64,000 bases of DNA from Pelomyxa schiedti (GCA_020536535.1 JAHLWZ010000825.1:1-64000); one strand, 5' to 3'. Numbered from the stretch's first letter, positions 1 to 64,000 are shown. Program-made: numbers and translations. The notes: generated by a model from the letters alone, not told the origin.

Positions 1-100
1 GTTGAGATGGGATGTCAGGGGATACACAACAAATAAAAACAAGGAAAAGAAGAAGAACAGAGACACAGTCAAACAAACCTGGTGTTGATCCAGGGAAACA

Positions 101-1565
101 GTGAAACCGGTTTTGGAACTTTGTGAGATATTCAGTTGCCAGTCTGGGAGTGCCGTAAGCAGCACACAGATCCTTTACAACGAAGAGACTCACAGATTGT
201 GTACCAATGCGTTCTGCCACGCAGTGTCAGGAGGCCACCCGGAGCTGTGCAAGGTGTTCCTCAATGCAGTGCCGAACAGGGAGGGTTTGCGGCACAACAG
301 AAAAAACTTCAGCACCACTCTTCTCAGGGCTGCATGGCACCACCACTGAGAACTTCATCGCAACCAAGAAAGTTGTACAAGAGCTGTTCGAGTCGGAGCC
401 CTCGCGATGGGGCACTGAACCAGACCCTCCAGAGTTCGTACGACAAGGATGGCCGCAGTTCGGAAAATCGATGGTTCTAAAGGCTGCCTCACTCTCCGCG
501 ATGTGGGGAATCGTGAAAATACTTGTGAGCGCTGATTTCAGCCAAGGTGACGAAGAAGTCCAACGAACCCTCCCCACCATCTTGGGATGCGTTGCAAGGC
601 ACCACACTGATGAAGCAACGGACATGTTCGATGAAATTCTCTTGCTTTGTCAAAGGTTACCATGGAGCACCGACAGGTTGCGCGTCTGGTTGGAAGAAAC
701 CCTTAAATTGGTGTGTGAATCGAAAAATGTTGCCATCTTCCGGTCGTTGGTCAACCACCACCCCGACTTCAAGGCCGCAATCAATGCAACGCTCTTGTCT
801 GATTTGCTTGTCAAAGCATTGACACCACCTCCTGAGCACTTCCACCGCGCCTATGAAGACTTCATCGGGCTCCCAAACAGTGAGTTGTCATCGATTTCAG
901 TTCAGCAGCATTACTTGGTGCCCACACGAAATAAACCACCAGAGACACCACTGGGAGTTGCCGAGGCTTTGCTGCCCTTTCTGAGAGACCAAATCAGAAC
1001 AGGGAAATTCAAGATGAACGCTGCACTGAGGTATCTGATTCAGAAGGGGTGCAGCAGGGATGCACTCGAGTGGTTATCTTTCAACGACCTCTTTTCTAAA
1101 GATGTGGTTCAATACCCCATCCTCCTGTTTGAAGGCATTTTAAGATTGAGGCCTGAATCGACCAAAAAGGGTGGCACGGTTCACTGTCCCATTGGATACA
1201 AAAAGTTGAACAAACACATCTTCACACTACAGGCGGTGTTGACTGCCTTGGCCCAGATGTTCCACGTTCGCGATATGATTTTGGCACTTTACAAAGTTCA
1301 AGACAGCATGTGGCCAGTCACGCTTTACCTGCTGAGTATGATCAGTGACGAACTTGGCGGAGCTATTGCCGAGTATGTGCACAACAAGATTACTGTCAAG
1401 ATGCTTTCTGAGGCGGTGTTTGTCGACTTGAGTGTATCTGGAAAAATGTTCAGCATGGATGGCTCGAGGTGTTTGCCATCCCTTTTTGACTGGCTTGTGA
1501 TGTCATGTATGAACAGCAGTACTTTCCCTAGATTTTTCGGCAGCCTGGTTAATAGCTTCATCTAA
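101..1565 (+). CDS. Hypothetical helical (possibly ankyrin-like) protein; 5' end may lie upstream
   Basis: 452-aa ORF 207-1565 can be joined in phase to ORF 101-349 (FCHAVSGGHPELCKVFL) by a 43-nt GT..AG intron at 285-327. No diagnostic motif recognised. Confidence 0.55.
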
Positions 1566-1702
1566 AAGAATGTTTACTGGGCTTCCAACGACTTCGTCGG
1601 CGGTATATCTATCAATTCATTAATGAAAGGACGAATGAAGCGAAACATACCCAAACATCTTTTGGGCGGAGGTGTTGATCCTCTGAAACCACTGCGCGTC
1701 TG

Positions 1703-2635
1703 TTGCGTGAATTTCTACCTCACGCTGGCGAAGAGTTGCTTTCCAAGCACCCTGATCAAGAAGGTGTCGAGGCATTCCACCGTAAAGTTCATCATTACAA
1801 GGGTGTCCCTCAAAGAGAGGAGGGATCACCCAGCACAATGGGCAATGGGCGTGCTGATTACTTGATTCCTCAGATTCAGTGGCCGTTGAATCCGAGCCCC
1901 AGTCACTCCAGCATGATGGCTACACCATCTCCAGCCCCTGTGAAGAAGCAAAGCCGGTACCACAAAAGGAAAAACCAATCACCGGTTCCAGAAGCTGTTC
2001 GTCCAGAGTCACTTCCCCCCTCATCCATCGGCCTTCACCATCATTATGGAGGTACCCACGGTAACGAGAAATCCACCACCACAGCCACAGCTTCCAACAC
2101 AAATCACGTGCACAGCAGTGCGAGAGTAGTTGAAGGACCAAACACGTTCCTTGTACCCCCACTTCCTTTCTTTATCCAACAACCTCAGCCCGCCGCCACC
2201 ACCTCCACAATTGCTACCAACCAACGCGATCGCAGTGATGATCCAATGAAGTACGTGACCGAGGGGATCCCGGCTCAGGCCGTAGAGACCAACACTGACA
2301 GTTCCAACGACACGGACGCCGCAGCACCAACAGGCCCCCACCCAAAGTCCCCAGGACACACACAACCACCACCAACCCAAAGATGGGTACCCCACCTCCA
2401 CCTCAAGGTTCCCGAACATAACAAACAGGCTTCTGTCACCGCGAAAAAAAAAGTTTCCATGTTTTGTGGTTGGCTGGGGTGTATTTCAATTACTTTACTG
2501 GGGAAGGTGATGCGGCACTGTACTGAAGGTGGGAAGACAGGAGGTAATCATCCCCTCCCCTCCCCAATCTCCTCTCTTCCAGGTTATTCTGACCCGCACC
2601 AGCTGAGGATCACGTTCGAATCACGGTCCTTTTGA
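1703..2635 (+). CDS. Low-complexity P/T/S/H-rich hypothetical ORF; start unresolved
   Basis: 310-codon open frame with disordered-protein composition. It opens at TTG, so a spliced 5' exon is probably needed. Confidence 0.35.
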   Translation: MREFLPHAGEELLSKHPDQEGVEAFHRKVHHYKGVPQREEGSPSTMGNGRADYLIPQIQWPLNPSPSHSSMMATPSPAPVKKQSRYHKRKNQSPVPEAVRPESLPPSSIGLHHHYGGTHGNEKSTTTATASNTNHVHSSARVVEGPNTFLVPPLPFFIQQPQPAATTSTIATNQRDRSDDPMKYVTEGIPAQAVETNTDSSNDTDAAAPTGPHPKSPGHTQPPPTQRWVPHLHLKVPEHNKQASVTAKKKVSMFCGWLGCISITLLGKVMRHCTEGGKTGGNHPLPSPISSLPGYSDPHQLRITFESRSF

Positions 2636-2646
2636 GCGCAAAGGAA

Positions 2647-2808
2647 TTATGGGAGAACCAGGCAGGGGAAAAATATCCGTGACTGTATCTGACCCTCGGC
2701 TGGTGCTGTAGTGGAAGCGCAAGTGAATGTCAACGATGTGGTTGGCACCTGAAACCACAAGAAAAGAACTCCAACACAGCCCATCAATATCATCCACGGC
2801 GCCTTCAT
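2647..2808 (-). CDS. Short 53-aa ORF starting with a duplicated signal-anchor exon (possible orphan or pseudo-exon)
   Basis: ATG 2808 gives MKAPWMILMGCVGVLFLWFQVPTTSLTFTC..., nearly identical to the N-terminus encoded at 48593. Confidence 0.3.
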   Translation of the reverse strand: MKAPWMILMGCVGVLFLWFQVPTTSLTFTCASTTAPAEGQIQSRIFFPCLVLP

Positions 2809-2822
2809 CGGACAAAAAAAAA
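2720..2822. repeat. Dispersed duplication copy A (~103 bp; partner at 48505-48607)
   Basis: Direct comparison of caagtgaatgtcaacgatgt...catcggacaaaaaaaaa shows 4 mismatches versus copy B, same orientation. Confidence 0.9.
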
Positions 2823-3083
2823 CTAAAAAATAGTGAACTACTATGAAACTTCCCACAATTTTCTTTGCCCCGATCAAGCAATGGGGCTCTTTGGAGATGG
2901 CTGTGGGAGGATCTTGTCTCTGAGTGATGATTACCTTTTGGGAAACTTTGCGATAAAGCAATGAGCTCAACATGAGGTTAGTCCTGACTTGTTTTTTTTT
3001 ATTCGTGAACCAAACAAAGCCGACACAAAATACAGGTATTTGTTAATTTTAAAAGCAAAAAAAGCTATGAGTCTCTACTATTA

Positions 3084-4883
3084 TTACCAAAGTGAAATGA
3101 GAAGTATCAGAACCACCAGGCCTATTGTCGATTGTAGTCGGTGACCAATACTAAGGGGTTGAGTACTAGAATGATGTAATGAAGAAGACCAGGATGACGA
3201 GGACTCTGAAGAAGAGGAGGATTGAGAGGAGGAAGAGGACTCGGAAGACGACTCGGAGGAAGACGAAGATTGGGAGGAAGATGAGGACTCTGAAGAAGAG
3301 GAGGATTGAGATGATGAAGATGAGGAGAGGGAAGATGAGGAAAGGGAGACTGAGGAGACGGAAAACGAGGATGAAGACTGTGAGGAGGATTGGGAGGAAG
3401 ATGAAGATTGCGAGGAGGATTGGGAGGAAGACGAAGATTGCGAGGAAGATTGTGAGGATGAGGAAGATTCTGAAGAGGACTCAGAAGAGGAAGAGTATGA
3501 AGGATCAGAAGCCCGGTGAATATCAGTGACTTCAAGTGAGTCAGTATCAGTGTAGCAAGTCACATCGCCTTGGTATAAAATACTGTCAGTATCCTCAACG
3601 GTGAAGTCCATTTGTTCGATGGTGTCATTTGGGGCAGTTGTGTAAACAGTATATTGGAACAGGGTATCGCAACATGCTAACGCCTGATAACTGTACGAAT
3701 TTACTTTAATATATTCGACAGGTACACTCAAACTAGTAGCTATATCATTGGCAAATTTAGGTACAGTATCCACTGTTGGGGCACCTTGTTTTGGTAAGGT
3801 ACGAGAAAAGCGAGAAGTTGTGAAAGAATCATACTAGGAAGCTTTAAGGTAAGCTCAAAGCCTACCCAATCAGCTGGAGGAATAACAGCAGCTTCAGTGA
3901 AAGACAGTCCTTCCATATCAGTTGACGGAACGGTCAATATATAAGTCTTCTGTCCAGTGAAGGGATTAAACTCATAAAGTTCGGCTGGACCACCAGCAAC
4001 ACAAGAGGAGCAAGATGCAATCACATATCTAGGCATAAGGTTTCACGAAATGAAGGAAGGTGCACAGTTGTACATTTTTGCGGTCTTCGGGTCCCAAGCC
4101 ATTGTCTTAGGAGCTCCTGAACTAAAGGGTGACGTGAGGTTGTTTTTTACTGTGCACGTGTCGGGATCAATAGTAACAGAGTACGTGCTACGGAAAGACC
4201 ACAACAGGTGCGGCCCAGCGGGGGGATAATTGCACACCGTAGCCGGAACTGAAACGGCTTTCTCACACTGCTTGAAAATGGTACCGTTGTTGAGCGCTAC
4301 ATTAAACATCTCCACATCTGGAGCCTCTTTGTCGGTCCACAGGAACTTGATTCTTGATTCGGACCAGCTCCAGGTGAAATATCCTCCAATAGTATCATAG
4401 TTGGAGCAGTATCCCATTACGCCAACTTTGTGGATGGCGCACGTCGTTACATCAAGAGTGTACAGTGTAACAGTATACTCGCTGTCAAGTAACCCAGAAT
4501 AAAATTCGACTGCATAGTACCTGGAAAAGAATTGGGTGAGTCTTACGCGGAATAATATGAAACAAATGAGAAACTACGTACTTGGCCCCCACGGGATCAT
4601 ATGCTGCCGAGAAGAAGCTGTAATCAGAGTTGTAGCTGCAAATTTGCTGGTAGGTGTTGCCTTTAGCAGGATCGAGAGTGATTCGTGATAACCTTGTGGA
4701 AAGTAAGGCAACTCATGACTGCGGAACCAAAAAAAAAAAAGATAAAGATAGAGAGGCAAAGAGGGAAAAAAATTACTTGTAGTGCTCAAAGTCATACACG
4801 TAGGCCGTCGACGACGCATCGACGACCACGACCGCAAAATACACCAAGAGAAAAACCAGTAGCACGACACCAACCGCCTGCAT
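3084..4883 (-). CDS. Secreted cell-surface protein with Ser-rich stalk and C-terminal hydrophobic (GPI-type or TM) tail
   Basis: ATG 4883 gives signal peptide MQAVGVVLLVFLLVYFAVVVVDA. Further exons lie in ORFs 4043-4417, 3740-4036 and 3084-3773, with a poly-Ser tract and tail STIGLVVLILLISLW*. Confidence 0.75.
3180..3500 (-). repeat. Imperfect coding tandem repeats (SSQSSSSS/SSESSS units)
   Basis: Purine-rich gaggag/gaagat/gattg units on the + strand encode the Ser-rich stalk on the - strand. Confidence 0.8.
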
Positions 4884-5115
4884 TTTTTCTTGTTTTTGTT
4901 GTGTGCTTGTTCGGAGATCGGAATTTTTTTCCAGGGAGTTATGCACCAGTTTTTGCGATCAGGTATGTTGATTTCCTCGGTGCGATACTGCTAATGGACA
5001 GTACATGTGTCCCTTTCCCATACTAGGAGAGCCTGGAGAGGCTAAATGTACTTCTGGAAGCTCACAAGGTACCTTCTCCAACAGGGGATCGATCACACCG
5101 AGATCTCAGTGTCGG

Positions 5116-5794
5116 TCAGTGCATCCGCGACATTGTCCCGTAGTGCCATGCACTTTTTAGGTTGCTAAACTTCATGACAGAGAGGCCCACTGCTGATTGC
5201 GGGGGTAAGTGGAAATGGGAAATTTACGAAAGCCCCAACTGTTTTCATCATACAGCCTGAATGTAATCACACGCTGTGTCTCGGCACTGATCGAGCGAAG
5301 TGAACCCATCCCCATGGAAACGTTGTAAACACCTTCGCAATAGTGGTCTGAATCTTGTCATGTCGTTAGTTAAACTAAATATCGTTGTGGTACCATTCTT
5401 TCGACCAGAAATAACATGAATGCCACCGTGTCGCCTTTCAATCTGCCATCACTTATTTCAGTTTCTTGGGGTTTCACCATACATTGAATGAGAGGTATTG
5501 CTTCACTGGGGCAAGGTCTTTATGTCGACTCCAAAAAAGTGTGCTGAAGTGTGGAAAGTGAGATCTCCTCAAAAACTGTTCTGTTGGTGGTTACCTTGTG
5601 TTGTCGTCGTGCGCCATTACTTCTACCCTGAAATACTTGTCTGTTGGAAAAGAAACTGAGGTCTGAATCTCGCACCTGAGTGTGTCAGTCGTCGATGGCT
5701 GTGTAGCTTGGAACGTTCCATCAAAAGATCTTGTTTTCATTTCTCTCTTCCATTCCCCCAACAAGAACGTAGTAAGATCTTCTGTGACTTGCAT
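5116..5794 (-). CDS. Small multi-exon hypothetical protein, possibly beta-barrel (early FLLGEW motif)
   Basis: ATG 5794 (MQVTEDLTTFLLGEWKR). Later coding-like segments GVYNVSMGMG...WGF and SAWHYGTMSRMH* end at 5116. Middle exons not resolved. Confidence 0.4.
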
Positions 5795-6003
5795 GTATGT
5801 TTTCTTTATTTGACAGAATTACACTGAAAATAAAAACGCAATTACTCAGGGCTGTTACACCCCCCGTTTAATGGAAGTGAGAAAAAACAAAAACGCAGAC
5901 TAGAGAGAGGCCAGAAAACAACGTGTAATCATCTTCTAAAAAAAAAGATCTTCCTATGATGACAAATTTTAATACACTTGTGGTGATACAATAATTGAAG
6001 GCC

Positions 6004-7376
6004 TCAGTTGTTGATGGTCCTCTTGGCAATGGGCACTTTTTCATAGTTCCCATGAGAACCCCCCAGGTCAGAAACTGTGTAAAGCCAGTTGACATATGAG
6101 ACAAGCTGTTCCTCTGCCTTCATTGAGGCGTTGGCTAGGAACACTGATGTGTGGTTGGGTAAGATGGCACAGTGAGTATGAAGTATAAGGAAGAAGAGAA
6201 AGAGACACACGTTGGAGCATGGATGAGACCAGTTCGGGGAGGACAAATGCGAATGTGGCAAATATTACGAGTCTCATGCCTTGGTCGAATATCGACCAAC
6301 AGAAGAACATAATGGACCGAAGCGCAAAGCAAGTGGTGAACGTCAGTGTGCAAAAGAGAAGCTTTCTCAGGTCAGTATGATTTCAGGTGCCACTTAGGAC
6401 ATCATTTCCCATTTATTGATTAAATGTGGGTTGAGGGAAACCTTTTTCCATGAAGATGTACTCGATGTCACCCTTTCATGGGGTAGCTTTTTCTTATCGG
6501 CAGAAACTAGCCGCAGTCCATATACAGTGAAAGCAACTGAAACTGATATGCACACAAAAGATTCTTCATAGGCAATAAGGAAAATAGGTACATAGGATAA
6601 TTTCAACCGAAGTATAAGTTGATGGAATAGTAAATGGAGTCAGATACATCAGAATCCTACAGTTGATCGAGAAACGAAAATTAAATAACAAGAATACCTC
6701 CATAAAGACACAAAGTAAGGTTATAATTAAGACACAAGTGTATAATAGTGCGTTTAGTGCAATAAACGCCCACTTCAATGTTGGAAGAAAGCCAGTGGCA
6801 GAGACATAGCTTTTGTGTGTCATCTCCGCCCTTAGATGTTATTAGATGTTGCTTATGATTGATGGTCAGTGTACCAAAAAAATAATACAACTGTATAGCT
6901 TGTGAAGAAAAGGGAGCTCCCTATTCGTTCAACAACGAAGGTAAGGTCATCAAAATAGTCTTGCTGCTCTTCGACATTGCAAAAAAGCATATAAATTGCA
7001 CACCACAGAATGCGTGCTGTAACAGAATAAAAGCGTGGTCATTTATTTAGGAATGCTAGCAAATTTAAAAGGGTGATCGTAAAAATCTAGGAGAATATAG
7101 TCTCAAAGGGGAATATACACAATAAGAAAGCGCACAGGGATACATAAAACACGCTCACTTTGGATCTTGGGAGGTACTGAGCCCCACCACCCTCCATGCT
7201 ACGTTTGCCTCTACACACCTTGACTATAGACACTACGCACACAACTTCTGCAACAGCATACAATGCCATTACCTTGATAATTAGAGATAAAAAAAAACCC
7301 CGTCAGTGTTATTAGTTAATGGCTACGATCTTGCACACACCACGGAGCCGTAGATATTTTTCCCCGTGGTGTCCAT
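6004..7376 (-). CDS. THH1/TOM1/TOM3 (DUF1084)-like multi-pass membrane protein
   Basis: Spliced reading RIGSSLFFTSYTVVLFFW|AEMTHK, VAFTVYGLRL, TCFALRSI and VLPELVSSML matches the TOM1 pattern LPGLLFFSTYTLLVLFWAEIYH...FLLYGGRL...CFLIR...EVLPS. Confidence 0.7.
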
Positions 7377-7539
7377 CCCCTTTGTTCGTTATTTTTTGCC
7401 CAAAAGCTCAACGAGATTTTGATGTGTCACAAAAAAACAAAACGAATCTGCCATCGGTTTTTTTTCTTCTAAGCGAAAACTTGGTTGTTGCATGACAAAC
7501 AAGTGCTGAATTGGGGGTCTCATAAGAGTTCAATGCCAA

Positions 7540-9095
7540 TCAATAGCCTGAGGCCTCAGAGGTTGTGGTTGTTGTTGAGGGAGTTGGGGGTTCAGCTGGG
7601 GGTGTTGTTGTTTCCGTTTTGGGAAGCTTGAACGGCAACATAGAATTCTTGACCATGGCAATTCTTTCCTCAGTTTGGCCACGTTCTCGCATGTGCTGGA
7701 TATAGGTCTCCATATCAGGGCACGTGCCTCCTACAAGTGCAATGATTCCAAGAAGAACGTCCGCAACCTGTTTTTTAGGGTTATTTCGGGTTTTTGTTTT
7801 GATTGTTTGGGAGTGGCTGTTGAACAGTGGGTGTTGAAGTGGATAGATAGTAGAGTAAAGGATTGGTGATACCATCTTTGGTTCATTTTCCATAAGGATG
7901 ACGTGACCTTCACCAATGAGGTGAGTCCACTGCTCTGTCACTTGCCTGGTGAATTCTGCACCAAATGGGCTGCCATCGCTGTGTTGGAGTAAAAATTACA
8001 AGCTTTATACTAGTGAGTCTTACACATAAGGCTTTTGCAGGAAATATACATCTGCCTTCCGGCATAGATCCTAATTAAAATGACAAAGTAAGTGAACTTC
8101 TATGGCTTTGCAAATTCAAACTGCGAAAACGTTTTCAGTCTTCACATCTTCAAAGTCTACACCAAAGTAATCGCGAATATGTACAGCTGAAACCTGGCAA
8201 AATATTCTTAGTGAATACGCCGATAACGAATGTATCAAACTTTGTCGTAGCACAGTTCATCCCCAGTGAAGAAGATAAGGGGACGTCGAGCTCCGGGCGC
8301 TGTGACTTTGCACAGCCGAGCAAAGTACCATGCAGCAAGTTCATAGGACTCGTGGTAGTTACCACCACCATTTCCCTCAAGATACAACTGGAAAGCAGGT
8401 CAGTTTTTTTGCGAAAAAAAAAGGGGGAGGGCACCTTTGTAACTAAAGAGTCCAGGTCTTGACCTTGGGCAAAATCTGTTGCCTGGAATGGTGCTCGGTC
8501 AGCAAAAGCATCTCCAACAGCACAGAAGGAAATTGCAGGATCAGCCAAGTAATTTGAGGTCATAATTTGTCCATAGAACATGGGCAACTGAAATTGTTAT
8601 TTATGTAAATGCACATGTAATGAATTGCAATGATACCTTATCATACATGACCTGGAAGGGAAAAGTAAATGTAAGTTGAAACCAGTGACAAAAACGGAAG
8701 GAAAAACCTTAGCAAATTTCCCCATGCTGCCGGTTACATCTAAATGCCAAATTTAAGATTTTAGGGGAAAAGGGTATGAGGCAGATAAATACCCAAACAA
8801 ACAATAAGAGGGTTTCTATGGGTGCAATTCAACCTTTTGGACATAGGGTCGACCTATTATCGAATCTAAAAAAAAAAAAAACAAAAAAAGAAAAGAACCA
8901 CAAAGGTAAAATCAAACCCACTTGAGCAGCCATTCTCTTCTCCCTGACAGACCCATCAGCAGACGTGAAATTTGTGATTCCCAGAGATAGTGCGTGCTGC
9001 CTAAACAGCTGGTCTGCAGTTGCTGAATTTGTCTGCGTCGCAGTCGTGCTCACAACTTCACGCTCCTCTTCACCCCCATAATACCCTCCTCCCAT
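7540..9095 (-). CDS. vWA-domain protein of a bacterial/phage-type family
   Basis: Exons give VDPMSKRLNCTHRNPLIVCL|DVTGSMG (MIDAS-like), ISFCAVGDAFADRAPFQ, LYLEGNGGGNYHESYELAAWYFAR, LIFFTGDE and WTHLIG. Confidence 0.75.
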
Positions 9096-9408
9096 CTCTT
9101 ATGTTCTCTCTATTAACGTGTTGGTTGCTGTAGAATGTTGGTTTGTTGGTTGACAACGACGATTCGTTTTCGCCTCCCAACTTTCTGGACTTTTTCGCTG
9201 TTCTGCTTCTTTGATTAATTAACGGTACTGCTATCGTGGTTCCCTGCTTGACTTTGGGATTGTTTAACCCAAGGTGTCAATACTGTTATGAAGCTACTGA
9301 TTTATTTCGTTTCTCCATGTACTGAAAGAGGGACCATTTAACTAAAAAACCAAAAAAAAGTGTTCTTACTGTACACAAATAGGCTTTGTACTAGGTTTGT
9401 GGCAGTGA

Positions 9409-10691
9409 CTAGGCATTTGGGTTGGAAGATAAAACAGGGACCTTTTTGCCGTTTATGTCAACTACGGCTATTGTTTGATCCTTTATCTCATCTTTCTTTG
9501 ACTGTGCAAATAGCCAATAGAAGAGCCACAGTGAAACAACTATGCATAACCAAAACACTTCCACACCGCCTTTTTGTGTTGAATTATTAGACACTGTGAA
9601 GTACAGGAGTGTACACTTACTGATGAATTTCGTTATATTACTGCATATCCAGTTCCCAAATCCAATCCACGCAACAAAGCCGAAAATTGTGCAACCCAGA
9701 GTGAGCTTAATTCTTGGTAAGTGGCGAATATCCGTCAAGAATGAGACTCACCAACAATATTAGGAGGGATTTGACGGCAAATCTCGTACAAATCCGGATT
9801 ATTTGTAGTGTGGAATATAAAACCAGGCTGGCGGCAATGGAAGCGGCCCACATTATTTCAATTGCGAGGTAGAGTTTCAGCACCATAAAAATAACTAGTA
9901 CAGCACTTGCGGTACACAGGGTAATGATGAAAATCTGTTATTATTACAGTTAGGGTAGAAGAGACGAAACTACGGAGTTACCAACATCCTGGCAAATTCT
10001 CTAATAAATCCGAACTCAGACAACCCTGCAAGTATTATCCCTAGGGCCATGCACACACCAATCGCTACATCCACAAATACCCAAATCTACCGTATATTTA
10101 AAAAGGGGCCTGTAAATTACTTGGGCTTACCCTTCCCGAAGTATCATTCTTGGTGAAGAAGCATGTATCAAGAATTGTTACAATATTGAGAAGTCCAAAG
10201 AGGAAGAAGACACATGCGTACTCAAACCTTTTTTGATCGTCACTTTGATAACTTCCAGTTGGAAAAGTGCTTACTTTCCGCGTGCAGAATTGTGGTTTCC
10301 TCCATATACGGATATAGATAGTTGAGCCGCCACAATAAATCCCAGTCCACATAATACTAGTAGAATCGGTCTGCTGATCATATCCAGACTAAACCATAGA
10401 CACAAGCGCAAAAAAACAAGTCAGTCACAAATCACAATCAAGAGCAAAAGCATACAACGGTATCGGTGCCAGACAATCTTTCGGCAATTCCTCGTCATAC
10501 ACTAATCGGCAAACCTAAAAAAAAAAAAAAAACCCAAAGTCAGATGAAACGGAACAAACATGACCCAAAGCTCTCAAAACGAATACCTGCACGGGAGCCT
10601 TGGCACACAACCAGGACACATTGAGGTCCCAAAAAGCATCTGACACAAAAGATCCACTCGATTGTGTATTTAAGAGCACTGACGATGCCAT
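9409..10691 (-). CDS. 7-TM protein resembling the Chs7 chitin-synthase export chaperone family
   Basis: N-terminal LCAKAPVQ|VCRL (cf. ICRTAPLPLC), SARGKRFEYACVFFLFGLL, WVFVDVAIG, and C-terminal FGNWICSNITKFI..GGVEVFWLCIVVSLWLFYWLFAQSKKDE. About seven hydrophobic segments. Confidence 0.5.
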
Positions 10692-10995
10692 TACGAGTTC
10701 GTCGTTGGTTTTTGGTTTTTTTTTGTTGTGTGGGCCTGGGCAGTCAGCACCACCTTTTTTTTTTTGTTTGTTTGTTTCCAAGCCTTTCCTTTTCTCTTCC
10801 CTAAAACGCCGGTTTATTGGAGCGGGACAAAAAGCGTGGAAGCGAAATATTTCGGCGGTTTTTTTTTTTCCCATGCGAAATCAGTTCCCCTAAAACAGGT
10901 TACGGCCGTTCACTTCCTGATCTTGATTTTTTGTACAAAAAAAACATTGTTAGAATCACAAAAAGTACAAGTGGTGGAGCTGCCAGCAAAGAGGA

Positions 10996-13900
10996 TCAAC
11001 CAAAGAGGCAGTCTTCAAACACTAGTAGGCTCTCGATCATTCCGACAAAGTGGAACTTGTCCGGCGGTATGAGTTTTCTGAGTTTCTCCTCAACAATTTT
11101 GTGTGCTTTAGTGGTGTCTGTGTGCTCCAGGCTGTGCAGGGTTTTGTAGGCCTCCATAAATACGTCTTCTCCGAGTTCGTTCTCTAATTGCCTGAAGTAA
11201 AGTTAGGAAACTCGCCGGATTCAGTGACTTACAGTCTTAAAGACTCTGCTCTGACTCCCAGAGTGGCAGGGGGAGCTGCACGCGCAGCAGTTTCTGTACC
11301 GGAACTGCGTGTTGTATCCACTCGGGATTGCCACATTTGTGGGACACTGCAGAGTGGGGGGGGATTGGAGAATTTGTTGGCTGAGGTGTCGGTGGAGGTA
11401 TTTTGATCATCTGAAGGGGTGTCTGTGGTTTCTTCAGCCTGGAAAGCATCCTCACGTGTACCACTGTCGCTTAGTGGACTGTTACGTGCTGGGGAAGGCA
11501 TCTCTTTGGTTGCCACTCGGGTACACACACTTCTTCCTGTGCAGTCATCATAAAAAATGCCCTCTGAAGTGTCTATTGCTTCACAGTCATTGGAATCCTG
11601 GTTAATAGCGGGGCCGTCACTGGAAAGGAAGTGGTAACCATCCCTAACATTATAGGATTTCTTTTGACCTTATGATTAGTAGAGAGTAGATGACTTCAAA
11701 GGCAACCTGAGGTTGGGTGCTGTGATCTGAAGAAAGCACTGTATCATTTAATTTGGGAGTCGTTCCGGAAGCCATTTTCTGGTAACAGTTAAGTCAGGTG
11801 GCACCACAGAGCATAAATACCGGTGATGATGACTGAGAACTAGATGTACTTTTCATTTGCGGAAAGGATTCCCCAGACTCCACTGTGTTCACAACAAAAG
11901 ATTCTAATTCTGCTGACTGGGGTTTTTCAAAGACAGATTGAAAAAGTTTGCCCTCTGTATCTTGTTATAACTACCTCCAGGAGAATTTTGTACGTTGTTC
12001 ATCCCCATGAGAATGTACAAATGGTTGATTAGAAAGAGAAATCTTGGACTTCGTATTTTTCAGGGTTTTATGAAAATTTTCTGCATGTAACCTACAGTGG
12101 TGTAAGGGGTCTTCTAATACTGCCTGACCACCTGGCACTATTTTCGCGTTCTGTTGAGCGGCTTTTTGCGATAGCTAGTGCTTCCTTACACGCTAGTGAG
12201 TTGTTTGTATTAACACGTGAAGCAATTGCGTCACTCCTTGTTCCTCTTGGATGTATATAAGACTAACATGAAAGACAGGAGCATACCGTGGAGTTAAGTT
12301 TCCTGATACAACACCCTACAGTTTTGAGATGTGTTTAAGCAGTAAGAGGTACCTTTTTTGGATCCGATTTTATTCCAAGAAATCTTGACCTGTGCTCTTG
12401 TTTGTATTGCAGTAATAATATTATATTCTTACTTTGGGGAAAGGGCTTCTCTTGGTGTGAGAGAGCCGCGAGGCTACAGGAAACGTTAGTTAGCTTGAAG
12501 TGCATTAAGGGTAACGTACTGAGAGTTTAGGTTTGATTTGACAAGAACTTTGAGGACAAAGGGAACTTCGCCGGTACAGTGCAGATGAAACATGACTGCC
12601 CTTTGAATTGATTTCGGGTTTTGAATGGGCGATGTCTTTTCTTGGGCTCTTAGGCGGTATAATAATAGACGCAGATTCCCTCGAGCTTCTTTTTCCTTGA
12701 GGATGGTTATCCGCTTGTAGGATACTGGTTTATAGATACCACGGGGACTCATGAAGCTAGCATCTGGTTTAACGCCTTCATTTGTACGCGTATCGGGTCT
12801 GCTACCTCTTGCTGTTTGCGGCACCACACTTGCAGGGTTACCGTTGTTGTTATAAGTGTGCTGGTCCGACAGAAGACTAGTTTTCTTCCTGAAAGTGTTG
12901 ATATCACAGTGAGGCCTACTGACATACATGACAAATTTGGTGGGTGGTCTTATGGGTCGAGAGTTTCCTCTACTAGACACGGTTGACGCGGCATATCGGG
13001 GAATAAGACGGTTTGTTTGTTCGGCTGCCTTTCCAATCAAAGTGGATATGGAAGAAATAAAGTGACTGAAATGTGAAATAAAGGGCGCTACAAACTTCAA
13101 TCGTGGTTGTCTCTGGGCATCTGTGTCAAAATTAGGGAAGATAGCTTTCATTGTACTAACAACCTTTTGGGAGCTTGCCTTAATGTAAAAGGAGAGGCAA
13201 TAACTTCAGATATACTAGGTCTAAGCTGAGGATCACGAAGGAGCAAGTTACTGATCAGGGATTTCAGATCGCTACTGTATGTTGTTGGAATTGGGGGATA
13301 AATGCCTCGCAAAATTTTGAGTACAAGAGCTGGCAACGACTAAATTCCAGGAATTTCATTACTCATAGTAGAAAAGGAAAAAAATTGCAACTTTGCCATC
13401 AAAAGCATGCCTGAGGGTCGACAATTCATATATTATGCACCCAAGTGCCCAAACATCACTCTTTTGATTATAACTAAAACCATCAACATGGAATACTCAA
13501 AAAAAAAAAAGTGGGCATACGGCTTATCCTCACACATTTCTGGGGAGAGGTAGTATGGGGTGCCAATTATCTTGTTTTATTTTTGTTAACAACGCTCATG
13601 GAATAGGGTGGACTACCGTTTTTGCAAATTGGTTTGGGGATGACAGCATTTTGGATATGCCAAAGTCACCTATTTTGACAACCCTCAAATCCTTTGAAAG
13701 AAATATATTTTGGGTCTGGAATTCACGCTTTGTTAATACAAGACATTAAAGAGGTTATAGAAACCTTCAAATCTCTGTGAAGAATGTTTTTGTCATGGAT
13801 GTAATCTAAAGCGTGAGCAAGCTGGAAAAACCACAGTAAAATTGTCTTTACAAGTATGAGATAGAGAAACTGAGTTAAAATGGCACTTTTTCTGAAAAGA

Positions 13901-15512
13901 AAAGAGATGGTTTAGCTGCAGCTCTCCTTTGTATTAAGGAGTGCAAATCCCCACCTGTTTAGTGTTTTACTATGTGCGATGATCATTTCTAATTGCACGA
14001 ACCAGAAGCATACTCCATGACAATATGTAAAGTGTCATTTTCTTCAAAACTTTCATAATAGGCTATTATATGGGGATGCTTAAGTGAAGACAACACCTAC
14101 ACAATCCAAATGAGAACCTGAAGAAACAAAAAAGAACATACAGCCACTTCTTTTCTTGCACTTTCCCGTTCTTCTTCACTCATCTGTTAGAAGTTCATTA
14201 CAAACAAGTTCAACAGGTGAAGGCATACATCAGTGAGATCAATTTTCTTTACAACAACTAATCTTTTGTCTGAAACTCTTGCACACAGGGTCACACTTCC
14301 ATGAGAACCTTTTCCAATTGGTTTGATAGCTTTGTACAGAGAACTTCTGTTGGTCGTCGATGAAGTCGAGCCAGAGATTTGACATGCAGTTGGCGGATCA
14401 CAATTTAAAGGGATTTCTTCTGATTCCAAGTCCGGCACATTATCCAACCGTGGGGTGATTGGCTCTATACTCTCTGGACAGATCATTTGTGATTCATTGC
14501 TAATGGAAGATTCCTCTGTATTGGATTTTGAGTCGCTTGGCAGCAAGTTTTGGCATTCACTGGGTAGTAGACATTCCCCAGGCTGCGCACAGGAAACTGG
14601 AGTATCACTTAGGTGCTCCTGCGTTGTTGCATTCTGTGTGGAAATGTTTTTTGAGACTTCACCATAGGTGCTCAAGCTATCACAAGGGTTTTCTGGACAT
14701 GGCGATGCACTCTGAATGGAACTAACAACACTTGCCGCTGTTTGCTCTGGAAGATGTGGTTGAAGTGGTTCGCAAGAAGGGCGGGGGCTTGGTATTTTGG
14801 GTTGTAGGGGTGGTGTTGCTGACAGTGACAAAGTGGGGGGAAGTGCTTGGGAAGTTGGAGTTTGAGTTGGTGACACCACAGTAGACACTGGGTTCTGAGG
14901 TGGTGAAGGAGGTGGAGAATGTGAATGAGAGCGCGACCTATGTTGTGGAGGTGCACCCAAAGTGGTAGAAGCATTCGAAGCCGCCGACACAGCAACAGCC
15001 CCAGAATTTGCACTTACAGCACTCCCACCCGCCGACGACGATGCAGGCAGTGAAGGCGGCTGCGGCGCCGATCCATTTCTCTCCCTCTCCCTCTCCCTGT
15101 CCTTGTCTTTGTCCTTGTCCGCGTCGCGGTGCCTCCTCAACCCCCCAGACGAATGAACCTTCCTCCTGTGCCTACCTCGCTCCATCTTCTCGCCATCGCA
15201 GTCGCTTCCACCGCTTGCCTTGCTTGCGTCGTCCCCGCCTTGCGCGTTGCCTTGTTGATAATCAGGCGAGCCAGGTTTGGCGTCGGCGCACGCGTTTGAC
15301 GTCGCCGTAGAAGGGGACGTGGTGGCCGATCTCAGAATCGCTTTTGCAGCGAGTGTTTTAACGGCGTCGTCCAGATTCGGCGACGACATGGCCCTCATAG
15401 ATCTTGGTGTCTGGTTGCTTGTAACGTGCTTTCTAGGTGACGACTTGATTGCTTCGTCGTCGCTCTTGGCCCCGTGTCGCTGTCGCACCACCGCAACGCC
15501 GTCCGTCATCAT
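10996..15512 (-). CDS. NIMA-related (NEK1-like) Ser/Thr protein kinase with long N-terminal disordered extension
   Basis: [82 protein letters not shown]; NEK1-type C-terminal [14 protein letters not shown] helix. Confidence 0.9.
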
Positions 15513-15682
15513 CAAACGTTATTTTCTTTGTTTCCCTTTTGGGTCGTTTCCGCGAAGCAGCGAAATTTCTTGTTTGGCTGTAACTACCAAAAAAAGGGGG
15601 AAAGACACACTGTGAACCTCCCGTGTCACACAAAATTTTGTTTTGTTGTTTTTTTTTTTTTTGGTTATGTTTATGCATAGTG

Positions 15683-16699
15683 TTAGGCGTTGAACAGAAC
15701 CAGTACTGTAATGTTGTCATCAGGGAGGTCTTTCTTGGGGCAAAAGTTGGACCAACCCCAACAAGGATTGGTGGGTGTGAAGGGGTACTTGGGCCCACCA
15801 ATTAGTGTTTTGGTTTTGAATTGTAGGTCCCGTTGTTGGACTGATACATTTATAGATGGGTCAAACACGCTGTGGGAGAGGTTCTCCAGATATACTGCAC
15901 AGTTGGCTTTTGGTTTTTATTTAGGGGAAAAAACCAGGGAGGTCAGAGTAAATAAGAAATGAAACTGGGAAATGTTACCTTTGTCAGATGAGGAGTCACC
16001 ATCAGGAAAAATTCTGATTTGCCAACGTTGACCCACACAATTAAAATCAACTACAAGCCTTTGTGCAGAGGCTGATGGTTTTTTTAGTACTAAAACTACT
16101 TGATTTCCAGTGGGTGGTTGCTCAGAGATCTGAGAAACTTTTTTTTCAAGATCCTATACACATTAAACGCAAGTAATTCAAAAAAAGGGAATACCTTCAC
16201 TTTGGCAAGTAAGTCAGTGATTTGATCCTGTAGATAGCAAATCAATTGAGAAGAACGCCTGAAACATTTATAACTACCTGTAATAAAAGTATGTGTGTAT
16301 GTGCGTCGTCAGTGTTGTGCTTGCTGTCGCCAGTCACATTGTGTTTACAACCAACCACCGGGCACATTTTAGGAACATATGTACAATCCCGCTCAACGTG
16401 GGTTCTCATATGCTTCCACTCGCCAACATATTTGCAGCCTCGTGAGTGGTTTACACACCGCACACTAAGCCCTGAATTTACATGTTAGCAGCAATTAAGG
16501 TGACCCTATAGCAAAAAAAAAAGGGCAAACCTTCCAGTAACCGAAATAGAAACAAGTTCTTCTCTTTCACTGACCTGCAAGTCTTGTGTAATGACTTGGA
16601 ACAAAACGGGCAAGCATCATGCTTGTCATTGCACTGTGTAAAATTTCAGAATGAAGAAGGGCACAGGAATTAAAAAAAAGTATGGACAATAACATTGGG

Positions 16700-16757
<58 letters not shown>

Positions 16758-17197
16758 AGCTGCAATTGCCAAACAGCACTTCCTAGTACCAATTGCGCCA
16801 AGCAAGTGTCACAAAAAAGCCTGCCACAAACTTCGTGCTCCTGGGCCTTGGCCGAAGTAGGCACGCACAGGCACAGCGGGCACACAAAGTCCGGCGTCGT
16901 CGGCAGAGACAGGAACATCGTGTCCGGCAGCGAGTCGTCGGGGCTCAGCATGCTGTCCACCGACGCCGCCGCGGCCGCCGCCGCCGTCGACGCCCCCATG
17001 CCCGTCGCGGCCGCCGACGCCAGCGACGCAAAGTCTGCCCCCGAGCCGCCCCCGCCCCCGCCTCCCCCGGGCCCCCCGCGCCCCGCGCTCGCCGACACTG
17101 CGTCGCCTCCAGTAGACTCCGGCGCGATGCTCGCCGTCGCGGTCGTTAATGCGGGGTTGGAGGGTGGCGCCTGCGACGTGAGGTTGGAGACCCACAT
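15683..17197 (-). CDS. TRAF-like protein (RING, TRAF zinc finger, MATH)
   Basis: RING CPLC..HEVCGRLFCDTC..CPFC split by a poly-T intron; TRAF-type RCVNHSRGCKYVG..HVERDC..CPVVGC; C-terminal WGWSNF MATH motif. Confidence 0.8.
16700..16756. repeat. 57-nt poly(A) (poly-T on the sense strand, intronic)
   Basis: Counted homopolymer inside the first intron of the TRAF-like gene. Confidence 0.9.
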
Positions 17198-17271
17198 TTT
17201 TTTTTTTTAGTTTGTTGTTTTTTTGGTGCTGCTGGTGTTCGCCGAACATGGGCGAGGTGGGGGTGGCTGTT

Positions 17272-17981
17272 TCAGCAAAAAGGTATTTTGGTTGTGGCTC
17301 CCAGGCCATCGAGAACAATGCCTGACACAGTGAACTCCATCCCAGTCAGTGCGTTTAGGGGTGCCAGCAGTGGCGGAAGCTGGTCGGCAAACGTCGAATT
17401 AATGTAGCAGATACTCACATGCCCGGCCCCTCCTCCATAGGGAACTGTGGTTCCCAGGGCGGCTGAGCACCTGTTTTTGTAAGTGAACGGGGGTGAGGAA
17501 CCAAAGAAGCAGTACGCTGCTCTCAGTGAGTTCAATTGCTCACTCTCCAGTAATGTGTACACAGCAGTTATATCCTTATCCTTGATTCTATCTACCTTGG
17601 AGATAGCTGGTGCGGACAGCCTAACTATTATTTAACGAATAAACAGAAAAATTAGTAACCACAAGAACCTCTTTCAACTGTGGAACCCAACCAAATGAAC
17701 TCCAACCCCATCCCCTCCCATAATCCTGGAAGCGTACCCCTCACTGGGCCAGGAGTTGATGCGTTGATGCATGCCCTGAGCCTCCCCTCCACCTCTGCAT
17801 GTGTCCCCTCAAGCCTCAGCAAGAATGTTGCATGGAACTTGTACAGATCCGAAGTTGCTTTGTTGCCTTTGGGACGATGGCCGTGGTTGTCAGTTACCCA
17901 TTCACGAGGCAAAGACTGACAAAACGACGTAAGGTGCCCGACCAAAACCGGCTCGAGTTCAATATAAGCCCAAAGTGGCAT
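17272..17981 (-). CDS. 2H-phosphoesterase superfamily protein (two HxT/S motifs)
   Basis: YKFHATFLL (~17830) and AGHVSICY (~17415) are the paired motifs; two exons (ORFs 17652-18023 and 17272-17562). Confidence 0.6.
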
Positions 17982-18079
17982 CTTATTTGGCACTACTCCC
18001 CTGCTCTGTCTGGTGTCAAACAAGGTTTTTTTTTGGTACTTCGTTCAGAAATCGAAAAGTCAGAAAACGATCATCAACA

Positions 18080-19490
18080 ATGAAGGTGAGATCTTGCGGC
18101 CGGAAGCGGTATACGGCATTGAGGAGGGCGTGTGCATTGATGTCGGTGGTGGCAGTATGCACTATGGTTCTGTGGGTGTATCTCGCGCTTTATGCTCGTG
18201 GTTGCGGATGGAAGTTGAATGACCCTGCCGCTGAGGCCAGGATTTTACTTGTGGCAGATCCTCAGATCCAGAAGCCGTCTGCGAATACCTATTTTGGTTG
18301 CCCGTATCGTTTGAACCTCTGCTGCGTGATAACCATTTTGGTGCAGAACGCTCTAATGTGGTGTTGAATGACCTTTACCTGAGGCACATAATATCCTCTT
18401 TAACAAATGTGCTCTCCCCAACCCATATGTTTGTCCTGGGCGACTTGTTTCCTGCCCATGAGGTTCCTCTTACTCTACTTTTCAAAACAACTGACAGAAG
18501 GAATAGGTCGGACCTGATATATTTTATTTGTGGCTGAAACGCTATAACTGGATTTTCTCGCCAGTGAAGGTGTTCAATACTATGAAGTGCCATCACTTCT
18601 TGTCCTAAAGTTATCAGACAGTGTCCCATGATATCCACGTTTGGAAATCATGACATTGGCTATAGTGCACATGTCAATTCCCTAGCTTTTCACACTTATT
18701 TTGTGCTCTCCAGTAATTATCAAAAATAGGTGACAAAAGAACGTCTCACCCGATTCACGAAACATTTTGGAGAACCCAACTCTATTCACATTATTGCAGG
18801 TCACGTCATTTGTGTAGTTAACACCATTTGTCTTGAAGACTCTCCTCTGAAGGTTGGGCGTTCTGTTATTCATCATCTAATAGAATAAAGTCGTGCACAA
18901 CTGAAGCTTGGACAACCCTTAGGAATGCGTCTGCAATAGCCGAAAGAACAAATTCCCAACTGATCATTTTTGGTCACACCCCACTACACAAAGAAACGCC
19001 GAATTGTGAGGCAGCCATGACCCTTAGAACGCGGTAAAAATTCCTATACTTTCTCTGGGTCTTGCCCACTTTGTAAGTATGAATTCAGAAGTGGCTTTGT
19101 CTACGAACAAAACCTATTGACCCCTGAAGTATCCAATACTATCTTGGCAATGAATCCAAAATTTGTTTTTGCTGGCCATTACCACACAGGTTGTACCTAT
19201 GTGCACAACGAAAATACAACAGAGTAAGTGTTCCCCATTTCCATGTCATAGTAACACAGTTCAGGTATACAGTGCGATCAATAATGGGTGATTTTGGTGG
19301 CAGCACAACCCTTTTCGAAATAAGGAACCTTGGTGATGACACCTATGATTACTCCGTTACCACATGCCCATTTGTCAGGCTTCAAGTGGTAGTAGGGATG
19401 ATGATAGCAACGGGAACTATTGTTACTCTTTGGATTGCTCTCTTCTTTACTACATGCGCACTTGGGATTTCACCACAGAAGCGGGACTAG
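18080..19490 (+). CDS. MPPE1: MPPE1/Cdc1/Ted1-like metallophosphoesterase (GPI remodelling family)
   Basis: N-terminal TM, then ADPQ, GDLF, GNHDIG, GHTPLH and AGHYH calcineurin-like motifs, then a C-terminal TM. Confidence 0.75.
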
Positions 19491-19706
19491 CATCCCCTGG
19501 AGTTGAAGCAACATTCACCAAGAAACACCAAAACAAAGAAGAAAAGCCAAGTTGATACCTTGGTGTTTCTATTCCGTTCTTCAATGGAGAAAGAATCTTT
19601 ATTTACTTTTTTTTTGTTGGTGCTTGACTTTGGGCAGATCAAAACAACCAACAAACCGATTACATACATAGGGGAATCAAGGGGATAGTGGGCTATTGAA
19701 CCTCTC

Positions 19707-22700
19707 CTAACTCCTTTTTGCTTCAGTAACTGCCGAGTTGATTGCTGTGTACCATGTCTCACGAGATGCTTTGTTTTTTGCTAAACGAAAGTTTACCGGT
19801 AGAGAAGGGAAAAAAGGTTGTTGTACCAATAAGTTCCATCTCAAACTCTTCTGTGGAAATGGCTACACTGTAGTCGTCATCCTCGGAGTCTCTTTTCTCC
19901 ACAGTTTCAATATCTTTCAACATGAATGCTTCTCTGTAGTCAAAATTCTTTTCCTCCGAATTGTAAATTGTAAGAAGCTGTTCGAGTGGTGTTCAGGGTC
20001 AGTTCCAACAACAGAAGAAAAAGGTAAATTACCAATCGGTCTGCAAGAAGGAAAAAGTAGCTTCCTTCCATTTCCTCTCCTCCATCTCCTATTTTGAGGG
20101 GTCCCTCTTTTATGAATTGCTTTTTTTCGTTTTTGTTAGGACAAGGGGGAGTCATGGGAGGATACCTGTTTTCTTGATACAAAAGGTTCAAATTCTCCAG
20201 TGATGGATTGTGATATTTGAACCAACTTGTTAGCATTGTCAACTGCTCGTTTACTCTCATTCACTGCTTGAAGAATCTGTACAACAAGGTTATTAGAGGT
20301 GCTGGAAAAAGTATCTTCGCACCGCTTGTAATTTTGTCCACAAGTCCTGAAGAATTTGATTCTCTGGATCCATTTTCGGAGTGCATGACAGCAATTCTCT
20401 GAGGAGAAGTAGATACCGTGGTAATCTTTGAACTACATGTATTCACATTGGGTTCAAAAGATATCAGGTGTGCACACCTGGGGCAACAAGGAAAGAGGAT
20501 ATGTCCATTCCATATGCTTCTTCAAATCTAGAGAAAAATCATTCACAGAAAAAAAAAAAGGAATGAGTGACCTTTTCAGAAGAGCTTGCCAAGATACATT
20601 GCCTTTCATGGCATTTGTGGTGGCTATACTATTGTCATAGTTGAGAATGTATGAGGAATATGTGTGTTTTATCCAGGATAACATTCCTGTTGTGTTGGGT
20701 TCAGTTTAGATAAGAACTTTCGTACAAACCAGTGAAAACTTCCACAATTGGGGCTATATTAAGTAGTGCAGATGAATTCCCTGGGGGATAACCTTGTTGA
20801 AATTGTTGAAGGACTGTATTGTGTTGGACCATTATTTGGTCCAGATTGCCGAAAATGGCAGATAGCTCCTCCTTGGTGAGTATTTGAGGTGCACATGTTT
20901 TTGCAGGTGTGATCAGTCCTTCCTCAATCCTGGGCAAGTTCTCAGTAAATGGAGGTTTTCAATGAGTTGGAAAACCGTTGCAACTGTGTAACATAGCGTT
21001 GTTCGGTGGCTACGATTTCCTTGAATCAAATGTAAGAAAACCATGAGGTAACAAGATAACCCACTGATATTATATAGGGTCGTCGCTGGGCAGATGGTAA
21101 TTTTGACAGTGTGTACCCCTGGGAAGAATATTTAAAAATAGAACTTTGTTAAGAAAGGAAAGGAACCATGTCAAATTTGTCTCTCAATGTTGATAAAAGT
21201 CTGTTTGTTGGCATAAGGTATGAGTGAGAAAACTCAAAAAAAAAAAGTGTTAGGAGAGACCGGATAATGGCATTTGGTTTCCCAATATATAAATCTGTGC
21301 ATGAGCATAGATCAGAAGAATGCACTCCAGATTGCTCAATCACAAATTTTAGAACAAGAGCAATATTTTGCATCTTGTTCCAGGGTGTCTCAGGTTCTGG
21401 TGAGTAAATACCCAAACTTTGTCCAGTAAGGCGTTCCTGAGGGAGGTTTTGAGATTTATGACAGGATGTTCTTGTGTTTTCTACCAGCAAGAAAATGAGC
21501 TCCACACCAGTCTGCAGATCTGTAATGTCGGAAATAGCAGATAGTGCACACTCCGCAAGATGTGTATTGGTCCAGGCAAACAGCTCTGTGATTTGCCTAA
21601 AATGTGTTATGGTGCCAGGCAGCTGAGGGCAAAACAAACTCTTGTTGCTCTGGGGTGATATCAATCTTTGATTTTGACCCAGAACCACCTTTGAATGCAA
21701 CACTCAGGCACTCATTGGGCCGTGGTATATCCATCTTTGGCAGTGTGGGAAAGGTTTTTGCGATCTACATTGTTCATGAGAAGAAATATTGAATTCAACA
21801 GGTAGAGTTACAAGGGCTGCTAGTGCTTGTATATTTATGAGTACTATATTGAAGTTTTTGTTTTCGTACAGGTCTAAAATGAGAAATGAATCAATGTCAT
21901 TCATAAATCATAGAAGGGAAACCATTTTCATCGAAAAGACTGGTTACATTCATCCCCAGTGTTCTGCAACCAACAAAATAGTTCTGGATGTTCTCCCTTA
22001 AAATCATTCAAAAGGACTGTTTGAGACAACTCAGTGTACCTGTGGAATGCAGCTAGTTTTGCTCCTGCGTGTATTTTTCTTACAGTATTTGGTCTTATTG
22101 AATTTAATAGTTTACACAAAACTGAGCCATCCTTAAGAGCTACAGGGAGACTCACCCCTGTGGGCAGAGCCTCACCAGTGATTGTCTCAATCCATTTCTG
22201 TTGTTCCAATTAGCAAAAGAACCCCTTCCAAAATTAGCAGAAATAACCTGAGCAGCTCTTTCAAAATCCGGATCGTACTTAAAAGCTTCTTTTGTAAGCA
22301 AATCCCTGTCAAGAGACTGAGCAACAGCACTTGCAGGAATACTCAGACTTCTCCTCTTTGAGGCCTTTGAAGCCCCAGCTGATAAGCTGGATAATGCAGT
22401 CTCATTTTGTGTAGCTGATGTTGATGTTGATGTCGATGTGGATGAAGAGGCTTGTGGAGGTGTGACTGATGTAGATGGTGGTGCGGAGGAGGACAAGGAC
22501 TGGGTTGTGTTATTATGGGATGGCGTAGGGATCGACGGCGACGGGGATGCGGATTTACGTGGGGAGCTTCGACCGAGGGACGGAGGGGCATAGGGAAGGG
22601 CGGAAGGGGGTGCGAACGGAATCGGAACCGGCGAGGGCGAGCGAGTGCGTATGGCCCGCGGGGAGTTGTTGGGGGTGGAATTATGGGACGCCGAGGGCGA

Positions 22701-22967
22701 CGTCGGCCACGACGTGGTGCTTGGGGGCTGTGGCTGCTGCGTCTGAGACTGAGGGAGTTGTGGCGTGAGGGTATTTTGTTGGTTGGGATTCGGAGGGGTG
22801 GTCGCAGAAGACGAAGAATCCGTTGGAAGAGCCGATGTCGATTCGGAGTGAGACGATGTAAGTGGGATGGAGGAGGCGTTATTGCACGGCTGCGGGGTCA
22901 GAGATCTAGATCGCGTGTGTGTTATTTGCGGCGAGGCGAAAACCGTCCCTCTTGGTCGCGACGACAT
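19707..22967 (-). CDS. RhoGEF with two calponin-homology domains (CH-CH-DH-PH)
   Basis: KYDPDFERAAQ|KWIE..LKDGSVLCKLLN (CH); WTNTHL..DLQTGVELI..KMQNI (second CH); EIVATEQRYV, IFGNLDQI, VQRLPRYLLLL (DH); FIKEGPL..YFFL..TWYTAINSA (PH). Confidence 0.85.
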
Positions 22968-23080
22968 CTTCAAACGATTTGGTTTTATTTGTGTGTACAG
23001 GAGAAACGATTTCGTCCCTCGATCTGGTACGAAATACTTCGATGCGACACGAACAGGTTTCGTGTAAAATCAAAGATCAC

Positions 23081-24975
23081 TGAATTGTATTGACAAAGTC
23101 CTAGGACTTGTGGCTGTGGCTTTTATTGAGTGTAGGGGTGAACTCACTTTGAGCCTGAATACCGAGAGCGAGGCCTGAAGTGATGCATATAGCGGCGTGG
23201 GGATTGTCCTTCAGTTTTTCTGCTAGTTCTACGGAAGCACAGGTAATGTCAGTCAGCACCTGGATGTCGTCTTCAAATTCATCCTGTGAAGAGCGGTTTT
23301 TAGACTTCTAGTTTGGAGGTTGAGGGGGACTTTTTACCATGGTGTTAGTTATCTGTCCAAAGGCCTTTAGCTTGGCATTGATGGCGGGTGGTTGCTGAAT
23401 TTTGGTGTTGTCCTCGTTTTTCAATGTTGTTAGTGGCTGCGAGGTGTTAATTTTGTCTGCTTTTCTAGGTGTTAGTTCTTGGTTATTGTGAGTTGGATTT
23501 TCTGTACACGGTGGGGTTGGAGGAATTGGTGCAGGTGAAAGTTGTGGCTCCTTATTTACCAGTGTGTCCTTTTGTGAATCTGACATGGTGATGCTTTGTG
23601 AGATAATTGGAGTGAAAGGTGCAGCCTCTGTGTGTGAAGTGGCGGTAGCGCAATTGGCTTTATCACCATACTGTGAGGCTGTAGGGTCTAGAGGATGGCT
23701 TTCTTGCACGGGGAGTTCTTCATTGCTCAGTGGAGAGTTGGCTATAGAAGGGGTTGACAATTGGGGCGCCTCCAACCCGTGGTGTCTGTGACGAGGTGAA
23801 TCCCGCGGTGAGTGGGACCCTGAGTGAGAATGGCTTGATGAGGAGTGCTGCGTTGACGGCTGCTGGTGTTCTGAAACATTTGAGTCGTGTGAGTGATCAC
23901 TCTTGTGTCTAGGTGTATGACGCTTTTCCGAGTCTTCCTGGGTATCTCTCCCACTGTGCCTTTCCCCTCCAGCCACAGTCACAGGTTCTTTCGACCCATG
24001 ACCAGGAAGCCTGGTCCCAGTCCCAGTCTCAATCCCAGTCCCAGTCCCAGTCCCAGTCCTAGTGCCAGAGGCAGTACCAGTACCAGTACCAGTACGCGAC
24101 CGCGAGTCCACACTAGGTGCAGTGCCGCGAGCTCCACTTCCTCCCCGCGCAGGGTCGGGCTTCGTTGTAACAACGGCAGAAGGCGGACGCCTGGCAGGGG
24201 TAGCAGCAGTCGCCGGCGTGCCCAATTTGGCAGTGGATCCCCCAACAGTGGGGCGGGTCGTGGCTGCAGTCGCCGCCGTGTGGTGTGCCACTCCACCGCC
24301 CCCGGTTACCCCTGTTGCACCATGGCGTGCTGCGTAGGAGCTTACAGATGCTGTTGTCGTCGCGGCTGCGGCCGCCGCGGCTGTTTTCGACGTCGCTGCT
24401 GGTGCCCTTGTGGTGGTTGTCGTCCTGGCACCTGGGGGGTCGTGCTTCCCGGGTCCCACCGGTGGGGCATCCCTCTTGGGCGCGGTCGCGTGGGCGTGGC
24501 CCTGCGGCTCCGTCGGCTCCGGCCTCCTGGTTCTGGCCGCGGCATCCCCGCTGCCGCCGTCGTGGGGATGCTCCCGCGCTACCACACCAGCGCCGCCGAC
24601 ATTGCCGCGGGAGGCGGGGCGGTGCTCGCCGTGGCTCGACGTGTTGTCCTTGGCTCGGCCGTCTCTGTCTCTGCTGCGGTCCCGGCTGTGGCTATGCCTA
24701 CGGGCGCGGCTTTCGTCGTGGGCTGTTGTTGTTGTCGCCGCGGGAAGAGCGGCGGCGGTGGTTGTTGTTGTTGCTGCAGCCCCACGGGGCGGTGTCCCAT
24801 TATCTCGTCGCTCGCCGTCGTCGTGGCGATGGTGGGAGGTGGTTTGGTTCGACGGCGGGGCAGACTGGCTATCCCATACTACGAAGCAAGCAGTGGCCTG
24901 GAGCTCATTAAAGACTTCTACAGCGGCATCCACAAGTCCTCGTATTTTAGAGCACAGGTGCGTTGCGTGTGCCAT
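23081..24975 (-). CDS. Large low-complexity hypothetical protein
   Basis: 576-codon ORF (ATG 24975) rich in A/T/G/H/P, with a further coding-like exon at 23150-23307. 3' end approximate. Confidence 0.6.
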
Positions 24976-25103
24976 TTTGGTGGAGGTTTTTTTCTTGGTT
25001 TTGTTCGGCAAAAAAATCAAGTTGGTGGCAACTTCCATGATCTTTGGTTGTTTTTGTTTTCCTCTTTGTTTACAATTGTGTTGGTGGTTTTGTTGGGTTT
25101 AAC

Positions 25104-26516
25104 TTAGGGGTAGTCATTCTGGTCCTCAACCATGGTTTCGGTGTTGGAGCCAGTTAAATCATGCAAATAATTGCGCATTATGCCTTGTGCTGCGTGGAGG
25201 ATGGGTGTTGCTTCAATCTTGGTTCTGCCCTGTTGCACGAGAAGTGCATCGTGGAGCCGGTACTGTTGTTTGATATTCTGTATTGCAAAAGTTTTCTTCT
25301 CAGGTTGGCTGTTCAATGCCCCTATTCCAGTCCTGTGTTGCGCAGTTCCTGTTCTCCATCTACAGACGAGAGTGGCTACAAGGCTGTTGGGTGCAACGTC
25401 ACCTATCATAGGCACCGCGATGAGGCGCAGGTGGCTGGGGTTTTTTTCCACTGTGTCGAAAAGGAACGGGATGTCCCGTACAACGAGTGACACGCCGCCT
25501 TCATCGTAGCGGAGACAAGACGCTGGAAGTAGCTCTGTTGTTCCAACAGGTTCATAACGGAGCCTTATGGAAGAGTTTGCGGGTCGGATCTCACACCGAA
25601 CCTGCTGCAGATCTACCGTACGGTAGTGGGCAACAAGTTTTGCTGTCTCGGCAAGCATTAAATCCGGATTCATTTTTACTACCATCTTGATTTACTTTAA
25701 GGAGTAGCAATAAAGGAAATCGGAAAGATACATTGCTGTAGCCTGATAGGCCTGTTGTGATAGAGTGAAGTTTGATATCGCCATCTCTCCCAAAAGGAAT
25801 GCAGATACAACTAAAAGGGTACTCATTATAACGACTAATAAGCGCCGAGACTTGTGCTGCGTCTTCGTCTAGGCCACCGTCAGAAAGAGCTATGATAATG
25901 GAATTGTTGTGCCTATACTGAGTGTAAGTGTGCCACAACCTCTCGTGTTGGCTTACCCTGGAGCATTCCTAAGTTGCTCTACTGCCTCCTCAAGACCTGA
26001 TGTGAAGTTGGTCTTTCCGTCTGGATCAAAAGGAAGCTGGCTTATTTCCTCTTTGACATTTGCTACTTGTTCTTCCTGGAGTGCCATGAATCGATGCCGT
26101 TTAGACATGGATAATACACACCGTTTCCAAAAGGGTGCCCACAACATGAACTGTAGCAAAATCCCCGAAAGAAACTACACTCAGGTAATCTCCCACATGA
26201 AACAACCTTTGTGTGTTGACCATTGCCTGCAAGTACTGCTTCACCAAGGCAGCACGTGTCATTGCAGGGCTTTTTCCATGTTAAGACTGCAAGGTAAATA
26301 AAAAAAAAAGTACTTGTCCTCCAACTGGCTCCCCATACTGCCACTCATGTCAACGACAAAAACGAGGTTCAAGTTTTTCTCGCCCGGAAAATCGGTGGCG
26401 GATAAAAGTTCAAACACGGCACACTTTTTGGTGGGGTCCCACGGCGTGACATTGTTAATAATGCACAGGTTCGAGAAAGTGCTACGAATTATTAGCCCGT
26501 CCTGTATGCGGATCAT
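25104..26516 (-). CDS. von Willebrand factor A (vWA) domain protein
   Basis: Complete MIDAS: LVFVVDMSGSMG, GKTNFTSGL, IIALSDGG. Confidence 0.85.
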
Positions 26517-26637
26517 TCGCTGGTTGGTTATTTTTTTGTTCTTTTAGTTGCTGGTGTTCCTTTCCAACAAGAAAACCAACTTGAAAAGTTGCTGGCAGCA
26601 GTTCGTCTAAAAATAAGCCCTGTGCGTTTCAACGACG

Positions 26638-27942
26638 ATGAACGAACACGGGCTAAAGAGCGTTTTCTGCTTCCTTAGTGCCACACAAGACATTCTCTCG
26701 GCGAGTCGCGTTTCCCACCTCGTAAGCTTACACCACACTTGATAAAGTCACATCCACCCGGCGGCCTACTCTCGAAACTTCTCACTCGATCCCTCCCTCA
26801 CTTCCCACTACAGTGGCGACGTGTAGCAATTGAGTCTGGGGTGTTCCCTTACGTCCCTTGCTGCTTCCTCCCGGCCCCGTGGTGGTCATCTCGCCTTAAT
26901 TCTGTCATTTCCTCTGGAGAGCGCTGCGACTCTGACTGCGGCAGCGACAATGACAATGGCGCCAAGTCGGCCCACGTGTGCTGCTACTCCCTGGCGGGCC
27001 TGGATGACGACTCCAAGAGGGAATGGTATTTCGGAAGGCAGCACGCGGGGTTGACTGTGTTGCGGGGGCTTGGCTTGAATGAACTCATACCAGAGCAAAT
27101 GCGACCCTTCAGGTGTGTGTCTGTTGTTGAGTGGCTTGCGGCTTTGTTAGTTAGTCTCTGGAACTTAATTATTATTATGATATAAAGGTATGACTGGATA
27201 TCTGATTAAACAAAAAAAGAATTCTTTCTATTGGTCTTGCCAATGCTGGAAAGACAGTAGGCACACGCTTATTGAAGGTTGGAAAGGCGGTAATCATATT
27301 TAATTTAAAGTTTAGTTCCACAAAATTTTGCGGACAACCTATCCAACTTATGATCTTCTTGTTGAACCACTCACCTGGAATTATGAAGGACATAATTTCA
27401 AACTCGAGATTTGGGGTATGTTTGAACTTGATTGCTGTATCAAACCTCTCACAAAAACAGAGATACCAGGGTCTGATGGTGAATCAACTTGGCGTCACTA
27501 TGCATCGCAATGCCAAGGTATCATGTTCACTGTGGACAGTAGCGATTTCTCGAGGTATTAGTATTCATCTACCTTTGTGTCACTCCCCCAACGCACTCAA
27601 ACTACAGCCTCAAATCAGCCAAATGGGCCCTGCACGCAAATTTTGCTGAATCACCAAAAGTTCTCCCGCTGCTTGTCTTTGGTTCCTTCTTTTTTCCCTC
27701 AGCACTTTTACTCACTATGCACAGCCTCGAAACAGGACATTCCAGATTGCCTTACCACTCAAGAGATGGCAGTGGCCATGGGTATGCACGCAATTCGATG
27801 TTCTGCGTGGCGGGTGCAAGGTTATTCCAAAACGGTGGATACTTTGATGCTTCAGGACATGACTCCAGGTGTTTCTTGGCTTCTAAGGCAGATGATAGCC
27901 ACGCACCTAAATCCTGAATGGGGCAGTGTAAACAGAGTATAG
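26638..27942 (+). CDS. Divergent Arf/Arl-family GTPase with N-terminal extension
   Basis: ILSIGLANAGKT (G1), TTYPTY (G2-like), EIW|EIPGSDGESTWRHY (degenerate G3), FTVDSSD, ASKQD (G4), WRVQGYS. Confidence 0.75.
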
Positions 27943-28034
27943 AGAACGGATTCTTTGTTACCAAAAAGAAATTGAAATACAAGGGACAAGAAGGGAAACA
28001 GGTTTTATTCTTTTACCGTATAACAAATAATCAA

Positions 28035-28551
28035 TTAATAGCCATGAACAACTATGTTTTCAGGCTCGGCAATTCCCTCTGAAGTAAGAAAATCAAGGAC
28101 GCTTTGCCTGTGGTCGCCTTGTAATTGTATCATGATACCAGAGTGACCACTCTCGATAAGAGAACCACTACACGAGAACCTCTTTTTTACAAGTTAGGAC
28201 ACCACTTTTCTTGTTATAATTATGTAACATTCACTAGTGAATCAGGGAAAAGGGAACAGACAAACCTTCCTGAATTCCTTCAATATTTTTGCATGGTCAA
28301 ACTCGACCGGCAAACCAGTCAGTGTAGTAAGTGACTTTCTGGTGTTCCTCTGGCGCACCCAGATATCTGGCAACATATTAGGAAAAACCCAAACCTAAAA
28401 TGCGACTTACGCAGTTTGCCACCTCCACCAGCGAATTCTATGTCGACATCATTGAATGGGTCTGTTGGAATTGAGACGGAGGGAATGATCCAATTGTAAG
28501 TGGACCTTTTTGTTTCAGGTTTTCTATCTCTACTGAGCCATGGTTGCTCAG
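28035..28551 (-). CDS. SUI1: Translation initiation factor eIF1 (SUI1); start codon anomalous
   Basis: Spliced product VEIENLKQK|DPFNDVDIEFAGGGGKL|HIWVRQRNTRKSLTTLTGLPVEFDHAKILKEFRK|RFSCSG..IQLQGDHR..ENIVVHGY* matches eIF1 over its whole length. Confidence 0.92.
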
Positions 28552-28826
28552 TTTTGGTTTAGTATTTATTGGCTTAGGCACTTGTTGAGGCTTTCTGTTG
28601 TGGTTGTCGATTTTTTTTTCTTTTTTGTTTGTGCTTGTTGTGTCTGGTGAGCCTTTTAAACGGTGATTTTCCGATCCGATAAAGGATTCACAATACTTGT
28701 ACAATCCCCCCAACGAGGATTTGGTGGAGTGACCTGCCCCTCTAAAGGGGCAGTGGGTCAGCAGAAGCTCATTCCAACGAGGGTTAGCAGAAAGGTCCTC
28801 AAAGGTTTTTCTTGACAACACACGGA
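28552..28826. promoter_or_regulatory. Putative bidirectional promoter between eIF1 and AP-5 beta
   Basis: Head-to-head genes about 275 bp apart, with a T-rich (A-rich on -) tract next to eIF1. Confidence 0.5.
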
Positions 28827-31800
28827 ATGAGCACGGAGGTGTGGTACAAAGCCATCCACGGCTACCGAGTCAGCCCCCCCGCAGACGGCTCCCTGCCCTT
28901 CGACGAGGACGCCCTCGTGGATGTCGCCTTCTCCTCCATCTCCCCCTACACCCCTTCCTCGTCCTCTTCGTCGTCCTCCTCCACTACCACCACCACCCTC
29001 TCGATGAGTGCTGTGGTACTCCCTCCTGCGTCCGTAGCAGCTGGGCCGCTCGCCGCCAGCGCCGCCAGCGCCGCCGCGGCCAACTTGGGGGCTTCGTACT
29101 CAGCCTCGTCGTCGTCGTCGTCGGGTGGCGGCGGGGCCGCGAGGGGGGCCGCGGGACCGGTCCTGGGAGCGGGCGACGCGCTTTGTGTGGACGATCTGCT
29201 CAGGCTCAATCTCCTGGCTTTCATACAGGAGAACGTGGGGGTGGTGCTTGGGACTGAGCCCCAGAAAAGGCTGAGAAGGGCCTTTGAGGCTGTTTTTGCT
29301 GCTGTCAAGGCGACTGTGGAGCCGTCTGTATCTCCATCTCTTATTCAAGTTCGTTCGCAGGTTTGGTCACTTCTCTTTTTTTTTTTTTTTTTTGTAATTT
29401 TCTTTTGTTTTTCTATCCATGGATCTAAGTGGTATTCCAAGGCGATGATGACATTCACTGCGATACTTGTTGACCAAGATTCGATTAATACTCAAACTCA
29501 CACCTTTGAGGCTTTTGTTGAGCTGCTTGTTGGTCTTGTGTCTAAGGTTAATGGCAGCCCAGATAGGGAATTGAGAGCAACGGTATGCTCATCTGGCCTG
29601 TGGGCCTTCTGCAAGAGGTCATTCAAAAATAGGGGTGCCAATGCCTACGGGAGTTGGAACTTATGTACCCTGGTTTGTTGTGCAAACTTCTGGGAAGATT
29701 CATGGATTGTGTGACACGGGAGGTGACCCACGTTCACCAAAATTATGCGCAGTTGTTTTTAACTGTGCTGGAGCACTCCTTGGCAAAGGTTGGTGGAGGT
29801 TGGTTCGTTGGAAAAACTGAGTATCTCCTTATTTTTTTTTTTGTGTCTTGGTGCAGAGTGACTTTGGGGGATTAGTGGATGCACCTACATTGGCCCCCTT
29901 CTCTGTCTCTAACTCTCTTTGGCAATGTACCGAAACTGCAGCCAAGACATCACTCACACCCCAGAGCATTGTAAGTTGTGGCATTATCTTCAGCTTACAT
30001 TCACAAAATACTAGGCTTCCCTTCAACAAAATATTGCCAAAGTATTTAGCCAAGTTGGCTCCCTTAGTGAGTACAACCTTTTGGAGCTAATGGATCATGT
30101 ACATGTCCTGATGCAATATTCCCACAGTGAAGTTGCCACTGCTTCTTTTCTTCAACAACTTCTCCAATCAATGTTATCCGTGTTTTTCCCTCCAATAGTG
30201 CATGCCATATTACTCTTCACACAACAAGTGAGATCTGTCTCTTTCCCATTCTTCCTGGGTAATGAGATCTCTAGTTTACCAAGCTATTCTCTGATGATGA
30301 CAGGACGAATGTCTTTATCCAGGTCCTGCAACTTATCAATGACGTGAATATGTATACTTCTTTCTTTACTCAAGTCTTTTTCGTCACTGCACCACCTTGG
30401 GCAAATTGCCGACCTCTTTAACTTGATTTAGACCACTGGAATATCGCCTCTTGGCAATGAAGTGGATTTCTAGACATCTTTCTGAGTTCTCCATTTCAAG
30501 AAACATAAAACCCTCCGCAGTTTTGATGCTTTTTCCAGCAGTTTTTGATCATATCCACTTAAAGGAGGCAAAATTGTAATTAACATTGTTCTCAAGTTAT
30601 AAATTGATAACATTTTAGATTAGCAATGAGCATGTGCCGATCTGAAGTACTCAACAGCCGAACACTTGTTGATTCAGTCGTATGTCTGAGTGAATTTGAA
30701 TCGTGTCCTCTGCCATCAAAACCTGGAAGCATTTTATTTTCAACACTTGCAATGTGGGTTGCTGTGGTACCAGACAGTATGCAAGTAGTGTACAGGTGAG
30801 TTGGTTAGCTGATATACCGTACTCAACATATTAGGTATTTATCAGACCTTATAACAGTCTCCCCACAGTTCACTGATAATATAATCAACCTTATCCACAA
30901 TTTGCCTACGGATCAAGCAAAGTGCCTCAGGCAGCTATTTGCACAATCACTCCCAGTATCCCTCTCCAGACACCAGGAGCAAGAAATAACATTCTTGTCA
31001 TTACCATTTTTCATGGAGCTTGTGTTTGATATTGTGTCAGACAAAAATGTTGACATACCCTGTGTAATTGTAAGTACCCTTTTTATGCTTTCCTGTCTAT
31101 CGTAACCTCTCCTCAGAAAGTGGTCAAAGCTTTGCATGAGATGCTGAGACACACCAACATACTACTTACGGGGGACCTGAAAGTTCTACATTCCCTCCTT
31201 GCCATATGCAAGGAAATAATAGATAAACATTATGACGCGAGTCAACCAGTGTGGTCCCCACTGCACGTCCTACTGGAATTCATCTTGAGATATTCCTCAA
31301 ATGCAGGTTGTTCTTTCGTCATCTTTTTTTGTTTCTCATTTCTTCAGAGATTCGTGACAAAGCTTCAAGAAATCTAAAAGTCATACAGCTATTTCAGCCT
31401 TCAAGTATCTCGTTTTTACTTGGTGAACCTTCTAGAAAAATTATTGAGGCACGTAAAGGTTTCTCTCAACATGTTCCTTTCCACCCCTTCCTGAGATCCT
31501 ACACAGCAAGTGTATTTCCAAAACCAGCCAAGCCTGTTTTAACATTTCCACAACCCATTTCCTTTCTTGAGTTGATGAGATTTTCCATTCTTCCTGCCCT
31601 GAAATACCCTCCTATTGTCTGTGAATATCCCGACATGAGTGATGGGGCTGAAAACAATACCGACACCACCCAATTTTCTCTTGTTGCAAAGCACCGCGCA
31701 CTTCTCTCGCAAGTCACCAGCTACATCCGACTACCTTGCAGACTTACATTCAATCACGAACTTTTTTGCAAAGAGCTACCAGGTTTCTGGCAACCCTAAC

Positions 31801-32321
31801 TCTGTAAGCATTTACGTGAGTAGAGCAATCCAAAGAAAAATTATATGGCATAGTACTGTCTTTTACAGACACATCCAGTATGTCTGCCTCTGTACCAAAT
31901 GTACGCATACCAGTGATGTCAGCTTCACAAAGTTAGTGCTCCCGTTTGCTTATTCCATTTACCAATCAGTAAGTATTTCTTTGTAGAATCTGTTCCTGTA
32001 TCACTTGACCGGATTATTGCCAAGTCACCATTCCCCATTCATCTTTCTGTATCTGCCACTTTCACAGTTTCTACAGTAAGTCTTTACTTTTTTACTTTTC
32101 TCCCCTCTCTAAATTTTCCCTTAGGACCTGTCAGTGTCGGGCACTCTAAAAGAGCCACTGACCATTTTGTTTGATGACCTTCTCATCCCTGTCTCCTTTA
32201 AGTGTTCTCCAATGACCAAACAGCTGGTACTGACTTCGAAACGCTTTCATGTACTGATTTCTTGCAGTTATGGGATGGGTTGTGGAAAGATTTAGGGAAG
32301 GAAACTGGACTGAATGGGTAG
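28827..32321 (+). CDS. AP5B1: AP-5 adaptor complex subunit beta-like
   Basis: EAFVELLVGLVSKVNGSPDRELRAT..LELMYPGLL..VTREVTHVHQNYAQLF matches the AP5B1 N-terminal pattern (NHGPDRQTRA..CECLRELE..P.LL..ERTH..QSY). 3' end approximate. Confidence 0.75.
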
Positions 32322-32731
32322 GCAATCAACCCTCCCCCTTGTTTAGTTTGAATTAACATTCAAACAGGCCATTCCAGACGTTTAAGTTCCTTCGTGTTAA
32401 GGCTCAAGCTGTAAATGAGGTGCTCTCTTCCAAGTTACTCTCATTTGTCTACAATAGGGCCAAAAAAGGTAGGCACATCGTCCGTCTTCATGAGCAAAAA
32501 CAAAACAACAAAAAGATGGCTTGGAGGAAGTAGATATTTTCATATTACTGCCACCAGCAGTCACTTTGCTGATGCAATTCAACATAACACCAGAAGCAAG
32601 TAGGGTGAACATTAGGTGCGATACGAACAAAGTTGCATTGTTCCTTGACAAAATGTTGGCCTCCCTATTTGGCTTGTAATTTCCCTAGTAAAAATCAACA
32701 GAATTGTTTACAATTCCTTCCTTGCTCAATC

Positions 32732-35129
32732 TCATTTCTTGAGGTAGTTCCAAGGCCAAAATCCGCCAGGGCATTGGTTTGGGTCGCCATAGTCATACCC
32801 AGCAAGTATGAAACCAGCACCAATACTGAGAAAATAAATCAGCTTTGAGAGGAAAAGGAACATAGACTTACGGGAAGCTTCCAAAGGCAACAACCGCGGA
32901 ACTGAACATGTAAAAGATAATGTGCCGCTTTAGAGTGACAGTAAGGGTGGGTGGTTTCTTGCAAAGATAAATCAATCGGAAACGGTCCACAAGCAACCTG
33001 AGGTGTATTAGGACAAAAAAATAGGAAAAAGTGCATACTCGACAATATTCACAAACAGGTACAGTGCGGCAATGGAGGGAAAAAAAGGTATGCCGAGGTA
33101 AAGAACAAACTGCCTGTATAATATTTCCAAGTATTCTTCGGCGATGTCGAATTCTGGCTTTTTAACCACTTTGAGTTGAGAGTTGGGGCTTGGGATACCC
33201 ACTCGGTTCTTCCGTTTCTCCGATTTCAGTTGTTTGTGGCTGACTTTGTTCCCACAGCACTTGATGCAGTTGTAGCATCTTTTTACCCATGGTATCACGA
33301 CTGGAAGGAACACTTCTAGAAAGTTCTCCACCTTTGTGAAAGAGGGTTAAATGCTCCAGTAAAGGGTTATGGACGTAGTGTACAATGAGATCGACAAAAA
33401 CGAGTGTGAGGAATTGGTCCCCCATGTAAACCAACCCGCAGGCATTCTCCACTTCAGCAGTGTAGGATTCGGATGCACTCCCTTCCCACGGAAAGTCGGG
33501 AATGTCCCAACTATAAGAAAATTGCGATGCAAATTGTTCCATGACCAGCCATCGTGAGATGTAAACAACTACAAGGTTTAGAACCTGGAAAGAGGTCACA
33601 GGTGAGGCAAAACCATCACGTTACTTTAAAAGAGAACCACTTGAAGAGTAAGTGGGACTTATATGCTGACCACGTTGAATGACGCTCAAATATGTTTAGA
33701 AGTACAGCAATTTGCGTCCAGATGAGCCTAACGGCAGTTATAACCAAGGAAATGCCCATGGAAGCTCTAGGTGATAGTGAGGATAGAGTAAAAAAAAAAA
33801 AAAACTCACAGTGTTGATGACATTACGTTCTTTTCAATGATAGTTAATCCAAAGGTGCACCCACAAGATATTCCCAGCATTGAAATAAATACAATAATTG
33901 AGAATGAAAATCTAAAAGCTCGATTGTATTTGCTGACATGGGAGTTTTGCTGTGGGATAAGGTGAGTGAGCTGTGTTTCTGTTCAAATGGTTACAGGAAT
34001 TATTTCTTCAACGAAGTTGTGCTCATCAAATTCAACAACGTTCCTTGTTGAGAGGAAGTGTTGCATAAAGCGGAAGTAGCCCCAACTGAGCCGTTTCAGT
34101 TGAAAGAAGGTTTTCTGTCACTAAGGAGTTGGACGCACCCGTAAAAGAACCAAGATAAGCCAATAAGAAGAGTAGAAGCAAACCTAAAAGGAATCCAAAA
34201 CTTACCATATTAATATTGGAAAGTGGTTTACCAGAAGTAAAAAGTATCTTCTGTATAAGAGGAAAGATAGAAGAGTTTTCTCTTATTGTAAATCTCCCCA
34301 AAGTTAAATAGTGAAGAAATTGCCCAGTCAGAGGAATCCACGTCAATTAAGAAGTGAGGTATGACATTAGGTAGTACTGTTTTGTCAGTTAGTCAATTTC
34401 TTTCTAGGAGTGTCAACCTGCCAGAACAGTCAGACAGTTTCCCAAAATAATAAAGAGCAGAAATCTGAAGTAAAGTTCCACTCCAATGCCAAAGCTGGAA
34501 ATAGTCACCAAAAATAATCAACATGGAGGGTGTGGCAACCCTTGTATCTTACTATTTTCCAAGTGATTTTTTCGAGGCACAGAATTTTGGCCTATGCTTG
34601 TCACCTTTAAATCCGGAGCCATAGTCCTTGTGCCCTTCATCTTCATCAATTGGTGTTCCGAACTCGTCCACCCTGCACAATGTCTCAGGACCCCCAAAGA
34701 GAGTAATAGGGTAGAAACCTCTGGAGGTACTGACAACCAGAACGAGAGGCCTTGAGCACATATCCAACAGGAACACCCACTACTCTTATTTTTCTTACTT
34801 ACCCCAACAAACAAAAAAAAAAAAAAACATACTTTGCATGCTTGAGAGGTGTTCCTACACCCACAAATGATTCTGGTTCTCAGTAAAAAAAAACAAAACA
34901 TGAAAACGTAAGAAGAGCAGTGAGACGGAACCAAGCAGTAAGTTGATCCTCTGTGGACGTGCAGTGCCATCGGCCTCCTCGTACAAGTTGTCACTGGCGT
35001 TTTCGCCGACCTCCAACAACGACCGTTCCTCCTTATCGGCCAGTTCCACTAATTTGACGATTCTAACACGATACGAAATTGGCAAAGATCGTAATCTCCA
35101 GCACCAGATACTGGTGCATCCCTGAGCAT
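32732..35129 (-). CDS. Transmembrane channel-like (TMC) family protein; start approximate
   Basis: CGLVYMGDQFLTLVFVD (cf. CWETYVGQEMYKL..D) and KPEFDIAEEYLEILYRQFVLYLGIPFFP (TMC domain). Confidence 0.75.
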
Positions 35130-35243
35130 GGTAAACAAGCTCTCTTTCTCTCGGTCAAGCCTCACTCATCGCGATAGACCCTCAGCAATCGTTTTCAGAA
35201 CCCCAGCCTTCTCGTAATACAAGCTCGGTGAAACTCGCTTGAC

Positions 35244-35963
35244 ATGGCAGACTCAGGACGCAGTGACAGCAGTGAACACAACCAACACCACCACCATCAT
35301 CACCACCATCACCGCAAGCACGAATCCAGCGCCCAGCAACACGACGATGTCCCGTCCAAGTCGCCCCCAGCCCAAGCCACTCCCACAGCAACTCCATCGA
35401 TCTCCCCAGATCGCGACACATCGCCGTCGCCGTCGTCCTCGTCATCGTCCCACGACGCCCACAGCCACAGCCACAGCCACAGCCACAGCCACAGCCACAG
35501 CCACAGCCACAAGCACCACCATAAGGGGGACGACGACAGCTCCGCAGATGACAGGGACAACGCCGACGACAAGAAAGCCAGCAAAAAGAAAAGCAAGCAG
35601 AAGCACAAGCAGGAGCAGAAGCAGTATGTGAAGAGCGTGAGCGCCCGCGGGGGGTCCGACGAACTGGGTGGCGGAATCGAGATGGACACATTCAGGAAGC
35701 GCACGACCGTGTCGGTCGTCAGCCACCCGCCGGGGTCTTCTGCCTCGCCCGAGCCGGCCAAGATGGTCCCGCTGGGGGCGGCTTCTCCTGGAGTGGATAG
35801 AATGAAAGCCGGGGGAGGAGCCACGGGGGGGAAGGCCGAGAGTCTCGACCTGTCTTTCTTCCAGCCTGCAAAGTACTCTATGGTTGGGAGGTACTTGGTA
35901 ATAGCTGCTATTATTGCTGTGGCTGCTATGATGTGCTTGTCGAGGTTATCTTCACCTCTTTGG

Positions 35964-35999
<36 letters not shown>

Positions 36000-36669
36000 A
36001 ATTTTTTTTGTTGTAACGGGCCTTGTAGTTGGTTTCAAGCTGTGTTTGCTATTGGTTTGGCTAAGAATTGGTACGATATGAAGAACTACACTGAAACATA
36101 TTGTAGCCCAGCGGACGCAGACAGTATCATCCAGTATGAAAAGGGTTTCCCTCTTTTTCCCTTATCAAATATGAAGTTAGTATGCGCACATAACTCGTCA
36201 CTTACCCCTACTGGGCAGTGAGCCTATCAGTTCTCTATACTTTTTTTGCCCTGGCCGCTCTAATGTTCGTGCTGGTCACGGAGCCCGCATCCTGGTGGGG
36301 AACCAGGAATGAAAAAGGCCTCCCACCACGGTGGTATGCTTTCCTCTTTGAAAGAAAGGAATTCCGGCCCGTTCAACTATGGGTGCTGCGGTGCGGGTCC
36401 CTGCTGCTACTGTGTTCTGGGCTGGCATGCTTGATTGTTGGAATTTGGGGGACAAAAACCGGTATCAAACCAACAAACCAAACAAAAGCAAGCTAACTCA
36501 AACTCCTGCAGCTTGGCCATCATTCACCTGTCTCGAAGGGTATTTGAGTAGATGGGCCAAGGGCTCTGTGCCTGTTTTGTACCTGGCTGTGGTGCCCTCT
36601 GTTGGACACTTGCTGTACAGATGGTCTCTACAACGCTTTTATCAAATTCGTAATGCAATGGCCATTTAA
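35244..36669 (+). CDS. Membrane protein (about 4 TM) with His-rich and HS-repeat N-terminus
   Basis: ORF 35244 has H9 and (HS)8 tracts, then TM YLVIAAIIAVAAMMCL. Further hydrophobic exons at 36218-36496 and ending 36669. Confidence 0.65.
35460..35510 (+). repeat. (CACAGC)8 hexamer microsatellite encoding His-Ser repeats
   Basis: Counted directly. Confidence 0.9.
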
Positions 36670-36737
36670 AATATCTGTACATTCCCATGGTGGAGAAAAT
36701 CACAAAGAACAAGGATACTTTTTTCTTTGTTTTTTGT

Positions 36738-38130
36738 CTATGATGAATCACGTCGAACAGAGAAATGTCCCTCTGTGAGGTTGTCATCACTGAGTTTGTA
36801 GGGTGATTTTCCTACTGTTGAAGAACTAGGAAATTCAGTTAGTCGGCCGAAAGTGAGTTCGAGACTACCTATTTATGCAGTTCTTTGGGCAATTGTTGAT
36901 GCACCTACAACAGCCCAGGCACTTCTTCTTGTTCCATACGATTGGTGCATCTTCAACCTCAGCCGATCTTGTTAGGGCACCAAACGGGCATTGGCGCACA
37001 CATAGGTCACATTTGATGCATTTAGACTTGTCAACAGATATTTCTCCAACTGGCATTGCACACTTTGGTGTAAAGAGAAAAAGGAATTAAAGTAAGAAGA
37101 AAAAACTGACTGAGTTGGAGCTTACTGCCCAGTCTCCCAACCATCCGAGAGCATAACCCTGAGCGGATCCCCAAATTGAGAGAGATTGAACAGTTGAAGC
37201 TAGCAGCTTCGGGATGAGGGAATGTGAAAACTTGGTAATCTTATCACGCTCTTCACTACCCCAAAGTTGCTTAACTCCCTTTGGTGGATTCCAACATGTG
37301 TAATTAGCTGTTTCAATATCAGTTTTCAGAGGGCTTCATTAATTTGAATTTTCAATTAGTACTGAAGAATTACAGGGAGCAAGAAGAGTCAATTCTCCGA
37401 TCATTATTGCTCCTTTGCTTGACAGTGTATTCGCCATGTTGCTAGGGATGATGTAAGCAGACCACGGGGGAAAAAACCGTTAATCAGAACCTGAGTGCTC
37501 GGCCTTGGTTCCCCCCACAAGTGGTAAATACAAATGCCCTCTTGCCCCTCACGGAGTCAGGCTGAATTGCCGCCATCCACTCCCTCAGTGGGGGAGGTTC
37601 CTTGTATCCCCAAGTCAGACCACCAAACCCAATAGCATGGGCATCCGCAAGTGCGGCCTTTGCTGCGGGATTACTTACGTCCATTGCATCTGCACTTATG
37701 GGCCTTGCGCCACCTGTCCCAATTAGGGTTTTTTGTTTGTGAGTACGGGGTGGGGTGACTCCACAGAGTCAAAGGAGTGAAACTCACCTTCTGGGGCAGA
37801 CGGGGAAGTGACCGCTGTGGAGCCAGCCTCATTAAGCTCCTGGGCGATTCTCTTGGCCACGTAGGCAGTGTTGCCTGTCAGTGAGTAATAAAACACAACC
37901 ACACGAAGTACAGAGGAAGGCGACGACGAGGTTGTGACCGTGGCAGTGCTTGCTGCTGCTGTTGTCGATGCAGAAGTAGATGTAGCTGTAGCTGTAGATG
38001 TTGATGTTGATGGTACAGCTGATGCTGGGGTCGAGATTTCCGAAGTGGGGGTGGTGGCAACAGTTGCCGCTGCCGTTTCGGTCGCGGGTGCCGCGGCGGC
38101 GGTCTCCTGTTGTGACGGTTGGTCTGTCAT
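36738..38130 (-). CDS. Flavodoxin-fold plus 2x[4Fe-4S] protein (EFR1-like ferredoxin)
   Basis: VVVFYYSLTGNTAYVA (flavodoxin FMN loop), IGFG..TWG, AFVFTTCGG, CIKCDLCVRQCP and CLGCCRCINNCP, C-terminal TVGKSPY. Confidence 0.88.
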
Positions 38131-38312
38131 TACGAACCCCTCAGGTAATTATCACTTCTGTTCTGGGAATGCGGGCAAATTTGACGGTAGTGTAGTTCCA
38201 TGAATAAAAAGGTCGTGCCATAAAGGACGTGTGACATTGTACAGGCATAATTATGACGAACAAAAGAAGAGTCATGGGGGTTAGTGGGGTTTTTTTTACA
38301 ATTGCAAAGTTG

Positions 38313-39095
38313 TCAGCTGTTATTCGAAGCTGGAGGTTGTACAACTTTGTTAAAGTTGGTTGATAGGGTGGCTATTGCATCACGGAGTGCCTCCACAGGT
38401 GCCATGGGCCTCACAATTGTTGATGTAACTATAACACCCAAGCTGAACACTGTGGGAATCTAGACAATAGTTTAGCACACAGTTAGCTGGTGGTATTGGG
38501 AATCCCAAACACATACAAAACAGTCCCCAACTGTGGCTATTACCAGAGCTGACATAGCAACATTTTCCCCCAGCCCAGTGCGCTTTGCAACCTCGTAAGC
38601 CACAAACGGCAGAGCATTCGCGATTTTCATGACGGACACAAGTGCGGATTTGACATTTTGTGCAGACTCGGGGCTGAGGTGAGTATGCAAGGAAGGTGCT
38701 GCCACGCCTGAAGTAGGATTCGATGGTGGTTTGATGCTGCCCACATAGTTCATCAAGGCCTCTTTTATCTTTGTCTTGGCCTCACTTGCTTTGGCTATGA
38801 AGCCATGTAGTTTGTTGCTGTCAACAGGCATAGCAGTTCGTGCGATTTTCTGCTCCTGAGCCAGCTCGTCCAAGGCGCTGGCAATTCGAGAAATTTCTTC
38901 CTTTCAAAGAAAGTAAATGAACGAGGAAATAGGGGGGATGGAGTGGCAAGGAATCTAGCCCACAATGGAGAGCTGCCCTGTGGTAAAGTCGTTGACTGCA
39001 GCGGCGAGAACGTCACAGTACTCGTAAAGCACCTCGGGGTCATCACATGTTTGCCCGGTGATGTCAAACGGAGACTGTAGCAGAGGCAAGTCCAT
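38313..39095 (-). CDS. Hypothetical helical protein
   Basis: ATG 39095 (MDLPLLQSPFD), exon ORF 38472-38873 and last exon IPTVFSLG..NNS*. No family recognised. Confidence 0.5.
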
Positions 39096-39311
39096 CACTG
39101 TGATCACAGTCTGACCTACAACAGATATCTCTACCTCATCCTCTGGGTAGTTGTCCTTTTCGGTTCCTCCACGCGCAAAAAAGTCCTTACGACTAACGTT
39201 TCGAACTGGTGGTGTTCTCAGATCTGATCGACGATTTCCTTCTCCTTTTAACACCACAGAAAAGAAAGAAGAAAAAAAAGCAGATATTTCGTAATAACAA
39301 AGACACCCACG

Positions 39312-42238
39312 ATGACAGCCCTCTTCTCGTTCGGTGCGTCTGCAAATACCACAACACCATCGCTGTTCGGCGCCGCAACGCCGGCGGCCACGCCCTCGCT
39401 CTTCGGCACGCCGGCAGCCACGCCGTCCCTCTTCGGCACGCCCTCCACGACCCCCTCCGCCACGCCCTCGCTCTTCGGCACCGCCGCCACGGCCACCCCG
39501 GCCGCGACGCCCTCCCTGTTCGGCGCCCCGCCCTCCGCCGCGGCGCCCACCGCCACGGGCCTTGTCTTTGGCGCCGCGAGCGGCACCCCCGGCGCCACCA
39601 CCCCCTCGCTCTTCGGGACCCCCGGGGCCAGCACCCCGTCGCTGTTCGGCACGCCGGGGGCCACGGCTGCGGCGACTTCCACGCCGTCGCTGTTCGGCAC
39701 GCCGGGGAACCCTACAGCCACGCCGTCGCTTTTTGGGACGCCTGGAGCCACGGCCACTCCCACGCCGACGCTTTTCGGAACGCCGACGGCGGCGGCGACC
39801 ATGACGCCCGCGAATCCATTCTCGTTTGGGAATCCTGTAACTTCCACGCCTTCCACAATTGGAATTGGGATTGGGACTGGGGCTACAGGGTATACTTTGG
39901 CAGGGCCACTGCCGCCATTTCAATTCAAGCCGTTCGTTGATCGATCTAATAACGAGGAATTTTCTCATCAGTCCATCACTGCTTCCCCTGATGTGGCAAA
40001 GTGGTCGTTTGAGGAATTACGCTGGGACTATACACTAAAACGAGGGTTTGTTCTCTTTGTTCTCCTTTCTTCTTATCCTATTTCAAACTAACAGCATGTG
40101 TTAGTTCAGGTGCTTCTGTTACAACTCCCACCCCATCCAGTAGTCTTTTCCCAACAGCTACAACTACCCTCTTTCCACCTTCCTCTACAACTCCAGCAGC
40201 CACCCCGGCGTTTGGCTTTGGCACAACAGCTGCCACTCCATCACTCTTTAATCCAACACCAACTCCCTCTACAGGGGCAACCCCAACACCAAATCTGTTT
40301 GGGCTACCCGCATCAACTACACCTGCCACACCCAATCTGTTTTCAATGACGCCGAGCACTCCTGCAACTTCTACTCCCACACCGAATTTGTTTGGGATTC
40401 CCGCAACCACACCAGGGGCAACTACAACTACACCAAGTCTGTTTAATATTTCAACTCCTACAACTACACCTACTACACCAAGCTTGTTTGGACCCCCTGC
40501 GGCTGCACCTACTTCTACAACGCCAAGCCTCTTTGCTCCAAGCTCTTCAACACCTTCACTATTTGGCATGCCACCTTCAACACCCTCACTCTTTCCATCA
40601 ACGCCAACATCAACACCAGCAACATCAACACCAGCAACCTCAATCTTCTCCCCTATCCCTGCAGCATCAACCTCGCTCTTCCCCTCGACTCCTTCAAATC
40701 CAACAACTTCTTTGTTCGCGCCGACCCCAGCAACACCATCATCCTCTCTTTTCCCGCCAGCAACTAATTCTTTATTCTCACCAACTCCAAACTCACTCTT
40801 CTCATCCACAACGCTCCCGAAGCCCAACAATCCCCCCAGTATTTTTACCCCAGCAGCAACTCCTGCTACTTCAAGTAGGTTTCCTTAATTACTTGACTCT
40901 TTAACATGCTTACAGATCTTTTTCCATCTTTTGGTGGACAATCTTCGATTCCCGGATCACCTGCCACTCCTACAACAATAGCCCCAAGCACATCAGTGTC
41001 AAGCTACGGAAATGTCCCCAGTTTCAGTGACCTCAAAGGCAAACACTCGAATCCCCTCCCTACACTGCCTTCACCCCTCAGTCCAAACTCCCCCCAAGGT
41101 GTGTTTCTTTCTGTTGACTAACTTTTCTTTCTTACTTTGTTTAGACCAGCACACCATTTCCAGAGGTATCTCTATTTCCACCAGTCTTCTGGTGAACCCT
41201 CGAGCCAGGTCCCCAGTGCTCCCTGCCGCACTCAATTCGACTAACTCACGTGTGTCAATTGACAAGGGTTCTCCAAACCGTAAAGTTCAGGCATCAGTAA
41301 GGCTTGAGGGGATGGTGGATAACATGTCAACACTCCGGGATAAATCCGATTCCCCGGCCTCCTCATATTCCTCCTCAGTAATTAGACCCCGCCAAGTGAA
41401 TGCCTTGCTATCTGAGTCCCCAGGAGGCGAGACCAACCGGAAGCAGTTCCACCGCTCCGTCCCGCTGTCGTCTCCAGGGTTGCCCGCCAGCAACGCCGTA
41501 AACCTCTCATTGTCCAATGCCAGCAGCGAGGACGAAGACCCAGAACAAAACGAAAGCATGGAGTACAACCACCACCAACCCACAACCACGCCACAGCGCT
41601 CCCCAAACCCCTCTCCCTCTTCAGGTTCATCATACTCTTCTCCATCCTCCGCGTCACCCTCATCCTCATCAACAACATCATCAGCATCAACAGCATCCCC
41701 ATCCTTCATCATACCCAAGTGCGTGGACAACTTCCCGAGGGGGCCCACCAACCCCAAGCTGACATTCCACGACCCGCAGTACTACACCTACCCGCCCCTC
41801 CGCGCCCTGCAGGCCATGACGCCGGAGCAGCTCGGCTCGGTCGTCGACCTGACCATCGGGTGCGAGGACGTCGGGGAGGTGTTCTTCCCGGGGCCCACGG
41901 ACCTGAGGGGCGTGGACCTGCGCGAGTCCGTAGAGTTCACGCCGCGCCACATCACGCTGTTCCCCAACAACGTGAAGAAGCCACCCGTGGGCACCGGGCT
42001 CAACAGGCCCGCGAGGCTCACGCTGCACAACTGCAAGCCGAGGAACGCGAGCCAGCAGGGCAAGTACGCTGAGAAGCTGAAGCAGGTGACGGCTCAGTTT
42101 GGCGGCAGGCTGGTTTCATACGACCCAGACACGGGCAAGTGGGTCTTTGAGGTGGACAACTTCTCGGTGCAGCCAGGTTCCATCCCCCAAACCCCACCTT
42201 CCAAAGAGACAACCAACAACACCCAACGTCGTCTTTGA
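39312..42238 (+). CDS. NUP98: Nucleoporin Nup98-like (FG repeats, GLEBS, autoprotease/APD domain), not fused to Nup96
   Basis: Many TPSLFG repeats; GLEBS-like HQSITA...SFEELRWDY; APD PKL..YYTYP..KKPPVGTGLNRPARLTL..YDPDTGKWVFEVDNFS. Confidence 0.92.
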
Positions 42239-42337
42239 AAATACCACCGCATACACCCAAAAAACGCAACAAAAAAAAAAAAAAGAAATCTTTGAGTTCC
42301 ACGTTCTTGTTTCAACTACAATTAATTTCGATCAGCA

Positions 42338-43577
42338 ATGACGGACCTCCACAAGTGCAACAAGTGCGGGGCCAATGCGTCGAGCCGGTGCTCCAAGTGC
42401 CGCGAGGTGTGGTACTGCACGCGGGAGCACCAGGTCTCGGACTGGCCCGCGCACAAGGCCCAGTGCGCCAAGTCGCGGCAGCAACAGCAGCAGCCCCAAG
42501 TCGCCGCGAGCAACCTCCCCGACCCACACGGCCCGAGTTCCCCCTCGCAACCTGCGACTACGACGAGCGCGACGCAGGAAACGGCAGCAGCCAAGGGGGA
42601 ACCCACGGCAACGAGTGCCACTGCTACTACTAATACGGCGGCAGCGACGGTTTCATCGGCGGCGTCTTCTGCCTCTGCGGCTTCTGGGGCGTCGGCGACG
42701 GCGGAGCCGGCACATAAACACCCGACGCTCGAGGAACTTTGTGGAAAGGTAATAGCGTCGTTTGAGCAGGTGGACGAAAGTTTGCACGACACGTGCTTCG
42801 CGGCGGCCGAGTTTCCTGCCGATTCGCCTACGTTCAGCGTTACGGCTGTGAGAAATCCCCAGAGCGTTGGTGGAGGCGGTGCTCGGAAAAGGGACTTGAA
42901 TGTTGTGCGGAACAAGGTGAAGTCTGCTGGTGATTGGGTGTCAACTCCGCCTGGAGGAGGAATGGTGCAGTCGGACGATGTTCTGAGAGCTTACTGGGTA
43001 ATGAGAGCAAACAAAAACAGCACTGCTTTGTCTGTGGTGCTGCTTGAGACTGTACAGTTGCGTACTTACTTTCCCCTGTAATCGTTGCTTACACCCAGCC
43101 AGGAAAGTAGGAAAGGTGATTTACAAGGATATGGTTCTAAAATCGGAATGGTGCCACATGGTGAGACTGGGTGTCGAGCCACCTAAAATCGGTCACCTAG
43201 ATATCTCTGGTGCCAAATCCACAATTCCAGCCAATACCAGCCGGGACTATCTTCACACCTGGGTCGAATTTGACATCCCCAGCAGCGCCATCAGCACAGC
43301 AACAACAACTGAAACCACATCGACCTCCACCGAATCCACTCCCAACAAAACCCCGGAGCCCCAGAGCATAGTTGTGGACCTGGCCCTTCCACAGTTCGAC
43401 CTGTGGCCTGCCGGAATGTGCAACCCCATCGCAATTCTGCCTGCTGACAAGCACCTGGGCCTGTTCAAGCGGCACCGCGAGCTAAGCAAAAGAGAGGCCA
43501 AATTGTCCAGTGCTAGCTTCTCCTCGTGCGCCGACCAAGTCTCCCAGTGCTTGGGCTTGCTCTTCTCTCGCCACTGA
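42338..43577 (+). CDS. MYND zinc-finger protein with a C-terminal domain bearing a transglutaminase/papain-like motif
   Basis: CNKC..CSKC..YCTREHQVSDWPAHKAQC (MYND); second exon HTWVEF...VVDLALPQF. Confidence 0.75.
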
Positions 43578-43663
43578 ACTTCCAAATTTCTTTTGGAAAA
43601 ATAGATTTCCTGTTTCTAATCATTCATTTAGAACCGACAATAAAAAAAAACCGAATAGCGAAC

Positions 43664-45130
43664 ATGCAGGATGACCTGCCGCTGAACCGTGACGATCTAA
43701 TTGCGGCGATCGAGACGTGTGACTGCGAGATTGTATCATCTTTTGAGTTTTTTTTCCTACCCTTCCCCATCAACCCTGAGTTCATTCAACTTGTTAAGCA
43801 AAGTGCTGGGGAGGCTGAGTGTCATTCGGAGGGAGTGTTGTTGTTGAAATTTAGTAGAGCACGTGCGTCGGCGAGACTGGGAAGGTGGAATGATTGTGTG
43901 GCCGATTTTGCTGACTCTTGTATGCATACATATGTAACCTTGCTGAGTGAATTTCTGCACCCTAACTCACAACTTGTGACATGCAACCCGTCAAGGCTTT
44001 GCAACATCTCCACTAAAGGCTGAGGCTGAGGCGTACACCAATGTAATTTCACTGGAAATGCAATCTGGGCACTCCATGCCTACGGATTGTTTGTGCTCCC
44101 ACTGTCCTGTCTACTTCTCTCACTGTGTGTAGTTCACAATCTAAATGGTGAAATGAAGAAACCTCGGATTTCTTATATCGCAGATATTGGTAATGCACGG
44201 CTCTTTCTTTTTAACTTCCACACTAATGGCTCAAAGAAAAGAGGGTAGGAAATGTGCTGTTTGGGCAAAAGTATTATGAATTATCTATTAAGTACTATAG
44301 TTATGCTCTCACTCTCGATCCATCGATGTCTACTGCGTTTTGTAATAGGTTTTGCATACCATTCCTATTTTTTATTATTTAATTTGGTTAACTAAGAGCA
44401 GCAGCAACTGCCATTCTTTCTCAGTGTATGCCGCGTGGCTCCTTGCAACTGCTCAGTGCTTTCACTGGTGCCATACGAGACTGCACGAATGCGATAAGAC
44501 TGGACAAGAACTATATTAAGGTTCTTCCTCCATTAAGAAAGTACCTCTGACCTCTCAAGGCATACATTCGTCGGGCCCAACTTTGGAGCAAACTGAAGAT
44601 TTATAAATCATCTCATTTTGACTACAAGATTGCCATGAAGTTATCTACCAAAAGTAACCGCTTACCGGTTTTTACACATCTCAATATGCTTGTTTTCAAT
44701 TTTCAGGTAACACTGTTGTACCCCAAGAAATAAAGCAGGAGTACCGACAGGCGCTCTTTCGCAACCAAGTTTGTCGAAGTTGGAATTACTTCTCATTGAA
44801 AATGCCATCAATGGAGCAAATGGAGAACCTCAGAACTAATGAGCAGTTTATTTCCTTTTTATCACGGGGCACTGTCAAGTCACTGCTTAGGCTTCTCAAA
44901 AGAAATCCATGCTATATTCCTTTTCTTATGGAGGTATTCTTCGGACCATTCTTTCTTCTTTAGAACTCAACGGTGCCAAGAACTCCACAAATCGACGCAC
45001 CTTGTGTCAGCTTATGTCATTCCTCAACCCCAACTTCACTCCAGAGCTGGAACTTGCTGAAGCCAGAGCAGCTGCTCTTTACAAGAAGAAAAGCTCATCT
45101 TATACTCCCACAACCACCAACAAATTCTGA
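43664..45130 (+). CDS. Multi-exon hypothetical protein, possibly TPR-like
   Basis: LLLKFSRARASARLGRWNDCVADF resembles a TPR helix pair. Downstream exons only loosely resolved. Confidence 0.4.
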
Positions 45131-45253
45131 ATTTCCAACAACAATTCGGACAAACAACGAACCCCCCCCCCCAACACCCAGCCAGCCCAAACAACAAACA
45201 GCAAGCACATCTCTTAATCAAAGCAACGATTTCTGTCCCATTTTTCTAGAAAA

Positions 45254-45891
45254 ATGAAAGAGGAGACACCAAAGTGCCGCGCGGGGAAACGTGGGTGGTT
45301 CGGCCGAGTGTTGTTCATACTGCTTCTTCTTCTGGCCGTCAACTCCACAAGGTTCTTCATAGGCACCTTGGGAGTGGGCGTGCGCGGCTGGCTGTCCATG
45401 AACAGCTGCGCCCCGTCGATATTCACGTACCTTGTGGGGTGCGCTTTGTGCCGCTGCGGGGGAACGCACGCAGTTGGACAGGCAGTGATGGTGGCCGGGG
45501 CCGTCAACATGGCGAGGTACGGAACCATGGGCCTGTTTGTCTTCTCGTGGAGCGGAATCACCGGCCTGATAGTGCAGAGCTCCCACCTAACGATGACAGT
45601 GGCTGTGCTTAGAGTCCTGTGTCACGTGTTTCTGTTCAAAAGTGAGTGCGGGTTGCGGCCGCATCAGGCTGTGTTTCCATTCCCATTTCATTCCCTCGTG
45701 CCCCTCTCTTCTCAAATTCCTTTCAATTAGAAATCAAAGTGCATACAGCAGCAGCAGGATTGGCCTTGGGGTTCCTGATTCTAGCAGCTCTGACAGCCAA
45801 TCAGTGGCAGTGGTTTGCAGCACACCCAGGAGTGTTAGATCGCCTTTTCTCTGGGGACTTGGATCCCTCCATCATGGGGGAACAGACCTGA
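45254..45891 (+). CDS. Small multi-pass membrane protein resembling an uncharacterised prokaryotic family
   Basis: WLSMNSCAPSIF..MARYGTMGLFVFSWSG..IVQSSHLTMTVAV; two exons. Family resemblance is from memory only. Confidence 0.55.
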
Positions 45892-45930
45892 TGGAGAAAG
45901 GAAAAAAAAAAACAAAAATTGTTCCTTCTT

Positions 45931-47076
45931 TTAAACATGTGCACACTTCTTTAGAACAACAGATGGTCCTGTCTCATTGTACTCTTCCTTACTGACCCAC
46001 ATACTTTGGAAGGTAGACAAGGATGCTAGAATGGATCCGCCAATCCACGTGGATATCTTCCTGTCCTCAGGGGCAATAACCTTAACCATCATGGAAGTGG
46101 GCACTAGGGTGTGCAATTCCTTCTGCAGTCGCTCCGAGTAACCAGTAATATTGGTTGCACCTCCCGAGAGAACGATATTCCGAGACAGGTCTTTGCGGAT
46201 ATCTACATCAGACTTCGTGATAGAGGAATAAATCAATTCGTGAACTCCTGGAAGAGCTAACCCAAGTAGCGATGGCCTGAATATTGGTTCGGTACACTGG
46301 AATCGCTCTCTTCCCAGTGTTACAGTCTGCCCATCAGGAAGAACATAAGACTTATCAGTGGCACTCTCTGTGTCATAATCTAGGCTGATATAGGCCAGGT
46401 TCTCTTTAACCAGACGAGCGGATTCACGGCAAGTGGAAGAGGGAAATCTGTAACCATTCTGTGACATAAGGGATATCAAGTAGTCTGTAATATCACGGCC
46501 TGCAATATCCTCCCGGAGAATGGCATGACTAGAGTTGTAACCCTCATATACAGGTGTTGTAAAAGTAACACCCTCTCCACATTCACAGACTAGGCCTGTT
46601 GTCCTGCCTGACGCATATAAGGAGAGAACAGACTGCAACTGCACGAAACAGGAATCGAATGCGAGCTTCTCAAAGGTCAACTGTACCATCTTCTCTCTGT
46701 TTGATTTGGGATTGAAAGGAGGCTCCGTAAACAGTATCTTCTTCTCTGTGGGCATAGAGGATTTGAGAACATGTCGCACAACTTTTTCAGCATCGCTCCA
46801 GTCAGCAACCAAACCGCGTTCAACGGGGAATCGCCACGCCACACTGTCCATCCTATCAATAGCCTCCTTCCCCACTTTATGGTGTTAAATTAGCAAAGAG
46901 CATGACTTTAAGGCAAGTGGCTATATACCATAGAACTCCTCTGACGCCGATGAGCCGTAAGATGAAGATCTAGGCAGCCCAACAACCGTAGGAAACGAAC
47001 TAGGCACGTCATTTCCTGCGAAACCGAACCTTGTGTTCGCAGATCCCAAGTCAATAACCACCCCACACTCCGACAT
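45931..47076 (-). CDS. Divergent actin / actin-related protein
   Basis: VVIDLGSANTRFGFAG, LFTEPPFNPKSNREKM, SLYASGRTTG, DIAGRDITDYL, DIRKDL..NIVLSGG, ISTWIGGSILASLSTFQSMWVSKEEY. Confidence 0.92.
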
Positions 47077-47330
47077 TTTTTTTTGTTTACTGGTCCGTTG
47101 GATCTCGACCAGGCGAAGTTGAGTTACTCCGAAAAAGAAGAAAAATTAAAAAACTCCCGAATATCAGAAGCTCTTTCTTGGTTCTTCTCATCGTGGCTTT
47201 GCCCTCAATGGTGTCCTAAGAAGTTCTTCATCATTTCGTTTGTTTGGTTGTTTGCCGTGCCACACGCCATTCTTTGTTTTCAGAAACCTTCCTCATAACA
47301 AAATTGTGGGTCCACAACAGGTAAAATTTT

Positions 47331-48593
47331 CTAGCGAAATGATTTGGATTGTTGGAGGCACTGTTGGTCTTGTTGTATGGGCAGAGAGAGAAGCAATAAT
47401 TCTCTCTCGGGATATGCGTCGGCATAAACCCTGAAGGGTTTCTGAACGCAGTAGGGTGGCAACATAATATTCACTTGTCTAAATGATCCCATTTCAGACC
47501 ACACAAGTTCAGAGTTGTTCTGTTGTAACAGTGATGAAAATCAAATCAGTACTGATTTTGGCTCAACCTACCTGCAACTGGTGATTGTTGGTTGCGAGAA
47601 GCCATCTCGCCCCAGAGTCTCCAGCATTTATGAGGGCAGATTGGACTCCTGCCGTCGGCAAGTGGAACAGTGTATCACGCATCATAACAACATCCACTGG
47701 AGGCAGTATGTCAAGGGTGTTCCTGGTGAAGTCCAAGAATGCAAAGTGCCAGTTGGAGTGGTTTGAGAAAGTTCGTCGGTGGTCCTCAATGAGACCACGG
47801 ACGGCATCAGATCCAAAATACTCAATGGCTATTCCATGTTTCTCTTGCATTAGATTAAGAAAAGTTGGCATCCAAAACATGGATCCACAGGATGCATCCC
47901 ACAGGCGCCTCATTCCAGCGTGCAGCATTAGGTCCTCCAGGGCCGTCATTGTAAAGATTGCTCTCTTTTATTCAAGGTTATATTCAGGGGAAAAAACCTC
48001 CCCAGATACTTCCAAAATAGACCCAGGCCCAGAACCTCCTCCTTGTGTAGTCCATTCTCTTTTTGCATAGATTCCATCAAAGTACTGTAAATCGATGCTT
48101 ATTATGTTGAGTGCATGTATTTCAGTGGTATTTATTAATCATGGCGCGGTATATTTATGCAAAAGGAATATTATGTAGCTATCAAACCAACCTCTGTTAA
48201 AGCATTTGGTGTGGATTCCACTAAAATGGCTGTAAGCAAAAAATGGGAGAACCAGTTCCGAAACATACTTACACAACCAAGTTCGGGCCAAATAGAACCC
48301 TCCACGCATTTTTCGCATAGTCTACATCCAGTGCACACGGCACAGGTATTTCTGCACGAATTACCTGCAAGTCACAGTGACCAACGGAAAATAACATGTC
48401 GTGATGTACCCTGTTCCAATTGACCCGTGTAATGAGAACGCAGTGCGAACAACGAGAGCACCTTTGAGGCAAAGAAAACAAGTTAGAGAGCCTTCACACT
48501 AACACAAGTGAATGTCAACGATGTCGTTGGCACCTGAAACCACAAGAAAAGAACCCCAACACAGCCCATCAATATCATCCACTGCGCTTTCAT
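47331..48593 (-). CDS. Class I SAM-dependent methyltransferase (bacterial-type family) with N-terminal signal anchor
   Basis: FDGIYAKREW..GGGSGPGS, LWDASCGSMFWM, YFGSDAV, FLDF..LPPVDVVMMRDTLFHL, LLATN, GSFRQVNIMLPP. Exon 1 is MKAQWMILMGCVGVLFLWFQ. Exons between 48100 and 48500 are uncertain. Confidence 0.75.
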
Positions 48594-48607
48594 CGGACAA
48601 AAAAAAA
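48505..48607. repeat. Dispersed duplication copy B (first exon of the methyltransferase gene)
   Basis: Matches 2720-2822 with 4 mismatches. Confidence 0.9.
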
Positions 48608-49102
48608 CGAAAACAAAAAAGTCAAAGAGTGATCGACTATGATTGACAAAACAAATCATTAATTGACTACTATTCTAAGCGTCGCTCGATCCAAAGTAGT
48701 AGCCGTCAATAACAGCCCCCCTCTGAAGATTCGCGTCTGTCCTCAGACGTGCATCAGAGTCCACCATTGCAGGATGTGACCAGTTTGCTACCATGAATCC
48801 ACTCGGTTCCACCAGAGTATCCCCGGAACTTGACTTGGCAGATGTTACCTTCGCAGGTAGTCTTGTGCCCAAGTATAGTTTCTACCTTTGGGTGAAATCA
48901 CCACTCAGCGACAACACAACTCAAAGGTAGCAACTTGAGTTCTGACTCTCCCAGGATGGGATCGCATCCTGTTCCCAAGTCCTGACTTCCTCATCATAAC
49001 AGTGAATAACGGATGAAAAAAATTGAAGATCTTATTTCCTTTAAAATAAAAAAAAACAGAGACAAGGAAGAAGAGGCCTGTTGCCGCCCCACACGTACGC
49101 AC

Positions 49103-50095
49103 ATGGCATCGAAAGCAATTAAACTGGTCATGCTTGGAGGCTGCGGTGTCGGAAAAAGTGCGTGTTGTTATTTTTTCTTTCGGTTTTGTTGTTGTCAACA
49201 CTGACCTCACCCACAGGTGCTATAACGATCAGGTTGGTTTGTTGTTTTTTGTTGTGTTGTTTACGTATTTATTGCGACCAGGTTCGTCCAAGATCGCTTC
49301 GAAACTGATTATACACCAGTATCCTAATTCGATCCTCCTTTTTTGTACTAACTCTTCACCACTTCCACTTTGTTGTGCCCCCATAAACAAGTCTATAGAG
49401 GTATTCCATTCAGAATTGTTATTTTTTCTTAAAATAGCCCATAGAATTCCTTCCAGCGGACCCTTGCTGTTGATGGTTCCAACCATCTTCTTGAAATTTT
49501 AGACACTGCCGGAACAGAACAATTCGTCAGTAATGTTCTACATATCATTGAAACGTTTGCTAATATATATTATAATAACAGCTATGCGAGAGTTATACAT
49601 TAGAACTGGACAAGGGTAGGCATAACAACACAAAATTACCTCACTTTTCTCATTAACTCAACCCAAACCTCTGCACAAATACCTCAGGTTTATACTTGTG
49701 TACGCCATAAACCTTAAGCCATCATTTCTTGCCTTGACGGACATCATCAACCAAATTAAGACACAGAAACCAAAAGATGAAGATCGCCATTTGATGATAG
49801 TCGGAAATAAATGCGACCTCGAGGATAGAGTCATTCCAACATCTGTATGAGGATTCATGTAAATTGTTTTGTTTAAAAACTAAAACAGGATGGTGAAGCG
49901 CTAGCCAAAGCCAATAACGCAAGATTTTTGTATGTACCAAAACTTTTTTTTTTTACATAGCGCAATAACAAGCTATTTGTCAGTGAGGCCAGTGCTCGTA
50001 CAAAGCATAACGTTGTGGAGGCTTTCACACAAATCGTGAGGGATATCCTTTCTCACTCAGCACCAAAAAAGAAACGGTTTTGCACATTACTGTAA
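49103..50095 (+). CDS. Rap-like Ras-family small GTPase (8 exons including 16-nt and 9-nt microexons)
   Basis: KLVMLGGCGVGKS, DYTP|SIE|NSF, LEILDTAGTEQF (Rap signature), VGNKCDL, EASAR, C-terminal KKKRFCTLL* (CaaL). Confidence 0.92.
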
Positions 50096-50325
50096 AACCA
50101 GCCCCATACTCCTCTGTAAAAACCAACAAAAAATCCTTCTTTTCTGTACACCCGGGCCTTTTTCTTTCTTTGGCACTGTTACCTCTTGTAATCATCACCA
50201 GCCACATAAATTGTACCTGCAAAAATAATAATTACCTGTTCCCCTACGCCGACCGATTCTTTTTAAGGGTCTTTCGGCTTCCACAACACAAAGAAAGAAA
50301 AACAAAACAAAAGAACACACATAAA

Positions 50326-51236
50326 ATGAGTTGTTGTGGCAGCAATTGTTGCACACCCCAGTCTGCAGCCCCTGCTGCACCCAAATCGAGCAGTTGTTGT
50401 GCTTCAACATCTAGCTGCTCATCATCGGCCTCGTCTTCCTCGTGCTGCGGTGCTTCAGCGTCTGGGGGTTGCTGTCCTGCAAAAAAGGCTCTCAAGATGT
50501 CACTCGTTTTTATACTCACTGGACTTGTTGGGTATAGAGGAAACTCAACCAATATTAATCGCGGTGACACCACGGCAATAACTCAAAAACAACAAATATT
50601 TGGGCGCTATTAACTCACTCAATGATAGAATGGCTACATCTTTCGTTGTGAGTCACAGGCACGAACATATGTTTCCGGATCTTCATAGTGAGATGTTCAA
50701 TACAAATATCTTCAGGCCTATGACGGACTCCCGAATGGCGTATATGTGCATACATCCATTGTATGACGCCCTCCATCACCCTGCTTTGCGATTTATTTTT
50801 TTTTTCTCGTATTTATGTTCACGTTCTAAATGTCATACTCCCATCATTTGCAGTGTAACCGCAATTATTTCTATGCTGTTGACACGCAAAGTATCTAAGC
50901 AACCCCTACACGCCACTATGTTCTGGGCCCTTCTAAACCTTCCAGGTAAATTGAAGCAAAGCTCACACATCGAGCGACATTCTCATTCCTACAATCTTTC
51001 GTTTCAGGAATGCTTATGACATACTGTTGCTTTAACCTTTCAGGAAAACTTGTTGCTTCATGGTTCATTTCTGGCATCATTCTCATTTTCGGTAAGAATG
51101 AGCCGCCCAAACAAACAAAAACTCACTACCAAATGCAGCACAAACTGGAACTATAAGTTTGTTACGCAGCCTCTTATGTGGAGGCAACTGTGGAGGTTCA
51201 TGTGGCAGTGCTCCTGAGCATCCCAAAAAGAATTAA
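50326..51236 (+). CDS. 4-TM membrane protein with metallothionein-like Cys-Cys-rich N-terminus and Cys-rich tail
   Basis: Four exons read in phase: MSCCGSNCC..GGCCPAKK, TM SLVFILTGLVG|, HSEMFNTNIFRPMTDSRMAYMCIHP|FVTAII..LLNLP|GMLMTYCCF..SWFISG|..CGGNCGGSC. Confidence 0.7.
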
Positions 51237-51433
51237 ACACCAGTTGGAGGTTGTTTCAATAAAGAAAATAATTTTTTTATTTTTTTTGCTACTTTGCTAG
51301 TCTCACACACTTCCACTATCTTCTTTATGCTTGTGTTTGTGTTTGTGTTCCTTCTTGTTTGCTTCCCCATTGATAGTCTCCTATTAAGCATTTTAATCAG
51401 CGTGGTTTTTTAAAAAGAAAGGAGGGTGTGGTG

Positions 51434-54400
51434 TTACGACTGAAATGATCGTACCAAGTAGTCTGAAAGTGCTATTGCTGCTGGAACATAGTACTCATCC
51501 GGTACTTGAATTATCTCTATCTCTCCATCTACTGGGGCACACAAATCGTCATAAAACCTATATGGGTGGCTCAGCTTTCCTTAAAGTGAAAAAAGTCATA
51601 CTTTTTGAGAAGCTTTGAGTTACTCTGTAGGAACTCATTAAACTTCATCATGAATTCTTCCTTGTTTCCAAATTCAACTCCATTGGCTAAACTCTGTAGC
51701 ACCTTTGAAATGACAACCATCTGTCTTCGCAGATTTTCGGGTGGGGGTTTGGGAAGCAACCCATAACTTGAAGTGCATGTAAATCAAAACGCATTGGTAT
51801 AAGATACACACGTCTCTGGTACAAGAATTGCAGTGTTATAGAATCGAAGGAATACAAAGGCACCAAGGGATTGCATGTCATAATTAGGAATCTTGGGTTG
51901 AATCTCAGAGCGAATGTGACCACAAATCCTCTTCAGGGAAAGTGGAACGTTGTTTGCAGAACGTGTAATTTGAACTAAGAACTTGGTGCACATTAGCTCC
52001 ACGCCAATTGCGTTAAGTCCTTCATCCACATCCTCACTCATATTTAGGGGATTGACCTGATCCAATATTATCTCCAGGAGTTAACATAAACTTACACACC
52101 TCGTAGTCAGTTGTGACAAGGGCAACAGAGGCTGATTCCCCACTTTCTTGCTCCTGGTTAAGGTTAATCGCAGGAAATTTGGGCATTGATATGTTGCGGA
52201 CAAAACTGTACCTCTCTATCCATTTGCTCTTGCAGGATATTTTCAAACAAAACAGCAAGGGTTTGGAAGAGGTAAGGAAGTCCAACCATTTTGGAGTAAA
52301 ACTGAGGAAGCATCAGAAACAGCGGTAGCAGTTAAAGAGAGGGCAACCTTGAAAGCCTTTGTTGCATGACTATTAGAGCGGAAAAGGGTTGTTGGGTCAT
52401 CTGGGATAGACTGTAATTCCAAAGAGATTAGATGCATTATCTATGTACTGGAATGAGAAGATAAATCTTTTTTGGAGATGGATGAATCACCATATCGGCA
52501 GCCTTGCTGTGTCGCTCATAGAAGTAGACAAGAGCTTTACAGACATTCTCTGACTCGGTTACTCCAGTTTGAGATATGATTGTATCCGCAGTGGTCCAGA
52601 CATTTTGTTCTGCCTCTTGGATCTTTTCAGTGTTAGGATTACAGTATCTATCGCAATTTGTACAAGTATTTTTTCTATCTCTGCAACTTTGAGGTTTGAT
52701 GTTTCTGTGTCGTACATAGATAGCACTTGTACATCAGTGAACCTGTGATAAGGTTAGAAAAAGCCAGCTAGTGTTTCTAATCGACATTTTTTTCCACAAC
52801 TCGGATGACCGCAGACGTAGTCTTGAGGCTCTTCTTTTCCTTTGTAGTACTAGACCAAACAAAGCAATTAAAGGAAAAACGCATGCTAGGATGCCAAGGA
52901 GCCCTAAGAGCTCGAGGTGATTACTTTTGGCTAGTTCTCAGTTGGTACAAAGTGACTACTGGAAAGAAAAAGACCTTCTGAGTGACTGTCTTGTTCCTCA
53001 CACGTCGGACCGTGCCAGTGGAGGAAGCATAAGCAATAGACTGTACCATTTGAGTACATTGTGCAAGAGCCCTTGTCACATTTGATGGCAGAGCACGGGC
53101 TTCGGGGCAGTCATCACATAAAAGAAAAGAAAGAGAGCACGTACTCATGTGCCGTGGAGAATGTGGATGAGGTTGAAAGGGTATTTTCAAAACCATTGGA
53201 TATAACAAGGAACCAGAGGTAAGATGTATCAGAGTTGACTTGTAGAGAAAGTGACGTTTTATCAGGGAGAGCTGTTTCATTATGGCAAACTTCCCATGTG
53301 GAATTGGCAGTTTTGTTTACTAAGGAATTAAAGTGAAAAAAAAAAAGAAAAAAAAAAAAGAAAGAAAGTATTACCTTGATTTAGCACAATCAATTGGAAG
53401 GAATATATATAGCCACTTGTGGGTGGGCAGATGTGTCCCCAGAAAGTTGTATTGCTCCACCGGAAATTGACCAACCCGTAGGAGACATTACTTATATTTA
53501 CAGGATAAACTAGGGCGGGGGGTAACGGGAAAGAATGCTCGCAAGAAATAAAACGAAGATAGTCTGTTGTTGACTGCATTTGATCCTAATTGAAGGTAAG
53601 ATTTAGAACAAACAGGAGGATTTGAACTGTATTTGTTACTCGGACCCGCCAGAAGTATCTGTTCAAGTTTAATATCCACTTGACTTACAAACATATTATA
53701 CCTGGAGTCCATTGTCCAATCAGACGTATTGAACTGGATGGAATTTGGCAGTGTACCATCATCAATGATGGTATCAGTGGGGATTAAAGGCCAGGCAGCA
53801 GTATTGTCTGTCACAAAGAGCTTATAGGTACGAGGAACAAGAGTCTGGCATTCTGTGCCCCAATTGCTAAGAGATGTAATGAACAACTGCGTGGTAAGAG
53901 GCACAATGGCACCCTCTAAAGGAGAAGTGAGGGCAGGATAGCCCGGAAACTTAGCAATGCACACTAGGAAACGTGAGCAAATGAGGAGATAGGGATTGAA
54001 GTACCAGAGAAGTAAAAGTGTGTTGAGGCAGCAGAGTCAAGGTCTCCATTAGACGAAGTCATCCACCATTCATAGGATCCTTGTAAGCCATTTAGGTGAA
54101 AAGAAATAAAATGAATTTTGTACCTTCTGTGAGAGTTACACTAGTCTGTGTAACACTTAACTCGGAAGTAAGAGACCAAGTGTTGGGTATTTTTTGTATG
54201 GTAAACGTCATTACATTTGTTTGTGCCTTGAAACAACTGAAGCCGTAGTCCGGTTCCGTCCAGTTGAATGAAACTGTTAGCTGAGAGAGACTGCTGCCAG
54301 AGGTAGGGAAAGATGGGATTGGGGGATCTGGGAAAATAGCTTTGCACAGATAAAACGTCCTTGTGAGAGAAAAAACCTGCAATAATGTATTGTCAAAGGC

Positions 54401-57400
54401 GCAGGGGGAATTGGTGACTATACTCTTTGCTCAGTGTTATTTACTTCCACATTCCAGCTCCATGTTCCCGGACTGAGGTGAACAAGGCCAGCATCGCTCT
54501 GCATTTGAGGAAAAACACTGTAACTGTTCCCCAAGGGGTATGCCGTATAGGAGGTAGTAGCGTTGAAAACGTGAAGGGTAATAAGGCATGACTTCACTTC
54601 AGGGCACGTTGTTCCACAAGACGGAGAGGTCCAAGAAAGATCAACAGATTCATTTTCATTGAAATTGACCTCCTCCCCGTCTGGCGGACTTGCAGGATTT
54701 GGTGCAGCTGGGTTCATTCTAACACACGTAGAAAATAATCCAAAAGGTGTTGGAGAAAAAACTGCCCCATTGAAGTATGTTACACCCCAGGAATAATGTC
54801 CAGCTGAAGTGGAGAGGATGGTTGTTGGATAGGATGTAGTATTGACAGACAGGGTCTCATTAAGAACGGTTTCTCGAGAGTTCGTGTCATAGACAGACAA
54901 AATTATGAAATTCGTGATATTGGATTCACAGTTATTTCCAAGTGCTGGTGGTCCCCAGTAAAAGTACACCTGATCGAATAGAATAACAGCTCCTTCTGAT
55001 GGGTATATCAAATCTGCACTATCCACAAGAACATCTGGGACACAGTACGTGAAATTTGTTTTTGCTTTACTGGAACATGTTCCTGAAGTACAAGCTGCAA
55101 CCGAAACCAAATTGGTGATCCCTGCAGATACCGTGGTTTTAAAGGAAGATGTACTAGAATCGATAGTGTGAGGCAAGTCATTGATCACCAATAGATAGTT
55201 GGAGCTTTGGTGGCAAGCCTCCCCCCAAGAACTTGGTGGGTCCCATTCCAACATAACTGGATTGCTCCGCAACAGACCAGACGGCGACAGATTTCGAGGC
55301 ATACTTGGCTCGGTAATAGTGCATGTAGAGAAGAACTTGCTATCTGAGGTTGAATTCAAAACCCCATTGTTCGCAATTACTCTCCAAATCCACTTTGCCG
55401 GTTGGAAGATTCCGGAAAAAGTTTTACTGGATCCCAGGTGAGTTTCTATCCATAAACTAGTGCTATCATTATGAAACTGGAGTATAAACTCTTTTAGATT
55501 TGTAGTATTGCACGTTTTTCCAAATGACTTGTAGTTGTCTCCCCATGAAAGAGAGACTTGAGTAGTGAGGAAAAAGGAGCTATTGCTTGGAGAGCTTAGT
55601 ACTGGTACATCCGGTGCTGTATTATTGCACACAGGCACTATGGGTTGGCTATTGTTTGCTGTGACATTCAGGACAACAGTAGAATTAACTTGGACAGTTT
55701 GGTTCACAGGTACAGTAGTATTGACAGTAACGGTTTTGTTGACTATAACTGTTTGATTCACAGCAACTGTCTGGTTTACAACAACAGTTTGATTGACCGT
55801 AATTGTTTTATTGACTGACACAGTTTGGTTGACACTCACAGTTTGGTTGGTGAGAGCTGTAATATTCACTGTTATCGTCTTGTTGACTGGAACAGTTACA
55901 TTTACCGTAGATATCTCTGTAACAGTGCAATTGATATCTACTGTGGTATTTGCAACACAAAAAACTGTCACAGAAGAGCCTGAACTGCAATTGACTGTTT
56001 TTGTGCCGTTGGACGTGCAGTTTATGTGAAGTGTTTCATTCACATACACTGTAGTGATATTCTTTGTCAGAGTTGTATTGACAGTAACTGTTTGATTGAC
56101 AGATACTGTGGCGTTAACTGCAATTGTCTGGTTCACCACTTGTGTTTGGTTCACTACCTGAGTCTTATTTACAGAAATAGTTTGATTCACGTTGACAGTC
56201 TGGTTGACTACATGTGTTTCATTAACAATAACAGTTTGATTTGTAGTCACAGTTTGATTGACAATAACTGTTTGGTTGACTGTTACAGTAACTGTGGAAT
56301 TGGCTATGGGCGCAACATACAGCCTTTCTACTGTCGAGAAGCTGCTGCGGCTACTGAAGCCATTGCCGATAAGCACATACCACTCTGCCACTCCAACATT
56401 GAGTGTTACCACTAAGGAACCATTGGTCGAGGCATTTTGTAGTGCCACAGTGCCATTAAAGAAAACAGTGATATTACACAGGGTAGTACCACAGGCTTCC
56501 CCACAAGAGGTAATTGTCCACTGTAAAGAAACATTACTTTCTTTTGTTTGGAAAGAAGAGTCAGGCAGAAGTGTTGGGTAGTCTGGTGCTGACTGTTGAC
56601 AGATACTGACGGTTTGCATTGGTGACACGGGGTTGTGAATTGAATTTTGCACACTCAGAGCCCAGTAAAGAGTACCAGTAGACAAGCCCGTGGGGAAATA
56701 GGAAGTGGTGCTGAAGTTAGAAATAGAGTGCCAAATAGAGGAGTCATTATATGAGCTGAGATCATTGGAGTACCACAAAAGTAGAGCTTGAGGTTTTCCA
56801 GTTTCACAATTAAAACCAAAATCCACCTTTTGCCAGTACAGTGTCGTAAGGCCTAGAATGTATATCTGTCCAGTGAGTGGAGATACCAGAGTGGGTGATA
56901 ACTCAGGTTGGCAAATACAGACGGTGAAGTGCCGTACTTCTGTGGATTTTGCTAGCACTGTATTATTGGCTACCACCCACCAGGTGTAATTTCCTTGCCC
57001 AAGTGCTAAAGATACCTTGTTGTCAACAGTTCTTGTGACGAATTGGCCATCAATATACAGTGTGTAAGTACCATCTAATTGCATTTAAAGAGTTGTTTAG
57101 AGAGAGAGAGATTTACTTGTTCCTGGACAACTTTTTCCCATATTCGTTTTCATCCAAGACAAGGTGATATTAGTCCTTGTGGCGTCTTTCACAGAGTACA
57201 ACATGTTGTCTATTGGTAAATCCAATGTAAAGTCCCAAGGAGCTGTTGGGGTACAGAAAGTCATGACCCAACTTTGTGAAGACTTTGTGAAGTTCATATT
57301 ATTGGCACTGATGTACCAATTATAGTCACCATCAGGAAGTGTCACATTATGCCTGTACCATGGAACCCGAATTTGTGTGGCCACTTTAGTTGGTGAAGCT

Positions 57401-59434
57401 GCCGTCGAGTACAGGTACACATCGAAGTAGTGATCGTTTGGCACATTGAGATTAAAACCTTTTCCTTTTTTTTAACAAAAAGGGGGTGGGGTAGCATATT
57501 CCGTGTTTACCTGATTGCTTGCATAAAAAATATTTGGTATTTTCACATGCAGTAACATTCCAAGGAACTGCATTTGCTGTAGCATACACACAATCATTGG
57601 CACCGTTATTGCCAGAAGTTCCTGGGAAACCCGGGGGACTATACGTAGAACGTGATCCATCCTGCCACACAAAAGTATTTTCCACGCTTTAAAAGCATTG
57701 GTAATGAAAGCAAAAAAAGTTTTAGGTCGAAAGATATACACGATATCATCGAGTCCAATCCAAATATTACTGCTGGTACCCCATTTTGACAGAACATATG
57801 AGGCTTCCTCACTCGACTCAAAGGAAGCCAGAGAAATGTCTGGCGAAATCGCACGACACGCAGAAGAGGCTGCGGAATAAGTTCTAGAAGGAGTGGATAG
57901 GGATGTAGAAAGCTTATAGCAAGATACAGGATATGAGGAGTTCGGCCAGCATGTCGTGAATCCAGCTGGGGATTGATTGCCTTTTGAATGTAAACAAAGA
58001 GGCTAAATTGGAGCTGAGTTACTTGAAAATAAACCCCATTGCAATAGTGGTGGGTTTGAGGGTCGGTAAGCATTGCTGGGAGGGGATATGTGAAGTGGAG
58101 TATTTGGGTATTGTGGAGAGGTTACAACAAAAGTGAATTGGACAGACGTATTAGAAGCCTGGACATCACGTTTTGCAACTGCAGTGACATTCTTTTATCA
58201 AAAAAGTTAGATAACAGAATTGTTGAGAGTGCTCACCCATGTACAGGTGCCATCAAAGGTAAGACTGATGGTATAGGAGGTTGTATTCACATCTTTTTGT
58301 ACTTTGGAAGTAGATGTACTCGACCCAATGCATGTGTAAGCCACGGTGTATGTGACTGTGGTGTCAGGACATGAACTGCCACTGGAGACTACACCCCAGG
58401 ATAGTTGTGTGGCTCGAGTCTACCAAATAATTATTGGAAAAAAGGTGGTACTAGAAGTAGGACAGCTCACAAAAACAATGGCGTTATTGGAAGGGTACAC
58501 CAATTGAGGGGCATTTGGAGGTGCAAGTAGGCAAAAAGTTTGTGCTGCCTCATATGGTGAAATGGCCTTTGCTGAACAGCGGTAGAAGGCATAGATTGTG
58601 TCCCACTTGTGGCCGCCCCAACAACCTGGAGCGTGGTAAGAACACGACTGAACGTTGTGACACTGCCCCCACATGTCCCCAGTCAGAGGACCGCAATATT
58701 CTTTGTAACGTATGTAAGGAGGACAAAAAAAAAATTCAGCTGGGGAAATACTCCAGTCTGTGTGCACTGCACAGTCGGTACAACTATACCACTGTCCCCA
58801 AGCGTTCTCGAGGTCAATCATAGTGGTCCCAGCAGGACAAGCAACAGTAATGGTAGGGTTCCAGGCGTTAAGTGAACCCCAGCGCATGCAGGTCATCCTT
58901 TTGTTTGTTGGGTTGGAGAAACACGAGACAAAGGCAGTACCTCCTCATTGGCATAGGCGAAGATCTCCAGTAGTAGAAGCCTGGCCCCAAACTTTTTGCT
59001 GTACATTCGTCAGTGAAATCTTATAAGAAAGTCTAAAAAGGAATCGCACTAAGGTTGTGAGCCCCAATGGATATCGACACTGTAATACCAGACGCAACTA
59101 TAGACGCAGCCGTAAAGGAACTAGTATTGCTCACTTCAATGAAGAACTGAGCCAATTTGGTCAAGTCAGTGGTGTCGTACTGGCACGCTGTAGTGAATCC
59201 CTGGTAGTTCACAGAGAATGTCACATTGGCCTTCGCCGTCCTGCTGGCCAGCACATTCGGTTTCAATATCGTGGTTTGAGTGTATCCACCACAAGAAGTG
59301 CAGTTAACGTCGCATTGTGTGGCACCTCCAGAGCAACCCCCAACTAGGAAGAAAAGAACCGCCAACGCCGCAACCGCTACCAACCGACGCAACGTTCGGA
59401 TTTCCGTATGTACGGGATTCACGTTCAACGTCAT
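51434..59434 (-). CDS. Giant single-pass receptor: signal peptide, FN3-like repeats, C-type lectin, N-glycosylated stalk, EGF, TM and cytoplasmic RasGAP domain
   Basis: Signal peptide at 59434; CTL 57515-57951; FN3-like xYxWxVxxxNG repeats; EGF exon 52975-53099; TM LLGLLGILACVFPLIALFGLVL-QRKRR; in-phase introns 52743-52800 and 52623-52663 lead into RasGAP (TTLFRSNS, GAFVFLRF, SKVLQSLANGVEFGNKE). Confidence 0.72.
55645..56305 (-). repeat. Coding hexapeptide repeat (V-x-V-N-x-T)n
   Basis: About 35 N-x-T/S sequons counted in about 220 residues of ORF 54418-57084. Confidence 0.9.
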
Positions 59435-59681
59435 GGTGAGCTTGGCCGGTCGTGTGTTTGGCTTCGATGGCGCGTTTTGGCTTTTGTTTTGTCGGGGTCT
59501 TTCGTGGATGTTTTGTTGGTTTTCCGATTATCTGAATCTTCTTCCCCAGATCTATCAACTTTAACCCAAATCAACGAACAAGTCGGTTATCAAAGACCTG
59601 CTTTTCGAGATTGTCACAGTGCTTCACAAAAAAGGTATTCAAGTAGAAGTTGTACCGGGAGCAGTGCTGTAAAAAACCCGA

Positions 59682-59955
59682 CCATCGGGGATTTTCCCCG
59701 ATGGGAGGTTTTTGGGAGGGGAGGGGAGAATTCGGGGAGAATGATTCCCTCAGTCTTTTTGATCATCAATCCCCAGTCTGCCCGTTTCTCAGCACTGACT
59801 TCTTATCAAAAGAATCAAGAACAATTTCGGGAACGATCAAACGGCTGAGTCAGACAGAGCCTGGTAGTAGATCTCCCAAATCACTCCCAAAATTCTCCCA
59901 AACCCTCCCATCGGGGAACTCTCCCAAAACACTCCCCGGGGGCATTTCCCAAATG
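59682..59955. repeat. Hairpin plus inverted-repeat and G-run cluster in the divergent intergenic region
   Basis: Perfect 10-bp stem ccatcgggga-ttt-tccccgatgg at 59682-59704. ttccccgatgggagg (59694-59708) is the reverse complement of 59904-59918. Repeated ctcccaaa units. Confidence 0.75.
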
Positions 59956-60096
59956 GGAGAAAACAGCACTGGACCGGGAGTGCGTGAGGATCACTCTCAT
60001 CATCAGAAACTCCCAGTGGAGAGCAGCGTGCGACATTTGAATCACCGAAAGCATTGGTTCTCTTCCTTCTCACAGAAAATTCACATTCGTGGAACA

Positions 60097-61791
60097 ATGC
60101 ACCGCGGCACCGTGGAGCGCCACCGCGTGGTTGTTATTGTGGGAGCGACTGGCACAGGCAAGTCCAAGCTCGCTGTGCATATCGCACGGCGTGTGGGTGG
60201 CGAAATTATCAACGCCGACGCCATGCAGACCCACCGCGGCCTCGATGTGATCACCAACAAGCCCCTATCCTCCGAGATGCACGGAGTTCCCCACCACTTG
60301 TTCTCGGTCGTCGACGACTTTGCCGAGCCCCCCCCTGGTGACACCTCGACGAAGCCTCCCAGTGCGGCGACGACTGGCCCAGCAAAGACCGACATTATGG
60401 GAGGAGGTAGCCACGCCGACGTCCGGTGGTGGGTTGGGGAGGCACGACGGCTCGTGGCCGAGATCGAAGGAAGGGGACACGTTCCCATAATTGTTGGCGG
60501 ATCGCACTACTACGTGTACTCTCTGTTGTGGGGTGAACTCATCGCCGACCCGGACGGAAACGGCAATCCTGAGACTGGAACTGCAACCCCAAACAGGATC
60601 GAGAGCGAGATATCGACAGAGAGCGAGGCTGAACGCCGGTTGAAAATCGAGAACGCGGAAATGATACGCGCGGCGCTGCAGAATTTGGAAGCGGAAAAGA
60701 ATTCCGCGAAGGACGGTGCAGGCGGAGCGTCACCGTTGGTAAAGCAGCAGTTGTTCGATGTGCTGTCGCGTGTGGATCCAGCAATGGCGCAGAAGTGGCA
60801 CATAAACGAGACGAGGAAGATTGTGCGGTGCTTGAACTTTTATCTTCAGAACGGGAGGCCGTACAGCCAGGCGGCTGCAGAGAAGAGAGTCTGTGAAAGT
60901 AAACCTGAGTATGAACCGTGTTTACTGTGGGTCGACTGCGACCTGAAGGAGCTAAGCGCTAAGCTCTACCAGCGCGTCGATGAAATGATTGGAATGGGGG
61001 CCGTAGAGGAAGTCGCCGAGCTGCGGAAAAAAGTGATGAGTATATTTCCCGAGAGTGATGTGGTCAAAGGCCCGGAAGGACAACTACCACCAAGACTCTT
61101 TGAATTAGGGTTAATGCAATCTATAGGCGCTCAAGAACTCTGGGAAAGCTGCCTCAACCCTAGGCTCCCAAGTGGTGACTACTCACCGCTCCTGGAGCAA
61201 GGAATTTCCGAAATGAAAAAAAATACTGTAAGATATGTACACACGCAATTGCGATGGATTCGTAACAGGTTGATGCACAAGTCTGTTCTCTACCGGATTG
61301 ATGCAACTTGTTGTCTTCCAAGTGAAACACCCAAGCAACTTCATGCTTGGGAAGACTGCGTTGGAAACCCCGCCGTCGAAATAGTGGAAGAGTTTCTCAG
61401 AAGTGGCCCACATGCTGCGCTCCCGTCCACTCCAAACCCTGAAGAATCACTCACGACCACACCAACATCAACACTACAAACCCTCACTTCAGAACACTCC
61501 ACCAACAGTTGTTCCTCTTCAAATATCTCAGTCACCACAACTCCAAGCACCACAGAGACTCAGCAACCACAGCTGCGAGAAGGACAACACCCCATTCAAC
61601 ACTCCGTTTCAATCACACAGCTCACAGTTCCCACACAGACTGAGTGGAAAAAACACTTGTGTGAGGTCTGTGGTGTGACAGTCAATGGGCCACACGAATG
61701 GCAAGCACACATAGCGTCCAAGAAGCACAAGGCAACAAAAAGAAGGACTAACAAATTGGCGCTCCAAACCAAAAACAAAACCAAAGACTGA
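60097..61791 (+). CDS. TRIT1: tRNA dimethylallyltransferase (tRNA isopentenyltransferase), eukaryotic type
   Basis: VVVIVGATGTGKSKL, EIINADAMQ..GLDVITNK, VPHHL, PIIVGGSHYY, QSIG, QLRWIRNRL, C-terminal zinc finger CEVC..HIASKKH. Apparently intronless. Confidence 0.95.
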   Translation: MHRGTVERHRVVVIVGATGTGKSKLAVHIARRVGGEIINADAMQTHRGLDVITNKPLSSEMHGVPHHLFSVVDDFAEPPPGDTSTKPPSAATTGPAKTDIMGGGSHADVRWWVGEARRLVAEIEGRGHVPIIVGGSHYYVYSLLWGELIADPDGNGNPETGTATPNRIESEISTESEAERRLKIENAEMIRAALQNLEAEKNSAKDGAGGASPLVKQQLFDVLSRVDPAMAQKWHINETRKIVRCLNFYLQNGRPYSQAAAEKRVCESKPEYEPCLLWVDCDLKELSAKLYQRVDEMIGMGAVEEVAELRKKVMSIFPESDVVKGPEGQLPPRLFELGLMQSIGAQELWESCLNPRLPSGDYSPLLEQGISEMKKNTVRYVHTQLRWIRNRLMHKSVLYRIDATCCLPSETPKQLHAWEDCVGNPAVEIVEEFLRSGPHAALPSTPNPEESLTTTPTSTLQTLTSEHSTNSCSSSNISVTTTPSTTETQQPQLREGQHPIQHSVSITQLTVPTQTEWKKHLCEVCGVTVNGPHEWQAHIASKKHKATKRRTNKLALQTKNKTKD

Positions 61792-61949
61792 CAGGCGATT
61801 GGAAACCTCAACTTTTTTCGTTGTTTGCTTTCCTCTCTGAGAGCCGGAACTCTCAAGTTCAAGTGCGAAAAAATTCCCTTGCCAAGACTGGACACTTCAC
61901 AAAGGAGGAAGGGACAATACACTACACGACGGAAACGACGACAATTGAC

Positions 61950-63457
61950 ATGAAGCCCCAGGAGGCCAAGCCGCTCCCTGTCAGCACCACAACAGCGACT
62001 TCGACGCAGAATCAGAGCACTGGGGTGTGTCTGCCATTTCCTCGATCGGTCAATGTCGGAGCAGTGGAAGGAATTCCTTCCACAGTCTCGTCTCCTGCAT
62101 TGAGCCAGCTCTTCTTGTTCGTGAACTGATTATCTGTTTCTAGGGGGGTAACGACGAGTTAGCGGCACTGCTTCAGGGCGGCGCTTTGGTTGGCGGCGCG
62201 ACCGCTTTTCCTGGGATGAATGGGTTGCTCGGTACTTGCATACATGGCGTACATTACCCGTGGTGCGCGTTTATTGTGGGCGTAAATAAACTCGTGTTCA
62301 GGTGGGTTCCCCAGAGTAAATCCTTTATGTTGTTAGTGTGAGCAACAAGTAAACGTAACCGGCAGAGGGCTCCCTATTACCGTGCAACAGCTGAGAACGA
62401 GGAAACTCTTACCTCTTCACAATACTATGGTGAAACCAAACATGGCCATTATTGGGAACCACGCTTTGGCGAATGTACTTTGCGTTTTGGAGATACACGG
62501 ATTCCTCAAGGGCGTGGATGGAACAAGGTGGACCCCAACAACGGAGTGGAATTCGCTCCAACAAAGAGCCAAATCGGAGTTCGATGAGTGGTCTATTGCC
62601 CAACGCACCAGGCGGAATTCTGGAAATACACCAATATCTCCTACAGAAGAAGGACCTAGCAGTGCACCGGCGTCTTCCACACCAGCCCCAGTAGCACCTA
62701 CAACCCAAGCAAATTCAAGTACTCCAGCTAATCCAACTCCTCCGGTCAATTCCACTCCTCCCACTGGCACGGGTGTTCCTGAAGTTGTTGGAAAGTTTGA
62801 TGATCACGGAGTAACATATGTATCCTTGAAGTACTCATTTCACAGACACTGATCAATTCACAGTGGAGGATCAAATATGAAAATAACGTGCACTCTGTAT
62901 CCCTTCCTATTGCGGCTCGTATTCATCTGCTTGAGGTCATAACAAACTATGAAAGTACTTTAGCGGCAGTAGCAGCAGCCACAGCAACTGTAAGAAGAAA
63001 AGCCTGCAGCAGACGCCCAAGAATAATCCAAACTGAACCTCAGCAAGCAGTCTCTCCGGTAGCACACCGGCACATCAGCCAAAAAGAGCAACAGTTTGAA
63101 TTTGACATCAACTCAGTGAAAGCAGAGAAAGCCGGGTCTCTTGACCCAAATGCTCAATCAAGTGACAATACAGACACTGAAGATGAAGGCACAGTACCGC
63201 TTAATCCAAAATCAGCTTCAGTACCGCCTGCACCCCCAAAATCGCCAGTTCCACAATTACCACGGCCTCTGGTAGCTGACAATGGAGAGCAAGGTTATGA
63301 TGATGGAGATGAGTCAGATCCAGATGACGGAGGCTATGCAGATACATTTGCTAACAGTGAAGACGACTATTGTCCACCCACACCAAAGAAAAGAAGAGGG
63401 AAAGGCACTGGTCTGCCACGTGGTGGATCTCGTGTCGTCCCCAAGGGAGGATTGTAG
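61950..63457 (+). CDS. Multi-exon hypothetical protein with disordered acidic C-terminus and PKKRR NLS-like motif
   Basis: ATG 61950; coding-like ORFs 62382-62852 and 62888-63457. Confidence 0.5.
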
Positions 63458-63624
63458 AAATGTTTATAAAATAAATAAGTAAAGATTTTCAACTTATCGT
63501 GACGTTGGCTCTTTCTTCTTAAGGTGCCGTCCTGAATGGTATGTCAAAGATCTTTTTTCAATTTCCTTTCTTCTCGTTCCCAACTTGTTTCCGTTTACAT
63601 TGCCGATTAAAAAATAAACGGAAG

Positions 63625-64000
63625 ATGTGCGAGAGATTCGCGCAGTCCTCGTCTGTCATTGATGCATTGCGTACAATTGTGAACAACTATAGTGGCGACG
63701 TAAGCATACTGTTGGAACTACTGCAGAATGCTGACGACGCCGGCGCCACTGTCGTTAGGTTAGTGTTGTTTTTTGTTGGTGTGGCCTTTTGAGCACACGA
63801 CACGTTACGATGGCTTTTTCTAGGTTCATGTTGGACCCGCGCACTTACGAGTGCAATTTACCGGAGCCACGCCCTGACGAATTTTTTCCTTGTGTGGGTC
63901 GAATGCGGCCGTGGTGTGGGCCTGCTCTGTATGCTTACAACAATGCCCTCTTCACTGCGCAGGATTATGCCAACATATCTAGTTATCTCTGCCCCCCCCA
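63625..64000 (+). CDS. Sacsin-like protein (HATPase/Hsp90-like SRR domain), 5' part only, truncated by the window end
   Basis: RFAQ..NNYSGDVSILLELLQNADDAGATVVR|FMLDPR..GPALYAYNNALFT..D. Confidence 0.88.

Follow-up and report, generated by a model that had tools for sequence, protein, structure and literature searches.

A Pelomyxa schiedti gene encoding a putative single-pass receptor with a canonical NF1-type RasGAP domain

Introduction

Ras is usually switched off by soluble GAPs that need recruitment to the membrane. Examples are NF1, yeast Ira, p120GAP and SynGAP, which are brought to membranes by adaptors or lipid-binding domains. Among well-known receptors, to our knowledge, only plexins have a GAP of their own; they consist of a Sema-PSI-IPT ectodomain, a single transmembrane (TM) helix and a cytoplasmic, Rap-directed GAP that is split by a Rho-GTPase-binding domain. 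Animal C-type lectin receptors have type II topology and signal via adaptor motifs, without a fused GAP.

The window analysed here is a 64,000-nucleotide stretch of P. schiedti DNA (GCA_020536535.1 JAHLWZ010000825.1:1-64000), in which an earlier note had placed a receptor-type RasGAP. The product of this gene shares a catalytic domain with NF1, Ira, p120GAP and SynGAP, including the FRxNS finger, FLR and the KxLQxxAN lysine, but is without Sec14-PH, C2, SH2 and PH domains; instead, its ectodomain of ~1900 residues lies between a signal peptide and a TM helix. In addition, TM-linked GAP domains fall in a clade of their own, separate from NF1 and Ira. The apparent logic of the protein, that of a type I single-pass receptor with a cytoplasmic GAP of RasGAP fold, is that of the plexins, from which it differs in that its GAP runs unbroken over about 285 residues, is of the PF00616 type and has no Rho-GTPase-binding insert. 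The C-type-lectin-like fold is shared with DC-SIGN, CD209b and langerin, as indicated by Pfam and PDB sequence matches.

Results

Gene model and RNA evidence

The coding region (51305..59434, minus strand) comprised 26 exons and 25 introns, and its 2309 codons formed a single frame that was kept through all introns without an internal stop, so that the spliced translation gave a product of 2309 aa. GT..AG junctions of 17 of the 25 introns were read on the minus strand in RNA contigs from three single-cell RNA-seq runs (X1, X2 and X3), all of one sample, while spliced forms of these junctions were not found in DNA run X4. The remaining eight introns, all upstream, were predicted and were checked by paralogue alignment only. 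With the 17 RNA junctions joined, the frame stayed open from the 2.65-kb exon across EGF and TM and on through the RasGAP, as expected from the earlier note's proposal that ectodomain and RasGAP are joined through one TM helix in one gene. An independently annotated P. schiedti paralogue, KAH3746119 (P0001), was colinear with the full length of the model, at 44% identity across residues 27-2286, and its gene shows the same layout of exons, with introns of ~45 nt. In protein database searches, the locus's own product was absent from the matches. Features are listed below in the direction of transcription.

59434-59432 (minus): ATG, from the spliced model
59089..59434 (minus): exon 1, N-terminal hydrophobic signal sequence (residues about 17-33, hydropathy) and start of the ectodomain
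59020-59088 and 58898-58940 (minus): introns, by prediction only
58471..59019 (minus): exons 2-3, Cys-rich region (residues about 116-284), recognised by paralogue conservation, e.g. YWWHAAPMPM
57511..57980 (minus): exons 6-7, C-type-lectin-like domain (Pfam Lectin_C)
57687-57739 (minus): predicted 53-nt intron splitting the C-type-lectin-like domain
54424..57074 (minus): exon 9, 2651 nt, seven FN3-fold repeats (repeat HMM) and an NxT-rich insert
55618..56325 (minus): NxT-rich insert, residues 905-1140 (sequence counts)
53145..54376 (minus): exons 10-15, last four FN3-fold repeats; six introns here, 6/6 RNA-supported
53320-53374 (minus): additional 55-nt T-rich intron (RNA contigs)
52975..53099 (minus): exon 16, membrane-proximal EGF-like domain, both flanking junctions in RNA
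52931-52974 and 53100-53144 (minus): introns flanking exon 16 (RNA contigs)
52786..52930 (minus): exon 17, TM helix at 52845-52916 (residues about 1921-1944), then basic stop-transfer QRKRRASRLRLR (hydropathy, RNA junctions)
52743-52785 (minus): 43-nt intron after the TM exon (RNA, run X2)
52664-52742 (minus): exon 18, juxtamembrane linker, 79 nt, spliced on both sides in RNA and gapless against paralogues
52623-52663 (minus): 41-nt intron (RNA, runs X1 and X2)
51455..52622 (minus): exons 19-25, NF1-type RasGAP, residues about 1996-2280 (Pfam, NF1 alignment); six internal introns RNA-supported
52378-52380 (minus): codon of the arginine finger, R2055 in FRSNS (2054-2058)
51844..51852 (minus): FLR codons (F2182, L2183, R2184)
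51381-51454 (minus): 74-nt intron before the last exon; RNA splices 51455 to 51380
51305..51380 (minus): exon 26 (last), short basic His/Lys-rich tail and stop; RNA contigs run into 51350-51379
51307-51305 (minus): stop codon (spliced model, RNA contigs)

The boundaries of the EGF exon and of the 41-nt intron were exact in RNA contigs as the earlier note had given them, and other boundaries were revised. Thus, the intron after the TM exon, formerly put at 58 nt (52743-52800), was found in RNA to be of 43 nt, the donor at 52785 making the paralogue alignment gapless, and the TM exon is therefore 52786-52930 instead of 52801-52930. Similarly, the gene does not end at 51434 (about 51437) since the 74-nt intron leads from there to a last exon, the basic tail of which is comparable to the basic, His-rich C-terminus of paralogue P0151. 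The protein length given in the earlier note, roughly 2000 aa, was too short. Splice junctions were seen across 52600-53100, the interval singled out for an RNA check; the 52743-52785 junction was read in one run only, with a short side of 23 nt, and no single RNA contig of X1-X3 bridged the TM exon and the GAP exons.

Membrane topology and ectodomain

Hydropathy revealed no more than two hydrophobic segments in the protein, at residues 12-39 and 1919-1947. The second of these, with a hydropathy peak of 2.81, was a hydrophobic 22-24-mer followed by QRKRR; a signal peptide and a single TM helix with a positive-inside flank were thus recognised, as judged by hydropathy alone. The N-terminal part was extracellular in character, with 79 N-glycosylation sequons and 64 cysteines as opposed to one sequon and four cysteines in the cytoplasmic part, and with EGF, C-type-lectin-like and FN3-fold modules. 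These observations support the assignment of the protein as a putative surface receptor of the type I single-pass class. The cytoplasmic domain was of about 365 residues, with about 50 residues between TM and GAP, and no regulatory insert or additional domain was seen in it beside these parts.

The domain order was signal peptide, Cys-rich region, C-type-lectin-like domain, 13 FN3-fold repeats, NxT-rich insert, EGF, TM and NF1-type RasGAP. A QC..C..CGGY motif after the signal sequence aligned with paralogues, and the Cys-rich region that follows had no Pfam match. Lectin_C was matched on two adjacent exons, over profile positions 3-47 (19 bits) and 52-107 (28.5 bits; cut-off 22.6), and paralogues matched the entire domain at about 54 bits. 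On alignment with CD209b, the Ca2+/sugar ligand positions of animal C-type lectin receptors, EPN and WND, read TSG and WNV, and the EPN/QPD and WND residues of a sugar-binding C-type lectin are therefore missing. The carbohydrate sensing proposed in the earlier note is unsupported because the lectin-like domain is without these canonical residues.

Thirteen FN3-fold units were delineated across the protein by a repeat HMM, with matches for the last repeats spanning residues 1553-1872. An AlphaFold model of the unit at 1137-1244 had a pLDDT of 93.7, and all 50 of the 50 PDB matches listed for it were FN3 domains (TM-score 0.50-0.68 by model). Pfam fn3 had no match on any ectodomain exon and matched one relative, P0006, at 38 bits. 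The NxT-rich insert contained V-N-x-T-V pentads, 36 N-glycosylation sequons and a cluster of Cys residues at its centre; P0001 and P0150 have such an insert, and P0151 and P0007 are without one. On exon 16, which encodes the PCSAIKCDKGSC motif read in the spliced protein, Pfam EGF_Teneurin scored 20.1 bits, under its cut-off of 24.3, and relatives carry an EGF at the equivalent position. Among the domains that had been expected, Lectin_C (on one of its two exons) and RasGAP were found above cut-off, FN3 was recovered by repeat HMM and model but not by Pfam, and EGF remained below cut-off.

RasGAP domain

Pfam RasGAP (PF00616) gave 39.5 bits on the exon at 51812-52056 alone (cut-off 28.3); the spliced model gave 328 bits on the family HMM, and paralogues gave 78-127 bits on PF00616. 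Successive GAP exons aligned to successive parts of the NF1 GAP-related domain. The motifs TTLFRSNSHATK, GAFVFLRF and KVLQSLANG were all present in the spliced protein, where those quoted in the earlier note, arginine finger and FLR included, were read intact. The R2055 column, occupied by Arg in 33 of 34 clade members, aligned with the LFRGNS finger motif of a vertebrate neurofibromin (P0183), while FLR, invariant in 34/34 members, aligned with NF1 FLRF and the conserved Lys of the xKxLQxxAN helix, K2216 (34/34), with NF1 SKILQSIAN.

The cytoplasmic fold was modelled on paralogue P0151, whose GAP domain is 60% identical to that of the present protein. This model (pLDDT 90.5) predicted an all-helical GAP fold, and its best matches were the NF1 GAP-related domain, p120GAP and SynGAP (TM-score up to 0.91 by target); in a PDB sequence search, NF1 ranked first (E 6e-25 for the paralogue). 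Plexin structures were weak fold matches of the same model, at rank 26th or lower and 8-12% identity. The family profile matched the neurofibromin GAP-related domain with E 1.2e-41 as opposed to E 0.0016 (probability 16%, hhalign) for plexin-D1, Pfam Plexin_cytopl had no match in relatives, and Sema, PSI and IPT/TIG had no match on any exon of the gene. The earlier note was thus right in holding both GAP and ectodomain to be unlike those of plexins. Judged from its sequence, the GAP is of the canonical, unsplit NF1/p120 type, with all of the catalytic signature residues that were checked intact.

Family and relatives

GenBank holds at least six P. schiedti paralogues. Those named here, KAH3746119 (P0001), P0150, P0151 and KAH3757384 (P0007), are distinct loci with shared architecture and exon layout, as is Mastigamoeba balamuthi m51a1_g8516 (P0004), and colinear paralogues sit on other contigs. 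Identity over aligned length was 43-44% to the three closest paralogues, P0001, P0150 and P0151, 38% to P0007 and 29% to P0004. A 1668-nt Logan contig carried an uninterrupted 530-residue frame (P0002) with FN3, EGF, TM and GAP of a paralogue. The GenBank relatives bear automatic names only ('GTPase-activator protein for Ras family GTPase', with one mislabelled 'succinate dehydrogenase'), and no publication on them or on such a receptor-RasGAP architecture was found in a literature search, in keeping with the earlier note's remark that the architecture was not known to have been characterised.

The architecture search suggested for other Amoebozoa returned relatives in Mastigamoeba, Clastostelium and Gocevia, and beyond Amoebozoa in Rigifila and Thecamonas; in Rigifila, Clastostelium and Gocevia, the fusion was present in transcript-derived reading frames. 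In the tree, TM-linked GAP domains formed one clade (99/91 support) of 37 TM-linked rows and eight fragments with zero TM-less rows, spanning Amoebozoa, CRuMs and an apusomonad. A TM-to-GAP spacing of 45-85 residues was conserved across the family while ectodomains differed among members (lectin/FN3, PSI-IPT, FG-GAP and ConA-like). By sequence comparison, the gene is a member of a family that keeps an EGF-TM-GAP module and exchanges ectodomains. The independent assembly proposed earlier is therefore not an isolated one-off, since there is both a Pelomyxa family and an old multi-lineage clade.

Discussion

The reading that we favour, with a probability of roughly 0.8, is that of one expressed gene for a type I receptor with a canonical RasGAP, the ectodomain of which steers local inactivation of Ras, in a family that swaps ectodomains. 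Such a protein would keep its GAP domain permanently on the cytosolic side of the plasma membrane, the site of the lipid-anchored GTPases of the Ras family, and would therefore act in local extinction of Ras (possibly Rap) signalling. On binding a cell, a particle or a surface, the large ectodomain would cluster or re-orient the GAP and so set the place and time of its action. As the earlier note proposed, a ligand may switch the receptor, and recognition of prey or symbionts may be among its roles. Amoebae form macropinocytic and phagocytic cups that are defined by patches of active Ras, with NF1 keeping their size in check in Dictyostelium; a receptor-tethered NF1-like GAP could be a direct means to shape Ras patches at sites of contact.

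A possible but less probable reading is that the protein serves in adhesion or in the surface coat and that its tethered GAP is constitutively active, the ectodomain only anchoring and positioning it, for example at substrate contacts, with no ligand-induced switch. The plain cytoplasmic part, with neither regulatory insert nor extra domain seen, agrees with this, as do the lack of sugar-binding residues in the lectin-like domain and the FN3-fold repeats and glycan-rich insert, which are typical of adhesion or stalk proteins. The exchange of ectodomains among members that keep the GAP module speaks against it, since this is the pattern expected if the ectodomain determines input specificity. 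The constitutive and ligand-switched models differ in regulation only.

Two separate products, namely a membrane ectodomain ending after the TM exon by intron retention and a soluble RasGAP from an internal start, with the fusion as minor or artefactual read-through, are unlikely. A GAP-side contig of run X3 ended at 52618 with template-switch oligo, and GAP exons were 2-8 times deeper than upstream exons in X1 and X3; the TM-side and GAP-side contigs, with no contig bridging them, abutted at 52717/52718 within the 79-nt exon. In X2, however, this exon was spliced to its neighbours at either end, at nearly the same depth (11.1 vs 9.3), the same oligo also occurred mid-exon at 54587, which marks such cDNA ends as drop-off sites, and both the frame kept across 25 introns and the fusion in paralogues and in the transcript-derived frames of other genera argue for a single product. 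The X3 end and the excess depth could thus reflect 3' bias and RT drop-off, and an additional internal start may exist on the GAP side of the gene. Even less likely is a catalytically dead scaffold that, like IQGAPs, binds Ras-GTP without stimulating hydrolysis. Activity is predicted here from sequence, and Thr replaces Pro in the FLRFxxPA motif (FLRFYNTA), but this Thr is common to 11/34 members, the arginine finger, FLR and Lys are present and nearly invariant in the clade, and IQGAP structures matched far less well than NF1 or p120GAP. An assembly chimera or decaying pseudogene is the least credible of these explanations and is already contradicted: DNA contigs of X4 broke at the T-rich stretch 53326-53374, but RNA contigs crossed it as a spliced intron, and the open frame of 2309 codons and the colinear paralogues on other contigs are further evidence against it.

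Some family members share PSI and IPT/TIG (TIG_plexin) stalks with plexins, that of relative P0135 resembling plexin-D1 with E 1e-11 to 1e-12, and the family bears on plexin assembly because of these stalks. The origin of plexins has been placed in the choanoflagellate-plus-animal ancestor, with no mention of amoebozoan receptor GAPs (PMC6374515). We suggest, as a speculation that we think rather doubtful, that single-pass receptors with a canonical NF1-type RasGAP may be an ancient and so far undescribed class that predates the split of Amoebozoa, CRuMs and apusomonads, built of a conserved EGF-TM-GAP cassette and interchangeable sensor ectodomains, and that members with PSI-IPT could be the stock of plexins, to which Sema was added and in which the GAP diverged. 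If true, the origin of plexin-style 'receptor GAP' signalling would move far below the choanoflagellate-plus-animal ancestor.

Apart from the corrected gene model at one locus of the P. schiedti genome, the findings point to a multi-lineage receptor family with an NF1-like GAP as a second, apparently older route by which the cell exterior may be coupled directly to inactivation of Ras. With a cytoplasmic domain of ~365 residues and R2055 available for point mutants, members of the family would be simple test objects, and the organisms that have them depend for their living on phagocytosis and macropinocytosis, two processes driven by Ras patches.

Transcripts and gene model

RNA evidence came from three single-cell RNA-seq runs (X1, X2 and X3; one sample, labelled 'protist metagenome') belonging to the same study as X4, a run of unrecorded kind that contains the whole stretch and was treated as a DNA run. 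Contigs from these runs were placed onto region 51400-57399. In RNA contigs from this region, the receptor gene, which lies on the minus strand, showed 17 junctions, all GT..AG and from 41 to 74 nt. Fifteen were listed joints in RNA-run contigs, the 16th joined 53319 to 53375 within single RNA records, and the 17th corresponded to a loose contig end at 51454 that resumed at 51350-51379. None of the 17 spliced joints was present in the DNA contigs of X4 from the same region. The 16th junction spans the following feature, which interrupts the X4 DNA contigs and was identifiable as an intron from RNA records only.

53320-53374, minus strand: intron of 55 nt, nearly pure T/C

Splicing at the 17 junctions gave a single open frame that reads, in order, through a 2.65-kb exon, four FN3-like repeats, the EGF and TM exons, a linker exon of 79 nt and the seven exons of the RasGAP before its stop codon at 51305-51307. 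The limits proposed in an earlier note on this DNA for the EGF exon (52975-53099) and for the intron of 41 nt at 52623-52663 were exact with respect to RNA junctions. The intron after the TM exon, described there as 58 nt long, was instead 43 nt (52743-52785); both candidate TM-exon donors preserve the frame, but donor 52785 alone was seen in RNA and gives a gap-free paralogue alignment. The 3' end claimed for the gene also required correction, as RNA added one further exon.

Eight introns of 42-69 nt were predicted in 57400-59434, the gene's 5' third. Six of these junctions were within gapless, strongly conserved stretches of an alignment with three paralogues, while the first two were in a region of weaker conservation that could still be aligned. 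Introns of 78-95 nt, obtained for the same third from a minimal-intron search, were implausible and were replaced by the shorter ones, which fit the paralogue alignment. The full receptor model, starting with the first in-frame ATG (59434), comprised 2309 codons in 26 exons. An annotated product of the locus itself was absent among matches in either protein collection searched.

Topology and ectodomain

Hydropathy indicated only two hydrophobic segments in the receptor protein, a signal sequence (residues 12-39) and a TM segment (residues 1919-1947) followed by QRKRR. Between these segments were 79 N-glycosylation sequons and 64 cysteines, compared with 1 and 4, respectively, in the cytoplasmic part. 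Of the domains expected from the earlier note, Lectin_C and RasGAP were recovered by Pfam and FN3 by a fold model without a Pfam match, while the EGF match was below the Pfam threshold. Lectin_C was matched on two adjacent exons at profile positions 3-47 and 52-107, and these matches support the predicted intron between the exons. The rest of the ectodomain, for which exon-by-exon Pfam searches gave no match, was built from a repeat of about 100 residues present 13 times. A single repeat unit modelled from an 82-unit alignment had a pLDDT of 93.7, and all 50 of the PDB matches listed for this model were FN3 domains. The ectodomain also contained the following insert, which was found in paralogues P0001 (KAH3746119) and P0150 and not in P0151 or P0007 (KAH3757384).

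55618-56325, minus strand: V-N-x-T-V pentad insert, residues 905-1140 (236 residues), with 36 N-glycosylation sequons and a central Cys cluster

Alignment of the lectin-like domain with CD209b placed TSG at the EPN position and WNV at the WND position. Thus, the canonical Ca2+/sugar site is not conserved, and the previous description of the protein as carbohydrate-sensing is unsupported.

The RasGAP domain

Pfam searches were performed with single exons, and paralogues P0001 and P0151 served as stand-ins in tests of the whole domain. The largest GAP exon gave a RasGAP score of 39.5 bits (cut-off 28.3), and two consecutive GAP exons aligned with successive segments of the GAP-related domain of NF1. 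The finger-loop exon alone had no Pfam match and, as a 31-residue query against PDB sequences, returned nothing; the arginine finger was therefore assessed in the family alignment. In this alignment, the finger was retained in 33 of 34 clade members and both FLR and the Lys of the KxLQ helix in all 34, the receptor protein carrying all three (R2055, residues 2182-2184 and K2216).

The cytoplasmic part of the closest full-length relative matched NF1 with an E value of 6e-25, with FRxNS aligned to the NF1 finger loop. A profile of 32 cytoplasmic domains matched vertebrate neurofibromin with an E value of 1.2e-41, as opposed to 0.0016 (probability 16%) for plexin-D1. Structural matches to a model of the cytoplasmic part of the nearest paralogue (pLDDT 90.5) were NF1, p120GAP and SynGAP, whereas plexin structures ranked 26th or lower with 8-12% identity. 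A search of the ESM Atlas returned 'RasGAP' and nothing more. Together, the NF1 alignments, conserved residues, profile scores and paralogue model indicate that the GAP of the receptor is canonical and unsplit and, as judged from sequence and modelling, very probably catalytic. A GAP of the plexin type was rejected on the plexin-D1 profile score and the low ranks of plexin structures.

Relatives and family tree

A search of 1.84 billion representative proteins with an 81-residue exon gave 135 matches, many of them 1400-2700 residues long with the match near the C-terminus. Among the named relatives were six GenBank proteins of P. schiedti, the three closest of which (P0001, P0150 and P0151) had 43-44% identity to the receptor model over the aligned length; P0001 and P0150 were colinear with it along nearly their entire length. 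The P0001 gene, read by tblastn from assembly GCA_020536535.1, resembled the receptor locus in layout, with a span of 7.9 kb, a single 2.6-kb exon, short exons for EGF and TM, and introns about 45 nt long. This likeness points to P. schiedti or a very near relative as the most likely source of the window, an origin consistent with a study design that fits PMC8887013 and PMC10579272. P0150 (NCBI, 2238 aa), with Lectin_C and RasGAP, carries the GenBank name 'succinate dehydrogenase', an evident mis-annotation. The search for this architecture beyond Pelomyxa, suggested earlier, revealed relatives in Mastigamoeba balamuthi, Clastostelium recurvatum and Gocevia fonbrunei, and further named relatives were noted in Rigifila ramosa (CRuMs) and Thecamonas trahens, an apusomonad.

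The distance from the end of the TM helix to the GAP domain was 45-85 residues in every TM-bearing relative. Maximum-likelihood analysis of 108 GAP domains placed 37 TM-linked rows together with 8 fragments in one clade (support 99/91) that lacked any TM-less row; NF1 and Ira sequences fell outside it, and the receptor protein was within a five-member Pelomyxa group. The membrane GAP cassette is old and conserved.

A literature search that included exact phrases, and whose coverage left out most subscription journals, found no description of a receptor RasGAP or a transmembrane RasGAP. The view of the receptor as an isolated assembly was not upheld, as paralogues are already in GenBank under automatic names. 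Thus, the receptor locus is one member of a family for which no published description was found and not a unique invention.

Neighbouring genes

Three other features of the window lie near the receptor gene:

49103-50095, plus strand: multi-exon Ras/Rap-like GTPase gene, convergent with the receptor gene and about 1.2 kb from its stop
50327-50613, plus strand: small Cys-rich ORF (MSCCGSNCC...CCAST...SSCCGAS..GGCCPAKK) between the GTPase and receptor genes
59650-61791, plus strand: 713-codon ORF, divergent, starting about 200 nt from the receptor ATG

The P-loop of the GTPase gene reads GGCGVGKS and hence has Cys at the position equivalent to Gly12, where substitutions in Ras block GAP-stimulated hydrolysis. 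The product of the Cys-rich ORF may resemble metallothionein or be a small peptide that is secreted or lipidated. In the divergent ORF, the P-loop (VVIVGATGTGKSKLAV) resembles that of tRNA isopentenyltransferases and the C-terminus carries a zinc-finger-like motif; GC across the ORF rises to 0.54-0.60 from about 0.42.

Transcript continuity and proposed function

The TM and GAP exons were bridged by no contig, and a cDNA of X3 ended at 52618, just within the first GAP exon, with much higher depth on the GAP side, as might be seen if the two parts belonged to separate transcripts rather than to one fusion. However, RNA contigs ended at both 52618 and 54587 with the reverse complement of the SMART template-switch oligo (CCCATGTAC...), marking internal cDNA 5' ends that most likely reflect RT drop-off on a 7-kb mRNA. 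Because such template-switch ends were found mid-exon as well, the linker exon was spliced at both sides in one run at similar depth, the reading frame was preserved and the fusion was seen in transcript-derived reading frames from other species, the case for two transcripts is weak. The locus is one expressed gene, and its product is a type I membrane protein in which a competent-looking NF1-type GAP lies immediately on the cytoplasmic side of the membrane.

Permanent location of the GAP at the membrane would lower Ras-family activity locally, and binding of the ectodomain to some surface or particle would set the site of Ras-family inactivation. The main alternative to such a receptor, an adhesion protein to which a constitutively active GAP is tethered, differs from it in regulation only.

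Ectodomain variety and relation to plexins

Ectodomains of family members
Pelomyxa members: lectin-like domain plus FN3-fold repeats
P0153, one Pelomyxa paralogue: PSI alone
Gocevia and several environmental sequences: PSI and IPT/TIG, including TIG_plexin
Rigifila: FG-GAP, EGF and fn3
Thecamonas: ConA-like, weak match

PSI and IPT/TIG (TIG_plexin) ectodomains were combined with a single TM helix and a RasGAP of canonical PF00616 type in P0105 from Gocevia, P0153 from P. schiedti and the environmental sequences P0135, P0152, P0169 and P0170, with P0153 and P0169 each having only one of the PSI and IPT/TIG families. The PSI-IPT stalk of P0135, from a public run assembly, matched vertebrate plexin-D1 with E values of 1e-11 to 1e-12. 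The origin of plexins has been assigned to the common ancestor of choanoflagellates and animals, in an account where amoebozoan receptor GAPs are unmentioned (PMC6374515). The PSI-IPT-RasGAP members of the present family bear on the question of how plexins were assembled.
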